From Candidatus Uhrbacteria bacterium (GTDB taxonomy: Bacteria; Patescibacteriota; Patescibacteriia; UBA9934; GWF2-40-263), in assembly GCA_043805995.1 (NCBI GenBank), contig JAZDHJ010000058.1, positions 1 through 44,083 on the forward strand: a stretch of 44,083 nucleotides of DNA, read 5' to 3'. Of this stretch, positions 1-44,083 are shown piece after piece (positions within the stretch are counted from its first letter, which is position 1; each line of letters opens with the position of its first letter). Below the pieces are notes generated by a model. The model did no database searches. It worked only from the letters and a program-made list of their open reading frames with translations, and was not told the origin of the DNA. The translations under genes were made by a program, and so were the position numbers.

Positions 1-139
1 CATAGTGAAATCTTACCAGAGCGTATCTCATAAGCCACCGGTCAGAATTTTACTATGTTTTTTGTTTTTCTGCGTTAAGGTCAAACCTTTTGAGTCCACT
101 GGTCAAACCAGTGGTTTACCGGGTGGGGTGGACAATTAA
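1..139. repeat. Terminal inverted repeat, left copy
   Basis: Read directly: 1-139 is the exact reverse complement of 43944-44082. Internally structured: imperfect hairpin 1-57, perfect 7-bp stem 96-114, 9-mer ggtcaaacc at 79 and 101. Inner edge is TTAA (136-139). Confidence 0.95.
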
Positions 140-323
140 AAGTTTTTTAACTTATTTTAATACCAGAACGGCCAAAGGCACCACTATTCACACCGCTGAC
201 GTAACTGCCGTTTGTGACGAAGGCGAAATAAATATCTTCCACGTTGCCTCTGGTGAATGGGGTAAAAATAATCAGCTGGTCTGGCAAGAAATGAAAGATT
301 TTATTTCTTCAATAAAATTCTGA
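90..323 (+). CDS. Hypothetical; possibly only the 3' fragment (140-323) of a gene interrupted by the terminal repeat
   Basis: 77-aa ORF whose first 50 nt lie inside the terminal repeat. No recognised domain. AT-rich like native genes. Confidence 0.3.
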   Translation: MSPLVKPVVYRVGWTIKSFLTYFNTRTAKGTTIHTADVTAVCDEGEINIFHVASGEWGKNNQLVWQEMKDFISSIKF

Positions 324-324
324 A

Positions 325-349
325 TAAAAAAACACCCGGGCCTTGGGTG
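325..349 (-). terminator. Hairpin plus T-run after the GC-rich gene 379..912
   Basis: Minus strand reads cacccaaggcccgggtg followed by ttttttt (5-bp stem). Confidence 0.45.
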
Positions 350-378
350 GCGGGGTGCAGGAAGGCGATTGGCTCGGA

Positions 379-912
379 TCAGGATTGGTGCGGGGCCGCT
401 GCTATGGCCGCGACAGCCTGGTGGATCGGATAGTCTTTCCCCAACACGGACGTCTCTTGTTGAAGGCTTGCAGCCAGTTCATGGGCCGCGAGCGATATTC
501 GTCCGGTTGAGAGGAGGCCTTTGGTATGGGTCTCTTGAATCCGCCGCCAGCTTTCTTTCCGCTCTCCTAGGTCGAGGCACGAATAGACCGCCGCGGCGAA
601 GACGAAGATCGTGAAGAATCGGTGATTCTCCGCATCGAAGTGGCTGTATGACCGGGTGGCCGCATCGAGGGCCTCAGGACGAAGAGCAATGGTAACGAGG
701 AAGAAGGTCGAGACCTGTCTGTCGTTGAGAACCAGGTTTTCTGCCCACTTGTCTCCGAGCATCCCACAGGCAGCGAGGAAGGCAGTGGCCTCGAGCCAGG
801 CCAGTAGGTAGTTCTCGTCTACCGGCGTCCCGATTTCGCGGATTTGTGGGACCTGAATGCTTCTGGCCTTGGCCAAAGCTTTTTCTGCCAGTTGTCTAAG
901 CACTGTACTCAC
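379..912 (-). CDS. GC-rich orphan protein (177 aa), helical-looking, no family recognised
   Basis: GTG start at 912 with GGAGGTG 5 nt upstream. Own hairpin/T-run after the stop. Block is visibly far more GC-rich than its flanks. Contains RIQETH (Rx4H spacing, weak HEPN-like hint). Confidence 0.55.
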   Translation of the reverse strand: MSTVLRQLAEKALAKARSIQVPQIREIGTPVDENYLLAWLEATAFLAACGMLGDKWAENLVLNDRQVSTFFLVTIALRPEALDAATRSYSHFDAENHRFFTIFVFAAAVYSCLDLGERKESWRRIQETHTKGLLSTGRISLAAHELAASLQQETSVLGKDYPIHQAVAAIAAAPHQS

Positions 913-1047
913 AGGACACCTCCACTCAGGTTGATCTCATTTGTCTCGGCCAAACAAAATACCATTTTTGGCGAGAAAGTCAATAGGCAAACCTTTGATA
1001 ATGAACCAGATCTTGATTTTTTCCTTTAAAACTGCTAAAAAGCTCTC

Positions 1048-2148
1048 ATGAAAAATAAAAAACTTAAGGTTTTGGTTGGCATGTCTGGCGGCGTTGACTC
1101 TTCGGTCACCGCGGCTTTGCTGTTGGCACAGGGTTACGAGGTTATCGGGGCTTTTATGAAAAATTGGTCCGATGCCGTTGATTGTGATGGTGAAAAAAAA
1201 GAATGCGGCTGGAAGAACGAACGCCGGGATGCCATGCGAGTAGCGGCTAAACTCGGCATTCCGTTCCTGACTTTTGATTTTGAAAAAGAATATCGTCGCG
1301 ACGTTATCGACCACATGTTCCATGAATTCGAGGCTGGTCGAACCCCAAATCCCGATGTCTGGTGTAACAAATATGTAAAGTTCGATTTATTTTTAAAAGA
1401 AGCCGACAAACTTGGTTGTGATTTTATTGCCACCGGACATTATGCGCGGATTGAAAAGGTAGAAGGGGACGAAGGGGCGGAAGGGGTTGCAGGGAGTTAT
1501 AAAATTTTCGCCGGCTCCGATTCCAACAAAGATCAAACTTACTTCCTTTGGGCGATTCCACCCGAGGTTCTGCCGCGAGTTCTTTTTCCGATTGGTGATA
1601 TGTTGAAACCTGATGTCCGAAAAAAGGCACATGAGTTTGATTTGCCGGTGGCGGATAAAAAGGATTCGACGGGGATTTGTTTTGTGGGTGAAGTGAATAT
1701 TCGAGATTTTTTGCAACAAAGGATTCCTAAAAAACCTGGCCAGATTGTTACGACAACCGGAAAAGTTGTCGGCAGCCATGAAGGTTTACCGTTTTATACC
1801 ATTGGTCAACGCGAAGGATTAAATATTGGCGGCGGTACACCTTATTATGTCGTCGCTAAAAAACCAGCAACGAACGAACTCGTGGTTTCCAGTAATTTTG
1901 AACAAGCACTTTTTGCCGATAGTCTCGAAGCGGATTCTTGTAATTGGTTCAATCAACCAAAAACTCTGCCGTTCGAATGTGAATGTCGAATCCGTTATCG
2001 CCAGCCTTTGGTTAAATGTATTATCGAAGAGACAAAAAAAGATACCGTCAAAATATCTTTCAAAGAACCGCAACGTGCTGTGACCTCGGGCCAGTCAGTG
2101 GTTTTTTATGCTGGTGAGGAAATGATTGGCGGGGGAATTATTGTCTGA
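1048..2148 (+). CDS. mnmA: tRNA-specific 2-thiouridylase MnmA
   Basis: 366 aa. PP-loop SGGVDSS, ATGHYAR and KDQTYFL blocks. Carries a Gly/Glu-rich insert encoded by a G-rich repeat word at 1459-1495. Confidence 0.95.
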   Translation: MKNKKLKVLVGMSGGVDSSVTAALLLAQGYEVIGAFMKNWSDAVDCDGEKKECGWKNERRDAMRVAAKLGIPFLTFDFEKEYRRDVIDHMFHEFEAGRTPNPDVWCNKYVKFDLFLKEADKLGCDFIATGHYARIEKVEGDEGAEGVAGSYKIFAGSDSNKDQTYFLWAIPPEVLPRVLFPIGDMLKPDVRKKAHEFDLPVADKKDSTGICFVGEVNIRDFLQQRIPKKPGQIVTTTGKVVGSHEGLPFYTIGQREGLNIGGGTPYYVVAKKPATNELVVSSNFEQALFADSLEADSCNWFNQPKTLPFECECRIRYRQPLVKCIIEETKKDTVKISFKEPQRAVTSGQSVVFYAGEEMIGGGIIV

Positions 2149-2291
2149 ACCACCGTGTCCTTCCGTAGCTCATCGCGAGCGACCTGTCCTTCCGAAGCCC
2201 GAGCGTAGGAGGAAGGAGGATGATTTTTCTGATTTACTTGATTAACCTGATTCCGCACAAAAAAATCAAGACAATCCTTTAATCAAGCGAA

Positions 2292-2942
2292 TCAAGGTTC
2301 AGACAATTTATCTTCCGCCCACTCATAAAACCCAGCCGCCGAGCTGGCTTGCGGATTGAACTCCGATAGAACTGGCTGAGCAGGATTCAGTTCATTGATA
2401 TCCAAGGCCTGTGAGTTGTTAAGTTGAAAAGTTTGCCCTCCAAGAACGTCTATAAAAACCGGACTGCCGATGGTCGCATAAGTTGTCTTGTCCAAAAAAT
2501 CATAACGTACAACCGTCATTGAGCCAGCGGCAATTTCGCCGGTGGCTTTTGGTGAAGTGACAATAAGTTTTTCTGTTTCCATGGAGGTGCTGGCAAGTAA
2601 GCGACCGCGAACAATTTTTATTTCCACCTGAGTGGGGAAGAGCTGTTCGAGAACGATATCTGTTTGTTGATCGAGCGCGACAGTGATATTTTCTCCAATT
2701 CGAATAAAAGCACGAGAATTTTCCCCAACCATTATTTTTTCACCACGAGTTACCGAATCGCTCGTTTCAACTGTCCGGATTTTTCCAGCTCGATCAACTT
2801 GAGTCTTTCCTTCAACAACCTCGATCGTGACCGGCAGAGATTTAATATAACCTTCACCACCGGCAAAAATAAAACCAAATCTAGCCGAAATTAGCAGGCC
2901 TGATAAAACAATAAAGAAAATTAAAGCCCAGAGTTTTTCCAT
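2292..2942 (-). CDS. Membrane-anchored protein, FecR-domain-like (weak)
   Basis: 216 aa. N-terminal TM helix then a beta-rich region resembling FecR-type domains by eye only. Confidence 0.4.
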   Translation of the reverse strand: MEKLWALIFFIVLSGLLISARFGFIFAGGEGYIKSLPVTIEVVEGKTQVDRAGKIRTVETSDSVTRGEKIMVGENSRAFIRIGENITVALDQQTDIVLEQLFPTQVEIKIVRGRLLASTSMETEKLIVTSPKATGEIAAGSMTVVRYDFLDKTTYATIGSPVFIDVLGGQTFQLNNSQALDINELNPAQPVLSEFNPQASSAAGFYEWAEDKLSEP

Positions 2943-3190
2943 ATGTTTTTTGAGGGGTAAAAGGGGTTTAAGGGGTTGCAGGGAGGTTTTTAGGTTGGGT
3001 GGTTGGTGTGGACGAAGGTCCGAAAGGTGTTAAAGGTTTGAAAGGATTGGTTGGATAGGTTTTTTTAATTTCAATTCAAACAACCAAAACCAATACCTTT
3101 AGGACCTCTACAACCCTTCGGACATAAATCCGATCCTATCCACCGTAAAAATCCCCTTCAACCCCTTAAACCCTTTCCGCCCCCTTTCGA
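2943..3190. repeat. Long imperfect palindrome: G/T-rich arm then C/A-rich arm (word-repeat family)
   Basis: Left arm contains GGGGtaaaaGGGGtttaaGGGGttgcaGGG (2954-2983). Right arm contains CCCCttcaaCCCCttaaaCCCtttccgCCCCC. 2961-2980 is identical to 10716-10735. Confidence 0.8.
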
Positions 3191-3227
3191 TAGTCATTCT
3201 ACCAGAAATTCGCTATACTATCCATGT

Positions 3228-4127
3228 ATGAAAAATAAATATTTTTTAGTTCTTTTTACAACTTTGGTGCTGGCAGGTTTCGGTTGTTCTCCAACTATCC
3301 CAGCCTCCGACACTGCTGCCAAAGACACGGCCGAAGCCGTGGATTTTCAGTCGGGTTCTACTGTTACAATTAAACAAACAGTTTTTGGTCTGGGTGGTAT
3401 TTTTGCCGAGACAGTTTCAGGTGATGGCTTGGCTGAATATCAATTAGTTGTTGATTCATTCGTGCCAGAAAATTTCGTGTCTTTTTCTTGGTCGAACAAA
3501 GTTGAAGTAGAGACAGCTGACTCTATTGCTGTTCGAGAAGCTTTTGAGGCAGCCAGTCACCCTATTGGTGATACTACAAAAGCCCCGACGCCGGTTTACG
3601 AAACCGTCACAAAAACCGGAAACTATTCAACTACCGCTTTGGATAATGGTACAAAAATTCTTTTGCCGGCTTATTGGTCGGAAGGTGACCAATCTTTTGA
3701 GGATAATTCAATTATCTGGTTATCTAAAGAACAATACGAAAGTTTGGTGAGTACAAAAACCGCCACTTTGTCCCTTGGTTTGTTCGATGAAAAAATCGCT
3801 TCACTCGTCGGTATGAGTGACTCGGTCCAAAATGCTTTGAATACCTTGCAACAAAAAGCCGCCGACGCCTCCAAGAGTCAGGATATTTATAAACTGACAG
3901 CTGATAACGATTGGCAAACTTATTCTTTGCTCGTTGATGGAACCGAAAAGACTGTACAAACAATCCAAGCCAATAACTGGTTCGGTTCGTATGTCATTCT
4001 GGCCAATGCCGAGAATCCACTGGTTCTCAAAGCTACCTTGAATCCCTTTGCTCTCGGTTCATTCAATATTTCATCACCACTTTCGTCATTCCTTGGCTAC
4101 GAAGTTACGGAAATTAAGATTAAATAA
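3228..4127 (+). CDS. Secreted or lipoprotein-like hypothetical protein
   Basis: 299 aa. N-terminal signal peptide ending AGFGCS. No recognised domain. Confidence 0.65.
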   Translation: MKNKYFLVLFTTLVLAGFGCSPTIPASDTAAKDTAEAVDFQSGSTVTIKQTVFGLGGIFAETVSGDGLAEYQLVVDSFVPENFVSFSWSNKVEVETADSIAVREAFEAASHPIGDTTKAPTPVYETVTKTGNYSTTALDNGTKILLPAYWSEGDQSFEDNSIIWLSKEQYESLVSTKTATLSLGLFDEKIASLVGMSDSVQNALNTLQQKAADASKSQDIYKLTADNDWQTYSLLVDGTEKTVQTIQANNWFGSYVILANAENPLVLKATLNPFALGSFNISSPLSSFLGYEVTEIKIK

Positions 4128-4137
4128 GCATTCTGGT

Positions 4138-4692
4138 ATGGCCGTTGACCAATTTAAAAAAGAACTTTTAATTAAAACTAAAAAAAATTGGTTATTAATT
4201 TTTTATTCACTTATTTTCGGTCTTCTTTTACTTTCCCCACTTGACCTTTTATTCGTCGGTAAAGCTGAGAGTTTTTTTGAGCCTTTCCTACTGTGGGAAG
4301 GTTTTGAACTGCCAGGTTTTTTTACTTTTTTTATCATGGTTGGAATGATTGTATATGGTGGAATATTGGTAGTTATGTTATTTAATATAATTTTTTTAAT
4401 GCCAAAAAAAGTTTTAAAATTTATTATAGAATCAAACAAGTTGGTTATGTCTGATATTCCTTGTTCTGATGATTCTGATTTTAATAAAATAGTATTATTA
4501 GACAAAGCAAAAAACTTTTTTTTAAAAAGTAAAATTAAGTGGAGCGGTCATGGTGAGTTTATTAAAAAAATTTCTTATCAAGATTCCGACAACGAAGAAA
4601 AACTTTTTTTGGATTTAATTTGGCCAGAAATGATGGTTGAAAAAGAAGATATTAAAAAAATTTTAGATTTTATCAATTTAACAAAAACCTAA
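4138..4692 (+). CDS. Small membrane protein, hypothetical
   Basis: 184 aa from ATG 4138 (the track ORF start 4048 lies inside the upstream gene). Hydrophobic helices in the N-half. Confidence 0.55.
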   Translation: MAVDQFKKELLIKTKKNWLLIFYSLIFGLLLLSPLDLLFVGKAESFFEPFLLWEGFELPGFFTFFIMVGMIVYGGILVVMLFNIIFLMPKKVLKFIIESNKLVMSDIPCSDDSDFNKIVLLDKAKNFFLKSKIKWSGHGEFIKKISYQDSDNEEKLFLDLIWPEMMVEKEDIKKILDFINLTKT

Positions 4693-4695
4693 ACT

Positions 4696-5109
4696 ATGAT
4701 TTTTCGGCAAGAGTTGAATAGAAATCCTCGCCTTTTCTGGAACCACTCAGTCTCCGCCCCATTCATCTACTTCCAGATTTTTCCCCTGGTCTTCGCCGAT
4801 ATTTCCATAGAAATTTATCATCGTGTCTGTTTTCCGCTTTACGGTTTGCCTTATGTCAAACGCGGAAAATATATTATTATTGATCGTCAAAAATTGTCTT
4901 ATCTTACAGCGCACGAAAAAATAAATTGTCTGTATTGCGGTTATGGCAATGGTCTTTTGCACTATTTGTCAGCCATCGCCGGCGAGAGCGAAAAATATTG
5001 GTGTGGCATAACCCACGCTAAACACGCCGGAGTTCTTGCTCAAGAACAACAAAAGAATTTTTTGCCTTATGGTGATAAGAAGGCTTTTGATGAGTTTGTG
5101 AAGAAATAG
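4696..5109 (+). CDS. Hypothetical protein with hydrophobic N-half and Cys motif
   Basis: 137 aa. Starts 4 nt after the upstream stop. CLYCGYG..C pattern. No family recognised. Confidence 0.55.
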   Translation: MIFRQELNRNPRLFWNHSVSAPFIYFQIFPLVFADISIEIYHRVCFPLYGLPYVKRGKYIIIDRQKLSYLTAHEKINCLYCGYGNGLLHYLSAIAGESEKYWCGITHAKHAGVLAQEQQKNFLPYGDKKAFDEFVKK

Positions 5110-5156
5110 TTTTTGACCAATTTGAGAATTCTGAGTAAGATTAAATTAAGAAAAAT

Positions 5157-5375
5157 ATGCGTAAAATAAATTTAAAATCCGTGGTTTGGAAAGAGGGAAA
5201 ATATTATGTTTCCCAATGTTTGGAGGTTGAAGTTTCAAGTTTTGGCAAAACCAGAAAGCAAGCCCTGGATAATCTTCACGAGGCCCTGGAGTTATATTTT
5301 GAAGACATGCCATTACCAGAAAAACTCGAAGTAAAAAATCCGATCATTACTTCAATTCAACTTCAGTGTGCCTAA
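5157..5375 (+). CDS. hicB: HicB-like antitoxin
   Basis: 72 aa. UPF0150/HicB N-domain pattern (WKEGKYYVSQCLEVEVSSFGKT...AL.NL.EAL). Overlaps the next gene by 8 nt. Confidence 0.75.
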   Translation: MRKINLKSVVWKEGKYYVSQCLEVEVSSFGKTRKQALDNLHEALELYFEDMPLPEKLEVKNPIITSIQLQCA

Positions 5376-5583
5376 ACCATTTTCTCTGCGTTTGATTTTA
5401 AAAATCCTTAATTCAAAAGGTTTCTTTTTTATTTCACAAAGTGGTTCGCATGCCAAATACCGAAAACCCGGAAATCCGACACTTACAGTGATTGTCCCAG
5501 TTCATGAAAAAGAAATTTGTTACGGAACTTTTAAATCAATTTTACGCCAATCTAAATTACAACAAAGTGATTTTGAAAAGTAA
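5368..5583 (+). CDS. hicA: HicA-like mRNA interferase toxin
   Basis: 71 aa. YcfA/HicA pattern (KGFFFISQSGSHAKYRKPG...VPVH.KEI..GT.KSIL). Confidence 0.8.
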   Translation: MPKPFSLRLILKILNSKGFFFISQSGSHAKYRKPGNPTLTVIVPVHEKEICYGTFKSILRQSKLQQSDFEK

Positions 5584-5589
5584 TTTTTT

Positions 5590-6609
5590 ATGAATAAAAA
5601 ATTCCTCATTCCGATTGCCGTTTTCGCTTTACTAATCGTCGGTCTCGCCATCCTTCGTTTTTCAACCCCAGAAGATACCTGGCTTTGTTCAAACGGTGCC
5701 TGGATCCAACACGGAAATCCGAGCGCCTCGATGCCAACAACTGCTTGCCCTGGAGCAGTAACTGAGACAGAAAATGACTGGCAGGTTTATCAAAACGATG
5801 AATTGGGTTTTAAGTTTAGTTATCCGAAAAGTTTCGGTAATTTTGATTTCAAGGTTTCTACCGAAAGTGTGAAAGGTGAATTTTCTAATTCAAGCGAGTT
5901 AATGGTCGGTGGAATTACAAAAGACTTTTCGGCTCCTCGCTCGAGTTCTTATATGGATTTTGCTGGTTTCAAGAAAGAAGATGATAAGTATTTTTGGGGC
6001 TTTATCGGCAATGATTTTTCTCGAATCATTATTCCAAGAAAAGTTATTAGCGAAAATATTATTTTGGTTGATTGTCTGAGTTTTGAAGATAAATGTGTTC
6101 ACACTGGTCCGTCGGTCAGTCTGTACGAAGGAGATCTTGCCGGTTTAATCAATTTAAAAGATGAAAAATTTACCGGTTTGATATTTAAAACCAGTGAAGA
6201 AAATATTGGAGAAGAATTGTTAACGGAAATTTTATCAACTTTTGAATTTATAAATTCTGAAAGCAAACCTATTGGTCTAGCCAACCCAGCCTCCGTAAAC
6301 TGCACAGACAAAGGCGGAACCTTGGCGATTGAAAAACGTCCGGACGGTGGGGAATTCGGGGTTTGCTATTTTGAAGACAATCGTCAGTGTGAAGAGTGGG
6401 CTCTTATGCGTGGCGACTGTCCGGTCGGCGGGCGAAAAGTGACGGATTATGTAACCGCGGCTGGACGCTATTGTGTAATTGGCGGAGGAGAATACATAAT
6501 AACCACTCTAGGTGATGAAAATACCGAAAGGGGAAATTGTGTTTTTCATAACGGTTCAGTTTGTGAAGCTCAAAATTATTATATTGGAAACTGTCCAATG
6601 CTTGAATAA
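5590..6609 (+). CDS. Signal-anchored protein with C-terminal DUF333-like Cys-rich domain(s)
   Basis: 339 aa. NPASVNC..GG...G.FGVCYFED..QCEEWA..RGDCP, followed by a degenerate second copy. Confidence 0.75.
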   Translation: MNKKFLIPIAVFALLIVGLAILRFSTPEDTWLCSNGAWIQHGNPSASMPTTACPGAVTETENDWQVYQNDELGFKFSYPKSFGNFDFKVSTESVKGEFSNSSELMVGGITKDFSAPRSSSYMDFAGFKKEDDKYFWGFIGNDFSRIIIPRKVISENIILVDCLSFEDKCVHTGPSVSLYEGDLAGLINLKDEKFTGLIFKTSEENIGEELLTEILSTFEFINSESKPIGLANPASVNCTDKGGTLAIEKRPDGGEFGVCYFEDNRQCEEWALMRGDCPVGGRKVTDYVTAAGRYCVIGGGEYIITTLGDENTERGNCVFHNGSVCEAQNYYIGNCPMLE

Positions 6610-6918
6610 TTTGTAAAAATAGATTTTTTAAATTTTTTTTGATTTAATTTTTTTGCCTAAAAAAAGAAGACACCCGTTGGCGAGGCGTCAATGGGGGTCG
6701 AGGGGTGGCCTGTAAAAAAGGCCGAGTGTGAATTGTGGTTCGTCCCGTGGTGAGGACTGGAAGTCGGGTGTGGCGAAAGTGAAGACCTTCGCGATGGACT
6801 CCCTTGTAGCACGAACATTAAATGTCGTGCCGAGAAAAAAAGAACAAAATGCGATAGCGAACGCGAGCCTCTCGGATCCTTGCGACAAAGCGTAAGGTCT
6901 GTGGCTCGCGCCGCCGTC

Positions 6919-6966
6919 GCTAGAACGTTCGAATTCCTCTCGGGAGAGGAACCCTGACGTTCTAGC
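6919..6966 (-). other. Nested hairpin overlapping the stop of the small acidic ORF
   Basis: Perfect 10-bp outer stem gctagaacgt/acgttctagc enclosing an inner ttcctc..gaggaa stem. No T-run follows on the minus strand. Confidence 0.6.
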
Positions 6967-7075
6967 CGTCGTTGGTGTGGGTGTCGTCGGACTCCTGGTT
7001 GGCTGCGTCGTTGGGGAAGGACTGCTGGTTCGCCTGGCCGGTGTCGATGTCTACGCGGGTGACGGGGCTATCCAT
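6962..7075 (-). CDS. Small acidic peptide (37 aa), GC-rich, SD-led
   Basis: MDSPVTRVDIDTGQANQQSFPNDAANQESDDTHTNDG. ATG 7075 preceded by AAAGGAGG. Below the 60-aa ORF-track cutoff; found by translating by eye. Confidence 0.35.
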   Translation of the reverse strand: MDSPVTRVDIDTGQANQQSFPNDAANQESDDTHTNDG

Positions 7076-7231
7076 GGGGAAGGCCTCCTTTGGTTTCGGT
7101 GGATCTCGTACTCGTCTTGCGACAAGCACGCGGTGACGCATGAGCGTCCGGAATTATGTCTTCTGGTTGCTCAGCGAAAATATTTTGTCATATCATATAA
7201 AATAAAACAAGCCTTTTATCCACAGCTAATC

Positions 7232-7266
7232 AAAAATCCATCGGAATTTAACCGCTGGATTTTTTT
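7232..7266 (-). terminator. Hairpin with flanking A/T runs downstream of era
   Basis: aaaaatcca...tggattttt stem with inner cgg/ccg pairs. T-runs on both strands. Confidence 0.5.
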
Positions 7267-7408
7267 AAATCTAATCTAATCTAATCTAACCACCTAAACA
7301 ATCACCAATCAATAATCACCCAATCCACTCCCCCTAAAGCCCTTTCGAAGACCCTGAGGTCTCTCGAAGGGTAATGCCCATTAGTGCCCTCCAACGCCCC
7401 AAAAATCA

Positions 7409-8287
7409 CTAGCCCGTCAACCCCTCAATCCAATGCTTATCCGTCTCAACCGTCAAATCAAGAAACACCGGTACACACATAACCGTCTGAAGTTCTCGAC
7501 GAGTCGACTGACCGATTTCTTTTATACCTTGGGCCTTGGCACCGATGATCATACGTTTATAGCGTTCCTCGGAAGTCTGAACTCGAGCTTTGATGTAAAC
7601 GACACCGTTTTCGCGACGAGTGACTTCATCAACGACGACATTGACGCTGTACGGAACTTCTTGGCGCAGACGAAGAAAAAGTTTTTCGCGGATTAGTTCG
7701 GCTACCCATTCCTCCGTTGGCATGTTGGTCATTTGGCCGTCTGGGTAATAAGCTTCGCCTGCCGGTAAATTTTCAAAAATTGCCTCGCGCAAAACATCAA
7801 CGTTTTTTCCGGTTTTGGCTGAGAGTTCTATTGTCTTATCGAAACGATCGGCTAAAGCGCGCATGCTTTCGAGGTACGGTGTGTCCATGAGATCGGTTTT
7901 GTTGATAACCAGAATTTTTGGTTGATCAAGTTTTTCAATCAAACTTAAGGCAAATTTTTCCTCAGTCCCAATAGCCCGAGTCGGATCAGTGACGTAGATG
8001 ATAACTTCGATATCTCGCAGGGCATTTTTTACAAATTTGAGGAGAATTTTGGAAAGTGAATCTTTAGTATCTTTAAAAACTCCGGGTGTGTCCACAAAAA
8101 CCACCTGGCCTTCTGGCGTGGTTAGAATGCCCTGAACCGGTTTGCGAGTGGTTTGCGGTTTCGGGGTAGTAATAGCAATTTTGCTACCGACCAGCGCATT
8201 TAAAAGTGTGGATTTACCCACATTGCTACGGCCAACCAGGACGGCAAAACCGGCTTTCTTTTTAGTTTTTGTTGTTTCTTCTTCCAT
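7409..8287 (-). CDS. era: GTPase Era
   Basis: 292 aa. G1 GRSNVGKST, G3 DTPG, G4 NKTD, C-terminal KH-like domain. Confidence 0.95.
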   Translation of the reverse strand: MEEETTKTKKKAGFAVLVGRSNVGKSTLLNALVGSKIAITTPKPQTTRKPVQGILTTPEGQVVFVDTPGVFKDTKDSLSKILLKFVKNALRDIEVIIYVTDPTRAIGTEEKFALSLIEKLDQPKILVINKTDLMDTPYLESMRALADRFDKTIELSAKTGKNVDVLREAIFENLPAGEAYYPDGQMTNMPTEEWVAELIREKLFLRLRQEVPYSVNVVVDEVTRRENGVVYIKARVQTSEERYKRMIIGAKAQGIKEIGQSTRRELQTVMCVPVFLDLTVETDKHWIEGLTG

Positions 8288-8592
8288 AATGGATACAGGA
8301 AACCATATTTTGGCTAATAAAGCAAGAATTTTGCTAAAATATGGTTGATTTATTTTACCTTTTCTTTTAAACTTTGTTTGAAAACCAATCGGAGGTCAGC
8401 TTGAAAAAAAACGAACAAGTCGGTTGCAATAGTGCGAGGTACTTTTTGTACTTCTTCCTTTTGTTCATTTGTGTCTACTTTCTGTGTCTTCTTTTTCTGC
8501 CCATGAAAATTGGGTCTAAGGAATTCTATCCTTTTTCCTTCGTTTCCGGTACTTTTTAGGCGTCTTGACCAAGCTGAGTCTGAGACGTTTTT

Positions 8593-9996
8593 TTATTTTC
8601 TTTTTAATTTCACCACCACCTCCACATGCGGCGTTTGAGGAAAAAGATCAAGAGCTCGAGCTTCGACCAGTTGGTAATTTTCGAAAAATTTAGGTAACTC
8701 TTCGGCCAGGTGATGAAAGTTGCAGGAGATGTAGACGATTGTTTGAGGCAAAACTTTTAAAAGCGTTTCGATAACTTTAGGATGAAGCCCGGCTCGCGGT
8801 GGATCGAGAATAATTGTGTCAAAGCCCTCGGCCACAGATTGATCCTTAAAATAATCTTCAATTTTCGCGGCTAAAAAAAACACTCCACGACTCCACGACT
8901 CCAAGACTCCATCACTATTCAATTTCGCATTCACCTTCGCTGCCTTAATACCAGCTTCATCCGCTTCGATACCAATAACTTTTTTCGCGTCAGCTCGAGC
9001 CAGGGCTAGAGTAAAAAATCCGGCTCCACAGTAGAGGTCGGCGATAGTTTTGTCTTTTATCGGTGAGGCGAATTCTAGAACCGTGTCTTGAAGTTTGGTC
9101 GCCATCTCAGAATTCGTTTGAAAAAAACTGTTCGGTGAGATTCGATATTTTAGACCATTTATTTCTTCGTGGAGATATGGTGTGCCTTTGAGCACCTCGA
9201 TTTCATCGGCCAGCGACAAATCGGTTAATCGTTCGTTGACGCCCCAAAGGATTGAAGTGATGGAGTGGTGGAGTGATGGAGTGGCGAAGTTTTGGTTTGG
9301 TTGGAGGATTTTGGAGAATTTTAAAACGATGTTTTTTTCTTCTTCATTTTTTGGTTTGTTGGTAATCAAGGTGATGAGACGTTCGCCGGTATTTTTTCCT
9401 TCGCGAATAACCAGAGCCCGAAAAAAACCTTCGTGTTTTTTGTTGTCCCAAAAAGGTAGGCCACTCGCCCGAGTCCATTCGCGGACGCGAGATAAAATTT
9501 CGTTCGACTCTTCGGATAAAAGATAGCAAGCTGGCAAGTCGAGTGTTGACCACCAACAACCGGTTTCTTTAAGGCCAAGTTCGCCATGGCGACCAAACAT
9601 AAAATCCATGCGGTTGCGGTAAAAGAATTGTTGGGAGCAGGGAACAACGTCGGTGAGTGGAATTTTGATTTCTTTTTCTGAGAAAGCTTTTTTAATTAGC
9701 TCGAGTTTTATTTTTAATTGTTCCGGATAATCAATGTGCTGCCATTTGCAACCGCCACATTTGCCAAACATCGGGCAACGCGGTTCGACGCGGTGTGGTG
9801 ATGATTTCACTACTTTTTCGAGATCGGCATGAATTCCTTCTTTGTTTCTAAACCGAGTAAAAGCCAAGACTTCCTCGCCAGGAATAGTGTGGTAAACTAA
9901 ATAAGGCTTACCAATGGGCCGAGGAATGATTCCATTGCCATCATTAGCCAATGATTCGACCACGCCGGTTATTTGTTGGTTTAATTTGTTGGCCAT
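8593..9996 (-). CDS. RNA (uracil-5-)-methyltransferase, RlmD/TrmA family
   Basis: 467 aa from ATG 9996. Cys cluster CPMFGKCGGCKWQH, SAM motif DLYCGAGFF, C-terminal DLFPQTPHVE. Contains GG-word repeats at 8881-8915 and 9254-9284. Confidence 0.9.
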   Translation of the reverse strand: MANKLNQQITGVVESLANDGNGIIPRPIGKPYLVYHTIPGEEVLAFTRFRNKEGIHADLEKVVKSSPHRVEPRCPMFGKCGGCKWQHIDYPEQLKIKLELIKKAFSEKEIKIPLTDVVPCSQQFFYRNRMDFMFGRHGELGLKETGCWWSTLDLPACYLLSEESNEILSRVREWTRASGLPFWDNKKHEGFFRALVIREGKNTGERLITLITNKPKNEEEKNIVLKFSKILQPNQNFATPSLHHSITSILWGVNERLTDLSLADEIEVLKGTPYLHEEINGLKYRISPNSFFQTNSEMATKLQDTVLEFASPIKDKTIADLYCGAGFFTLALARADAKKVIGIEADEAGIKAAKVNAKLNSDGVLESWSRGVFFLAAKIEDYFKDQSVAEGFDTIILDPPRAGLHPKVIETLLKVLPQTIVYISCNFHHLAEELPKFFENYQLVEARALDLFPQTPHVEVVVKLKRK

Positions 9997-10231
9997 AAAT
10001 ATTTGGAATGTCAAAGTATTGAATGACAAATGACGGAGGTTTGTTGTTGGACATTGGATTAGTTGGCAGGTCGAAAAGGTTCGAAATTCATCCACCTAAT
10101 CAACTCAATACCTTTCGTCCCTTTACCACCTTTTGGACCCCACTCAATAAACAATCGAGCTTCCATAATTCAATAATTTAGAAATTCAATAATTAAATAA
10201 TTTCAAAAGACATTTCCAACCAATTCTACCT

Positions 10232-10675
10232 ATGATCATCATTGCACACAATATCCGCTCCCTTCACAACGTCGGTTCAATCTTTCGTTCGGCTGACGCT
10301 TTTGGTGTGGAAAAGCTTTATCTGACCGGTTTTACTGGCGCTCCACCAAGAAGCGAGATTGCTAAAACCGCTTTGGGTTCTGAAAATCGAGTGGCTTGGG
10401 AGCAAGTTGAGGATATTCAATCTCTTATTTTAAAACTTCGCTCCGAGGGTTATTCGCTAATCGGCTTGGAAAATGGTGATAATATAAAATCGATTAATGA
10501 AACGGTTTTTGATAAACCAGTGGTTTTAGTTTTGGGCAATGAAGTTGAAGGAATCGAAGCTGAAGTTCGAGAAAAACTCGATTTATTGGTAGAAATTCCC
10601 ATGCCTGGCCAAAAAAGGTCACTAAATGTCTCAGTCGCCGCAGGCATCGCCATGTTTGTCTTGAGTGGGAAATAG
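10232..10675 (+). CDS. SpoU/TrmH-family RNA 2'-O-methyltransferase
   Basis: 147 aa. NVGSIFRSADAFG, LVLGNEVEGI, IPMPG..SLNVSVAAGIAMF. Confidence 0.85.
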   Translation: MIIIAHNIRSLHNVGSIFRSADAFGVEKLYLTGFTGAPPRSEIAKTALGSENRVAWEQVEDIQSLILKLRSEGYSLIGLENGDNIKSINETVFDKPVVLVLGNEVEGIEAEVREKLDLLVEIPMPGQKRSLNVSVAAGIAMFVLSGK

Positions 10676-10958
10676 TGGTAGGATTGGGGTGGTTTAGTGG
10701 ATTGAGAGGGGACGGAAGGGGTTTAAGGGGTTGCAGAGGGTTATTCTGATGTTGATTAAGGGTTATTATCGGAGTTGTGGTGATTATTTAGGCGATTAGC
10801 GGGTTGGTGGTTATTGTTTCTTTTTTAAAATTTGTTATTCAAAAAAATAATCACCTTATCAATCATCCAAAAAATCACCCTCCAATAATCACCAAACCAA
10901 ACCTCAACTAAAAATCCCTTACAACCCCTTCGCCCCCTTAAACCCCTTTAACTCCAAT
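10676..10958. repeat. Long imperfect palindrome (G/T-rich arm, AT core, C/A-rich arm), word-repeat family
   Basis: GGGGacggaaGGGGtttaaGGGGttgcagaGGG at 10708-10740. Mirror CCCttacaaCCCCttcgCCCCCttaaaCCCC just before the next start codon. Confidence 0.8.
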
Positions 10959-11672
10959 ATGTTCTCAATCGTCATCCCTACAAAAAACGAAGAAGATTAT
11001 TTGCCTATTCTTTTGCGTTCAATAAAGGATCAAACAGTTCAACCAGATGAAATTATTGTGGCTGATGGCAAATCAACAGATAAGACAGTGGAAATTGCCA
11101 AACATTTTGGTTGTCGGGTTGTTCCTGGTGGTTTGCCTGGTGTTGGTCGTAATCACGGAGCGGCGGTGGCTAAAGGCGAATATATTTTGTTTTTGGATTC
11201 TGATGTTAAATTAATCGACAAACATTTTTTGGAAAAAGCTGAAAGGGAATTGACCCAGAAAAAATTAGATTTTGCCAGTTGTGATGTTGAAGCAATTTCC
11301 AATAAAAAAATCGACCGAGCTTTTCATGAATTTTATAATCATTTTTGTCGAGCTTTTTTACCCATCCACGCTCATGCCCCAGGTTTCTGTATTTTTGCCA
11401 AAAGGTCAAAACACGCCAAACTTGGCGGTTTTGATGAATCAATAGTTTTTTGTGAGGATCATGATTACGCTCAACGCTGTCGCAAATTCGGTAAATTCGG
11501 CTATCTCGATACAATTAGAATTCATGTTTCTACCAGACGTTTTGATCGCGACGGTCGTTTAAATATTGCTGTTAAATATACTTTGGGCGAACTTCATCTT
11601 ATGACTTTGGGGCCGGTTCGTCACAATCATTTTAAATACGAATTCGGTCATCAAACACCGAAGAAAAAATAA
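10959..11672 (+). CDS. Glycosyltransferase family 2
   Basis: 237 aa. FSIVIPTKNEE N-terminus, FLDSDV motif. Confidence 0.85.
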   Translation: MFSIVIPTKNEEDYLPILLRSIKDQTVQPDEIIVADGKSTDKTVEIAKHFGCRVVPGGLPGVGRNHGAAVAKGEYILFLDSDVKLIDKHFLEKAERELTQKKLDFASCDVEAISNKKIDRAFHEFYNHFCRAFLPIHAHAPGFCIFAKRSKHAKLGGFDESIVFCEDHDYAQRCRKFGKFGYLDTIRIHVSTRRFDRDGRLNIAVKYTLGELHLMTLGPVRHNHFKYEFGHQTPKKK

Positions 11673-11676
11673 TTTT

Positions 11677-12249
11677 GTGAGGAGGAAAAAAATTTTAATT
11701 CCCATTGAAGTCATTCCGCACCACGTTCATTTGTCGCAAAGAATGTGGCAGACTTTGTTTGGCAAAAATATTTCGCCAAAAATTTTGCGACCACTTTCTC
11801 AACGTGGCCAAGCGGTTTATCAACAAACCGTCAAAGTTGTCGGTCCAAAAGGCGAAATGACCGAAGTCAGGGTTTTAGGCGGTGCTCGCAAACAAACTCA
11901 GGTCGAACTTTCCGAAGCCGAAGCTATTGCTATTGGTATAAAACCAGTCTGGCGAGTCTCTGGCAAATTATCGCGTACCGTTGGTTGTAAATTAATCGGT
12001 CCGGCCGGTAAAGCGGTTATTAAAAGCGGTGTTATTGTGCCGGTTCCACATCTTCATTTAAATACCAAAGAAGCTGAATCTCTAGATCTGCGTCAAGGCC
12101 AGGAAATTGAATTGAGTTTTTTTGAGGACAAAGCGGCCAAATTAAAAGTTTTAGTTCGCGTCCATCCTTCTTTTCGAGCCGCCTTGCATATAACCCCAGA
12201 TGTCGCCGCCAAACTTTGGCTTTCAATTAGTGATAAAGCAATTCTATGA
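11677..12249 (+). CDS. pduL: Phosphate acyltransferase PduL family
   Basis: 190 aa, GTG start. Duplicated PduL signature (IPHHVHLS ... VPHLHLN). Confidence 0.75.
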   Translation: MRRKKILIPIEVIPHHVHLSQRMWQTLFGKNISPKILRPLSQRGQAVYQQTVKVVGPKGEMTEVRVLGGARKQTQVELSEAEAIAIGIKPVWRVSGKLSRTVGCKLIGPAGKAVIKSGVIVPVPHLHLNTKEAESLDLRQGQEIELSFFEDKAAKLKVLVRVHPSFRAALHITPDVAAKLWLSISDKAIL

Positions 12250-13499
12250 AATCTTTTTTATTTTTTATTTTATTTTTTCTCGGGCTGTTTCCTTTTGGGG
12301 TTAAGGCCACCAACCCTGATTTAAGTGTTATTCAAGAAGGCATCCAGTTTTCCAAAGATACTTTGATTTCCGGTGATTCTTTGCGAATTTACGCTACTGT
12401 CACCAATGTCGGCGACACCGACGTTTCCGGTTACGTGTCTTTTTATCAAGGCTCTTTGCCGATTGGTGACTCTCAGGTTATTTCTGTAAGAGTGGGCGGT
12501 GTACCTGAAGAAGTCTTTGTTGATTTTGTTGTGCCGTCTGGTGCCTTTAATATTCGGGCTGAAATTCGTGGTACTGACCCTCAAGATGTTAATAGTTCAA
12601 ACAACTTAGCTATAACTCAATTGTTCACTCCGATTCAAGACGATGATCGTGATGGTATTGAAAACGATACCGACAATTGTCCGAGTGTCGAAAACTCCGA
12701 TCAGGTTGATACTGACCTCGATGGTCTTGGTGATGTTTGTGATGACGACGACGATGGCGATGGTGTGACCGACGCTGTTGAAAGAGAAATTGGCACTGAT
12801 CCAAAAAAAACCGATACGGATGCTGATGGTTTGTTAGATAATGTTGATCCACACCCAATCACTCCAGAAAGCCAGATTAAAGTTGAAGTACCAGCCCCAG
12901 CCATTCCACCAAGCGTCGTTTCAAGCAACGAATCAACATCAAGTAATAGCTCAGTTTCAGAAAATGTTGATAACAACGAAAATGGCGAAGCAGCGGTTGG
13001 CTCAGATTTGGTTCCGGAACCAATTTCGGCAAACGATGAGACAGCGAACGAATCGAAATTTTCTCTATCACCGAATGCGGTTTTTACTTATCAAAAAGAA
13101 ACTTGGAACACTTATAATTTTGAGGCACAGTTACCGTCGAGTAATGGTTATCGAGTTTCTTGGGACTTTGGCGATGGTACAACTTCAAATTACGAAAAAA
13201 TTGAACACGTTTATAAACAGACTGGAAATTATACAGTAAATATTTCAGTTGAAGGCTCGGACGGAAAAATTTATGAAGATTCGGTTACGGTTCATGTTTC
13301 CTTTTTTTCATTACAAAATCGAATTGTGCAATTTGTGATTTTTGTTTTGTTGCTGGCTCTTTTTCTTTTGATATTTTTATTTTTTCGGGCTGGTCGTTCA
13401 CAAACACCTAAAATAAATGTTAAAAAAACAGTTGACGAACCTAATAATTCCGGTTCAATAAAAATTTCAGTTCGCGAAGACAATTCTGAATTGGATTAA
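12246..13499 (+). CDS. Cell-surface protein: CARDB-like, thrombospondin type-3 Asp-rich repeats, PKD-like domain, C-terminal TM anchor
   Basis: 417 aa. Signal peptide, DxDxDGxxDxxDxC repeats, WDFGDG..Y.V PKD pattern, hydrophobic C-terminal helix. ATGA overlap with pduL. Confidence 0.8.
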   Translation: MKSFLFFILFFLGLFPFGVKATNPDLSVIQEGIQFSKDTLISGDSLRIYATVTNVGDTDVSGYVSFYQGSLPIGDSQVISVRVGGVPEEVFVDFVVPSGAFNIRAEIRGTDPQDVNSSNNLAITQLFTPIQDDDRDGIENDTDNCPSVENSDQVDTDLDGLGDVCDDDDDGDGVTDAVEREIGTDPKKTDTDADGLLDNVDPHPITPESQIKVEVPAPAIPPSVVSSNESTSSNSSVSENVDNNENGEAAVGSDLVPEPISANDETANESKFSLSPNAVFTYQKETWNTYNFEAQLPSSNGYRVSWDFGDGTTSNYEKIEHVYKQTGNYTVNISVEGSDGKIYEDSVTVHVSFFSLQNRIVQFVIFVLLLALFLLIFLFFRAGRSQTPKINVKKTVDEPNNSGSIKISVREDNSELD

Positions 13500-13502
13500 T
13501 TT

Positions 13503-15113
13503 GTGAGTCTTAATAAATTAAATAGTGAAGCAAAAACCATCGCCGGGGCGGCTGTCCTCCTCGGCGTTCTTTCGTTTGCCAGTCGAGCTGTTGGTTTTGT
13601 CCGCGATCGTATTCTTTCTGGTGAATTTGGGGCAGGCGATGTGCTTGATGCTTATTACGCCGCTTTTAAAATGCCGGATTTTGTTTTTAATCTTTTAGTG
13701 GTCGGTGCTCTGTCTGCTGGTTTCATTCCACTTTTTGTTAAAGCTCTGCAATCTGATAAAGAAAAAAAAGAGGCTTGGTATTTTACAAACAATGTTTTGA
13801 ATATTCTTGGTTTGGTTTCCTTTGTGGCGGCGATTTTGATGGCCATTTTTGCTCGACCCTTAGCTCACATTATCGCCCCAGGTTTTGAAGGCGTTCGAGA
13901 AGAAATGGTTGTCACCTTTACTCGTGTCATGTTGCTGGCTGAATGTTTTCTGAGTCTTTCGGTGGTTTTCGGCAGCGTTTTGCAGGGTCTAAAAAGATTT
14001 CTTTTTTACGCCTTGGCCCCGATTTTCTACAACTTTGGTATTATCGCCGGCGCTTTGTGGTTGGTACCAATTTTTGGACCAGTTGGTTTGGCTTGGGGTG
14101 TGGTTTTGGGTGCCTTTTTTCATTGCTTAATTCAAGTGATTGGCGTTTTTGGTTTGGGTTATCGCTATCATTGGAGTTTTAATTTTCGTGATCGAGCCCT
14201 AATTGAAATGATCAAACTTACCGGTCCGCGAGTTCTTGGTTTGGCTGTCGCTCAAATTAACGTGGTTGTTACTACCATCCTGGCTTCATTTTTAGTAACT
14301 GGCAGCACGACAATTTTTAATTTTGCTTACAACATTTCTTATTTGCCAATCGGCATCATTGGCGTCTCTTACGCCGTGGCGATTTTTCCGTCGTTGGCCG
14401 AACATATCGAACGAAAAGAAAATGAAAAATTCATTGAAACTATTTCTTCTGGTGTCCGCCAAGTTTTATTTTTAATTATTCCGTGCACCATAGTTTTTCT
14501 GCTTCTGCGAGCTCAAATTGTTCGTGTGGTTGTTGGAGCTGGAAAATTTAGCTGGGCTGATACGATTATTACGGCTGATACCTTGGCTCTTATAACTTTC
14601 AGTTTTTTTGCTCAGTGTTTAAATTATCTTCTGACTCGAGCTTTTTTTGCTTTGAGCGACACCAAGACACCTTTGGTTGTTGGTTTGATAAGTGCGATTG
14701 TCAACATCGTCACGGCCTGGTTTTTAATGCCGCAATTTGGTGTCTTGGCTCTCGGTGCGGCCATGAGTTTATCAACACTCGTCAGTTTTATTTTGCTTTG
14801 GGTGCTTTTGCGGATTCGCCTTGGTACTCTGAAGGAAAAAGAAATCCTTCGTTCGCTCTGGCTTTTAACTCTGGCTGGCCTGGCTTCGGCTCTGGCTACC
14901 CAAGCCATGAAACCATTGGTGGTAAAATATATTTCCCTCGAAACTTTTTTTGGCGTTTTATCGCAAGGCTTAATTGCTGGTGGCCTCGGAATTGCTGTTT
15001 ATCTCGCCGTGGCCTTAATGCTAAAATCCCAAGAAGCCCAAACCTTTGTCTCGGCCCTGCGCAGAAAATTATTTAAAGCCTATCAACCGAAGGAAATTGT
15101 GCCGACATCTTAA
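13503..15113 (+). CDS. murJ: Lipid II flippase MurJ
   Basis: 536 aa, GTG start. Multi-TM. N-terminal SRAVGFVRD...FGAG..LDAYYAAF.MPDF pattern. Confidence 0.9.
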   Translation: MSLNKLNSEAKTIAGAAVLLGVLSFASRAVGFVRDRILSGEFGAGDVLDAYYAAFKMPDFVFNLLVVGALSAGFIPLFVKALQSDKEKKEAWYFTNNVLNILGLVSFVAAILMAIFARPLAHIIAPGFEGVREEMVVTFTRVMLLAECFLSLSVVFGSVLQGLKRFLFYALAPIFYNFGIIAGALWLVPIFGPVGLAWGVVLGAFFHCLIQVIGVFGLGYRYHWSFNFRDRALIEMIKLTGPRVLGLAVAQINVVVTTILASFLVTGSTTIFNFAYNISYLPIGIIGVSYAVAIFPSLAEHIERKENEKFIETISSGVRQVLFLIIPCTIVFLLLRAQIVRVVVGAGKFSWADTIITADTLALITFSFFAQCLNYLLTRAFFALSDTKTPLVVGLISAIVNIVTAWFLMPQFGVLALGAAMSLSTLVSFILLWVLLRIRLGTLKEKEILRSLWLLTLAGLASALATQAMKPLVVKYISLETFFGVLSQGLIAGGLGIAVYLAVALMLKSQEAQTFVSALRRKLFKAYQPKEIVPTS

Positions 15114-15136
15114 ATTATGGTAGTCTAAACTTAATT

Positions 15137-15628
15137 ATGTCTCTTAATCGCGTAAAATATCAAAACGCCGTTCTATACCTGTGCAAAAAACTAAAAGGTG
15201 AAATCCACGGCAAGAAAAAATTAGCAAAATTGCTTTATTTTGCTGACTTTGATTTATACGAAAAAAAACAGCAATCAATTACCGGCGATGTTTATCGTGC
15301 GTTGCCAATGGGCCCATTTCCGTCGGCTTTAGAGGAAATTATAACCAACATGATAGAAAAGAAGAGTTTAAAAGTTGAACAAATCGAAGAACATGACGGA
15401 TATGTTGCGACTGAAGTATATAAATCTTTCGTTGAACCGGACCTTTCAGTTTTTGATGATGAAGAAAAAAAAATGTTAGATCGAATTGCTGTCAAGTATG
15501 GTCATCTTAACGGTAAACAACTGGAAGATCTTTCGCACGCCGAGGCACCATTTATCGGGACTAAATTAAAAGAGAAAATTCCATATGAATTAGCTTTTTA
15601 TCGCGATACAGACTTTGATGATTTATGA
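15137..15628 (+). CDS. Panacea/DUF4065 (SocA-like) antitoxin-type protein
   Basis: 163 aa. KKLAKLLYFADFDLY...GDVYRALPMGPFP pattern. Confidence 0.75.
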   Translation: MSLNRVKYQNAVLYLCKKLKGEIHGKKKLAKLLYFADFDLYEKKQQSITGDVYRALPMGPFPSALEEIITNMIEKKSLKVEQIEEHDGYVATEVYKSFVEPDLSVFDDEEKKMLDRIAVKYGHLNGKQLEDLSHAEAPFIGTKLKEKIPYELAFYRDTDFDDL

Positions 15629-15993
15629 TTCAATTTCTGTATCACGATGGAATTCAGAAGGAAATTGCTGTTTTAGAACGGCGATTTCGCACTATTCGTG
15701 ACGGCTTGGTTATTTTTGAAAGATTGTGTGAAAGGCAATTTAATCCAACCGATCCGCGACAAGTTATTGCTCCGGCAAAACTTCATCGTGTTTTACAGAC
15801 TGAAATTTGGGTTTTGTGGAAAGTTGAACTTGTCCTACCTAATTCCGGCTTGCGTCCGAATCAATGGCCGCGAATGTGGTTTGCGATAAGAGGCGAGATC
15901 ATCGCCTTTCTGTGTCTTTCTTTGCATGTTGATAATTATGATGACGAAAAAATGAACTGTCTCGCTCAGTCTCGAGTATCGGATTTGTTTTAA
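15625..15993 (+). CDS. Putative cognate toxin (family uncertain, RelE/Gp49-like look)
   Basis: 122 aa. ATGA overlap with the upstream Panacea-type gene. MWFAIRGEIIAFLCLSLH segment. Confidence 0.5.
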   Translation: MIQFLYHDGIQKEIAVLERRFRTIRDGLVIFERLCERQFNPTDPRQVIAPAKLHRVLQTEIWVLWKVELVLPNSGLRPNQWPRMWFAIRGEIIAFLCLSLHVDNYDDEKMNCLAQSRVSDLF

Positions 15994-16026
15994 ATTATTT
16001 CCGAATAACCAATTATTGATAAAAAT

Positions 16027-17928
16027 ATGGGCGAACAAAATCAAAGCGAGGCGGGCATGCGTGAACAGCGAGCCGAGGTGCTCTTATGGTTTTTAAGAAC
16101 TGCAGAAAAAAAGGAAGCCATATTTTCTGACGAACAACACAAAAGACAGTTTGTTGAAAATTTAACGGCCGAAGGTTTTTTGCAATTCCTTAATGGTATA
16201 AACGGTATTTTGCGTGGCAAGAAAAAAACCGATTGGCAAATGGACGGCGAGACCGTTGCGGTTGTCCAGATGATTTTTGGGGTAGGATTTAGTAACGAAC
16301 TTATTCCGCCGGCCTATGAGGATAAACCTGAGTTATTAGAAAAAGTTTTGTCAACAGCGAAAGCAATGAGTCGAGCAGGAAAAAGTTTTGAAGATATTGC
16401 TTTAGTTATTTCGGCCGCTATTAATGCTGTCCATCCTTTTAACGATGGTAATGGCCGAACCAGCCGAATTGTTTATCAATTATTAACCAAAGGTTTTAGC
16501 GAAGAAAATAAAAAAGAATTGCAGGCTGTATTGCTCGAGTTTGGGCGGGATACAGTTGATATCAATCCCGGATTAATTCAGGTGGAGATTAACGATCTTG
16601 TGAAAAAAGAGGTTGACGTTGATAATCCTGAAAAAAATCCTGAAAACATGACTAATCTTTTTAGCCAATTAAACCCAAGGGAGATAACTTTCAGACAAGA
16701 AACTGATGAAAATATCAGGGAAATTTTTTTAGGCCTTTGTAGAAAAGAACAGAGAAACCTTTTTCTAAGCGTTTTTTTGTTTTTTCAGAATAACCCTGGT
16801 TTAAATAGAACGGATTTTATAAAAGAATTCCCCGGCCGTTCGGTTATTTTGATTGAAAAGCTGGCGGAAAATTTAAACCAAGAACAATTCAGTCAGATTT
16901 TACAAAACTATCGAAATTTAAAAAAGCGTTACGTTGAGATTTTGATTGAAGCGCTCGCCGAACCGGAAAATGAAAAATATCAAATTGAAATCGACGGACA
17001 AAAAATTTCTTTAAAAACTCTTTTTGAAAACAGAATGAAGGAGAATCAAGCAGAGACGGCTCAAAAAGAAAGAGAAAGAAAAGAAACAGCAGAGTCTGAA
17101 GCCAAAAAAATAGCAGCCATTAAGGAAAGAGAAGAATCAATAAAAAGACATTTTGAAAAAGGCGAAGGAAGCTATAAAATTTTTGAGGCCTCTGAAATAA
17201 ACTCAATTAGGAAAATTGAGCGCCGAGTCGCGGAAATTTCTGTAATTAATACAACTGAATTTTCGGCTGAACAAAAAATTAATATTCTAAAGGAAACGCT
17301 TTTTTCTTTGGCCCAAAAAATTAATCCGAAAGTCTCGATTTCTCACGAGATGATTAACACCTTTGTCGAGAAAAGGAAAGATAAAATATCAGAATCTGTC
17401 GTTCATTTCCAAAAAGTTTTGGAAATAATGAATTATTTGGAAAATTCCGATTTCTTTATTTCAAAGATTAACACCTCAACAAATAATGAAGAAGTGTTTT
17501 TTGATCAGGCTGAATTGGACAATCGTAAAGACCTGACTCGTTTTTTTGATGATTTATTTTCTCAGTCGATTTATTATATCAGTCCGAGTGGTATGTCTTT
17601 ACGTTTAAAACTTTTTGAAATTGCATCTGGACAAATGACCAAAGTTATTCAACCGACAGCCGAGCAGATTTTTTATAATGATGAAATGATCGACTATACC
17701 GATAAAAAAGTTATAAAAATTTCTGATTTATCGCCCGAACCAGGAAAGTTTGTTTTTGAAATCATTTCACCTGAATTTAGGCAAGCTGTTTTGCAAGCTG
17801 GTTCGACTCAAGATTCTATTAAATCAGGCGTTGGTGTCATCTCAGATCAAGACGAAATTTATGTTAATATTCCAAGAGGCGCAATACTTCATTCCGGCTG
17901 GCGAGTGGTAAATATCACACAAATATAA
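16027..17928 (+). CDS. Fic-domain protein with long C-terminal extension
   Basis: 633 aa. Canonical Fic motif HPFNDGNGRTSR. Charged coiled-coil-like middle (QAETAQKERERKETAESEAKK). C-terminal 250 aa unrecognised. Confidence 0.85.
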   Translation: MGEQNQSEAGMREQRAEVLLWFLRTAEKKEAIFSDEQHKRQFVENLTAEGFLQFLNGINGILRGKKKTDWQMDGETVAVVQMIFGVGFSNELIPPAYEDKPELLEKVLSTAKAMSRAGKSFEDIALVISAAINAVHPFNDGNGRTSRIVYQLLTKGFSEENKKELQAVLLEFGRDTVDINPGLIQVEINDLVKKEVDVDNPEKNPENMTNLFSQLNPREITFRQETDENIREIFLGLCRKEQRNLFLSVFLFFQNNPGLNRTDFIKEFPGRSVILIEKLAENLNQEQFSQILQNYRNLKKRYVEILIEALAEPENEKYQIEIDGQKISLKTLFENRMKENQAETAQKERERKETAESEAKKIAAIKEREESIKRHFEKGEGSYKIFEASEINSIRKIERRVAEISVINTTEFSAEQKINILKETLFSLAQKINPKVSISHEMINTFVEKRKDKISESVVHFQKVLEIMNYLENSDFFISKINTSTNNEEVFFDQAELDNRKDLTRFFDDLFSQSIYYISPSGMSLRLKLFEIASGQMTKVIQPTAEQIFYNDEMIDYTDKKVIKISDLSPEPGKFVFEIISPEFRQAVLQAGSTQDSIKSGVGVISDQDEIYVNIPRGAILHSGWRVVNITQI

Positions 17929-17955
17929 TAAATTCCAAACAAACGAGCTTCCTTC

Positions 17956-18035
17956 ATTTGACATTCTCCCGCCGGCGTAGGACTTTGACGGGATCCCGCC
18001 AAAAGCCTCTGTCGGCGGGAGATCAATTTGACATT
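17956..18035. repeat. 60-bp GC-rich palindromic mini-element flanked by a 10-bp direct repeat
   Basis: atttgacatt at 17956-17965 and 18026-18035. Between them ctcccgccg...cggcgggag (9-10 bp terminal stems). Confidence 0.6.
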
Positions 18036-18052
18036 AGAAATTTCCAACACCT

Positions 18053-18605
18053 ATGTCCACCCAAATCACCTACTTCGTTCACGGCACCACGACTGACAAT
18101 GAAAAAGAAATTTCTTCCGGTTGTTTTGACGTTGAACTTTCCGAACTTGGCATCAAACAATCGATCGAATTAAAAAATCAAATTGCTGATAAAAAGTTCG
18201 ATGTGATTTTTTGTTCAGATTTAAAACGTGCTGTTGATTCGGCCCAACTAACTTTTGGTGATATGGGGGGGGCTACAGATAATCCAAGACTCGAGATTGC
18301 GCGAGTGTGATTATGGTGATTTTAACGCTCAACTGTCGAGTATTGTCGAACCACTCCAAGAAAAAAATATCACCACCAGATTTCCAAACGGCGAAAGTTA
18401 CGAAGATGTAAAAAATCGCCTGGCCGATTTCCTAAAATTTCTCAAAGAAAATTACGACAGTAAACACGTGGTCATCGTCGCTCACAAAGCACCGCAATTG
18501 GCCCTCGATGTACTTTTGAAAAACAAAACCTGGACCCAAGCTTTTGCTGAAGACTGGCGAAAAAGAAAGGCCTGGCAGCCGGGGTGGGAGTATTTTTTGG
18601 AGTAA
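18053..18605 (+). pseudogene. Histidine phosphatase (phosphoglycerate-mutase-like) split by a frameshift in a G8 run
   Basis: ORFs 18053..18310 and 18255..18605 are the N- and C-halves of one family member (YFVHGTT... / RLRECDYGDF...VAHKAP). G8 tract at 18265-18272; removing one G restores the frame. Confidence 0.8.
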
Positions 18606-18774
18606 GGGGATTTATCGGTTTTGGGCGTTGCAGGGCTCTAAAAAAGGGCTTTAGGGGCATGAAGAGTTCTATTTTAAGGAAATAAATTCTTTGCCTTAGC
18701 GCCCCATAATGCCCCTGACCCCACCCCTTAACGCCCCGTAATAAAAAACCCAACCACCCGTTAAAAAGGCTGTT
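18606..18774. repeat. Imperfect palindrome of G-rich and C-rich words
   Basis: GGGGatttatcggttttGGGcgttgcaGGG...GGGctttaGGGG, then CCCCataatgCCCCtgaCCCCaCCCCttaacgCCCC. Confidence 0.75.
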
Positions 18775-19581
18775 ATGAAAATTTCCAGAATTGAACATCC
18801 TTTTTTATATAACCTTAATGTTTTGCGACATCGATGGTTTTGGTGGTTTCGCGAGATTTTAAGTTTTAAAAAATTTGCTCGTGAGAAAACCGAGATTGAT
18901 TTGCCTTTTAAAATTTTTACTCACAAATCTGTTTTGATTCGCAAACTTGGTAATTCTGATGTTCGCTTGCAGCTTCAGAAAATCAAAAACCTTAGTTTGG
19001 CGGCGCCAACGATTCATCAAGTTTTGATCAAACCCGGCGAAACTTTTTCCTACTGGGATTTGATTGGTGAACCATCAGCTCGCCGTGGTTACGTGGAAGG
19101 CATGCTATTGTCCCAAGGCGAGGTGATTGCCGGGGTAGGTGGTGGTTTGTGTCAGTTGGCTAATTTGCTTTACTGGATGGCTATTCATACGCCACTCACC
19201 ATCACCGAACGCCATCGTCACAGTTTTGACGCTTTCCCGGATTCCGGTCGAACCTTGCCGTTTGCGAGCGGTGCCACGGTTTTTTACAATTACGTCGATC
19301 TGCAGTTTCGAAACGATACGGCAGCAGCTTTTGAAATTAAAGTTTGGCTCGATGAAGAATTTTTACACGGCGAGATTCTCACCGATCGAGAGTTACCGAC
19401 AAGGTACCACATCGTCGAGCGAGACCATCGATTTTTTATCGATGAAAAAACTGGCAAAACCATGCGAGAAAATAAATTGTTTCGACAAATAGTCGATGTC
19501 AGAACAGGGAAGATGATTAAAGAAGAATTGGTCTGTGAAAATGTGGCTGAAGTTAAATATCCGGTCAGTTTTTCCAATTAA
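18775..19581 (+). CDS. VanW-family protein
   Basis: 268 aa. GGGLCQLANLLYW core and surrounding VanW pattern. Confidence 0.8.
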   Translation: MKISRIEHPFLYNLNVLRHRWFWWFREILSFKKFAREKTEIDLPFKIFTHKSVLIRKLGNSDVRLQLQKIKNLSLAAPTIHQVLIKPGETFSYWDLIGEPSARRGYVEGMLLSQGEVIAGVGGGLCQLANLLYWMAIHTPLTITERHRHSFDAFPDSGRTLPFASGATVFYNYVDLQFRNDTAAAFEIKVWLDEEFLHGEILTDRELPTRYHIVERDHRFFIDEKTGKTMRENKLFRQIVDVRTGKMIKEELVCENVAEVKYPVSFSN

Positions 19582-19610
19582 CCCACCTGTCATCCTGGTC
19601 ACACAAAATT

Positions 19611-19642
19611 AAAAATACCGATCAAATCTGATCGGTATTTTA
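19611..19642. terminator. Bidirectional intrinsic terminator between convergent genes
   Basis: aaaaataccgatc-aaatct-gatcggtatttt: perfect 9-bp stem flanked by an A-run and a T-run. Confidence 0.8.
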
Positions 19643-19651
19643 TTTTTGTTT

Positions 19652-20182
19652 TTAGTTTGTTCTTTGTGGAAATGGCTTCATGGCCAAGACTTCTTGAACA
19701 TCGTTTAAAGGCAAAATTTCATGAACAACCAATTTGTCAGCCAAGGCACCAAGTTTTTTATCTTCGTCTCTTATTAGGTCAATTGAATCTGTTTTATGAT
19801 CAGACAATTTATCATCAAGATATTCCTTGGTCACCATGTTGTTTTTTATACTACTAATATCGTTTTCAATCTTTTCAAAACGAACTTCTGTGTGAGAAGC
19901 AAAAGAATTGATTGTTTCCAAGACGTCTTGAACTGTCGTTGAGAGGTTGTCTACCGTTGAAGAAAGACTATTTACCGTCGTCGATAGACTTTCTGCTGTC
20001 GTTGAAAGACTATCGACTTTTGAGGAAAGACTATTTACCGTCGTTGAAAGATTACCCACTGTTGAGGAAAGACTATCAACTTTTGATGATAAATTATCAA
20101 AATTTGAAGAAAGCCCTTTGACCTCTTTCATGATTTCTTGATTTGTCGGTTGAATGTCTACTGAATCCATATACAAAAACAT
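19652..20182 (-). CDS. Ser/Thr-rich heptad-repeat protein
   Basis: 176 aa. Nine consecutive heptads LSSxVDx/LSTTVxx, then a charged helical C-half. Confidence 0.65.
   Translation of the reverse strand: MFLYMDSVDIQPTNQEIMKEVKGLSSNFDNLSSKVDSLSSTVGNLSTTVNSLSSKVDSLSTTAESLSTTVNSLSSTVDNLSTTVQDVLETINSFASHTEVRFEKIENDISSIKNNMVTKEYLDDKLSDHKTDSIDLIRDEDKKLGALADKLVVHEILPLNDVQEVLAMKPFPQRTN
19925..20113 (-). repeat. Tandem 21-bp coding repeat (nine units)
   Basis: Encodes LSSNFDN LSSKVDS LSSTVGN LSTTVNS LSSKVDS LSTTAES LSTTVNS LSSTVDN LSTTVQD. Confidence 0.85.
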
Positions 20183-20311
20183 TTGAAATAATTAAACTAA
20201 AGAATATTTTGAGAATATCAGGAAAAGACAAAAAAATCAAGTGGATAAAATCATTCGTTTTTTCATTTTCTAGACCTTTTTTTCAAAATCCTCTACAATA
20301 AACAAACTAAT

Positions 20312-22270
20312 ATGACCTCCAACGAACTTCGCCAAGCTTATTTGAATTTTTTTAAAGAAAAGGGGCATGCAATTATCCCTTCGGCTTCTTTGATTCCGGA
20401 AAATGATCCAACAACTTTGTTTACCAGTTCCGGTATGCAACCAATGGTGCCGTATTTGCTTGGCGAAATTCATCCAAACGGGACAAGAATTACTGACTCT
20501 CAAAAGTCTTTTCGAACCCAGGACGTTGAGGAAGTTGGTGATAATCGCCACACAACTTTTTTCGAAATGCTTGGCAACTGGTCTTTGGGTGATTATTTTA
20601 AGGCCGAACAAATTCCTTGGATGTTTGAGTTTTTGACCAAAACCGTTGGCTTAAATCCAGAAAAATTATTTGTTACTTGTTTTCGGGGTAAGGAAGAAAT
20701 TGGTATTCCTAAGGACGAAGAAGCTGCCGAGTTGTGGCAGCAACAATTTAAAACGGTTGGCCTCGAAGCAAAAATTGTTGATTTTCCTGAACGCGACGGT
20801 TTGCAAAATGGTCGAATATTTTTTTACGATGAAAAGAAAAATTGGTGGAGCCGGGCCGGTATAACCGAAAAAATGCCGGTCGGTGAACCGGGTGGTCCTG
20901 ATTCGGAAATGTTTTGGGATTTTGGGTCTGAACTAAATTTGCACGAGAATTCTGAGTGGAAAAACGAACCTTGTCATGTAAATTGCGATTGTGGTCGATT
21001 TATGGAAATCGGCAACAACGTTTTCATGGCCTACAAAAAAACCGAATCTGGTTTTGAATCACTTAAAAATAAAAATGTCGATTTCGGTGGCGGTTTCGAA
21101 AGAATTGCTGCTGCTTTGAATGGTGATCCGGACATGTTTAAAATTGATCTGTTTGCCGGTCCACTCAAATTACTCGAGGAATTATCCGGAAAGAAATATG
21201 GAGACAAAGGAGACAATGAGTATATAAACGACGGAAAGCAATGTTGGGTTGATGTAAGAAAACAATTTCGGGTTATCTTGGACCATCTGCGAGCGGCGAC
21301 ATTTTTAATTGGTGATGGAGCTTTGCCTTCAAATAAAGATCAAGGTTATTTTACTCGTCGACTTATTCGTCGCTCGGTTCGTTTTGCCCGAGACTTGAAT
21401 ATTCAAGAAAATTTTTGTGCCAAGGTCGGAGAAATTTATATTGATGAGTATCAAGAAGCTTATCCGGATTTAAAAAATAAAAAGGCCGAAGTGTTGGCTG
21501 AATTAGAAAAAGAAGAAAAAAGATTTCGGGAAACCTTGGAAGATGGTATAAAGGAGTTCGATAAGTTGTTAAAGGGTTTTGAAGTAGCTTTTCAAAAAAC
21601 TGGTCAAAAAGTTACTGAGATTTCTGGCAAGCAGGCTTTTAAATTGTATGACACTTACGGTTTTCCTTTAGAGATGACCGAGGAAATGGCCAAGGAAAAC
21701 AGTTTAACAATTGATAGCGAAGGTTTTAAACAAGCTTTTGTTGCTCACAAAGACCTTTCTCGGGCCGGGGCCGAGCAAAAATTTGCCGGTGGTCTGGCTG
21801 ATCATTCGGTCGAAACCACTAAACTTCATACGGCCACCCACTTGCTCCAAGCTGCTTTGCGAAAAATTCTTGGTCCGCATGTTTTCCAAAAAGGTTCGAA
21901 TATTACGGTCGAACGTCTGCGCTTCGATTTTTCTCATCCGGAGAAAGTGACTCCAGAACAACTTAAGGCGGCCGAAGACATGGTAAACGAGGCGATCAAT
22001 AAAAATTTATCGGTCAATTGTCAGATGATGGATTTAGTTGAAGCCAAGGCGGCCGCGGCCATTGGGGTGTTCGATGACAAGTATGAAAAACTCGGTGGTC
22101 AGGTTAAAGTTTATACAATCGGCTTAGAACAGGCTGGGGAAAACTCGGTTAGCCGCGAAGTTTGCGGCGGTCCGCACGTGGAAAAAACTGGCGATTTAGG
22201 CCATTTTAAAATCATTAAAGAAGAGGCGGTTTCCGCTGGGGTTCGCAGAATTAAAGCGGTTTTGGCATAA
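20312..22270 (+). CDS. alaS: Alanine--tRNA ligase (short form, no C-Ala domain)
   Basis: 652 aa. LRQAYLNFFKEKGH..PSASL.P..DPT.LFTSSGM N-terminus, editing-domain HTATHLL and CGGPHV. Ends right after the editing domain. Confidence 0.95.
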   Translation: MTSNELRQAYLNFFKEKGHAIIPSASLIPENDPTTLFTSSGMQPMVPYLLGEIHPNGTRITDSQKSFRTQDVEEVGDNRHTTFFEMLGNWSLGDYFKAEQIPWMFEFLTKTVGLNPEKLFVTCFRGKEEIGIPKDEEAAELWQQQFKTVGLEAKIVDFPERDGLQNGRIFFYDEKKNWWSRAGITEKMPVGEPGGPDSEMFWDFGSELNLHENSEWKNEPCHVNCDCGRFMEIGNNVFMAYKKTESGFESLKNKNVDFGGGFERIAAALNGDPDMFKIDLFAGPLKLLEELSGKKYGDKGDNEYINDGKQCWVDVRKQFRVILDHLRAATFLIGDGALPSNKDQGYFTRRLIRRSVRFARDLNIQENFCAKVGEIYIDEYQEAYPDLKNKKAEVLAELEKEEKRFRETLEDGIKEFDKLLKGFEVAFQKTGQKVTEISGKQAFKLYDTYGFPLEMTEEMAKENSLTIDSEGFKQAFVAHKDLSRAGAEQKFAGGLADHSVETTKLHTATHLLQAALRKILGPHVFQKGSNITVERLRFDFSHPEKVTPEQLKAAEDMVNEAINKNLSVNCQMMDLVEAKAAAAIGVFDDKYEKLGGQVKVYTIGLEQAGENSVSREVCGGPHVEKTGDLGHFKIIKEEAVSAGVRRIKAVLA

Positions 22271-22463
22271 ATATCTTAATAACTAATTTACAATCAGCTC
22301 AATTTTCTTGACAGGATAATTTAAAAGGCCTACTATATTGCCGTTCCAAGTATCCACAAGGGCCTTGCAATTTTCCGCTGATTTGATAGAATTTTCGCAC
22401 TTATGACCCGCGACATTTAAGTCGGAGCATTATGCTATGGGTCATAGTGAGCAACGTCGAACT

Positions 22464-22688
22464 ATGGTCGATCAGGTCTCAAAAGATTATTTGGAGGTTC
22501 GGGGAACAGTTGAAGAACTGCTACCTGGTGCCAAATTCAAAATTAAACTGGAAAACGGTCAAACTATTTTTGGTCATCTTTCTGGCAAAATGCGCATGAA
22601 TCGCATTCGACTTTTGCCAGGCGACGAAGTTAAGGTGGAAATTAGTATGTACGATCTTACCAAAGGTCGTGTCGTCTACCGTTTTTAA
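22464..22688 (+). CDS. infA: Translation initiation factor IF-1
   Basis: 74 aa from ATG 22464 (the track ORF starts at 22437, inside a 7-bp stem atgaccc/gggtcat). S1-like GTV.E.LP...F...LENG......SGKMR.N.IR.L.GD.V.VE...YDL.KGR.V.R. Confidence 0.85.
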
Positions 22689-22700
22689 CTAACAAGTTTC

Positions 22701-22728
22701 GCGTCATCGAATGCACGTTCGATGACGC
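22701..22728 (+). terminator. Perfect 11-bp-stem hairpin between infA and rpmJ (attenuator or terminator)
   Basis: gcgtcatcgaa-tgcacg-ttcgatgacgc, followed by a partly T-rich tail. Confidence 0.45.
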
Positions 22729-22748
22729 TTGTGCGTTTTCTATATTTT

Positions 22749-22862
22749 ATGAAAGTCCGCGCGTCAGTCAAAAAAATCTGCCGTGATTGCCAAGTTATCC
22801 GTCGCAATCGCTGTGTCTGTGTCATCTGTAAAAATCCTCGTCATAAACAACGACAAGGCTAA
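22749..22862 (+). CDS. rpmJ: 50S ribosomal protein L36
   Basis: 37 aa [37 protein letters not shown]. Found by eye (below track cutoff). Confidence 0.9.
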
Positions 22863-22873
22863 TTATTATTAAT

Positions 22874-23221
22874 ATGAGAAGCCCAGAATTTAATAGACCA
22901 CCAAGAATGTCCAACGACGAAATATTGACCCAGGCTAAACAACGAGCTTTAAAAGAAGCACATCAAGACGGACTACAAATAGGAACCGTCGTAGGTCTTT
23001 ATTACGGAACAGCCGGTGGAGACGGAAAAAGTTACGAACTTTTAGAAGTGAACGGTGATACCGCGGTAATAGGCTACGAAAATAAGACAGATGGTAAAAT
23101 TAGAAAAGAAGCACCTTTAAAAGACTTGCTCGATGTCAATCGTGTTCAAGATATTGCTTTTGAAATAAAAAGCGCAAACATACTTACTCCCGAGGTGCTG
23201 GATTCTGAGGTGCTGAATTAA
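22874..23221 (+). CDS. Hypothetical protein inserted between rpmJ and rpsM
   Basis: 115-aa ORF starting 12 nt after the rpmJ stop. No recognised domain. Confidence 0.55.
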   Translation: MRSPEFNRPPRMSNDEILTQAKQRALKEAHQDGLQIGTVVGLYYGTAGGDGKSYELLEVNGDTAVIGYENKTDGKIRKEAPLKDLLDVNRVQDIAFEIKSANILTPEVLDSEVLN

Positions 23222-23383
23222 AAACGTCCAATTCCTAATGTCAAATAACAAATGATGGAGTTAATTATTCTAGGGATTAAAGCTTCCTTAATTCAATAAT
23301 TAAATAATTTGAAAATTTAATAATTTCAATCCTTCCTTCATTAGACATTTGACATTTAATAATTAGAAATTCCCAAAAATGTT

Positions 23384-23770
23384 ATGGCACGTATTGCTGG
23401 TATCACTCTTCCTGCTAACAAGCGCATCATTATCGCGCTGACTTATATTTACGGCGTTGGCCCAACTACGGCCAAAAAAGTTTTAAAGGACGCCGGAATC
23501 AGTGAAGACATTCGTTCTAAAGATTTAACCGACGACCAAGCTAACAAAATCCGCGAACTCGTGGAAAAAAGCTATCGTGTCGAAGGTGATTTGCGCCGCG
23601 AGGTTTTTGGTAACATTAAACGTCTTAAAGATATTGTTTGTTATCGCGGTCTTCGTCATATCAAACGTTTACCATGCCATGGTCAGCGGACCAAAACCAA
23701 TTCTCGCACTGTTCGTGGTAACGTTCGACGTACCATGGGCAGCGGTCGTCGTGCTTTAACTAAGACCTAA
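23384..23770 (+). CDS. rpsM: 30S ribosomal protein S13
   Basis: 128 aa. [22 protein letters not shown]. Confidence 0.95.
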
Positions 23771-23848
23771 TTTTTATGGCAGAAGAAGAAAAAAAATCTG
23801 AAGGCAAGACTGAAGCTAAGACTAAGGCCAAAGCTCCAGCTAAAAAGA

Positions 23849-24220
23849 ATGCCAAAAAAAAAGGTGGCTCGTCAGGTTCCACACGGTTGTGTTTATGTGC
23901 ACGCCACTTTTAATAACACTATCGTTACTTTAACTGATTTGAATGGTAATACCTTGGCTTGGGCCTCGTCTGGTCACTGTGGTTTCAAAGGTCCAAAAAA
24001 AGCCACACCTTACGCCGCTGGTATAGTGGTTAAAGCCGTGGTGGAAAAAGTTGCTGATTTTGGTTTACATGAAGTTAATGTTTTCTTAACCGGTGTCGGT
24101 TCTGGTCGCGATGCGGCGGTTCGTGCTTTAAATGCTAACGGTTTATCAGTTCTAAGCATCAAAGACATGACTCCGTTACCACATAACGGTTGCCGCCCAC
24201 CACGAGCTCGTCGTATCTAA
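23849..24220 (+). CDS. rpsK: 30S ribosomal protein S11 (start uncertain, see A9 tract)
   Basis: 123 aa. HATFNNTIVTLTD, core S11 blocks. An upstream ATG at 23776 opens a Lys/Ala-rich ORF that meets this frame at the A9 run 23854-23862. Confidence 0.9.
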   Translation: MPKKKVARQVPHGCVYVHATFNNTIVTLTDLNGNTLAWASSGHCGFKGPKKATPYAAGIVVKAVVEKVADFGLHEVNVFLTGVGSGRDAAVRALNANGLSVLSIKDMTPLPHNGCRPPRARRI

Positions 24221-24244
24221 GGCTAAAAATCAAAGAATGATCTT

Positions 24245-24859
24245 ATGGGTAAAACCTTGAAAACAACTTGTAAAATGTGTCGTCGCGAAGGCGTTTCGCT
24301 TTGCGGTAAGGAAAGATGCGCCTTAAAACGCCGTTCCTCTTTGCCTGGCCAACACGGTCCGACACAAAAAAATCCTCGACTTTCCAGCTATGGGCTTCAG
24401 CTACGTGAAAAGCAAAAAGCCAAGCGCCTTTATGGCATCATGGAAACTCAGTTTCGCCGATATTTCGACGACGCTCGTCGTAAAAAAGGTAATACTTCAG
24501 AATTTTTAATTCGGGCCCTTGAACTTCGTTTAGATAACGTTGTTTACCGTCTAGGTTTTGCTAAAACTCGTCGTCAGGCCAGACAAATGGTTAACCACGG
24601 TTTCTTCTCAGTTAATGGTCAGTTAGTTGATATTCCTTCTTTTGCCACAAAAATCGGTCAAGAAATTGCTGTTAAGGAAAATAAACGCAACAAAAAACTG
24701 ATCGATAGCATGCGTGAACAATTGGTCAAGGCCACCGCACCAAAGTGGCTTCACACAACTCCAGCCGATCTTAAGGGTAAGGTGGTAACTTTGCCAGAAG
24801 GCGAAGATTTACAGACAGTCTTCGATCCAACCCTGATCGTTGAGTTGTATTCAAGATAA
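24245..24859 (+). CDS. rpsD: 30S ribosomal protein S4
   Basis: 204 aa. N-terminal Cys-containing CKMCRREG, S4 domain LDNVVYRLGFA.TR.QARQ.V.HG. Confidence 0.95.
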   Translation: MGKTLKTTCKMCRREGVSLCGKERCALKRRSSLPGQHGPTQKNPRLSSYGLQLREKQKAKRLYGIMETQFRRYFDDARRKKGNTSEFLIRALELRLDNVVYRLGFAKTRRQARQMVNHGFFSVNGQLVDIPSFATKIGQEIAVKENKRNKKLIDSMREQLVKATAPKWLHTTPADLKGKVVTLPEGEDLQTVFDPTLIVELYSR

Positions 24860-24876
24860 CCTAAACTTTTTAATTT

Positions 24877-24999
24877 CAGAACTTACGTATTTGGATGCAG
24901 AACAAGGAAAGGCCGAGGCTTTTCGCGAGACGTATGCGACATACGTTGAGCGAAAAACGTAGGGCTTGACGAAGTTATGCGCCAAATACGTAAGTTCTG
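24877..24999 (+). other. Structured element between rpsD and rpoA (18-bp perfect outer stem plus inner symmetric hairpin)
   Basis: cagaacttacgtatttgg (24877-24894) pairs with ccaaatacgtaagttctg (24982-24999). Inner hairpin ttttcgc-gag-acgtatg-cga-catacgt-tga-gcgaaaa at 24920-24956. Confidence 0.7.
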
Positions 25000-25017
25000 T
25001 AACCTTTCCAAAACCCT

Positions 25018-25752
25018 ATGGAACAGGTCCTTTTACCCACCAAACTTACGGTGGAGCCAACCGATCAATTAAACATGGCCACGCTCGTCATGGAGCCGTG
25101 CTACTTCGGTTATGGTACAACAGTTGGAAATGCGCTTCGTCGCGTGCTGTTGTCATCCTTAACTGGGGCTGCTGTCACGGCGGTCAAAATAAAAAAGGCC
25201 ACCCATGAATTTCAAGCCGTGCCAAATGTTAAAGAAGATGTTTTACAGATTATCTTGAACCTCAAAGGCTTACGTTTAAAAATGTTTTCTGATACTCCGG
25301 TTAAACTTCATTTAAAAGTTACCGGTGAAAAAATTGTTACCGCCGCTGATTTTGAGCCAAATGCTGATGTTGAAATCGTTAACCCAAGTTTAGTTATTGC
25401 CACTTTGACTGATTCTAAAGCTGATTTTGAACTGGAGGCGGTGGTTGAACGCGGTCGTGGTTACTCCGCTACCGAAGAACGAAAAGAAAAATCCGATGAA
25501 TTAGGCATGATTGCCATCGACGCTTTGTTTTCCCCAATTCGCAACGTTGGTTACCGGGTGGAAAACACTCGCGTCGGCGATGTAACCAACTTTGATAAGT
25601 TGGTTATGAACATCGAAACCGACGGCACCATTGATCCAAAAATTGCTGTCGAGCAAGCCGCCAAAATTCTAATGGATTATTTTGCCTTGTTAATTCCGGG
25701 TGCCTCAGACACCCCAGCTGCGGAAGTTGCCGACGAAGCTCCGCTTGAATAA
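25018..25752 (+). CDS. rpoA: DNA-directed RNA polymerase alpha subunit, N-terminal domain only
   Basis: 244 aa. GYGTTVGNALRRVLLSSL and the rest of the alpha-NTD. rplQ starts 6 nt after the stop, leaving no room for an alpha-CTD. Confidence 0.9.
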   Translation: MEQVLLPTKLTVEPTDQLNMATLVMEPCYFGYGTTVGNALRRVLLSSLTGAAVTAVKIKKATHEFQAVPNVKEDVLQIILNLKGLRLKMFSDTPVKLHLKVTGEKIVTAADFEPNADVEIVNPSLVIATLTDSKADFELEAVVERGRGYSATEERKEKSDELGMIAIDALFSPIRNVGYRVENTRVGDVTNFDKLVMNIETDGTIDPKIAVEQAAKILMDYFALLIPGASDTPAAEVADEAPLE

Positions 25753-25757
25753 AGTTT

Positions 25758-26108
25758 ATGCGCCATCGTAATAATAAGAAAATTTTAGGTCGGGAAGTCG
25801 CGCCACGCCGCGCACTTTTAAGGTCCTTGGCTGAAAGTGTTATTTTGTACGAAAAAGTCCAAACCACCGAAGCTAAAGCCAAAATTGTTCGCCCGTTGGT
25901 CGAAAAGGCTATTTCGATTGGAAAAACCCCAACTTTGGCCGCTCGTCGTAAACTCATGACCATGTTTCATACTCAGGCTCCAGTAGAAAAAATTCTGGCC
26001 GAAATCGGACCACGTTATAAAACCCGTGCCGGCGGTTATACCCGCATTATCAAACTCGGCCATCGTTTAAACGATGCCGCTGATATGGCACAAATTGAAC
26101 TTGTTTAA
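25758..26108 (+). CDS. rplQ: 50S ribosomal protein L17
   Basis: 116 aa. MRHRNNKKILGR...RRALLRSLA. Confidence 0.95.
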   Translation: MRHRNNKKILGREVAPRRALLRSLAESVILYEKVQTTEAKAKIVRPLVEKAISIGKTPTLAARRKLMTMFHTQAPVEKILAEIGPRYKTRAGGYTRIIKLGHRLNDAADMAQIELV

Positions 26109-26109
26109 T

Positions 26110-26472
26110 ATGCAGCCTAAAGTCGTTCGCGTCCACCAACAAATTGATGCCACTGGTCTGGTTGCCGGTCGTTTGGCCACCGAAGTTGCCAGACTACTTA
26201 TTGGCAAACACAAAGCCACCTTCACCCCAAACATGGATGTTGGTGATTTTGTCGATATTACCAATGCTGGCAAATTAGTTTTTACCGGAAAAAAATTGGA
26301 GCGTACCAACAAGTACACTCACTCCGGTTACCAGGGTGGTTTAAAAACCGCTAATCTTAAAACCTTGTTTGAAAAAGATCCAGCCAGATTATTCAAAAGC
26401 ATGGTTTCCTGCATGTTGCCAAAAAATACTCATCGCCCATTGCGTCTGAAACGCTTAAGTGTCAAGAAGTAA
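26110..26472 (+). CDS. rplM: 50S ribosomal protein L13
   Basis: 120 aa from ATG 26110 (2 nt after the rplQ stop). IDATG...GRLAT.VA.LL.GKHK..FTP..D.GD.V. Confidence 0.95.
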   Translation: MQPKVVRVHQQIDATGLVAGRLATEVARLLIGKHKATFTPNMDVGDFVDITNAGKLVFTGKKLERTNKYTHSGYQGGLKTANLKTLFEKDPARLFKSMVSCMLPKNTHRPLRLKRLSVKK

Positions 26473-26474
26473 TT

Positions 26475-26870
26475 ATGACAGTTGATTTATCTACAAAAAC
26501 CATTGGTCGCCGCAAAGAAGCCGTGATCCAAGCCAAGCTGACGCCTGGTAATGGCACCATCGTGGTTAACGGCCAACCTTTGAAAGATTATTTTCCAGTT
26601 GCTGAATATCAGAACTTGATCAAATTACCTTTTGAAGCCACCAGCACCGGCAAGAATTTTGATGTCAATGCTTTGGCTAAAGGCGGCGGCAAACGCGGTC
26701 AAGCCGATGCTTTGCGCTTAGCCATAGCTCGTGCTTTGGTAAAAGAAAATATTGAATTCCGTGCCATTTTGAAAAAATTAGGTTACCTCTCCCGTGATGC
26801 TCGGGTTAAGGAACGCAAAAAGTACGGTCACAAAAAAGCCCGTCGTTCACCACAGTGGAGCAAACGTTAA
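26475..26870 (+). CDS. rpsI: 30S ribosomal protein S9
   Basis: 131 aa. GRRKEAVIQAKL.PG.G.I.VNG, C-terminal RKKYG.KKARR..QWSKR. Confidence 0.95.
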   Translation: MTVDLSTKTIGRRKEAVIQAKLTPGNGTIVVNGQPLKDYFPVAEYQNLIKLPFEATSTGKNFDVNALAKGGGKRGQADALRLAIARALVKENIEFRAILKKLGYLSRDARVKERKKYGHKKARRSPQWSKR

Positions 26871-27025
26871 GGTGTTACGAATCACGAATCTTGCCGAAAT
26901 CACGAATCATCGAATTGGCAACGAATTTTTTTCCCCGCTGTCATTCCGAGCCAACTCTTCGATAGGCCTCAGAGCCCTGAGCCGGGTCGAAGGGAGAGGA
27001 ACCCCACCTCGTTATTTGAAAAAGT

Positions 27026-27051
27026 CCCCGGTCGCAAGATCGGGGATTTTT
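27026..27051 (+). terminator. GNRA-loop hairpin plus T-run (border element copy 1)
   Basis: ccccggtc-GCAA-gatcgggg then attttt. Repeated at 27747-27773. Confidence 0.65.
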
Positions 27052-27118
27052 GGTGGAGCTGATTAGTAAATTTAGCGACAGCCATCCGAAGCCTTAATAA
27101 ACAGGGCGAAGGTGGATA

Positions 27119-27151
27119 TAAAAAACACCCCGACCAGGAAGGCTGGCGGGG
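27119..27151 (-). terminator. Terminator of GC-rich gene 27196..27513
   Basis: Minus strand: ccccgccag-ccttc-ctggtcgggg followed by tgtttttt. Confidence 0.65.
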
Positions 27152-27195
27152 CATGTCAAGGGTGTTTCCCGTCGAATTGATCGTCGGGTGATGGG

Positions 27196-27513
27196 TTATT
27201 TGAGGTAAGGATACGGGTAGTGCTCGTCGGCGAAGGCCTTTGCACTTTCGAGAGTCATTCCTGGTTGTGCGGGGATGATTTCTTGTTTTCCTGCCGCGAC
27301 CACCACCCAAACGAGCAACCTGTTTTCCCAAACGGATACGACCCCCAAACCGTCCAGACGTTTCGCTCCATTTGAGTGACGACCATTGATCTGAACTCGA
27401 AATGGTTGCCATAGCGAATAGGTTCGTTTGATCTTGTTTCGCGGGATGACCATTATCGCCACCACCAACAAAACCAATAAAAATCCTATTCCGATTAAAG
27501 TTCCGATACTCAT
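27196..27513 (-). CDS. GC-rich orphan, single-pass membrane protein (105 aa)
   Basis: ATG preceded by GGAGG (11-nt spacer). N-terminal TM helix LIGIGFLLVLLVVAIMVI. Own promoter-like and terminator elements. Confidence 0.55.
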   Translation of the reverse strand: MSIGTLIGIGFLLVLLVVAIMVIPRNKIKRTYSLWQPFRVQINGRHSNGAKRLDGLGVVSVWENRLLVWVVVAAGKQEIIPAQPGMTLESAKAFADEHYPYPYLK

Positions 27514-27558
27514 TTCTTTCTACGCCTCCAGGCTTAGATTACAGGAAAAGAACGATTG

Positions 27559-27587
27559 ATCTTAGTTTAAAATCCATTTTTTGTCAA
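27559..27587 (-). promoter_or_regulatory. Sigma70-like promoter for 27196..27513
   Basis: Minus strand TTGACA-17 nt-TAAGAT. The -35 box lies in the palindrome TTTTGTCAaccaTGACAAAA. Confidence 0.45.
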
Positions 27588-27634
27588 CCATGACAAAATC
27601 CAGTGTAATAAACACCATCTTATGTCAGCTTCAG
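27568..27634 (+). repeat. 67-nt direct repeat, copy 1 (duplicate of flippase promoter plus first 13 nt of its CDS)
   Basis: 62/67 identical to 28236-28302 by manual alignment. TTGTCA-17-TGTAAT, then ATGTCAGCTTCAG. Confidence 0.9.
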
Positions 27635-27746
27635 AGTATTTCGACGGTTCAAATTGTTCAAGTGGTCAAATTGTTTATTTCGGATCGGAACCGATTGTGA
27701 ACAAATTGAACACATGAACAATTGAACGTTTCAAAAAACAAAAGAA

Positions 27747-27773
27747 TCCCTGGTCGCAAGATCGGGGATTTTT
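27747..27773 (+). terminator. GNRA-loop hairpin plus T-run (border element copy 2)
   Basis: tccctggtc-GCAA-gatcgggga then ttttt. Confidence 0.6.
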
Positions 27774-27776
27774 GGT

Positions 27777-27817
27777 GTAAAAAAATAAGCGCCCCGACCA
27801 GGAAGGCTGGTCGAGGC
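27777..27817 (-). terminator. Terminator of GC-rich gene 27837..28178
   Basis: gcc-c-cgaccag-gaagg-ctggtcg-a-ggc with a plus-strand A-run, which is a T-run on the minus strand. Confidence 0.65.
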
Positions 27818-27836
27818 ACGATGACTAATCATCGTC

Positions 27837-28178
27837 CTAATAGGGGGTAAACCCCGGTTTCAGGAACTGTCCGGGCATTGGGCGGTCCGTCTGGCAAAAG
27901 AGGTCTGTCCCGGTGATGGTGTATACCACCGTTTCACCTTCTTTTCTGGTGTCGACTCTGACCCTGAGGTTACCTCTTTCGAAGGTGTTTTCAACCTTTT
28001 GGGTGGTGATGATGCTATCCAGAAGTCTACCAGGATTTGCGAAAGTGACTGTGATTGTCTTGGCTGCGCGGTCTTCAACCACCCGGATCACTGTACCAAC
28101 AGCATCTTCCAGAAGCGTTGGCAGGGCTGACCCAAAGAAAAGACTTTCTGGGTCAAAGGAAGAATCGAATACGGGCAT
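27837..28178 (-). CDS. GC-rich orphan protein (113 aa)
   Basis: AAGGAGG 8 nt before the ATG. No family recognised and no similarity to the neighbouring GC-rich ORF. Confidence 0.55.
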   Translation of the reverse strand: MPVFDSSFDPESLFFGSALPTLLEDAVGTVIRVVEDRAAKTITVTFANPGRLLDSIITTQKVENTFERGNLRVRVDTRKEGETVVYTITGTDLFCQTDRPMPGQFLKPGFTPY

Positions 28179-28226
28179 CAGATTGTCCTCCTTGGAGGAG
28201 TGAAAGGGTTGAGAATACAGCTATTT

Positions 28227-28255
28227 ATATTAGCCTAAAATCCGATTTTTGTCAA
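28227..28255 (-). promoter_or_regulatory. Sigma70-like promoter for 27837..28178
   Basis: Minus strand TTGACA-17 nt-TAATAT. Confidence 0.5.
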
Positions 28256-28302
28256 CCATAACAAAATCCAGTATAATAAACACCGTCTTATGTCAGCTTC
28301 AG
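28236..28302 (+). repeat. 67-nt direct repeat, copy 2 (functional flippase promoter and start)
   Basis: See copy 1. This copy continues into the 493-aa flippase ORF. Confidence 0.9.
28249..28277 (+). promoter_or_regulatory. Sigma70-like promoter of the flippase gene
   Basis: TTGTCA-17 nt-TATAAT, 12 nt before ATG 28290. Confidence 0.55.
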
Positions 28303-29771
28303 TTGCCAAAAATGCCTTTTATTTGACCGTGGCTACGGTGGGGCAGAAAATCCTGGCGTTTTTTTATTTTCTTTTTGTCGCCAATGTTTTTCTGCCGGAA
28401 CAAACCGGAGCTTATTTTTTGGCCCTCTCAATAACGACAATTTTTAGTGTCGTGGCTGACTTCGGCATTACTCCGGTCGTGATTCGCGAGGTGGCCAAGA
28501 GACCGGAAGGTGCGACCCAATTAGTCCGTCGAGCGCTTGGCTTGAAGTTGCCGTTTGTTATTCTTGGCGTGCTCGGATCACTCATCGCGGTTCAGCTACT
28601 CGGATATAGTCTCGAAGTAAAATTTCTAGTCCTTCTCGCCGCTCTAGTTATGGCCGAAGACGCCATCTCGTTACTTTATTTCGGTGTGCTGCGCGGTTTG
28701 CATATTCTGCGTTTTGAATCATTTGGCATGATGATTGGGGAAGCGATAACGGTTGGTTTAGGTTGTCTCTCGTTACTTATTCATCCATCACTGACGTTTT
28801 TAGTTTTGGCTTTGGTGGCTGGCAGTTTATTCAATGCGATTTTCTCGACGCTTCAAGTGGTTAAACACCTCGGCTGGCAGACAATAATTCCCATCTTTGA
28901 TTTTGCCGGGACAAAAAAACTTTTGAAAACCGCCACACCTTTTGCCCTGGCTGGTGGTTTTTCCAAACTCTATTCATACATCGATTCAATTTTACTTGCC
29001 GCTTTCATCGGCACCGGTGCGGTTGGAATTTATGCTATCGCTTACAAAATGACTTACGCTTTCCAGTTTTTACCCATGGCTTTCGTGGCCGCAGTTTATC
29101 CTGGTATGAGCGCGCTGGTTGGTCGAGATACAAAAAAACTCGGCGAGTTATTTGAAAAATCGATTTGGTATTTGTTAATTTTAGTCGCGCCAATTTCGTT
29201 TGGAATTTTTTCTGTCGCGCCAGATGTCGTCCGCTTGGCCGGGAAAGAATACACTGATGCCGCTTTGGTTTTGCAGGCTTTGATTTTTGTTTTGATTCCG
29301 CTGTTCCTCGATTTTCCCATCGGCTCACTTTTAAATGCCGCCGATAAACAAGCAACAAAAACTACGATCATGGGTTTAACAATGGTTATCAATACAATTT
29401 TGAACCTAATCTTGATTCCCATCGTTGGAATTATCGGGGCGGCTTATGCAGCTGAGGCCAGTTTTTGGTTTATGTTTTTGGCCGGCCTTTATTTTGTGCC
29501 GAAGATTATTCCGGGTTTGCCTTGGAAAAATTTGAATTGGTTGTTTGTGAAAATTATCGGCAGCGGAGCAGTGATGGCGGTAGTGACTTTGTTCCTGCGA
29601 CCATTTGTTGGATTTTTTCTAGTTCTACCAATCGCCGCATTCGTTTATTTCATTTTACTTTTCGCAACTCGTTCGGTTCGGATGGATCAATTAAAAGATT
29701 TAAAAAAACTGGTTTTGCGGAAAAAAGTTGACGTGACTTATGTCGAAGAGGTTGCTCCTACTAACACTTGA
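28290..29771 (+). CDS. Polysaccharide biosynthesis flippase (MOP/Wzx-like)
   Basis: 493 aa, about 12-14 TM helices. N-terminal pattern typical of Wzx/polysaccharide biosynthesis proteins. Confidence 0.8.
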   Translation: MSASVAKNAFYLTVATVGQKILAFFYFLFVANVFLPEQTGAYFLALSITTIFSVVADFGITPVVIREVAKRPEGATQLVRRALGLKLPFVILGVLGSLIAVQLLGYSLEVKFLVLLAALVMAEDAISLLYFGVLRGLHILRFESFGMMIGEAITVGLGCLSLLIHPSLTFLVLALVAGSLFNAIFSTLQVVKHLGWQTIIPIFDFAGTKKLLKTATPFALAGGFSKLYSYIDSILLAAFIGTGAVGIYAIAYKMTYAFQFLPMAFVAAVYPGMSALVGRDTKKLGELFEKSIWYLLILVAPISFGIFSVAPDVVRLAGKEYTDAALVLQALIFVLIPLFLDFPIGSLLNAADKQATKTTIMGLTMVINTILNLILIPIVGIIGAAYAAEASFWFMFLAGLYFVPKIIPGLPWKNLNWLFVKIIGSGAVMAVVTLFLRPFVGFFLVLPIAAFVYFILLFATRSVRMDQLKDLKKLVLRKKVDVTYVEEVAPTNT

Positions 29772-30855
29772 TTTTCCACCACGAACTGGTGGGGTAGCTC
29801 GCTATCTTGAAGCGCTGGCAGTTTTTTTTGGTGAAGAAATTCGGGTCATCGCCAATCCGGAAAAGGGCAGTGAGGTTTTTGACAAGATCGCGCCGTTTCA
29901 GCTCGAGAGACAAGAACTTCTTTTCAAAAAAATCTGGCCACATTGGCTTAGGTCAGTTTTATTTTTGGTAAAAGAACAATTGAATTATCAGACGGTAATC
30001 ATCAGTCACCTTTTACCGCTCGGAGCCGCGGCTTGGCTGGCAAAATTTGTAACTAGACGGCCTTATGTGGTTATTGTTCATGGCATGGATGTTTCGTTGG
30101 CCAAGAATTCAGTTCAAAAAAAATGGCTAGCCGGGTTGGTTTTGCGTGGAGCGAAGGCGGTTGTAGCCAACTCTTCGGCCTTGGCTGAAGAGGTTCGAAG
30201 GGATTTTGGAGTGAAAGAGACACTTGTGGTGTATCCGGGAGTAGAAAACCAGTTGCGGTGGTTAGCGGCCGATCGGCCGTTAACCACCGCAACTGAAGGT
30301 TTTGATAATTTCGTCCTTCTGACCGTTTCTCGCCTAGTGGCTCGAAAAGGTCATCTTCGGGTTCTTCAAGCTTTGTCTAAAATTAAGTCTCAAGTCCCAA
30401 ATCTCCAATATCGAATCGTCGGTGAGGGACCAATGAAAGAAGAGTTGCAGAAAACTACCACCGATCTCGGCCTCGATTCAATAGTAAAATTCGAAGGCTT
30501 TCTAAGTGACGAGAAACTTGCTGAAGCTTACGAACAAGCCAATCTTTTTGTCGAGCCAACTGTCGTCGACTCAATCGACCGTGAAGGCTTCGGTATGGTT
30601 TATCTCGAGGCCGCGGCTCATGGCGTTCCATCAATAGCCACCGATCAACCTGGCGTCGACGAGGCAGTTCTAGACGGTCAAACCGGCCTTCTGATACCAG
30701 ATGGTGACATCGAAGCGCTGGCAGCGGCAATTTTGGCCTTATCGCGCGATCCGGAGGAGAGGAAAAGACTGGGTGAGAACGCCAGGCGACGAGTTTTGGA
30801 GGAATTTGTTTTTGAGAAGCAGTTTGAGAAATTGAGAGAATTTTTGAAAATATGA
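29740..30855 (+). CDS. Glycosyltransferase family 4 (GT-B)
   Basis: 371 aa. EGFGMVYLEAAAHGVPSIATD..G..E.V.DG.TGLL. Confidence 0.9.
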   Translation: MSKRLLLLTLDFPPRTGGVARYLEALAVFFGEEIRVIANPEKGSEVFDKIAPFQLERQELLFKKIWPHWLRSVLFLVKEQLNYQTVIISHLLPLGAAAWLAKFVTRRPYVVIVHGMDVSLAKNSVQKKWLAGLVLRGAKAVVANSSALAEEVRRDFGVKETLVVYPGVENQLRWLAADRPLTTATEGFDNFVLLTVSRLVARKGHLRVLQALSKIKSQVPNLQYRIVGEGPMKEELQKTTTDLGLDSIVKFEGFLSDEKLAEAYEQANLFVEPTVVDSIDREGFGMVYLEAAAHGVPSIATDQPGVDEAVLDGQTGLLIPDGDIEALAAAILALSRDPEERKRLGENARRRVLEEFVFEKQFEKLREFLKI

Positions 30856-31547
30856 AAGAATTACCAAAATCAGAAATTTACGAACAAGAATTTGAGTACA
30901 TGCCTTGGGGAATTTTGATAAATGAAATTTTGTCTATAATCCAAAAAGAAGCCAAGCAAAATGGGAGCGTTCTTGATTTAATGTGCGGTCCTGGTTATTT
31001 ATTGGGTAAAATTGGCGAACAAAGAAATGATTTAATTTTGTCAGGCCTTGATATCAATGAAGAATTTATTAATTTTGCTAAAAATAAATATCCCGTTTTT
31101 TCATTTCAAGTTGTTGACATTTTATCTTGGAATTCAGATAAAAAATATGATGTAATTTTATGTACCGGTGGAATACACCATCTGCCTTGCGAAAAACAGG
31201 CCTCTTTTTTAGAGAAAATTCCAAGTATTTTGAATCCAGACGGCTTTGTAATTTTTGCCGATCCTTACATCGACGATTTTTCAAATGAAACCGAAAGAAA
31301 ACAAGCGGCTGCGAAATTGGGTTATGAATATATGGTTGCGACAATAAAAAATGGTGCCTCTGACGAAGTAATAAAAGTAACCATCGATATTCTTTATAAC
31401 GATGTTATGGGATTCGAATTTAAAACATCCATTAAAAAATTAGAACCTATTTTCAGAAAATTATTTCCTTGTCTTGAAATAAAAAAGACTTGGCCGAAAA
31501 TCGATTCTGAATATGGAGATTATTACGTGATTGGAAAAATAAAATAA
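30852..31547 (+). CDS. Class I SAM-dependent methyltransferase
   Basis: 231 aa. Motif I VLDLMCGPGYL. ATGA overlap with GT4. Confidence 0.75.
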   Translation: MKELPKSEIYEQEFEYMPWGILINEILSIIQKEAKQNGSVLDLMCGPGYLLGKIGEQRNDLILSGLDINEEFINFAKNKYPVFSFQVVDILSWNSDKKYDVILCTGGIHHLPCEKQASFLEKIPSILNPDGFVIFADPYIDDFSNETERKQAAAKLGYEYMVATIKNGASDEVIKVTIDILYNDVMGFEFKTSIKKLEPIFRKLFPCLEIKKTWPKIDSEYGDYYVIGKIK

Positions 31548-31552
31548 AAATT

Positions 31553-31897
31553 ATGGAACTAAAACAATTACAAAACGACGCCTCAAAAGTGTTTCTAAAC
31601 AATTTGAAGCGCGACAATATAAAAGTTAGTGAGGAATATTTGGTCATGAAGTTAACCGAGGAGCTCGGCGAATTCGTGCAGTCATTTTTGATTCATAAAA
31701 AAAGCTGTCGACCGGAAAAATATAAATCTTTAAAAGATTCCAAGCGAGAAACCTCGAAAGAATTAGCCGATGTCCTCGGAATAATTTTTGTTATTGCGAA
31801 GACGATGAATATCGATGTGGAAGAAGCTCTGGTTAAAAAGTGGATTACGAGGGAATGGATGTTGGGTGGGGCATTGAAGGGCTCTAAAGGGTGTTAA
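31553..31897 (+). CDS. MazG-like nucleotide pyrophosphohydrolase (small all-helical type)
   Basis: 114 aa. LTEELGEF and ELADVLGIIFVIA..MNIDVEEAL. The last ~12 codons are encoded by a G-rich repeat word. Confidence 0.6.
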   Translation: MELKQLQNDASKVFLNNLKRDNIKVSEEYLVMKLTEELGEFVQSFLIHKKSCRPEKYKSLKDSKRETSKELADVLGIIFVIAKTMNIDVEEALVKKWITREWMLGGALKGSKGC

Positions 31898-31917
31898 GGC
31901 ATTGAGGGATTTGTTTT

Positions 31918-32532
31918 ATGAAAAAAATAATTGCAAAATCTTATGACAAGATTGCCAAAGAGTATACTGAAAAGCATGGTTATAATGAACAGTTGTCGAT
32001 TCCTTCATTAAAGATTTTTTTAACTTTTTTACCAATCGGTGCAGAAATTTTAGATGTCGGTTGCGGTGGTGGACAAGATTCGAAATTTTTAGCGAATAAA
32101 GGTTGTCTTGTAGTCGGACTAGACGTATCAAAGAAAATGATCGAATTGGCTAAAAAACATGCACCCGAAATAAAATTTAAAAATGTCGATGTAATGAAGA
32201 TGTTGACTTCGAAAAAATATGATGGAATTTGGTGTTGCCGTGTTTTCCATCACATATCAGTAAAAAAACAAGATAAATTTTTGGCTAAGCTTAAAACTCT
32301 GCTTAAAAAAGACGGTATTTTATACATCACCTCGGTTGTTAGTGACAAAAAAGAGGATTACGAAGCTTTTGATTCTGGAAATGATAGTTTACTTAAAAAG
32401 CGTTTAACTGAAAAATCTTTTAAAAATTTGCTTATCCGACACGGTTTTGAAATTTTAAAGTTTAAATATTGGGTTGGTAAAAAAGGTATGGAAATTTTTT
32501 GCAAAAATTATGACTTTAAACGAAACATATAA
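31918..32532 (+). CDS. Class I SAM-dependent methyltransferase
   Basis: 204 aa. ILDVGCGGGQDS, VVGLDVS. Confidence 0.85.
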   Translation: MKKIIAKSYDKIAKEYTEKHGYNEQLSIPSLKIFLTFLPIGAEILDVGCGGGQDSKFLANKGCLVVGLDVSKKMIELAKKHAPEIKFKNVDVMKMLTSKKYDGIWCCRVFHHISVKKQDKFLAKLKTLLKKDGILYITSVVSDKKEDYEAFDSGNDSLLKKRLTEKSFKNLLIRHGFEILKFKYWVGKKGMEIFCKNYDFKRNI

Positions 32533-32776
32533 AAAAATAAAAGATGAGGTCTTGACCCATTCTTCCGCCGAACACGACGTCGACTCGGCTATTCTTGCTT
32601 TACACGAATCAACAACAAAATTATGGCAAGCCGTAGTCAATAAACAGACAGAAAAAACACAACCACGGGTCGGGGCAATTTTGCTTTCGGTTTTTTCTGT
32701 TATGCAAGAATTGGGAATAGAAAATCCTGAGGAGTGTTTGAAACAAAAAATAGAAGAATTAAAGACAATAAAATAA
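32510..32776 (+). CDS. Small helical protein, possibly a degenerate MazG-like paralogue
   Basis: 88 aa from ATG 32510. Helix pattern parallels the MazG-like gene, but the EExGE motif is replaced (LHESTTKL). Confidence 0.4.
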   Translation: MTLNETYKKIKDEVLTHSSAEHDVDSAILALHESTTKLWQAVVNKQTEKTQPRVGAILLSVFSVMQELGIENPEECLKQKIEELKTIK

Positions 32777-32778
32777 TT

Positions 32779-32832
32779 AAAAAAGACCTTCCGCTAAGTG
32801 TGGTAATATAAACCACGGCCGAAAGCCTTTTT
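32779..32832 (+). other. Conserved two-hairpin 3' module plus T-run, copy A
   Basis: ccgctaa..gtggt-aatataa-accac..ggc-cgaaa-gcc-ttttt. Homologous to 38344-38397, with one compensatory stem change. Confidence 0.6.
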
Positions 32833-32914
32833 CAAAAAAATAATACCATAATTAGGCATTGTGTCAAGGGATCAAAAACGAACAAAGTGGATAAAATAAT
32901 AAACTAGAAATTCT

Positions 32915-33538
32915 GTGAAAATTTATCTTATAAGGCATGGCGAAAGTGTTTCCGACGTAAAAGAAAAATACGATGGAGATTATGATGACCGCTTAACTGA
33001 TAAAGGCTTAGACGAAGCCAAAATAATCGCCGAAAAACTTTTGGACAATAATATTCAGGTTATTTTTTCCAGTTCAAAAGTTCGCGCTTTAGAAACATCG
33101 GAAGTTTTAAAAAAGATTTTGAAAGGTGAAGTAATTATCTCTAAAGATTTAAATGAGCGAGATATTTATGGAGCTTTTCAAAATTTGAGTAAAGATTATC
33201 CGGAAGAAGAATATCGCCGGCTTGGTGAAATGGTATCTGATCAAGAAGTCGGGGTAGAAGGTGTCGAAACTTTTTCTCATTTTAAAAACAGAATTACAGA
33301 AGGTTTTTTGAAGATAACCGATAATGATTATCAAACCATAGCCATAATTACCCACGGCGGCCCCATTCGTTGTATACTTCGAGATGTCTTAAAACTCGGA
33401 GAAATAAAGAAAATTGACAATGGAGCTATAATTGAGTTGGAAAAAAATAATTCTAAGTTTAAAATAATAAAAACCGAAGGTGTTGATTTTTCCCGCCTGT
33501 CATCCCGAGCCAAAGAGGGATCTCGCCTCGTGACTTAA
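32915..33538 (+). CDS. Histidine phosphatase family protein
   Basis: 207 aa, GTG start. IYLIRHGES catalytic motif, ITHGGPI. The last ~14 codons lie in a REP-like palindrome. Confidence 0.85.
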   Translation: MKIYLIRHGESVSDVKEKYDGDYDDRLTDKGLDEAKIIAEKLLDNNIQVIFSSSKVRALETSEVLKKILKGEVIISKDLNERDIYGAFQNLSKDYPEEEYRRLGEMVSDQEVGVEGVETFSHFKNRITEGFLKITDNDYQTIAIITHGGPIRCILRDVLKLGEIKKIDNGAIIELEKNNSKFKIIKTEGVDFSRLSSRAKEGSRLVT

Positions 33539-33600
33539 AAATGTTTTTTTAAAATTTAAAGTCACGAGGCGAGATTCTTCACGAGGGTTCAGAATGACAG
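33497..33600. repeat. REP/MITE-like imperfect palindrome (ctgtcatcccgagc family)
   Basis: Arms 33497-33534 and 33561-33600, with a near-perfect core at 33519-33576. Related half-sites near 26938, 2188 and 19588. Confidence 0.8.
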
Positions 33601-33708
33601 AAAAAATAAAATATAATTTTTTATCTATTCTAAACTAAACTTACAACCTGCATTCTCACCCATTCCAAATTCGTTGATTCGTGTCAAAATTCGTGATTCG
33701 TAACCCTT

Positions 33709-34422
33709 ATGAAAACTATCTCCGTCATCATCCCAACTTATCAGCACGCTAAAACTATTTCGCAGTGTCTTGATAGCGTTCTAAAACAAACTCGCAAACC
33801 GGACGAGATTATTGTGGTTAATGATGGTTCGACGGATAACACTTTGGAGATACTCAAGCCTTACGCTGATAGAATAACTTTGGTTAACAAAAAAAATGAT
33901 GACGGAAATCCGAATCCGACTCGTAATCTCGGTTTCGAGAAATCAAACGGCGATCTGGTAATTTTCTGCGATGCTGATGTGATTATGCAACCCGAGATGT
34001 TGGAAAAACTTTATAAAATTCTCGAAGAACATCCAGAAGCCAGTTATGCCTACAGCGGTTTCAAATTCGGCTGGAAGGCGTTTTCCAGTTTTCCGTTCGA
34101 TGTCGGCCGCATCAAACGTCTCAATTTCGTTCACACCTCGGCCCTCATTCGTCGCGAACATTTTCCCGGTTTTGATCCGGGTATTAAACGTTTTCAAGAT
34201 TGGGATCTTTGGTTAACCATGATGCAAGAGGGCCACATTGGAATTTTTGTCGACGAGGAACTTTTTCATGTTCTTGACGCCCGTGGCCGAATAAATATTT
34301 CCAAATGGCGACCAAAGATTTTTTATCGGATTCCCTGGAAATATCTTGGTTGGAAACCAGCTTCAGTTCGGAAGTACGATGAGGCGAAGGAGATTATTTT
34401 TAAGAAGCATGGGTTGGAGTAG
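33709..34422 (+). CDS. Glycosyltransferase family 2
   Basis: 237 aa. ISVIIPTYQH, NDGSTD, FCDADV. Confidence 0.85.
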   Translation: MKTISVIIPTYQHAKTISQCLDSVLKQTRKPDEIIVVNDGSTDNTLEILKPYADRITLVNKKNDDGNPNPTRNLGFEKSNGDLVIFCDADVIMQPEMLEKLYKILEEHPEASYAYSGFKFGWKAFSSFPFDVGRIKRLNFVHTSALIRREHFPGFDPGIKRFQDWDLWLTMMQEGHIGIFVDEELFHVLDARGRINISKWRPKIFYRIPWKYLGWKPASVRKYDEAKEIIFKKHGLE

Positions 34423-34507
34423 GAGTGGTTAAAGGGGGGTTGGTTTTTGGGCGTTGACGGGCGTTATAGGGCGTTAGGGGCAAGGAGATTATTTTTTAAT
34501 TTTATTT

Positions 34508-36061
34508 ATGATAAAAGAACAATGGTTAGGAAAAACATTTTTTGTCACACTTGGTGCGTTGGCCGCCTGTTTTTTGTTGGCCATCGGAATTTTTCATAAT
34601 GTGGGCGAACCGTTCGCTCTGGCGGTTATTGGACTTGGTGTTTTAGCTTTGACTATCTGGCGCTTCGAGTTTGGTTTGTTTGCGGCTTTTGCTGGGCTCT
34701 TTGCTAACTCGCATGGGCATTTAATTGAAACTTCGGTTTTTGGTTTTCCACTTTCGTTACGGATGACGGTTTTTTTGGCCGTGATGCTTGGTTGGCTGAT
34801 TTTAGTTATCGCCAGAAAAATAAAGTTGCCATTAAAAGATTCTCGTTGGTGGCCATTTTTACCATTGTTTGTCGCCGTGGCCATCGGTCTCATTATCGGT
34901 CTCAAAGAAAACGGTGTCATGGCAGCTTTTGATGATGGTAATGCTTATTTTTATCTGGCTTATTTATTTCCGATTCTCTCTGTCGAATGGACTGCGCTCA
35001 GACGTCGAGATTTGCTTCAGGTTTTTGCGGCCAGTGCGACTTGGGTGATTATTTTAAGTCTCGGACTTCTTTACGAGTTCACACATTTTCCTGGTTGGCT
35101 GTTGAGTCAAACTTATACTTTTATTCGCGACACCAGAACCGGCGAACTGACAAAAATGACGGCCGGAATTTTTCGAGTTTTTCTTCAGGCGCAATTTTCA
35201 GTCGTAGTCTTGGCTTTCCTGTTGGCTCCGTTCATGTGGTTAAAAGAAATAAATAATAAAACCAGGCTTTGGCTCGGACTCGGCTTGATTCCAGTTGCTT
35301 CAACAATTATCATCAGTCTCTCGCGAAGTTTTTGGGTTGGTATGCTGGCGGGGATAGCTGTCTTGATTCTACTGATATTTATTTTGATCAAACCAAAATT
35401 AAAAAAAGCCGGCTCAGCCATCGGACTATCCGCCGCCTCCGGAATCGTCGGAATAATTTTTATCGTTCTAATCATCCTTTTTCCTCTACCTTACAAAACC
35501 GGCTCATTCAGCGAGTTTTCGTTACTGCTCTCGTCGCGCACAACCGATCTTGGCGATGCAGCTATTTCTAGTCGCTGGAATCTCTTACCGGAACTTTGGA
35601 AAGAGATTGTAGTCAGTCCAATCATCGGTTCTGGTTTCGGCGAAGAGGTAGCTTTTAAAACCGATGATCCTCGAGTTCTGGCCATTTATCCTGATGGTCT
35701 GTGGCGAACTTCGGCTTTGGAGTGGGGTTGGTTGGAGTTGTGGCTAAAGATGGGTATCTTGGGACCGCTCGCCTTCCTGTGGCTGTTTGGCGTCTTGCTG
35801 AAGGGTCTGATAACCGACCGAGAACGCCAAACTTGGTTAACTATCGGTTTGACCTCAGCTTTAGTCATGCTCTTTGTCACCCATATTTTTTCGCCATATT
35901 TGAACCATCCAATTGGTCTGGGTTTCATTTTATTCATCTTGCCCTTTCTCGATTCAAAGAAAAAAATAATCCCTGCACTCTCATCTGAAAAATCTTTTTT
36001 AGAAAAAACTAGACAGCTACCCCAAAGTTTAGTCGCGCCGGTAACCAAACAAAATAACTAA
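34508..36061 (+). CDS. O-antigen ligase/polymerase-like membrane protein
   Basis: 517 aa, more than 10 TM helices. SLSRSFWVGMLAG segment typical of the Wzy_C/O-antigen ligase family. Confidence 0.7.
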   Translation: MIKEQWLGKTFFVTLGALAACFLLAIGIFHNVGEPFALAVIGLGVLALTIWRFEFGLFAAFAGLFANSHGHLIETSVFGFPLSLRMTVFLAVMLGWLILVIARKIKLPLKDSRWWPFLPLFVAVAIGLIIGLKENGVMAAFDDGNAYFYLAYLFPILSVEWTALRRRDLLQVFAASATWVIILSLGLLYEFTHFPGWLLSQTYTFIRDTRTGELTKMTAGIFRVFLQAQFSVVVLAFLLAPFMWLKEINNKTRLWLGLGLIPVASTIIISLSRSFWVGMLAGIAVLILLIFILIKPKLKKAGSAIGLSAASGIVGIIFIVLIILFPLPYKTGSFSEFSLLLSSRTTDLGDAAISSRWNLLPELWKEIVVSPIIGSGFGEEVAFKTDDPRVLAIYPDGLWRTSALEWGWLELWLKMGILGPLAFLWLFGVLLKGLITDRERQTWLTIGLTSALVMLFVTHIFSPYLNHPIGLGFILFILPFLDSKKKIIPALSSEKSFLEKTRQLPQSLVAPVTKQNN

Positions 36062-36066
36062 AAAAA

Positions 36067-36096
36067 ATACGCAGGAAAAAACCCTGCGTATTTTTT
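36067..36096 (+). terminator. Intrinsic terminator
   Basis: atacgcagg-aaaaaac-cctgcgtat followed by ttttt. Confidence 0.85.
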
Positions 36097-36399
36097 AATT
36101 TTTTTATAAAAAGGATTTGGACATTGCCGGGGGCTTTGCCCCCAAGACCCCTAGCCACTTTTCTTTGCTAGGCTCAAAGAAAACTAGCGAAAAGAAAGAG
36201 CCTTTATCAATGGACCCTTTGTCTGTCGCTGCGGTGTACGTATTTCTCTTTGTTCGCAGCTTAGGCAAATCGACTTTGCTTTATTCTTCTTGGAGAAGAA
36301 TAAAGCAAAATAGTCTACATTCCTACATTCATAACATTCTGGCTCAAGCGCAAGCCAAAGGGTTAATTGGGGTGGAAGTGGACGGGTGGTTTATTTTTT

Positions 36400-37050
36400 T
36401 TATCTAATCTCCAAATCGCTCTGGCCAAAGTTTTTCATTAAGTCTTTGGCAATCGAACCTTGAAGCATGATTTTTCCGTAAACGATCACCGCACTCACCG
36501 AGCCGCCCAAATAAAAAGTGTAAGCCAACCAGTCTTGCCAACCGCTGTCGCCAAGATGAATTTTTAGATAATAGTAAAAAATGTAAATGAAGGGCAGGGT
36601 AAAAAAAATAAATTCGATTAAAGCGACAAAAATAAATTCGTATTTTTTATTTAAAATCGCCATCAAAGAAACATAAAACAAAACCAACAAAAAACCGATC
36701 ATGATCGTCGAGGTGTAAAGAAAGGCGGCATCCAAAATGTACTCTGACCAAAGAAAATCTTTGGCCATGATAAATTTTAGTAAAAGGAACAACCATGGCG
36801 AAAATAACATGACCAACATTTTCCCGTTACTTTTTGGTAAAAAATGGAAAAACAAAACCTGCATGAACAGGATAAAAAGTATGGAAAGAAAAAAAGAATT
36901 GACACCAATGACATTTTTATCACCCAACCAGCCGAGAATATGAAAATAGATAATTATCGGATAAATGACGCACTGTAAACAAAAGATAATCCGTAAGACG
37001 GTATTGAGTGTCGAGGTTTTAATTTTTTTAATTGAGTTTTCCATAACCAC
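36400..37050 (-). CDS. Polytopic membrane protein, hypothetical
   Basis: 216 aa, about 6 hydrophobic helices. Overlaps the fmt 3' end by 23 nt. Confidence 0.6.
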   Translation of the reverse strand: MVMENSIKKIKTSTLNTVLRIIFCLQCVIYPIIIYFHILGWLGDKNVIGVNSFFLSILFILFMQVLFFHFLPKSNGKMLVMLFSPWLFLLLKFIMAKDFLWSEYILDAAFLYTSTIMIGFLLVLFYVSLMAILNKKYEFIFVALIEFIFFTLPFIYIFYYYLKIHLGDSGWQDWLAYTFYLGGSVSAVIVYGKIMLQGSIAKDLMKNFGQSDLEIR

Positions 37051-37891
37051 GCATAAAAGCCTCGTAAGGCATAACAGCTCCGCCTTCTGGTTGAACTTCT
37101 AGAACTTCAAGCGAGCCATTATTTAACTTCGCCTCTAAAATCTTAACTCGAATATTTTTTCCATTATGAGCAAACTCCGTCCAAGTACCCGGCCAAGGAA
37201 AATAAGCTCGAATTTTCTGTTCGATCCTTTCCGCCGGTTCCGACCAATCGATTTTACCTGAATCTCGAGACAGCATTTTACAAACGACGGCCTGAGAATC
37301 GTCCTGCGGGCGGGGTTCGATTTCTCCAGCCACGTATTTTTTAATAGTTTCGATCAGCAAGGCTGGTCCAAGTTGTTTTATTTTTTCAGTTAGCGAAACT
37401 TGAGTCTCATCCGTCGCCAAAATAATTTTCTCTTGAGTCAGAAGCGGTCCAGTATCCATGCCTTTGTCGAGAAGCATGATTGAGACGCCAGTCTCCTTAT
37501 CACCATTCGCAATCGCCGATTGAATCGGTGTTGGTCCACGATATTTTGGTAAAAGGGAAGGGTGGACGTTTACAAAACCGAGTCGGGGAAGATTTAGAAC
37601 GGTTTGAGGAATTATAATGCCATAAGCAACCACGATGGCGATATCGGCGGAAGTGATGGAGTCGTGGAGTGGTGGAGTGATGGAGTCTTTTTTTAAATTT
37701 TCGGGCTGGAAAACAGTTATCCCCTTGGCCAAAGCCAGTTCTTTTACCGGCGATGGAGTCAAAATTTGTTTACGGCCGACTGGGCGGTCGGGTTGGGTGA
37801 TGACGGCTTGAACTTCAAAATCAGGCTCGTTGGTTAGAGCTTCGAGGAAGGGAACGGCGAGATCTGGGGTGCCTAGAAAAATAATTTTCAT
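37028..37891 (-). CDS. fmt: Methionyl-tRNA formyltransferase
   Basis: 287 aa. MKIIFLGTPD, NVHPSLLPKYRGPTPIQ, C-terminal Fmt domain. GG-word repeat inserted in frame at 37650-37687. Confidence 0.93.
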   Translation of the reverse strand: MKIIFLGTPDLAVPFLEALTNEPDFEVQAVITQPDRPVGRKQILTPSPVKELALAKGITVFQPENLKKDSITPPLHDSITSADIAIVVAYGIIIPQTVLNLPRLGFVNVHPSLLPKYRGPTPIQSAIANGDKETGVSIMLLDKGMDTGPLLTQEKIILATDETQVSLTEKIKQLGPALLIETIKKYVAGEIEPRPQDDSQAVVCKMLSRDSGKIDWSEPAERIEQKIRAYFPWPGTWTEFAHNGKNIRVKILEAKLNNGSLEVLEVQPEGGAVMPYEAFMRGYGKLN

Positions 37892-37926
37892 AAGTTGATT
37901 TTGATGATATCATTTAAAATGTTTTT

Positions 37927-38340
37927 ATGAAAGTTTACAAAACAAAAGCAAAAAAATTTTCCGGCTCCGATTATCATGAAATAAAGGAAAAAACAAAGAG
38001 TTTTTATAAACAAATTATTAAAAAAACTAAACGGCGACCATATGTCAAATCCGCTTATTTTAAAAAACAGAAAATTTTTCTTGAACTTTTTTGGAATCAT
38101 TTGTTTGAAAAGAACTTTTGGGATCAATCAAGAAGAATGAAATTTTTTGCTTGCGGTATAGAATTGATACAAAAAGCTCACCTAGACCCAATCTCAAAAG
38201 AAAACCCTAACAAAAAAGGAGAAATTTTACACCGATTTGCTGGTGTCAGCGCAGAAAGTGAACAATTCTTTGTGCAGATAAAAGAGGAAAAAAGAACCGG
38301 TCAAAAATGGCTAGTTTCGATTTTTCCTAAGGATAAATAA
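37927..38340 (+). CDS. Basic hypothetical protein
   Basis: 137 aa, Lys-rich N-half. No recognised domain. Confidence 0.5.
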   Translation: MKVYKTKAKKFSGSDYHEIKEKTKSFYKQIIKKTKRRPYVKSAYFKKQKIFLELFWNHLFEKNFWDQSRRMKFFACGIELIQKAHLDPISKENPNKKGEILHRFAGVSAESEQFFVQIKEEKRTGQKWLVSIFPKDK

Positions 38341-38343
38341 AAG

Positions 38344-38397
38344 AAAAAGGACCTCCGCTAATTGTAGTGTATGAACTACGGGCCGAGAGCCTTTTTC
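38344..38397 (+). other. Conserved two-hairpin 3' module plus T-run, copy B
   Basis: ccgctaa..gtagt-gtatga-actac..ggc-cgaga-gcc-ttttt. Confidence 0.6.
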
Positions 38398-38441
38398 TAT
38401 ATTTAGAATAAATCCTTCAGGACAAATTGTCAAGGTGTCTT

Positions 38442-39254
38442 TTACAACGGGCTCTTAATGTTTTTTAAAGCCGGATTGGTTAAGTGGGTGTAAATTTGCG
38501 TAGTGCGAATATTTTGGTGGCCGAGCAATTCTTGGACATATCTTACATCAACGCCGTTTTCTAATAAATGGGTAGCAAAACTGTGACGTAGAGAATGAAA
38601 GGTTGCGTCTTTTTTTATACCAGTGATTTTTAGAGCTCGTTCAAAAATAATTTGTGCCGTTCTTTCGGTCAATCGACCGCCTCGTTCACTGGCAAACAGG
38701 AAATCATTTGCCTCCTTACCGGCCATAAATTGAAGAATTTTATTTTTCAATTTTTCCGGCATAACAGTAATTCGGTCTTTGGCACCTTTTGATTGTCGAA
38801 TATTGAGTTGGAGATTCGGTAAATCAAGGTCTTTAATCCGGAGTTTTACGGTCTCGGAAACTCTTAAACCGGCACCATAAGACAAAGAAATCATCAGTTG
38901 GTGTTTTTCATTACCAATCGAATTGATTATTTGCTCAATTTCCTCACGCGACAAAACCACCGGCAGACGGTTAGGTTTTTTGGAGAACTTCAGGTTTAGT
39001 TTGAAAGGCACTCTGACAATATTTTCGTAAAAAAATTTGATAGCGTTCAGGTGAACATTCATAGTTTGTCCGGATAAACCGCGATCTTTTAGACCAATCA
39101 AGTATTCCTTAACCTTAAATTCATCGAATTTATCAAAATTAGTCTTGAGAAAACCAAAAAAATCTTTTAGACAACCCAAATAACTATCCAAAGTATTCGA
39201 ACTGTAGTTTCGATACCGCAATTCGGTCTTAACTTTATCTAAAAAATCTTGCAT
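38442..39254 (-). CDS. Tyrosine site-specific recombinase (Xer-sized, IntI-like blocks)
   Basis: 270 aa from ATG 39254. LSYGAGLRVSE (Arg), KGAKDR, HSLRHSFATHLL, LLGHQNIRTTQIYTH (catalytic Tyr), C-terminal KSPL. No IntI-specific insertion. Confidence 0.9.
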   Translation of the reverse strand: MQDFLDKVKTELRYRNYSSNTLDSYLGCLKDFFGFLKTNFDKFDEFKVKEYLIGLKDRGLSGQTMNVHLNAIKFFYENIVRVPFKLNLKFSKKPNRLPVVLSREEIEQIINSIGNEKHQLMISLSYGAGLRVSETVKLRIKDLDLPNLQLNIRQSKGAKDRITVMPEKLKNKILQFMAGKEANDFLFASERGGRLTERTAQIIFERALKITGIKKDATFHSLRHSFATHLLENGVDVRYVQELLGHQNIRTTQIYTHLTNPALKNIKSPL

Positions 39255-39315
39255 AAGGAGCAAAAAGTGATACAATTATTCTTAGTTAGAAGTATAACAC
39301 ACTTCGCATTTCATT

Positions 39316-39365
39316 CCCAAACTCGTTTCTATTAAGAAATTAATTCGGATAGAAACGAGTTAGGC
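39316..39365 (+). repeat. attI/attC-like perfect palindrome ending in GTTAGGC
   Basis: AACTCGTTTCTAT (39320-32), 16-nt loop, ATAGAAACGAGTT (39349-61). GTTAGGC at 39359-65. Confidence 0.6.
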
Positions 39366-39403
39366 GAAATTTTGTCCAATAATTATTTTTTGATTTTTTA
39401 GAT

Positions 39404-40084
39404 ATGACCAAATTTGAAAAATATATTGAAGTTCTAGCTTCCCACGAGGATACAAAAAGTGAATCTTTCCTTGATTCAAGAGGAAGAATTTTGGTTAATG
39501 CTGGGATACGACTAAATTGGATTGGTGATTTTATTTCTAATCCTCAAATTAAATACAAATTAAAAAGTGTTCCAATAAATAAAGTTTTGTTTACTGGCAC
39601 CAATCCAAGCTGGAATAAAATTCTTATCGATCAGTGCGAAAAAAGCGTAGAAAAATTTCAGGCATTAACCAAAAATAATTTGGAAATCAAGAAAAGATTT
39701 TTAAAAGAGGCCTCGTTCGGGGATGAGCCTATTTTAATGCGCGGTCCGGACGAAAATGGTCTTTATCGAGTCTTTGATGGTATGCACAGATTTGTTGGTG
39801 CGGTTTTAAAAAATAAAAAAACCATTTCAGCGTATGTGCCTATAAACGAAGATAGCCATCTGCCAATTTGCGAAGCCCATGTTATCTATGACCTCATTCG
39901 TGGTTTTCAGCGACACGCTAAAGACCAACAAGGAAAACGTGAGTTATATTACGCATTAAAATTGTTAGCTAGAACATATGAAAACGTTGTTGACTTGCTA
40001 AATATTCGTTTCAGTTTTAAATACGTTCCTGACAAAGATGTACAAAAAATAATAGAAAAAGTAATCAAAAAAATCAAAAAATAA
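39404..40084 (+). CDS. Cassette ORF 1: ParB/Srx-fold nuclease-like protein (weak)
   Basis: 226 aa. YRVFDGMHRFVGAVL resembles the ParB-like DGxHR motif. Confidence 0.45.
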   Translation: MTKFEKYIEVLASHEDTKSESFLDSRGRILVNAGIRLNWIGDFISNPQIKYKLKSVPINKVLFTGTNPSWNKILIDQCEKSVEKFQALTKNNLEIKKRFLKEASFGDEPILMRGPDENGLYRVFDGMHRFVGAVLKNKKTISAYVPINEDSHLPICEAHVIYDLIRGFQRHAKDQQGKRELYYALKLLARTYENVVDLLNIRFSFKYVPDKDVQKIIEKVIKKIKK

Positions 40085-40115
40085 TTATTGGGCAAAACTC
40101 AGGGGCTAAAGCCTC

Positions 40116-40187
40116 GCCTAACACGCGATATCCGTAAAGGCTAAAGCCACATTTCTACGAAACGTCAGATATCGCGATACGTTGTAC
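40116..40187 (+). repeat. attC-like site 1 (72 bp)
   Basis: GCCTAAC-acgcgatatc-loop-gatatcgcg(a)t(ac)-GTTGTAC, with bulged bases in the 3' arm. Confidence 0.6.
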
Positions 40188-40257
40188 GAAATAATGAAAA
40201 GTTTTTAAATTTCTTTCAGAAATTTATATTCGCAATTTTATTTTTTTAATTCTATCT

Positions 40258-41076
40258 ATGAACAAAAGATCTGAAACACAAAATTTTCAACCAGAAACCC
40301 CAGAGAATAAACCACTATCCCATATTAGTGAATTTCTGGAAGCGACTAATCAAGGTTTTGAAAGTAAGCCAACCGGACATGTTCATAAAAACGATGAAGG
40401 GTATGGTAATATTCTTCGAAAAATTAGTGATGGTGATGTTGAGAGCGAAAAAACAAGGGTAGGAATTGTTGTGGGAAATGGCGCAATTCTTTCTTCGCTT
40501 CCAGAAATTCCAGCCGATGTAATTATAATGAGCGACTATAATCCATTTATTCACCAATGGACTCAGTTTACGCAAAGGGCACTAGCTGAATCTGGCTCAA
40601 TTGATGAATATAAGAAAAAAGTATACGATCAGCAAAATCCACTTTATTCAGAAAGCTATAGAGAAGGATTAGAAAGAGAAATGGCAGATTTGGGAGAAAG
40701 ACATTTTCTAAGTAGCGAGGATAGATTTCAAAAATGCAAAGAAACTCTCGCACGAAAGAAATTAATAATGGGCGCTCTTGATTTAAGAAATGCTGATGTT
40801 TTAAGAAGTCTCACAGAAGCATTAACTAAAGATAACTCAGAAATCACTTTTGCAAACTTAACAAATGTTTGGGAACATGCTGGCGATTCAATGGAACAAG
40901 CAATCCCAAATCTGCCATTTCATCCAGAAGCTCGTATACTTTTTTCTTCTCGCGCATACACAGAGCGATTTTTCCCTAAAATGATGGGGGTATGTAGAGG
41001 ATTAGCTAAGTATATTGAGAATGCTAAGTCGGCATACTCTTTCTGGATCTATAAAAACAAAAGTGGTTATAGATAA
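40258..41076 (+). CDS. Cassette ORF 2: hypothetical protein
   Basis: 272 aa. VGIVVGNGAILSSL..ADVIIMSDYN segment. No family assigned. Confidence 0.55.
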   Translation: MNKRSETQNFQPETPENKPLSHISEFLEATNQGFESKPTGHVHKNDEGYGNILRKISDGDVESEKTRVGIVVGNGAILSSLPEIPADVIIMSDYNPFIHQWTQFTQRALAESGSIDEYKKKVYDQQNPLYSESYREGLEREMADLGERHFLSSEDRFQKCKETLARKKLIMGALDLRNADVLRSLTEALTKDNSEITFANLTNVWEHAGDSMEQAIPNLPFHPEARILFSSRAYTERFFPKMMGVCRGLAKYIENAKSAYSFWIYKNKSGYR

Positions 41077-41133
41077 AAAAATAAAATTGCGAATATATTT
41101 TGCTATCGCAAAATTAAAACTTTTCATTACATC

Positions 41134-41207
41134 GTACAACACGGCATATCTGGTTCCGCTTCGCTACACCCAAATGCTTCGCGCTTCAGATATCCGGAAA
41201 CGTAGGC
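41134..41207 (+). repeat. attC-like site 2
   Basis: GTACAAC-acggcatatctgg-loop-cagatatccggaaac-GTAGGC. The 3' core lacks one T relative to GTTAGGC. Confidence 0.5.
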
Positions 41208-41281
41208 AAAAGACGTGGCGCTTTTGCCTAATCGCCGCGTCTATCGTCGCTGTTCTACTCAGGCCGCGCACCACGTCCTTC

Positions 41282-41356
41282 GCATAACAGATGTGAGGCT
41301 CCACTTCGTTCTATCCATGTTGTTATCGCAACATCTCATATCTGGATACGATTAAG
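41282..41356 (+). repeat. attC-like site 2b (degenerate)
   Basis: GCATAAC-agatgtgag-loop-ctcatatctggatac-GATTAAG. Confidence 0.4.
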
Positions 41357-41394
41357 TGAAAATAATTTTTGGCCCCTTGAGACGTTTTACCCAT

Positions 41395-42021
41395 ATGAAT
41401 AAAAAGAACGCAATTATAATTCTTGCCGGGGGAATAACCAAAGAAGGTTCATTGCCAGATATTCCAAAATTTCGAGCAGACAAAGGATTTGAATTATTTA
41501 AGGCTGGTGTAGCAGACAAAATTATTATTTCTGGTCGTTATAGTTTTTTATTGGATTACACACCACCTACTACCGAAGCTCAAATAATGAAAGATTATCT
41601 TGTTGCCCTTGGAATCGACAAAGAAAAAATCTTTCTTGAAGAAAAATCTACTGATACAATTGGCAACGCTTATTACACAAAACAAATACTTTTAGATAAA
41701 AATTGGAAAAATATTGTTGTGGTAACTTCCGATTTTCATATTGAACGAACAAAATACATTTTTTCTAAAATACTCGGAAAAGATATTTTTTCCGTCTCAT
41801 ACGAGGAAGCACCGAGCGAATTGACTACCGAACAATATGAGGAGAAGGTGATCTTAGAACAGAAAATTTTGGGATTTACAATGAAATGGTTAGATAAAAT
41901 TGAAAATGGAAACGATGACCAAATTAGAACTTTCTTAATGACAGATCACCCCGGTTATGCAAAAGATCCAAATATTTCAAAACAAGATTTATTAGGTATG
42001 ATGGAAAAGGCTAAAATTTAA
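41395..42021 (+). CDS. Cassette ORF 3: DUF218/YdcF-family protein
   Basis: 208 aa from ATG 41395 (the ORF is open from GTG 41356). IIILAGG...DKIIISG...STDTIGNAYY..VVVTSDFH. Confidence 0.7.
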   Translation: MNKKNAIIILAGGITKEGSLPDIPKFRADKGFELFKAGVADKIIISGRYSFLLDYTPPTTEAQIMKDYLVALGIDKEKIFLEEKSTDTIGNAYYTKQILLDKNWKNIVVVTSDFHIERTKYIFSKILGKDIFSVSYEEAPSELTTEQYEEKVILEQKILGFTMKWLDKIENGNDDQIRTFLMTDHPGYAKDPNISKQDLLGMMEKAKI

Positions 42022-42026
42022 CTGTC

Positions 42027-42126
42027 GTTTAACACGATATATCTGGTTACAAATCTTCCAAGAGTATTCGTTCATATCTTGTTTTGCTAGGCTCTGTAAA
42101 ATATCAAATATGTCGATACGTTATAT
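42027..42126 (+). repeat. attC-like site 3 (100 bp)
   Basis: GTTTAAC-acgatatatctgg-loop-atatgtcgatac-GTTATAT. Confidence 0.55.
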
Positions 42127-42237
42127 ACATTTAAAAACTAAGCCCCTCAAAATTTTGCGATCCCCGAGAGCTTAATAGAAAATACTAAAAATATTAATAA
42201 GGAATTCGATTTTAAATTTATTTAACAGATTTGCACT

Positions 42238-43566
42238 ATGAAAAAAACAATAAAAAACTCAATTAGAATTCTAAGTACGATAGTCATGGTTATCGCGGTG
42301 TTTTTTATTGCTTTTGTTGCGTACAATAAATTTAAGCCAACTAGCCCCTTCACAAATGGCGGAAACGAACGGAACATGATTGTCGTTCTGAGTGACCTTC
42401 ATCTTGGTGCCGACATCGCCTATGCCGAGTGCAACAAAAATCGTTCTTCTCTCCAAAAGCTACTCGAACAAATAAGTGTGTCGCCAAACATTAAAGAACT
42501 GGTGATCGCTGGAGATTTGCTTGACGAGTGGTATGTGCCAGCAACAGTAGATACTTATGCCGGAAAAGATCAACGCGATTTTGTCCAGCGGATTGCGACA
42601 ACCAACAAAGATGTAATTGAGACTTTTAATAATATAATTCAAGCCGGAGAAATTTTAGTCACCTATGTTCCCGGAAATCACGATCTGACAATAACTGCGG
42701 AAAATATTGATCTTATTCTGCCGGGAATAAATCAGGCCCGCGATGAGGAACAAGGATTAGGCACCTACTCGCCAGCCGATTATCCTGAAATAGCCATTGA
42801 GCACGGTCATCGTTATAATTTTTTCTGTGCGCCAGATCCGATTTCCAACCAAGCTGTTGCGCCAGGGACTATCATGCCTCCAGGATACTTTTTTACAAGA
42901 ATTGCCGCCCTCCATCTGCTACAAAAAACTCAAACACCAGGCGATACTATGCCGATTGTTACTCCTAACAATTCTGACGATGTTAGTCAAAGTTCGTTAT
43001 TCTCCTATTGGAAACTTTGGGCCTGGGCGATCAATTATCTGCCAATAAAGGAAAAGTTTGATGAAGAAATTATTGTAACAAACGTTGATGGCTTCACCGA
43101 GACGTATTCAGTTAATGATTTGCTACCTTATCAAAAAATAGCTGGTGGAAAAATAGACGTGAATCTCTATAAGGGAATTCAAGATACTTGGGACCAAAGA
43201 CAAATTCTTAATCATGTACCTGTTAATATTCCTGTAGTTCAAGCGATCGCCAAGGCCTCTTCGGCCGAGGAGACTGATAATCAGGCCGCGGTACAGTATT
43301 TTCTGAACCCTGATTCTGATAAAAGAATCGTCGTTTTTGGCCATAGCCATGTGGCAAAAATTAGTTCGTCTAATAATTATAACGGGCAAAAATCAATCTA
43401 TGCTAACTCGGGAACCTGGATTGATCACAATCCAAATCTGACAACCATGAATTTCATCGTCATAACCCCACAAAATACTAATCCGTCTTCGCAAACCTAT
43501 GTTAAGCTTTATAATTTCGAGGGTGAAGTTGCCACAAAAATGGCTGAAGACGCCTTACGTTACTAA
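42238..43566 (+). CDS. Cassette ORF 4: membrane-anchored metallophosphoesterase
   Basis: 442 aa. DLHLG, GDLLDEW, GNHD, GHRY, GHSH motifs. N-terminal TM helix. Confidence 0.8.
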   Translation: MKKTIKNSIRILSTIVMVIAVFFIAFVAYNKFKPTSPFTNGGNERNMIVVLSDLHLGADIAYAECNKNRSSLQKLLEQISVSPNIKELVIAGDLLDEWYVPATVDTYAGKDQRDFVQRIATTNKDVIETFNNIIQAGEILVTYVPGNHDLTITAENIDLILPGINQARDEEQGLGTYSPADYPEIAIEHGHRYNFFCAPDPISNQAVAPGTIMPPGYFFTRIAALHLLQKTQTPGDTMPIVTPNNSDDVSQSSLFSYWKLWAWAINYLPIKEKFDEEIIVTNVDGFTETYSVNDLLPYQKIAGGKIDVNLYKGIQDTWDQRQILNHVPVNIPVVQAIAKASSAEETDNQAAVQYFLNPDSDKRIVVFGHSHVAKISSSNNYNGQKSIYANSGTWIDHNPNLTTMNFIVITPQNTNPSSQTYVKLYNFEGEVATKMAEDALRY

Positions 43567-43645
43567 AAAGTTTTTGACGAAGCGACGACTGTATATGGTT
43601 AAAATTGTAAAATTTCTTTAAAAAATAATCTAGATCTCCTTTGTT

Positions 43646-43947
43646 ATGGCGTTTACAAAAGAACAAAAAACTCTTGTATTAAGACAGTTGCAAGCTTTTA
43701 AAAGAAATTCTGACATAAAAAAAATAATTTTAAGCGAAGATTCGTACAGCTTTCTTGAATTATTGATTGAACGAGGTGTTTTTGGCTCAGATATTATTAC
43801 CACCGCCATGCATCTTGCAAAATTTTTATATAAACACCAAGAATTGTATTTTCAAAAAGACGTGGTCGATGTTGGCTGTGGTCCAGGAACGCAAGGAATT
43901 ATAATGGCAAAATATGGCGCAAAATCTGTCTTTTTTTCCGACATTAA
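43646..43947 (+). pseudogene. Class I SAM-dependent methyltransferase, interrupted after about 100 codons by the terminal repeat
   Basis: Motif I VVDVGCGPGTQG, post-I SVFFSDI. From 43944 the frame runs through repeat sequence to a stop at 44002. Confidence 0.7.
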
Positions 43948-44082
43948 TTGTCCACCCCACCCGGTAAACCACTGGTTTGACCAGTGGACTCAAAAGGTTT
44001 GACCTTAACGCAGAAAAACAAAAAACATAGTAAAATTCTGACCGGTGGCTTATGAGATACGCTCTGGTAAGATTTCACTATG
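43944..44082. repeat. Terminal inverted repeat, right copy
   Basis: Exact reverse complement of 1-139. Confidence 0.95.
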
Positions 44083-44083
44083 T

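Follow-up and report, generated by a model that had tools for sequence, protein, structure and literature searches.

Two head-to-tail terminator–promoter frames with distinct orphan genes in the rpsI–flippase gap of a Candidatus Uhrbacteria bacterium

Layout of the rpsI–flippase gap

In an uncultivated Candidatus Uhrbacteria bacterium, one terminator–promoter frame occurs twice, head to tail, in the gap that separates rpsI, a ribosomal gene, from the gene for a polysaccharide flippase, and each copy encloses a distinct orphan gene. The gap lies on contig JAZDHJ010000058.1 (assembly GCA_043805995.1), of which positions 1 to 44,083 of the forward strand were analysed as a whole and are referred to here as the window. 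Its left flank is rpsI, the final gene of the ribosomal-protein/rpoA operon, and its right flank is the flippase gene, downstream of which follows a gene for a GT4 glycosyltransferase; both flanks are conserved, and the genes on either side of the locus are co-oriented. The features are as follows.

26475–26870, plus strand: rpsI, ribosomal protein S9 (ORF list, Ribosomal_S9 calls and tblastn synteny in relatives)
26871–26934, plus strand: about five short direct repeats of the ACGAAT type, immediately 3′ of the rpsI stop codon (sequence, motif clustering)
26935–27018, no strand assigned: element X, a structured 84-nt insert between the repeat array and hairpin 1a, present only in the window
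27019–27055, plus strand: hairpin 1a, predicted intrinsic terminator of rpsI (repeat search, folding, orthologues in relatives)
27056–27119, no strand assigned: 64-nt spacer between hairpins 1a and 2a, in module A only (alignment gap, no BLAST match elsewhere)
27120–27151, minus strand: hairpin 2a, predicted cargo A terminator, a stem and then TGTTTTTT in the minus-strand reading; L037-like variant
27196–27513, minus strand: cargo A, ORF for a 105-aa orphan protein, with GGAGG 11 nt before the ATG
27545–27634, no strand assigned: promoter block a, with the predicted cargo A promoter, a vestigial copy of the flippase promoter and a copy of the flippase start
27622–27717, plus strand: dead-end ORF of 31 codons (MSAS...), beginning at the copied flippase start
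27635–27740, no strand assigned: connector J, 106 nt joining the modules, palindromic, with TGTTCAA-type repeats
27741–27777, plus strand: hairpin 1b, second copy of the rpsI terminator (repeat search, pattern match, alignment)
27784–27819, minus strand: hairpin 2b, predicted cargo B terminator, a 13-pair stem and then TTATTTTTTT on the minus strand; L001-like variant
27837–28178, minus strand: cargo B, ORF for a 113-aa soluble orphan protein, with AAGGAGG 8 nt before the ATG
28213–28302, no strand assigned: promoter block b, with the predicted cargo B promoter and the predicted working flippase promoter
28290–29771, plus strand: Wzx/MOP-family polysaccharide flippase (Pfam Polysacc_synt, E 2.5e-25; synteny in relatives; in NCBIfam weak MOP-flippase matches only, all below cut-off)

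With H1 for hairpin 1, A and B for the cargo genes, P′ and P for the two promoter blocks and J for the connector, the order in the window is thus rpsI-H1-A-P′-J-H1-B-P-flippase. An earlier reading of this DNA without database searches (the sequence-only reading) had described three border elements shared by the two modules, and a repeat search recovered all three at the same coordinates. In the 44-kb window each border pattern has these two matches only, for a chance expectation of about zero.

The copies of hairpin 1 (27019–27055 and 27741–27777) are 92% identical over 37 nt. Hairpin 1 has a G+C stem of 8 bp with a GCAA loop, then ATTTTT, and an A-run on the other side. Since an A-run and a T-run flank the GCAA-loop stem, hairpin 1a is predicted to be able to act in both directions. 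Over 11 copies, 97.9% of the cells are paired, with wobble changes and one compensatory pair. The copies of hairpin 2 (27120–27146 and 27784–27810) are 89% identical over 27 nt, with an identical core of 19 nt. Both hairpins have the appearance of intrinsic terminators, that is a G+C-rich stem-loop with a U-tract at the 3′ end of a predicted transcription unit. A terminator scan called hairpin 2b and did not call hairpin 1, probably because the A/T runs can extend its stem.

The two promoter blocks (27545–27634 and 28213–28302) are 86% identical over 90 nt. Each is a back-to-back promoter pair with one shared palindromic −35, which in block a reads TTTTGTCAACCATGACAAAA (27579–27598) and is common to both directions. 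The 67-nt block of the sequence-only reading forms the core of this repeat (27568–27634 and 28236–28302) and is indeed identical at 62/67 positions; the homology continues 23 nt further toward the cargo than had been described. A promoter scan confirms both minus-strand promoters of that reading, TTGACA-17-TAAGAT for cargo A (27587–27559) and TTGACA-17-TAATAT for cargo B (28255–28227). Its plus-strand flippase promoter, TTGTCA-17-TATAAT, had been assigned to both copies; it holds for block b (28249–28277), whereas the copy in block a reads TTGTCA-17-TGTAAT, has lost the −11 A and fails the scan. Block a ends with the ATG and a further 10 nt of the flippase coding sequence (27622–27634), and the 31-codon ORF that starts there, present as had been reported, is probably vestigial. 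The flippase mRNA itself would be near-leaderless, because its ATG at 28290 sits 12 nt past the −10 without a Shine–Dalgarno sequence. Having their own promoters and terminators, the modules each appear, from sequence, to be a self-contained transcription unit.

The short ACGAAT-type array found after rpsI in the window also lies 3′ of rpsI at seven loci of relatives (L001, L002, L005, L008, L017, L024 and L037). Element X is missing at the same position in L001 and L037 and has no BLAST match in any locus compared; a stretch of 136 nt that includes hairpin 1a (26925–27060) folds at z = −3.7 relative to shuffles. The imperfect palindrome that had been noticed in the connector has 24-nt arms that are 88% complementary, and the DNA of 27630–27780, which includes hairpin 1b, folds at z = −5.4. 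Connector J belongs to a dispersed intergenic repeat that in L004 and L028 follows the rpsI stop codon directly and leads up to hairpin 1, and of which L004 has a second copy at 7295–7405. Local alignment of J with the spacer between the rpsI stop and hairpin 1 of L004 gives z = 25. The repeated unit in the window is therefore the entire rpsI–flippase intergenic region.

Two other identities for the locus were rejected. That the repeat arrays mark a replication origin or a dif site is contradicted by the lack of any GC-skew switch at the locus across the window and by the co-orientation of the genes on both sides. A structured RNA or tRNA as the target of insertion is contradicted by an Rfam scan of the window, which found no family at gathering score, and by the absence of any tRNA or tmRNA from the window.

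Cargo proteins

The cargo A protein is modelled as an N-terminal transmembrane helix (residues 3–22) followed by a small β-rich domain. Searches of protein libraries of 5.8 billion and 1.84 billion sequences returned only cargo A itself. Cargo B has a single known homologue, B′, encoded at the same locus in L001, and the dN/dS for this pair is 0.46, compared with 0.04–0.05 for S9, L13 and rpoA. For cargos A, B and E, no homologue beyond the rpsI–flippase locus was found among the 5.8 billion proteins.

The structure and profile searches that the sequence-only reading had called for assigned neither cargo, with no family or PDB match above cut-off. Cargo A has nothing above the Pfam cut-off and no match at all in PADLOC, PHROGs or NCBIfam; in the same four collections cargo B has one weak PHROG match, to a function-unassigned family (E 0.007). 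Nor is there anything above cut-off in them for the proteins of cargos C and D or of loci L008, L005/L006 and L011, the matches being sub-threshold ones such as FGFR3_TM, DivIC and the one PHROG. The AlphaFold2 models are poor (pLDDT 63 for cargo A and 49 for cargo B), and Foldseek found no match for either in the PDB at E ≤ 0.001. The cargo B model has a weak ferredoxin-like resemblance, on which we do not rely.

Cargos A and B had been described as dissimilar, and this is upheld. The proteins give no BLASTP alignment, and local DNA alignment of the two regions falls below shuffled controls (z = −1.2), so that the hidden homology which their nearly equal lengths (398 and 402 nt) might suggest is rejected. 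Cargos A to E and the L008 ORF likewise show no similarity among themselves. The cargo genes had also been called GC-rich: at 47.8% for A and 51.2% for B they do exceed the 40.5% of the window, but the excess is modest against neighbouring genes at 43.5–47.4%. A phage origin was rejected, since viral contigs match neither the cargo A and B proteins nor hairpin 1. Several of the cargos are membrane proteins, they evolve fast and they share a promoter region with a surface-polysaccharide operon; for these reasons our guess is that they are strain-specific accessory proteins connected with the cell envelope or with interactions between the cell and its host or phages.

Gap content in relatives and routes to a two-module array

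Close relatives are here those with about 85–96% nucleotide identity in the flanking genes. Extra relative contigs were obtained by exact-protein look-up of L17; S9, L13, rpoA and the flippase of the window have no record in such a look-up. Across the loci compared, the rpsI–flippase gap ranges from 20 to 3774 nt. It holds B′ alone in L001, E alone in L037/L038 (two independent samples) and, in L024, the gene for a 153-aa membrane protein behind a homologue of hairpin 2, and it is empty in seven distinct loci. L017 has another array of two modules, with cargos C and D, in which the copies of hairpin 1 are 95% identical. Conserved flanks around variable cargo thus recur, as the sequence-only reading had supposed, and its two reservations, that relatives might all share the same two genes or that the borders might be generic terminators, are not borne out: gap content varies, and a degenerate hairpin-1 pattern matches solely the rpsI–flippase gap in 308 kb of related sequence. 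An orthologue of the hairpin lies directly 3′ of rpsI in every close relative, also where the gap is empty, as in L002, L004 and L007. Hairpin 2 and the promoter are common to four coding sequences that are unrelated to one another (those of A, B/B′, E and the L024 protein).

We conclude that the borders are the locus's own regulatory elements, namely the rpsI terminator, the cargo terminator and the divergent promoter, and not sites borne by cassettes. The gap is a hotspot that varies from strain to strain and has the build of an 'expression socket', in which a short-repeat element, hairpin 1, an opposite-facing hairpin 2, a minus-strand orphan gene and a back-to-back promoter pair follow one another, one promoter presumably serving the orphan gene and the other the flippase. 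Variable genes, or none, lie between fixed flanks, with no mobility genes inside, as is typical of minimal mobile elements and hotspots.

The second array also bears on whether the tandem arrangement could be an artefact of metagenome assembly, with single modules of two co-existing strains misjoined. The window is probably a metagenome-assembled contig, and strain variants do exist at the locus. However, the longest exact word common to the modules is 26 nt, and no word of at least 11 nt across the 27634/27635 joint recurs in the window, leaving nothing there to mislead an assembler. The border copies differ at 8–14% of positions and are therefore not collapsed repeats. L017 is an independent contig with the same kind of array. 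We consider a chimera extremely improbable.

Is a dedicated recombinase responsible? The sequence-only reading had proposed repeated site-specific insertion of small gene cassettes with a duplicated target, and an integron-like or Xer-module-like system, using the hairpins or palindromes as sites, would act in this way. The recurrence in relatives of conserved hairpin borders around variable orphan cargo is what such a system would produce, connector J is a long palindrome, and the window encodes a 277-aa tyrosine recombinase (38442–39275) that scores 233 bits on TIGR02249, the integron-integrase subfamily. This enzyme, the nearest recombinase, is nevertheless 10 kb from the locus, with more than 10 ORFs of at least 90 aa in between; its match to TIGR02249 falls into two stretches and misses the cut-off of 265 bits, whereas its 228.5 bits on the XerA-type model NF040815 exceed the 220 required there. 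Hairpin 1 is a resident terminator, found in empty loci too, the left and right borders (hairpin 1 and the promoter block) bear no relation to each other, and every cargo has its own promoter. J is rpsI-downstream sequence with a single occurrence in the window; it does not recur at each module boundary. The joints vary as well: in the window, flippase nucleotide +13 is joined to the rpsI-downstream element, whereas in L017 the promoter −10 runs straight into hairpin 1. Joints that differ in this way speak against a fixed attachment site. Insertion of cassettes at a specific site is not supported, and we regard a dedicated cassette system as very improbable. The locus has no linked integrase, no repeat like an attachment site and no viral match, and there is no transposase among the 27 window ORFs scanned against Pfam, a set that leaves out other long ORFs, mostly upstream of 13.5 kb. 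The mutually unrelated borders and the lack of further copies in the window are also unlike a transposable element or MITE. We think it improbable, too, that CPR bacteria of this clade have here a purpose-built socket, with a fixed bidirectional promoter and a pair of terminators, into which lineage-restricted orphan genes are actively loaded, stacked and exchanged by hairpin-directed recombination, as an integrase-independent or Xer-dependent analogue of integrons and phage cassettes; the presence of one hairpin 2 and one promoter around four unrelated coding sequences leaves some room for this reading, under which the locus would be a nursery or display site for new genes.

Simple tandem duplication of the intergenic region within the genome, with later replacement of the coding sequence of one copy, should leave units homologous over their full length. 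In the window both the cargo and the rpsI-downstream elements differ, the latter being an ACGAAT array in one module and a TGTTCAA-type palindrome in the other, and such a duplication would not yield this difference. The hairpin-2 variants come from different haplotypes, no similarity remains between the cargo regions (z = −1.2), and a second, replacement step would still be needed. Against these points, the promoter copy Pa has more in common with its partner Pb (72/86) than with the promoter of L001 (65/86), and the copied ATG with 10 nt of flippase coding sequence is the remnant expected of an end-point inside the gene. On balance we think this origin improbable.

Another explanation, which we consider unlikely, is that an ancestor carried an old, longer multi-module array, from which modules were differentially lost through the repeats, with gene conversion keeping the borders alike. 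Direct repeats of 37–90 nt make deletion easy, and deletion between hairpins 1a and 1b of a window-like array gives L001, element X excepted. Relative to L001, Pa and Pb have window-specific states in common, as conversion would allow, and the internal promoter copies of the window and L017 both read TGTAATAAA. However, the five cargos A to E, carried by four close relatives, are mutually unrelated, with B/B′ alone being shared (window and L001). The ancestor would therefore have needed at least five modules, cut to one or two everywhere. Distant relatives mostly have no module or one, the joints are unlike in the window and L017, and the rpsI-downstream elements differ from module to module.

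The explanation that we favour, with modest confidence, is that two alleles of the hotspot were stacked by general recombination at the conserved regulatory repeats, with no dedicated machine. Stacking between alleles of the same locus would have required one illegitimate joint, linking flippase nucleotide +13 to the element that normally lies 3′ of the rpsI stop codon, and this could have formed when an incoming intergenic fragment circularised, or else through unequal exchange. A Campbell-type homologous crossover in the hairpin-1 repeat of about 37 nt would then give exactly the order seen in the window. The borders combine variants in the mosaic way expected from a crossover within hairpin 1, since hairpin 2a and Pa resemble those of L037, and hairpin 2b and cargo B those of L001. 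Within the hairpin-1 stems, 1a has C as in L001 and 1b has T as in L037, a difference of one or two positions only. The same repeats would allow modules to be lost and swapped. The change may have run in either direction, through deletion in L001 and L037 or through insertion in the window. Counting against allele stacking, the homology tracts, at about 27–90 nt, are short for efficient RecA-dependent exchange, and stacking by itself does not account for the first arrival of unrelated coding sequences between one hairpin 2 and one promoter. No single-module allele with cargo A was found among the loci compared, cargo A being known from the window alone.

Relation to known systems and significance

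A close parallel is with the promoter-early stem-loop (PeSL) cassettes of T4-type phages, which lie in hyperplastic genome regions; recombination at these conserved promoter/terminator units relocates ORFans and gives rise to mini-circles (Arbiol et al. 2010, PMC2839356; Comeau et al. 2014, PMC4122927). [quoted passage not shown] In L017 the promoter copy abuts the terminator hairpin, making a literal promoter/stem-loop composite. There are differences too: this is a cellular CPR chromosome with a ribosomal operon, not a phage, and there is a single locus instead of the many dispersed copies per genome of the T4-type phages, with no sequence relation. The promoter is also bidirectional, with the cargo transcribed away from the flippase.

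For the minimal mobile elements of Neisseria (PMC3787668), exchange is attributed to homologous recombination in conserved flanks. These elements resemble the present locus, where variable whole-gene cassettes, or none, lie between two conserved genes (rpsI and the flippase gene) in the closest relatives, without mobility genes. Natural transformation is established in Neisseria, whereas for CPR bacteria it is only presumed. We know of no minimal mobile element described with a shared internal promoter/terminator frame or with tandem stacking of alleles.

Integron cassettes, like these modules, are small, mostly orphan genes arrayed between imperfect palindromes at a fixed chromosomal position. 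Here, however, there is no adjacent intI with the IntI-specific extra domain, and the borders are short, near-perfect terminator hairpins, not attC sites, as judged from anatomy alone. Instead of promoterless, co-oriented cassettes behind a Pc, each gene has its own promoter and points to rpsI, not away from a common Pc, and the joints are not uniform. Phage morons, described by Hendrix and colleagues in about 2000, are defined in prophage and phage genomes. They resemble the modules in being extra genes, with their own promoter and terminator, between genes that are adjacent in relatives. The present locus is chromosomal, and its cargo proteins and hairpin 1 have no match in viral contigs.

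In CPR bacteria (Patescibacteria) genomes are tiny, mobile elements are seldom recognisable and orphan genes make up a very large fraction of the gene content. A literature search on CPR hypervariable regions returned nothing specific to a locus of this type. The rpsI–flippase gap provides a compact, sequence-defined case in which orphan genes are swapped and stacked beside a surface-polysaccharide operon while the promoter/terminator frame is kept, a PeSL-like behaviour on the chromosome of a cell. Should the pattern apply more widely, conserved regulatory elements would serve in addition as landing pads for recombination, and any newly arrived gene would be both expressed and insulated from the start. 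This would bear on the origin of strain-level variation in episymbiotic bacteria, and rpsI–wzx could then serve as a marker locus with which to track Uhrbacteria strains in metagenomes.

Border elements of the rpsI-flippase gap

Two head-to-tail units, here called modules A and B after the cargo gene that each carries, occupy the gap between rpsI and the flippase gene. Three border elements shared by these modules, which a sequence-only reading had proposed, were all recovered by repeat search; each border pattern has two matches in the 44-kb window, both at this locus, against about zero expected by chance.

Features of the locus (a and b, copies in modules A and B; border identities from the repeat search)
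26475-26870: rpsI (ribosomal protein S9), left flank
26871-28289: rpsI-flippase intergenic stretch
27019-27055 and 27741-27777: hairpins 1a and 1b, 37 nt, 92% identical
27120-27146 and 27784-27810: hairpins 2a and 2b, 27 nt, 89% identical
27196-27513, minus strand: cargo A, 105 aa, predicted helix at residues 3-22
27545-27634 and 28213-28302: promoter blocks a and b, 90 nt, 86% identical
27587-27559, minus strand: promoter TTGACA-17-TAAGAT (promoter scan)
27837-28178, minus strand: cargo B, 113 aa
28255-28227, minus strand: promoter TTGACA-17-TAATAT (promoter scan)
28249-28277, plus strand: promoter TTGTCA-17-TATAAT (promoter scan)
28290-29771: Wzx/MOP-type polysaccharide flippase gene (Pfam Polysacc_synt, E 2.5e-25)

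Hairpin 1 has an 8-bp G+C stem and a GCAA loop, with an A-run on one side and a T-run on the other. A homologous hairpin lies directly 3' of rpsI in close relatives, including those with an empty gap (L002, L004, L007), and pairing is kept in 97.9% of cells across 11 copies, through many wobble changes and, at one pair, a compensatory switch from U-A to C-G. It appears to be the intrinsic terminator of rpsI, with predicted activity in vivo, and it is not cassette-borne. In 308 kb of fetched sequence, matches to a degenerate hairpin 1 pattern are confined to the rpsI-flippase gap; hairpin 1 is therefore not a generic terminator, an alternative that the sequence-only reading had raised.

On the minus strand, hairpin 2 reads as a stem with a T-run after it, immediately beyond the cargo stop codon; hairpin 2b is called by a terminator scan. 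The promoter block, in which 62 of the 67 nt of the originally described core are identical between copies, is a back-to-back predicted promoter pair whose -35 elements overlap in the palindrome TTTTGTCAACCATGACAAAA, one promoter probably serving the cargo gene and the other the flippase. The flippase ATG lies 12 nt past the -10 hexamer and has no Shine-Dalgarno (SD) sequence (28249-28292), so its mRNA probably has no leader, or almost none. Strong SD sequences precede all five cargo genes inspected (A to E, the last three from relatives), as read directly from the sequence and as had been claimed for A and B. With a promoter, SD sequence, open reading frame and terminator of its own, each module makes up a complete transcription unit.

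Three of the promoters proposed from the sequence alone were confirmed by the scan; the plus-strand site of copy a, with TGTAAT as its -10, fails it. This internal, redundant flippase promoter has TGTAAT instead of TATAAT in both two-module arrays (27604-27609; about 1621-1626 in the relative L017). The critical A at -11 is lost by this change, but the -35, which the cargo promoter uses as well, is retained. Either silencing in parallel or common descent could account for it.

The gap in relatives and its cargo genes

Contigs from metagenomes and GTDB genomes, scanned with the flippase, place the window in Candidatus Uhrbacteria (Patescibacteria); the loci of relatives bear numbers from L001 to L038. 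The order rpsI-flippase-GT4-GT2 is kept across the clade, and the closest relatives share about 91-97% nucleotide identity in ribosomal genes and about 85-92% in the flippase. Across these loci the rpsI-flippase gap varies in length between 20 and 3774 nt. It is about 20-190 nt long, with no likely gene, in seven distinct loci (L002, L004, L007, L010, L013, L019, L021; L033 is a close variant of L021), some of them found in both collections.

Occupied gaps in relatives
L001 (= L022 = L036): one module (hairpin 1, hairpin 2, B', promoter); B' is 72% identical to cargo B
L037 and L038 (two independent samples): one module (hairpin 1, hairpin-2 variant, unrelated 124-aa gene E, promoter)
L017: two modules, with unrelated cargos C (122 aa) and D (51 aa, hydrophobic segment)
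L024 (more distant, about 71% aa identity): one module, with a 153-aa hydrophobic, apparently multi-pass membrane protein

The promoter of L037/L038 differs from window copy b at one position over 56 nt, from TTTTTGTCAAC to flippase +13, and in L024 a clear hairpin-2 homologue (CCCCGACCAGGAAGCTGGTTGGGG) follows the 153-aa gene. Still other genes occupy the gap in L005, L006, L008 and L011. The proposal of conserved flanks and variable cargo is thus borne out: relatives do not share one pair of genes but hold B' alone, E, C with D, the 153-aa protein, other genes or none.

In L006 (= L023), terminator hairpins like hairpin 1 (1340-1383 and 2991-3034) bracket an extra gene on the plus strand (513 aa), which has been inserted ahead of a 258-aa minus-strand cargo homologous to that of L005. 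It is the third instance in which an added gene is flanked by a duplicated rpsI terminator. Elsewhere in the window, a second variable spot (30856-33708) separates the GT4 and GT2 glycosyltransferase genes. Its 2.85 kb of DNA, low in GC (0.29-0.36), codes for two SAM methyltransferases, a MazG-like protein and a histidine phosphatase; relatives have only 3-760 nt between these two genes.

Cargos A and B are dissimilar, as first stated; BLASTP gave no alignment and their local DNA alignment scores below shuffles (z = -1.2). No mutual similarity was found among cargos A to E and the L008 reading frame. The GC excess claimed for the cargo exists but is modest, at 47.8% (A) and 51.2% (B) compared with 43.5-47.4% in neighbouring genes. 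A, B and E have no homologue beyond the rpsI-flippase locus among 5.8 billion proteins, nor A among 1.84 billion representatives in a full HMMER scan. Family, defence-system and phage-family searches of the cargo (Pfam, PADLOC, PHROGs, NCBIfam) gave nothing above cut-off, and Foldseek with low-confidence AlphaFold2 models of A and B gave no significant match. The dN/dS between cargo B and B' is 0.46, compared with 0.04-0.05 for S9, L13 and rpoA; purifying selection on cargo B is weak. Our guess is that the cargos are strain-specific accessory proteins for envelope, host interaction or phage interaction, for three reasons only: A, D and the L024 cargo look membrane-bound, B is evolving rapidly, and the cargos share their promoter block with an operon for surface polysaccharide.

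Leader elements, joints and the stacking of modules

The copied flippase start (ATG plus 10 nt) ends at 27634, and the 106 nt from there to hairpin 1b (27635-27740), called connector J, form a long palindrome of TGTTCAA-type repeats. In L004/L028, where the gap contains nothing else, the stretch that separates the rpsI stop codon from hairpin 1 aligns with J (z = 25 against shuffles). L004 has a second copy 3' of its GT2 gene (palindromes at 3814-3886 and 7295-7405), so the J-type element is one of a family of repeats dispersed among intergenic sites. Another kind of array, of ACGAAT repeats, follows rpsI in the window itself (26877-26926, plus strand) and recurs at 33669-33701 (minus strand); most other relatives have this type. 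Module B thus opens with normal rpsI-downstream sequence and module A closes with 13 nt from the start of the flippase gene, so the repeated unit is the entire intergenic region, and the two copies are different versions of it.

Such short-repeat arrays are lineage-specific, at two intergenic sites per genome, one always right after rpsI; ACGAAT is the type of the window and most relatives, TGTTCAA palindromes that of L004/L028, and J belongs with the latter. The arrays may bind proteins or be REP-like elements. Between the ACGAAT array and hairpin 1a the window has an 84-nt insert (26935-27018) that L001 and L037 lack and that matches none of the fetched loci; with hairpin 1a it lies in a 136-nt stretch (26925-27060) that folds at z = -3.7.

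How did two versions come to lie side by side? The border variants of the window form a mosaic: hairpin 2a (...GGCGGGGCATG) and promoter copy a (CACCATC) are L037-like, and hairpin 2b and cargo B are L001-like, while the hairpin-1a stem has C as in L001 and the hairpin-1b stem T as in L037. Duplication within the genome followed by replacement fails here, contradicted by the differing leader elements and hairpin-2 haplotypes. A chimera of metagenome assembly is unlikely, since the longest exact word common to the modules is 26 nt, words of at least 11 nt across the joint never recur in the window, border copies differ at 8-14% of positions, and a second array stands on an independent contig (L017).

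The module-module joints are unlike in the two arrays. That of the window fuses flippase +13 to the rpsI-downstream element; in L017, where hairpin 1 is duplicated at 95% identity, a partial promoter copy directly adjoins the second hairpin 1, its -10 fused straight to it. An integron-like or Xer-module system fails on these differing joints, and integron identity was rejected: the only tyrosine recombinase in the window, 10 kb off (38442-39275, minus strand, 277 aa), passes the XerA-type model NF040815, falls just under the integron-integrase subfamily cut-off, and is probably a housekeeping Xer enzyme with no link found to the locus. Nothing suggests a dedicated recombinase. The locus has no terminal inverted repeats, the borders have no further copies in the window, no transposase was found among the 27 window open reading frames scanned against Pfam, and the cargo A and B proteins and hairpin 1 have no match to viral contigs. 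L001 carries a DDE_Tnp_1 transposase gene (10157-10765) about 7 kb from the hotspot, beyond alaS, with no counterpart among the window frames scanned. The window also encodes a 633-aa protein with a Fic/DOC domain (16027-17928, plus strand) upstream of alaS and the ribosomal-protein region; no relation to the locus was found.

We therefore favour a reading in which general recombination at its conserved regulatory repeats, with one illegitimate joint, stacked two alleles of the locus, because there is no sign of a dedicated recombinase, the joints are unlike, and the mosaic borders fit one crossover in hairpin 1. A single homologous crossover there, between an L001-like allele already in place and an L037-like one that bore cargo A and a J-type leader and was circularised or misaligned, would give the observed order and border mosaic; steps and direction are inferred. 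The same repeats would permit later loss or swapping of modules. An ancient, longer array with differential loss is a rival that uses these repeats equally, but it would require five or more modules in the ancestor and leaves the two different rpsI-downstream elements unexplained. Of the original interpretation, variable cargo within conserved flanks stands; site-specific cassette insertion is not supported, given the unlike joints, a hairpin 1 that is not cassette-borne and no indication of a dedicated recombinase.

In how they work, the PeSL cassettes of T4-type phages are the closest match. These are conserved promoter and terminator composites flanking ORFans; through them, ORFans are inserted, deleted or replaced from one close relative to the next, and mini-circles form (PMC2839356, PMC4122927). 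The rpsI-flippase locus is a strict member of neither the PeSL family nor the minimal mobile elements of Neisseria, whose exchange is attributed to homologous recombination in the conserved sequence around them (PMC3787668); it is a single locus on a cellular CPR chromosome, with a bidirectional promoter and tandem stacking of alleles. It offers a clean, testable case of orphan-gene exchange in a CPR genome, though the likely mechanism is ordinary recombination.

Follow-up and report, generated by a model that had tools for sequence, protein, structure and literature searches.

The window, by which we mean the whole 44,083-nt stretch of DNA analysed, comes from an ultra-small CPR/Patescibacteria bacterium and contains a row of gene cassettes adjoining a conserved Xer-type recombinase gene, an integron-like arrangement that we found to recur over CPR lineages. 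The recombinase gene (38442..39254, minus strand) encodes an Xer-related ('Cand'/XerA-like) tyrosine recombinase of 270 aa, with a Phage_integrase domain (Pfam, 5.8e-43) and a SAM-like N-terminal domain. The motifs usually carrying the catalytic R, K, H-x-x-R, H and Y are present on a by-eye reading, no residues having been assigned by a tool. The protein scores 228.6 bits against the NCBIfam model XerA_Arch (NF040815; cutoff 220) and 233 bits against the integron integrase model TIGR02249, where the match falls below the cutoff of 265 and is split in two stretches. By E-value the integron integrase model nevertheless ranks first in NCBIfam, and among solved structures the top match is VchIntIA (2A3V, 152 bits). 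In the latter alignment residues 171-194 lie opposite 2A3V chain residues 175-241, so that the recombinase is ~43 aa shorter there; the missing residues fall exactly at the IntI-specific domain, which bears out the first-pass annotation of an enzyme lacking the IntI-specific (I2) insertion. The protein has over 7770 homologues, and its best relatives among genomes (55-90% identity) are spread over CPR lineages, in several of which fmt is linked to the gene. The recombinase is Xer-related and belongs to the core genes of CPR bacteria.

A gap of 150 nt separates the recombinase gene from the array, which lies on the plus strand. Cassette 1 (39360..40181) consists of a 226-aa ORF (39404-40084) and site 1, and cassette 2 (40182..41202) of a 272-aa ORF of unknown function (40258-41076) and site 2, both being delimited by an R'/R'' pair and the covariance model described below. 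Cassette 3 (41203..41350) is GC-rich, has no ORF and ends in site 3; it is supported by the covariance model and by homology to a related locus, L007. Cassette 4 (41351..42120) carries a DUF218/YdcF ORF (ATG 41395 to 42021; Pfam DUF218 1.3e-26) and site 4, while cassette 5 (42121..43600) begins at R' GTTATATAC (42120) and carries a metallophosphoesterase ORF (42238-43566; Pfam Metallophos 2e-11). The distal end of cassette 5 is undefined, as no covariance-model site was found 3' of its ORF, and a 'half-site' once suggested near 43590 has no match to the model. Beyond it lies a truncated methyltransferase-like ORF (43646..44002, plus strand) with a weak Pfam MTS match (2e-4); the model detects no site flanking it, and the window stops at 44083, which leaves its place in the array unresolved. 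The array had been read as five single-ORF units: the cassette units stand, and the ORF-less stretch between sites 2 and 3 brings them to six. Likewise, the predicted DUF218 and metallophosphoesterase functions hold, whereas the ParB-like fold of the cassette 1 product is faint (phrog_33277, E = 3e-3) and the methyltransferase rests on a weak match in a truncated ORF.

The dif-like core upstream of the recombinase gene

An alignment of 71 non-redundant CPR loci identifies in this gap a dif-like core, the attI equivalent, which in the window reads AATTCGGATAG-AAACGAG-TTAGGCGAAAT (39342..39370, plus strand). The consensus, TTCG[TC]ATA[AG]AAACGA|GTTA[TG]nnGAAAT, has TTCGYATAR as its left arm, AAACGAG as its centre of 7 nt and TTAnnnGAAAT as its right arm, and lies 67-173 nt, mostly 95-115, upstream of the recombinase start codon across the 71 loci. 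E. coli dif is GGTGCGCATAA-TGTATA-TTATGTTAAAT, and a common core variant, ATTCGCATAA...TTATGTGAAAT, is identical to its arms at 18/22 positions. Past the core GTTA the sequences of the loci diverge, and homology between shared cassettes begins at GTT. The crossover in the window core is inferred to lie between G39359 and T39360.

The same alignment of upstream regions reveals a distal conserved element (39296..39316, plus strand) with a left-arm-like direct repeat ACTTCGCAT at 39301-39309, the counterpart of the TTCGYATAATATACAA element in other lineages. An inverted copy of the core centre, AACTCGTTTCTAT (39320..39332, plus strand), forms a perfect hairpin with the core. The palindrome previously noticed beside the recombinase, AACTCGTTTCTAT/ATAGAAACGAGTT at 39320-39361 followed by GTTAGGC, is thus present as described (fold z = -5.9). 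However, the inverted copy stands directly 5' of the core in 9 loci only (the window, L005-L008, L012, L048, L059 and L086), and the conserved 'attI' is the dif-like core, only its right half corresponding to the palindrome's right arm.

Structured sites at cassette ends

A covariance model trained on 31 sites from other genomes, with the window left out, gave exactly four matches in the 44-kb window, all on the plus strand (E 2e-9 to 4e-5), and no further site, the next best match having E = 0.3. These are site 1 (40110-40192; 45.9 bits, E 5.6e-8), the slightly decayed site 2 (41128-41212; 45.3 bits, E 7.5e-8), the decayed site 3 (41276-41362; 33.1 bits, E 4.1e-5) and site 4 (42021-42131; 52.6 bits, E 1.8e-9), the same four palindromes that the first-pass annotation had picked out as separating the units. 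The exact motif AACACGNNATATC occurs in the 44 kb only at 40120, 41138 and 42031, and ATATNNCGATACGTT only at 40169 and 42108. Sites 2-4 have decayed, and the degeneracy of the later sites already remarked on is confirmed by the loss of a T in GTAGGC at 41202 and the gain of an A in GATTAAG at 41350. Site 2 resembles sites of L006, L031, L035 and L062.

Across loci, a site of 64-181 nt at the cassette end is built of an R box, a bulge, a covarying 12-bp L stem, two inner hairpins and a CCCAAAT linker. Next to the R box the bulge is asymmetric, with 1 unpaired nt in the 5' arm against 4 nt in the 3' arm, in agreement with the unpaired bases reported for the latter. Both sides have changed in 17/25 pairs, and none of 500 shuffles attains the observed covariation score; RNAalifold, as an independent method, also yields the L stem and the inner stems, with compensatory changes in them. 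When R'' positions are defined by R-box complementarity only, a hairpin with at least 10/11 pairs is found at 19/29 of them, compared with only 2/1581 other TAAC positions.

The sites are confined to one side of the recombinase gene. In 83 related loci (1.04 Mb), all 111 model matches with E <= 1e-3 have a single orientation and are found on the array side, upstream of the recombinase and on the strand opposite to its gene. Neither the recombinase side of these loci nor the rest of the window, 39 kb, gave a match. A match is present in 44 of the 50 loci that have at least 1 kb of array-side DNA. In a reciprocal test, 120 metagenome loci were pulled out by a site-internal DNA pattern alone; a recombinase homologue is present in 17; it lies on the 5' side in every case and is divergently oriented in 15/17. 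The central claims of the first-pass annotation, namely G|TT-bounded cassettes, attC-like folded sites and a short Xer/IntI-like recombinase without the IntI insertion, survive these tests on 83 related and 120 metagenome loci.

Furthermore, the ends of a cassette are complementary to each other. In the window, R'' TCGCCTAAC (40114) reads as the exact reverse complement of R' GTTAGGCGA (39359), and R'' TCGTACAAC (41132) as that of R' GTTGTACGA (40181), so that the 9-mer opening each of these units does match the palindrome closing it. The first R' 9-mer has an exact reverse complement downstream in 31/53 loci, against 1/53 and 2/53 in controls. Using sites found by L-stem geometry alone, a test of the circle footprint free of circularity, we found R''(n) and R'(n-1) to be reverse complements over 6/6 positions in 28/65 cases, compared with 1 for the site's own R' and 3 for a random R'. 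Folding both strands of the circularised site, we found the bottom strand to be the more stable in 39/40 (mean -25.5 versus -21.4 kcal/mol, p = 4e-8).

Cassette content and cassettes shared between hosts

The cassettes are co-oriented past the core GTT, have a size of ~0.4-3.8 kb (median 933 nt, 40 cassettes) and usually contain one ORF; the longest ORF covers ~80% of the cassette. Some 'cassettes' are multigene, reaching 3.8 kb, and the core of L001 is followed by a ~9-kb type I R-M system that resembles an island rather than a cassette; both tell against the capture platform proposed below.

Between close relatives with a syntenic other flank the set of cassettes varies: L007 shares synteny with the window on the recombinase side and has different cassettes. 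A stretch of L007 is nevertheless 91% identical to window positions 41184-41290, with differing cassettes adjoining it, and a DUF218 homologue (39% identity to the cassette 4 ORF) lies within the array of L042. Distant hosts have cassettes in common, at different places in the array and at 76-91% nucleotide identity, and the recombinases of these hosts are each only ~56-74% identical to the window enzyme. For example, the cassette that stands first in L073 comes second in L061, with homology beginning at GTT. Among the ends of long homology blocks, 9/76 fall near a mapped site, and all nine are at GTT with none at R'', indicating that there the site travels with the upstream ORF.

A probable integron-like platform and its rivals

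We consider the locus to be probably a chromosomal integron-like gene-capture platform built on an Xer-type system and not an integron sensu stricto. In its mode of working it would resemble CTX-type IMEX as well as integrons, and we found no description of such a system in the literature searched. In the mechanism that we propose, the 270-aa recombinase would act on the dif-like duplex core ~100 bp upstream of its own gene, its partner being a circular single-stranded cassette whose ends pair, R'' (...nnnTAAC) with R' (GTTAnnn...), to restore a right-arm-like duplex, the R box. With the 12-bp L stem bearing a left-arm-like TCRSATA motif, and a small asymmetric bulge between R box and L stem, the hairpin would mimic a dif site with a distorted centre. 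One strand exchange, at AA|C of the bottom strand and thus facing G|TT, would join the folded site to the core, and replication would resolve the junction. The incoming cassette would be placed next to the core, which would keep its left arm and centre and have its right arm replaced, and repeated capture would yield a co-oriented array. The sequence comparisons show the anatomy of the system, its conservation over CPR lineages, the confinement of the sites to one side and orientation, the covarying stems, the circle footprint, the GTT boundaries, the cassettes common to distant hosts and the folding bias towards the bottom strand; catalysis by this recombinase, the single-stranded intermediate, and the single-strand exchange with replicative resolution are inferred. 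There is no direct evidence of activity. Circular junctions, empty sites and within-population variants were not seen, and assembled contigs cannot reveal them; the decay of sites 2-4 suggests that the array of the window may be largely frozen.

An explanation to which we give even chances is that the recombinase is the sole CPR chromosome-dimer resolvase and the core its dif, the cassettes being parasitic miniature integrative elements with no dedicated capture. It overlaps mechanistically with the capture platform and differs on the purpose of the enzyme and on the beneficiary. The dif site is placed beside the recombinase gene in XerS/difSL, and CTX-phi hijacks XerCD. The match of the core arms to E. 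coli dif, the score above the XerA equivalog cutoff, the spread of the 55-90% identical relatives over many named CPR lineages, and the linkage to fmt, which would provide a chromosomal anchor, all favour a housekeeping role, as does the cumulative GC skew of the window, which peaks near 40-41 kb. 'Cand' recombinases have moreover been placed among Xer-related enzymes and may substitute for Xer in taxa without it (Smyshlyaev et al., PMC8138268). The conservation of the recombinase is about that of a housekeeping gene, so that capture of cassettes may be a by-product of dimer resolution, and as an Xer-related core CPR gene the recombinase makes the system also an IMEX-at-dif arrangement. However, 22 loci with long flanks show no consistent GC skew switch at the core, a comparison confounded by the co-oriented cassettes, and the core centre measures 7 nt instead of 6. 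The known IMEXs are phages or islands several kb in size, unlike the present arrays, whose single-ORF units of ~1 kb share one elaborate and conserved site. Finally, the longest cassette ORF is on the plus strand, directed away from the core, in 37/39, which suggests selection for expression, as in integrons.

It is unlikely that the cassettes are double-stranded Xer modules, recombining as duplexes at dif-like sites, with palindromes that are incidental or serve as terminators or in mRNA stability. For Acinetobacter pdif modules, duplex recombination has been proposed; their sites alternate in orientation, in contrast to the CPR sites, which are all direct. The 3' half of a site does read as a core-like duplex, with a left-arm-like ACWTCnnATA, a longer centre of 8-10 nt and a right arm TTAnnnGAAAT, so that a double-stranded pathway cannot be excluded for some events. 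Duplex recombination nevertheless gives no reason for covariation between R''(n) and R'(n-1) ~1 kb apart, for that of the L stem, or for the better folding of one strand in 39/40 sites. As for a terminator role, a scan found no terminator-like site on the plus strand of the array, its single match being on the minus strand inside the DUF218 ORF.

A canonical integron with IntI, attI and attC, missed only through its short integrase, is very improbable. The top NCBIfam E-value and top solved structure would agree with it, as would the AAC/GTT core triplets, the G|TT crossover, the divergent layout, the single-ORF cassettes and the 64-181-nt sites, but it is contradicted by the IntI-specific domain test (233 < 265 bits in two stretches, ~43 residues absent) and by an attI equivalent that is a dif-like palindromic core. 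The sites also differ from integron attC sites in bulge geometry and in their conserved three-way-junction interior (CCCAAAT), which attC sites lack. Lacking the defining domain, the system is integron-like in working and not a member of the integron family. In current integron work the I2 helix is regarded as the innovation permitting attC recombination and blocking a lethal second strand exchange (PMC7790495). Its absence counts against integron-like capture as well; if the capture platform is real, its enzyme works without the domain thought to make integrons possible. Finally, a family of repeats with no part in recombination (REP/BIME-like elements or structural RNA elements, clustered in one region) is poorly supported and hardly credible, for although the sites are structured intergenic repeats among co-oriented genes, they give no model match on the recombinase side of the 83 loci and none in the remaining 39 kb of the window, are strictly linked to one recombinase gene, share the GTT junction with its core, and fold worse on the sense (plus) strand than on the antisense.

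Folded sites in the window and in related loci

The recombinase ORF of the window (38442-39254, minus strand, 270 aa) is adjoined by a 150-nt gap that holds a palindrome with 13-bp arms (AACTCGTTTCTAT...ATAGAAACGAGTT, 39320-39361) with GTTAGGC after it, and then by a series of plus-strand ORFs, all as described in the first-pass annotation, which had proposed an integron-like cassette array at 38442-43645. The motifs that it saw shared by the ends of the palindromes between the ORFs proved specific to the region, exact AACACGNNATATC being found in the window only at 40120, 41138 and 42031, and exact ATATNNCGATACGTT only at 40169 and 42108. The two pairs of 9-mers that it matched between the opening of a unit and the palindrome closing the same unit are indeed exact reverse complements.

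We then scanned the whole window, with filters off, using a covariance model trained on 31 sites from elsewhere, the window itself being excluded and only other genomes contributing. Four matches were returned, all on the plus strand and all at sites already picked out by eye: site 1 at 40110-40192 (45.9 bits), site 2 at 41128-41212 (45.3 bits), site 3 at 41276-41362 (33.1 bits) and site 4 at 42021-42131 (52.6 bits); the fifth-best match had E = 0.3. The suspicion that the later sites are degenerate holds for sites 2 to 4, which are decayed, while a half-site suggested near 43590 has no match to the model. The count of five single-ORF units has to be amended, as the stretch between sites 2 and 3 is also a cassette, without an ORF. 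At the far end (43646-44083) a methyltransferase-like ORF looks cut off and the window ends 80 nt later, and the array may continue past the contig end.

Related loci were walked from the dif-like core site upstream of each recombinase gene, by taking the reverse complement of the 9-mer of the outer box R', finding the closing hairpin and repeating, which yielded 51 sites in 37 loci. They follow one plan: (T)ACATC-nnn-TAAC, then A, a 12-nt L'' arm, the interior, the L' arm, RAAC and GTTA-nnn-GAAAT, where L'' consists of 4-5 variable positions followed by ATAT-S-Y-GG. To avoid circularity, we also scanned by geometry alone (AAC, 1 nt, 11-bp stem, 3-5 nt, GTT), and found 68 sites on the array side in the plus orientation; the other strand there gave 2, and the two strands of the recombinase side gave 7 and 4, but the family consensus is absent from all of those outside the 68. 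One of those caught on the recombinase side of the window is an unrelated near-perfect GC-rich palindrome (CAGTTGCGGTGGTTA...TAACCACCGCAACTG, 30246-30298), also without the consensus. When the position of the other outer box, R'', was set by R-box complementarity alone, 19 of 29 positions had a stem of at least 10 of 11 pairs, compared with 2 of 1581 other TAAC positions.

The sites are tightly linked to the recombinase. Across 83 loci the covariance model gave 111 matches, every one of them (111/111) located upstream of the recombinase gene on the other strand; of the 50 loci whose array side extends to at least 1 kb, 44 contain a match. In the reverse direction, a site-internal pattern led to at least 120 metagenome contigs; among the matches listed, 17 contigs carry a recombinase homologue (37-63% identical), which is always 5' of the site and divergent from it in 15 of the 17.

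Next we examined the structure of the sites. Both sides change in 17 of 25 pairs, and none of 500 shuffles reached the observed covariation score. RNAalifold independently recovered the 12-bp L stem and two inner stem-loops with compensatory changes, between which a conserved unpaired CCCA(A/T)AT forms a three-way junction (in the window, CACCCAAAT at 41173-41181). As the interiors of integron attC sites are variable, this conservation suggests an extra function, for which a host-factor site or a single-strand origin would be no more than guesses. The AAC and GTT triplets are invariant, and the RYYYAAC/GTTRRRY flanks fit only some sites, for example GCCTAAC/GTTAGGC. Unlike the classical attC pattern, there is a bulge by the R box of 1 versus 4 nt, together with two conserved R-box mismatches. 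When both strands are folded, the bottom strand is the more stable in 39 of 40 circularised sites (mean -25.5 versus -21.4 kcal/mol, p = 4e-8), in part because a conserved C/A mismatch in the top-strand R box becomes a G-T pair on the bottom strand.

A second class of units, very short and ORF-less, lies just past the core in twelve related loci (L010, L011, L017, L018, L036, L039, L041, L050, L064, L069, L080 and L082). In these, the right arm and its reverse complement enclose a GC-rich stretch of 15-25 nt that resembles CGCTCGCTTCGCTCGC, and a perfect, GC-rich hairpin comes next, its geometry being symmetric (1/1 nt); the array of L082 has five occurrences of one such hairpin of 75 nt.

Cassettes, their circle signature and their exchange

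The units behave as cassettes in that an ORF is followed by a 3' site, the crossover falls at G|TT and R'' is complementary to the preceding R'. That they are promoterless has not been established, and promoter and terminator scans of the array gave the same counts as shuffled sequence and were uninformative on a Pc-like promoter.

For sites defined by geometry only, R'' of a site is the reverse complement of R' of the preceding site at all six variable bases in 28 of 65 cases, and five or more positions agree in 40 of 65, against one perfect match to the site's own R' and three to a random R' in the controls. The exact reverse complement of the first R' was likewise found downstream in 31 of 53 loci (controls, 1/53 and 2/53). 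Judged from sequence alone, this complementarity is the footprint of a circle with its two ends paired.

Among 40 cassettes the median length is 933 nt (range 147-3778) and the sites measure 64-181 nt. None of the cassettes encodes a recombinase; the longest ORF is on the plus strand in 37 of 39, covers ~80% of the unit and typically starts ~40-80 nt past the GTT. Some units are multigene islands. In L001 (duplicates L002-L004), a close relative of the window with an 87% identical recombinase, the core is followed by a full type I restriction-modification system of ~9 kb (HsdM, HsdS, HsdR and a YgjP-like gene).

Cassette content differs among relatives, as the first-pass reading implied. The recombinase of L007 is 88% identical to that of the window and the two loci are syntenic on the recombinase side, but their arrays are unlike each other except for an ORF-less cassette of ~85 nt, GC-rich in an otherwise AT-rich array (window 41203-41290; 91% identical to the L007 unit), which has other neighbours in L007. 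This unit of unknown function might be a small RNA, a promoter or a relic, and an exact search of the metagenome collection with a 26-mer taken from it gave no match. Cassettes with 76-91% nucleotide identity are also shared by different hosts, each having a recombinase only ~56-74% identical to that of the window. The second cassette of one related locus (L061) is the first cassette of another (L073), the homology starting at GTT in both, and a further pair (L021 and L035) shows the same pattern, again with homology from GTT.

Most ends of long homology blocks are remote from the mapped sites. Of the 76 ends, nine are close to a site, and these are at GTT (left ends) or just past GTT (right ends), none being at R''. 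In these nine placed cases the site moves together with its upstream ORF, as it does in integrons. A TIR-flanked element with the hairpins as mere spacers can be dismissed, as the hairpin goes with the upstream ORF wherever a block end can be placed.

Of 80 genome loci, 28 break off within 700 nt on the upstream side of the recombinase start, against 8 within 700 nt past its stop. This excess of contig ends fits assembly breaks in a variable array, and hints at heterogeneity within populations.

Other searches returned little. PADLOC found essentially no defence systems in the window cassettes, and an Rfam scan of the window found no family at gathering score. No tRNA or tmRNA gene was found, and hence the window holds no integration site of the tRNA type. 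A 3'-half pattern searched in viral contigs gave 26 matches, about the estimated chance number and none of them a hairpin site, so that these contigs show no sign of a phage vehicle for the cassettes.

The recombinase, its dif-like core and a proposed mechanism

The closest relatives of the window recombinase are in genomes of Candidatus Uhrbacteria and other Patescibacteria (CPR). At a threshold of 1e-20 there are more than 7770 homologues, and in a species-representative genome collection relatives that are 55-78% identical, nearly all of ~270 aa, were found in Falkowbacteria, Buchananbacteria, Moranbacteria, Saccharibacteria, Shapirobacteria, Roizmanbacteria, WWE3 and Peregrinibacteria. The exact sequence has no entry in the assembly index. 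Conservation at this level is what one would expect of a core gene.

We placed the enzyme by HMM and PDB bit scores as a proxy, and not by a tree against IntI and XerC/D/A/H/S. It belongs to a curated Xer family, passing NF040815 (recomb_XerA_Arch) with 228.6 bits against a cutoff of 220; models of the XerC, XerD, XerS and XerH type gave scores below their cutoffs or far lower (XerS, 73 bits). The integron-integrase model TIGR02249 has the best E-value among the models despite matching in two stretches, and its 233.3 bits fall under the cutoff of 265, as do the 143 bits of PRK15417 under 435. The solved structure that matches best in sequence is that of the Vibrio integron integrase VchIntIA (2A3V, 152 bits), followed by archaeal XerA structures (142 and 138 bits) and E. 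coli XerD (84 bits). In the alignment to 2A3V, query residues 171-194 stand opposite chain residues 175-241, so 23 residues face 66 of IntI and ~43 are missing. The IntI-specific insertion is therefore absent, as had been judged by eye, and the recombinase does not have the additional domain of integron integrases (the I2 helix around patch III). Proteins of this kind have been named 'Cand', Xer-related recombinases of candidate phyla, by Smyshlyaev et al. (PMC8138268).

An alignment of the recombinase upstream regions from 71 non-redundant loci revealed a core 67-173 nt from the start codon, mostly at 95-115 nt, with the consensus TTCG[TC]ATA[AG]AAACGA|GTTA[TG]nnGAAAT; to the right of GTTA the genomes diverge in sequence. 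The arms are mutually inverted (ATTYCRCATAA) around a 7-nt centre, giving an 11-7-11 site which fits the dif consensus of two inverted arms of ~11 bp and a short centre, except that the centre is 7 nt and not 6. The common core variant equals E. coli dif at 18 of 22 arm positions. The arrangement of attI beside a divergent intI is also met, with the core by the gene and the array on the opposite strand, the site itself being dif-like and unlike known attI. The recombinase may also be the chromosome dimer resolvase, a role favoured by its conservation and by the dif-like core.

The 13-bp palindrome of the window is a minority variant of this arrangement: its right arm is the core, and its left arm is an inverted copy present in only nine loci. 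As single-stranded DNA it folds far better than shuffled sequence (z = -5.9). Also conserved is an element that lies ~45 nt further upstream of the core, TTCGYATAATATACAA and a partial inverted copy (39296-39316, about -60 to -40 from GTT), with equivalents in other loci. It contains TATAAT and a direct repeat of the core left arm, and could be an accessory binding site or hold divergent promoters, its role being unknown.

The core keeps AAACGA before GTT and the sites have RAAC there, and consequently the crossover must fall within GTTA. A crossover on the R'' side (TAA|C) is ruled out, as AAACGA is kept before GTT in all loci and the homology-block ends that can be placed (9/76) are all at GTT, none at R''. 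With the crossover within GTTA, the general chemistry of tyrosine recombinases would have the monomer bound to the right arm cut the bottom strand at 5'-...TAA|C, opposite G|TT, the same position as in integrons. By sequence, the folded site presents an R-box duplex of the same kind as the core right arm and an L-stem duplex with a left-arm-like TCRSATA, its centre having a 3-nt excess on one strand. We infer that two monomers would sit on this pseudo-dif hairpin and two on the core, and that a single strand exchange would be followed by resolution of the junction through replication, a route known from two reactions, attC x attI in integrons and attP(+) x dif in CTX-phi. At each insertion the left arm and centre of the core would stay in place and a new right arm would come in, hence the variable triplet at +4 to +6, with older cassettes lying further out. 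Replication, cruciform extrusion or DNA uptake might supply the single-stranded DNA. Integration itself is inferred from junctions in sequence, and neither activity nor a circular intermediate has been observed.

The cumulative GC skew of the window peaks at ~41 kb. From the positive skew of the plus strand we infer, for this single locus, that the bottom strands lie on the leading-strand template, as reported for most sedentary integrons (PMC5371416). Over 22 loci the skew has no consistent sign change at the core, a test that the co-oriented cassettes confound. An internal site of one related locus (L042, ~14658-14767 in reverse-complement coordinates) has the core-type AAACGA before GTTA in place of RAAC, and may be a hybrid from core x site recombination.

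Relation to integrons and to other Xer systems

By analogy, the CPR system appears to work like an integron in its layout, cassette anatomy, circle signature, crossover and bias to the bottom strand. A co-oriented array points away from a divergent recombinase gene, the cassettes are mostly one ORF with one imperfect-palindrome site, the AAC...GTT triplets, the G|TT crossover and the complementarity of R'' to the preceding R' are shared, ORF-less cassettes occur, distant hosts exchange cassettes, and the bottom strand is the better folder. However, the CPR recombinase lacks I2, falls below the integron-integrase cutoff and has, across CPR lineages, the conservation of a core gene; in place of attI stands a dif-like 11-7-11 site; the sites have a 3-nt excess by the R box and two R-box mismatches in place of the classical extrahelical bases; and the site interior, variable in integrons, is conserved (two stem-loops and CCCAAAT). 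As the IntI domain is absent and the curated cutoff is not reached, we do not count the system as a member of the integron family.

IMEXs of the CTX type, which integrate via the host Xer at dif, are alike in using a Xer-type enzyme without I2, in elements lacking their own recombinase and, as inferred from sequence, in a folded hairpin that mimics dif with a distorted centre and in a dif-like target whose regeneration would allow tandem arrays. In contrast to these, the CPR units are single-ORF cassettes of ~1 kb without replication or phage functions, one site architecture is common to the sampled CPR lineages, ORF orientation is uniform as in expression platforms, and there is a single recombinase with the site by its gene.

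For the archaeal XerA/dif system, the likeness lies in NF040815 being the closest curated family that the CPR recombinase passes. Archaeal dif is found at the terminus, not beside xerA, and unlike in the CPR system no cassettes have been described there. The centre of difSL, the XerS target of streptococci and lactococci, is 11 bp. Archaeal XerA is a single recombinase reported to act without partners (PMC2958812), and XerS/difSL likewise has a single Xer with the site immediately by the gene (PMC1914069, PMC2958812), but no cassette array or hairpin sites are described for XerS/difSL, and the proteins are only distantly related to the CPR enzyme. Acinetobacter pdif modules, genes between Xer-type sites that are thought to move by Xer recombination, lack a hairpin, a circle signature and a fixed platform by a recombinase gene. 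Sites of the pdif type are 28-bp duplexes in alternating orientation, mostly on plasmids and served by XerC plus XerD, whereas all 111 CPR sites are in direct orientation and are structured elements of 64-181 nt, which excludes the CPR arrays from this class.

We found no description of such arrays in the literature on integrons, Xer/dif and IMEXs in CPR, although unindexed papers cannot be excluded; the IntegronFinder 2.0 survey does not mention CPR, and a study of archaeal integrons required the IntI-specific domain (PMC9668308).

The current view is that the acquisition of I2 moved IntI from double- to single-stranded substrates, and integrons have been proposed to originate from a Xer-like ancestor hijacked by single-stranded IMEXs (PMC7790495). 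By analogy, the CPR system looks like this proposed starting state, alive and widespread. A possible reading, which we offer tentatively and to which we give real but not prevailing weight, is that of an I2-less 'proto-integron', in which a single housekeeping Xer doubles as cassette integrase and recombines folded bottom-strand hairpins with its own dif. If true, the capture of hairpin cassettes needs no I2 domain, and the CPR enzymes would be the nearest living relatives of the IntI ancestor, or parallel to it. With attC-like folded sites beside an enzyme without I2, the origin of integrons from Xer-like systems becomes testable.

CPR represent a large share of bacterial diversity with tiny genomes, and a conserved cassette-capture locus beside a core gene recurs across the sampled lineages. 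Cassette sharing across diverged hosts would make the locus a major channel for gene flow and adaptation in these bacteria, unrecognised until now, and cassette capture would also explain the frequent assembly breaks at the locus. Integron detection rests on the profile of the IntI-specific domain (PMC9668308), and would therefore miss or relabel these platforms, further examples of which can be sought with the covariance model and the core consensus. Eight metagenome loci (L118, L128, L169, L172, L189, L194, L201 and L202) have family sites by recombinases that are only 37-45% identical to the window enzyme, and the system may thus reach lineages beyond the sampled genome collection.

Follow-up and report, generated by a model that had tools for sequence, protein, structure and literature searches.

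The two open reading frames (ORF1 and ORF2) next to a tyrosine recombinase gene in the window, that is, the whole analysed stretch of 44,083 nucleotides from a Candidatus Uhrbacteria bacterium, are probably gene cassettes that belong to an integron-like platform on a Patescibacteria (CPR) chromosome, and the long inverted repeats that bracket them are then the outer halves of cassette hairpins. This reading draws on the anatomy and boundaries of the units, the restriction of the complementarity to single cassettes, the covariation of the repeat arms, the link between arms and cassette state, and the fixed orientation of the ORFs. The relevant features are the following:

38442-39275, reverse strand: tyrosine recombinase, 277 aa, IntI/XerA-like (Pfam Phage_integrase, 6e-43, and SAM_4)
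39303-39359, forward strand: attI-like region, a conserved consensus between the recombinase gene and the start of the first cassette
39359-39403, forward strand: 5' arm of cassette 1, with R' core GTTAGGC, conserved GAAAT and a variable arm reaching the ATG
39404-40084, forward strand: ORF1, 226 aa, stop codon 40082-40084, no Pfam, NCBIfam or PADLOC family
40064-40122, forward strand: 3' arm of cassette 1, with hairpin insert 40098-40112, TC and R'' core GCCTAAC (40116-40122)
40116-40187, forward strand: attC-like site 1, model R2 49.4 bits, E = 2.5e-8, and fold
40181-40257, forward strand: 5' arm of cassette 2, with stem A 40181-40205, local hairpin 40207-40225 and stem B 40226-40247
40258-41076, forward strand: ORF2, 272 aa, weak DUF7790 match only
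41074-41140, forward strand: 3' arm of cassette 2, with stem B' 41075-41096, local hairpin 41097-41114 and stem A' 41116-41140
41134-41207, forward strand: attC-like site 2, model R2 41.0 bits, E = 2.7e-6

In cassette 1, a repeat finder paired positions 39370-39403 with 40064-40097 (34 nt, 94% complementary), and the core gttaggcga (39359-39367) pairs with tcgcctaac (40114-40122). Between the 3' arm and the core lies a 15-nt insert, tcaggggctaaagcc, which forms a small hairpin; homologous cassettes have a 65-nt hairpin at this place. Two pairings were found in cassette 2, 40181-40205 with 41116-41140 (25 nt, 92%) and 40198-40248 with 41074-41124 (51 nt, 78%), and here stem A comprises the R' core, GAAAT and a conserved part, while stem A' comprises ACATC and R'' GTACAAC. 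Against 500 dinucleotide-preserving shuffles, the local inverted-repeat score was 29.0 versus 11.0 +/- 1.6 for cassette 1 (z = 11.1) and 39.5 versus 10.9 +/- 1.7 for cassette 2 (z = 16.7), and thus low complexity is not the cause of the repeats. The long inverted repeats around both ORFs had been proposed in an earlier, sequence-only reading, which also described correctly that the downstream repeat copy at ORF1 overlaps the last six codons (the 3' arm spans these and the stop codon) and carries a 15-nt insertion. The non-matching patch in the middle of the ORF2 arms, which that reading had put at 13 nt, is present as well, with a size of about 19 nt, and it consists of two different local hairpins, aaatttctttcagaaattt at 40207-40225 and attttgctatcgcaaaat at 41097-41114.

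The boundaries of the units were characterized by comparison with related loci. The confirmed relatives of the recombinase numbered 336, and 80 loci were retained, with recombinases 55-88% identical and labels that are nearly all Patescibacteria; the nearest related locus found belongs to an Uhrbacteria MAG. A simple finder for AAC...GTT with an ungapped stem was both too strict and too unspecific, and covariance models were applied instead. A hand-seeded model (R2), with a count threshold of E<1, gave 134 matches in the window and the 80 loci, all of which lie upstream of the recombinase gene and diverge from it, as in the window. In the alignment of these sites, AAC and TT are invariant in the cores, and the consensus reaches GTTAYRYGAAAT and ACATCRYRTAAC with a conserved AA/CA mismatch, giving a core of 12 nt per side. 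The sites share an asymmetric spacer (A versus NNAC), and the bulged bases in the L stem are inconsistent between sites. Site 1 exemplifies the order of the elements: R'' GCCTAAC, A, L'' CGCGATATC, loop, L' GATATCGCG, ATAC and R' G|TTGTAC. Along the arrays, the R' core of each site (n-1) is complementary to the R'' core of the next one (n), which is the signature of integron cassettes. A cross-locus BLAST comparison identified R' as the main homology breakpoint, spanned by 23 matches and interrupting 456; arms and attC cores are common to several loci, and no match covers a whole cassette. A copy of ORF2 with 91% identity is found in another array (L106), in the same orientation, between other neighbours and with homology starting at G|TT. 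The R' core of site 2 is short of one T in the window (G41202-TAGGC), and the same site reads GTTAGCC in L106; the crossover G that follows cassette 2 is located at 41202, which corrects the earlier assignment. Rfam and tRNA scans of the window gave no matches.

The attI-like region contains the boxes TTCGCAT (39303-39309) and TTCGGATAGAAACGAG (39344-39359); the crossover point separates G39359 from T39360. The consensus TTCGYATAnAAACGAG|TT is present between the recombinase gene and the first GTTRRRYGAAAT-type cassette start in most of the 47 loci inspected, and this conserved region next to the recombinase may well act as attI. A local hairpin at 39317-39364 is not conserved in other loci.

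The array continues beyond the two cassettes with three further units:

41203-41356, forward strand: ORF-less GC-rich cassette (41203-41350) with attC-like site, model R2 39.9 bits
41351-42126, forward strand: cassette 4, DUF218 ORF 41356-42021, with attC-like site 42027-42126, model R2 60.4 bits
42121-43566, forward strand: further unit, metallophosphoesterase ORF 42238-43566 (Metallophos match)

The attC-like site of the ORF-less cassette (41282-41356) has GATTAAG as R', and the first 85 nt of the cassette (41206-41290) are 94% identical to a sequence in another locus (L001); additional members of the family occur in L079 (two), L032, L031 and L073. A repeat of about 70% in the DUF218 cassette that had been seen by eye turned out to be a chance match in the shuffle test (z = -0.2). 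This cassette has no extended repeat, and thus the extension is frequent and not universal. After the metallophosphoesterase ORF, neither an attC-like site (model R2) nor a significant inverted repeat was found. Searches with PADLOC, Pfam and NCBIfam revealed no function for the cassette proteins.

These observations are probably explained by one long imperfect hairpin per cassette. Its innermost part is the variable loop, followed by the L box (CGnnATATC / GATATnnCG), the asymmetric spacer (A opposite NNAC) and the R box (RYYYAAC / GTTRRRY), the conserved flanks of which (ACATC / GAAAT) leave a fixed 2-nt mismatch, and lastly by a cassette- or family-specific outer stem of 20-80 bp. The point of strand exchange, G|TT, would then lie within the hairpin and not at its base. 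Opening of a circular cassette at G|TT, followed by insertion, would make one half of the outer stem the 5' leader and the other half the 3' trailer, and because insertion at this point splits the stem, an ORF in the array would appear to be bracketed by inverted repeats. The full stem would form only when the start and the end of the same cassette meet, either in an excised circle or at long range in single-stranded DNA. By analogy with integrons, the cassette would be excised as a circle and one DNA strand would fold. For cassette 2, the DNA fold predicted at the junction of the circle has -60.8 kcal/mol (z = -12.3), compared with -35 (z = -2.3) for the same length in the array. The extension may stabilise the folded site, or mark it, for re-insertion or excision.

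Extended complementarity with z>4 was detected in 40 of 75 cassettes. In 35% of the cassettes, the two ends were complementary beyond nt 12 with a score of at least 8, a score that was reached in 1% of the pairings across the same attC and in 2% of the random pairs; the extra complementarity is strictly confined to single cassettes. As about half of the cassettes have no extension, recombination cannot require it. The strength of the extension correlated neither with attC length nor with cassette length, and the idea that it compensates for a short attC was therefore dropped. In a class 1 control (dfrA17, aadA5), complementarity stops after 7 and 11 nt. Of the two interpretations offered in the sequence-only reading, the one of unusually extended attC stems is supported, as the arms begin at the G|TT/AAC cores, pair only within one cassette and covary. 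A four-helix junction was considered as the general architecture and rejected, since local hairpins in both arms exist in only 3 of the 13 strongest cassettes; the general feature is a patch without complementarity inside the arms, at a distance of about 25-45 nt from the core.

The relatives of ORF1 link the arms to the cassette state. About 100 relatives are known, and those named or traced belong to CPR/Patescibacteria. In cassettes that encode proteins with 72-73% identity, the arm of cassette 1 is kept, with two double (compensatory) changes. Relatives occur as cassettes in four contexts (the window, L122-125, L126-128 and L132), all four with the extended repeat, and in five non-cassette contexts (L121, L129, L130, L131 and L133), in which neither an attC nor a repeat was found. 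Thus, the check on homologous cassettes that had been proposed together with the original observation came out in favour of conservation: the extended repeats are kept in cassettes and absent from non-cassette copies of the same gene.

The arm family of cassette 2 allowed covariation to be quantified. In its alignment, 93.7% of the cells are paired; shuffled sequences reach 82%, and sliding of the partner lowers the share to about 50%. Both sides have changed in 30 of 58 pairs, including 19 of 22 in the ORF-proximal stem B, and in this covarying stem wobble pairs are rare and nearly all changes are double. The family flanks at least eight unrelated ORF groups, and likewise, the VCRs of Vibrio are related recombination sites around unrelated ORFs.

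The recurrence of the same arms around unrelated genes might also be a footprint of cassette genesis, in which the arms are a reusable palindromic 'chassis', an empty hairpin cassette that captured ordinary genes at its apex; the repeat would then be a by-product of cassette formation and need not have a present function. This explanation, which is compatible with the integron-like hairpin, is in itself quite improbable. It would account for the recurrence of arms and attC cores between loci in the absence of whole-cassette matches, for the existence of ORF-less hairpin cassettes, and for the occurrence of ORF1 relatives both as plain genes and as cassettes. It would also fit a metagenome contig in which the 5' arm is fused directly to the 3' arm (40245 to 41077), although this ORF-less joint is based on a single assembled contig. 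Stem B, however, varies between cassettes while staying complementary, which would require ongoing selection or re-copying rather than a single capture into a fixed chassis, and a mechanism of capture is not visible in the sequence.

Alternatively, the arms might function at the RNA level, with the 5' leader and the 3' trailer of a cassette pairing in the transcript, either as a processing stem (RNase III-like) or as a 5'-3' clamp for mRNA stability, insulation or translation gating. RNase III processing stems bracket rRNAs and phage mRNAs, where the flanks pair into a long stem and the whole functional unit is looped out. The arms reach the start and stop codons and make up all of the 5' and 3' untranslated regions, so that the data are also compatible with an mRNA-level role; moreover, pairing within cassettes is expected for one mRNA unit, and covariation suits RNA pairing as well as DNA pairing. 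Among the arm mismatches, top-strand G.T is slightly more frequent than A.C (25 versus 15); this strand bias is not significant and thus does not single out a bottom-strand DNA fold from the alternatives, an RNA fold and a two-strand fold. Nevertheless, an RNA-level function is judged to be unlikely, because the arms run unbroken from the DNA recombination core and its conserved flanks, because they are absent from the non-cassette copies, because the covarying stem has few wobble pairs and nearly exclusively double changes, and because promoter and terminator scans gave results at chance level. A possible promoter composed of the R' core as -35 and TAAAAT as -10 was also discarded, as it fits the arm family of cassette 2 only and the scan was at chance.

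The second of the original interpretations was that the segments are invertible, like shufflons or invertons, with the neighbouring recombinase switching the orientation of each ORF between the repeats. Inverted repeats do flank the ORFs and a tyrosine recombinase gene adjoins them, and the proximity of inverted repeats to a recombinase gene is shared with the Rci, Fim and Hin-type systems; in one cassette with a strong repeat (L049_1), the gene is reversed and has a ribosome-binding site of its own. In shufflons and invertons, the repeats serve as conserved recognition sites on either side of promoters or gene segments, which occur in both orientations, whereas the repeats described here are variable, covary and surround whole ORFs of fixed orientation. 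The longest ORF of a cassette reads away from the recombinase gene in 71 of 75 cases (71:4), the polarity of the arms is fixed (GAAAT after R', ACATC before R''), and the ORFs of all 11 members of the arm family of cassette 2 share one orientation, as does ORF2 in its two independent contexts. Reversed ORFs are not enriched among the cassettes with strong repeats (1 of 29, versus 3 of 46 of the others). Furthermore, because the arm sequences differ between cassettes, they cannot be the recognition site of the recombinase. No strand-changing joints were detected in four metagenome runs from populations other than the source; no single sequencing run contained more than 14% of the words of the region. 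The fixed polarity of ORFs and arms does not support inversion, which is thus very unlikely.

It should be noted that the ORFs could in principle be the cargo of a MITE- or transposon-like element with terminal inverted repeats that is independent of the attC-like sites. MITEs and palindrome-associated elements are also short repeated palindromic non-coding modules that occur at many loci and have ORF-less versions, and the repeated arm family, as well as the depth of the cassette-2 arms in groundwater metagenomes, which is 10-20 times that of ORF2, would agree with such an element. However, the module is not dispersed: every recovered copy of the arms belongs to an attC array, where it is in register with G|TT and AAC, and the 44-kb window contains no copy elsewhere. 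In addition, target-site duplications are absent and the boundaries fall on recombination cores, so that this origin has next to no probability.

Integrons are the textbook gene-capture system of bacteria. With classical integrons, both class 1 and sedentary chromosomal ones such as the VCR array of Vibrio, the locus shares a recombinase gene that diverges from the array and an adjacent attI, co-oriented cassettes mostly with one ORF of unknown function, and RYYYAAC ... GTTRRRY cores with an L-box stem, an asymmetric spacer and a variable loop (canonical definitions, PMC5027507). The crossover at G|TT is also that of integrons, and as a result the beginning of a cassette is complementary to the R'' of that same cassette. 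The CPR sites differ in the conserved core of 12 nt per side with the fixed AA/CA mismatch and in the stem, which in about half of the cassettes extends 20-80 bp past the R box, compared with 7-11 nt in the class 1 control, and the CPR site model had no match in the class 1 array.

Judged from profile scores and the PDB alignment, the recombinase itself resembles archaeal XerA and IntI to the same degree. It scored 233 bits, in two stretches, with the integron integrase profile TIGR02249, which is below the cut-off of 265, and 228 bits with the XerA profile NF040815, exceeding the cut-off of 220. The top PDB match was VchIntIA (2A3V), aligned over residues 10-178/4-175 and 201-277/241-317. The alignment skips residues 176-240 of 2A3V, which face 22 residues in the window recombinase, and thus about 43 residues of the insertion specific for IntI are absent. 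By both the TIGR02249 score and the 2A3V alignment, the enzyme lacks the additional domain of integron integrases, in contrast to the classical systems, and its mechanism may therefore differ from that of IntI. The extended stem might replace the recognition domain that is absent from this short integrase. By inspection, no 11-6-11 (28-bp) duplex site as in Xer-dif and pdif systems is visible in the boundary consensus. In the pdif modules of Acinetobacter plasmids, genes are likewise enclosed by recombinase sites that lie in inverted orientation. In the loci analysed here, the units are separated by R/L-box hairpins of 60-200 nt with G|TT boundaries, and the arms are cassette-specific rather than conserved binding sites.

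It can be tentatively proposed that the arrays represent a distinct integron class that is widespread in CPR/Patescibacteria, characterized by a short Xer-like integrase, a crossover inside a long covarying stem, and a stem that serves as a reusable 'chassis' capturing ordinary chromosomal genes; if true, this would expose the long-unsolved step of cassette birth. Two open questions on integrons are addressed, namely how an attC becomes joined to a gene and how far integrons reach beyond Proteobacteria-like lineages. An integron-like platform is common in ultra-small CPR bacteria and would operate with an integrase devoid of a domain thought to define integron integrases. The presence of the same arms around unrelated genes, together with a family that exists both as plain gene and as cassette, provides concrete sequence pairs for the study of cassette genesis, and a recombination hairpin that reaches around a gene is a natural test of the stem length needed by a structure-specific site. 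In the searchable literature outside subscription journals, no description of CPR integrons or of a stem continuing past the R box was found. The CPR arrays probably escape tools for which the IntI-specific domain is a requirement, and they probably also explain why many contigs in CPR assemblies break beside the recombinase gene.

The recombinase gene and the ORFs called in this part of the window are:

38442-39275, minus strand: tyrosine recombinase gene, 277 aa
39404-40084, plus strand: ORF1, after the recombinase gene
40258-41076, plus strand: ORF2
41356-42021, plus strand: DUF218 ORF, the third ORF cassette
42238-43566, plus strand: ORF
43646-44002: methyltransferase-like fragment, the last ORF, with weak MTS/PrmA matches

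The last of these is short and stops early, close to the window end. Inverted repeats around ORF1 and ORF2, which the sequence-only reading had described, were both recovered by a repeat finder and stood out against shuffled sequence. In cassette 1 (ORF1 with its flanking arms, the two halves of the repeat), 39370-39403 and 40064-40097 are 94% complementary over 34 nt, and a 9-nt core at 39359-39367 pairs with 40114-40122; in cassette 2, the pairs are 40181-40205 with 41116-41140 (92%) and 40198-40248 with 41074-41124 (78%). The scores lie 11 SD (cassette 1) and 16.7 SD (cassette 2) above the mean of dinucleotide-preserving shuffles, so that AT-richness does not account for the repeats. The DUF218 cassette carries no such repeat by the shuffle test (z = -0.2).

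The hairpin modules between the ORFs of the window share one form: RYYYAAC, A, stem, loop, stem, NNAC, GTTRRRY. Eight of these sites, half of them from the window and half from L001 (a locus found by recombinase homology), seeded a covariance model that was refined in one round. Across the window and 80 genome loci gathered through recombinase homology, it gave 134 matches (E<1), all of them upstream of the recombinase gene and on the strand that diverges from it, as the sites of the window are. Within an array, each R' core is complementary to the R'' core of the site that follows, which is the signature of integron cassettes cut at G|TT (for the canonical definitions of cassettes and attC, see PMC5027507). 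In most loci inspected, an attI-like sequence, TTCGYATAnAAACGAG|TT, separates the recombinase gene from the first cassette, and the region (39303-39359 in the window, and its equivalents) is conserved across very diverse CPR lineages. Cassette 2 recurs in metagenome contig L106 with a 91% identical protein and other neighbours on either side, the homology starting at G|TT; in cross-locus BLAST, 456 matches break at R' and only 23 span it. Taken together, the site form, the core complementarity, the attI-like sequence, the recurrence of cassette 2 and the breakpoints at R' identify the locus as an integron-like platform.

The recombinase matched the Pfam Phage_integrase and N-terminal SAM-like domains. 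Its top NCBIfam match, in two stretches, is the integron-integrase model, at 233 bits, which is below the cut-off of 265, and it passed the XerA model (228 bits, cut-off 220). Among solved structures, the Vibrio integron integrase 2A3V matches best; the aligned residues skip from 175 to 241 in 2A3V while the query advances from 178 to 201, and thus the recombinase is without the integron-integrase-specific insertion of about 43 residues. Measured against integrons, the system is alike in anatomy but fails one of their defining features, the IntI-specific domain being absent. A search of the full-text literature outside subscription journals found no description of integrons in CPR/Patescibacteria or of attC stems extending past the R box. 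Nearly all loci kept carry Patescibacteria MAG labels, the nearest being an Uhrbacteria MAG with an 88% identical recombinase.

The conserved part of the sites is longer than the classical 7-nt cores, with GAAAT after R' (71-92% conserved per position) and ACATC before R'', which oppose each other in the hairpin and leave a fixed AA/CA mismatch. Past nucleotide 12, the sequence varies between cassettes, yet the start and end of each remain complementary. In an anchored extension test, 20 of the 46 cassettes with well-matched cores exceeded the 99th percentile of mismatched pairs, with extensions reaching 21-81 nt from the crossover G; in a local test past nucleotide 12, z exceeded 4 in 40 and 6 in 29 of 75 cassettes. 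Scores of at least 8 were found for 35% of same-cassette start/end pairs, versus 1% of the arms flanking one attC, as in the array, and 2% of random pairs. Since the complementarity is strictly within cassettes, it cannot lengthen the attC hairpin in the array, and would extend the stem only once the start and end of one cassette meet, by joining or by being brought close. Predicted folds of single-stranded DNA give -60.8 kcal/mol (z = -12.3) for the cassette 2 circular junction and -35 kcal/mol (z = -2.3) for array context of equal length, where the L-box hairpin alone forms.

About 100 relatives of ORF1 (45-88% identity) were found, and those named or traced belong to CPR/Patescibacteria. 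Contexts were fetched for eight; an attC-like site with an extended repeat is present in these cassette contexts:

L122-125: protein 73% identical to ORF1
L126-128: 72% identical
L132: 58% identical

The first two share the window's arm apart from two positions that differ on both arms, and there a 65-nt hairpin replaces the window's 15-nt insert; in L132, the arm sequence differs and 19/21 positions still pair. Neither an attC-like site nor a repeat was found in the non-cassette contexts L121 (85% identical), L129, L130, L131 and L133. Homologous cassettes elsewhere thus keep the extended repeats, which track the cassette state and not the gene.

Searching metagenome contigs with a 19-nt piece of the 3' arm of cassette 2 gave 11 loci in which the full arm is followed by R'' and an attC-like site, and two genome loci also join this family. 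Its 11 members surround 8 unrelated ORF groups (121 to 384 aa), all in one orientation. A conserved stem A adjoins the core, two differing local hairpins follow, one per arm, and the ORF-proximal stem B varies between cassettes but is still complementary. In the joined-arm alignment, 93.7% of cells are paired, versus 82% after shuffling and about 50% with partners slid, and 30 of 58 pairs (19 of 22 in stem B) have changes on both sides.

The alternative raised by the sequence-only reading, that these are invertible segments of the shufflon or inverton kind, was not borne out. In 71 of 75 cassettes, the longest ORF reads away from the recombinase; arm polarity is nearly invariant, with GAAAT in the 5' arm and ACATC in the 3' arm; and the contigs of four groundwater metagenomes, from runs that do not contain the source population, show no strand-changing joints. 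Moreover, the arms differ between cassettes and therefore cannot be invertase recognition sequences. Reversed genes are not enriched among cassettes with repeats (one, L049_1, with its own ribosome-binding site, versus three among the others).

The other proposal, an extended attC stem, is favoured: most likely, these cassettes have a longer hairpin than those of known integrons, with the crossover inside it. Insertion would split the outer stem to both sides of the ORF, which would explain why the repeats are in register with G|TT and AAC, are restricted to one cassette, are absent from plain gene copies and reach the start and stop codons. In the excised circle, the outer stem may stabilise or mark the folded site, and perhaps it replaces contacts of the domain absent from the short integrase. 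In a class 1 array (dfrA17, aadA5), start/end complementarity ends after 7 and 11 nt, and the CPR site model finds no match; as this control holds two cassettes only, what supports the general contrast with classical cassettes is the accepted definition of attC as a hairpin closed by the R box (PMC5027507).

Three observations argue against the extension being strictly required: about half of the 75 cassettes in the local test are without it, it does not correlate with attC length, and the mismatches are not biased towards either strand. A serious rival is a role in the transcript, for example leader-trailer pairing for processing, stability or translation control. A third reading, compatible with the split hairpin, sees the arms as a reusable palindromic chassis that captures genes; the sharing of one arm family by unrelated ORFs, the existence of ORF-less hairpin cassettes and one metagenome contig that joins both arms directly are in its favour.

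The strongest repeat (62 matches over 70-72 nt) is in the L049 cassette (oriented 11839-12505), whose 124-aa gene is encoded on the opposite strand and has a GGAGG site of its own, while the arms are of standard polarity. This may be a reverse cassette that expresses itself, as toxin-antitoxin cassettes do in classical integrons, or a rare interior flip. A two-ORF cassette of L001 (reverse-complemented 2430-3370) has the repeat caatcggattttacaatttttt / aaaaaattgtaaaatccga around its first ORF alone, a GNAT-type acetyltransferase as judged by eye. A GC-rich segment and a second small ORF separate the 3' arm from R'', so that the arm goes with the ORF rather than the core.

About 45 nt upstream of the attI-like sequence there is often a second TTCGYATA box, reminiscent of the accessory direct repeats of attI1, and the attI-like region folds as a hairpin in the window and in L037. 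In L126-L128, an attI-like sequence (gttcgtataacaaccaG|TTAGATGAAAT) precedes the ORF1-homologue cassette, but the 2.5 kb upstream contains no called recombinase gene, possibly because the array is detached or has lost its integrase. Many MAG contigs (L002-L080) stop 100-300 bp upstream of the recombinase gene, at the array start, pointing to arrays that are repeated or vary within the population as a cause of breaks in CPR assemblies. Several loci labelled Gammaproteobacteria, Actinomycetota or Omnitrophota may be binning errors. L019 (oriented ~10800-11150), a 1.39-Mb contig labelled as Altiarchaeales archaeon IMC4, has a 61% identical recombinase, an attI-like sequence and one attC-like match (E about 1e-3), and may reflect cross-domain transfer or mis-binning.

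Downstream of 42126 the window yields no attC-like site, so the array may end or decay in this stretch. The R' cores of attC 2 (41202-41207; G-TAGGC, one T missing, GTTAGCC in the L106 copy) and attC 3 (41350-41356; GATTAAG) are damaged, and their cassettes may no longer be excisable. ORF-less, GC-rich cassettes about 85-150 nt long form a conserved family with members in the window (41203-41356), L001, L079 (two copies), L032, L031 and L073. They begin GTTAKGCAAAAG, fold back on themselves, and have an inner R''-like GCNTAA(C/T) and a terminal second R''. Over its first 85 nt (41206-41290), the window copy is 94% identical to L001; a match in Rfam was not found, and these cassettes may represent either a structured RNA or an 'empty' cassette.
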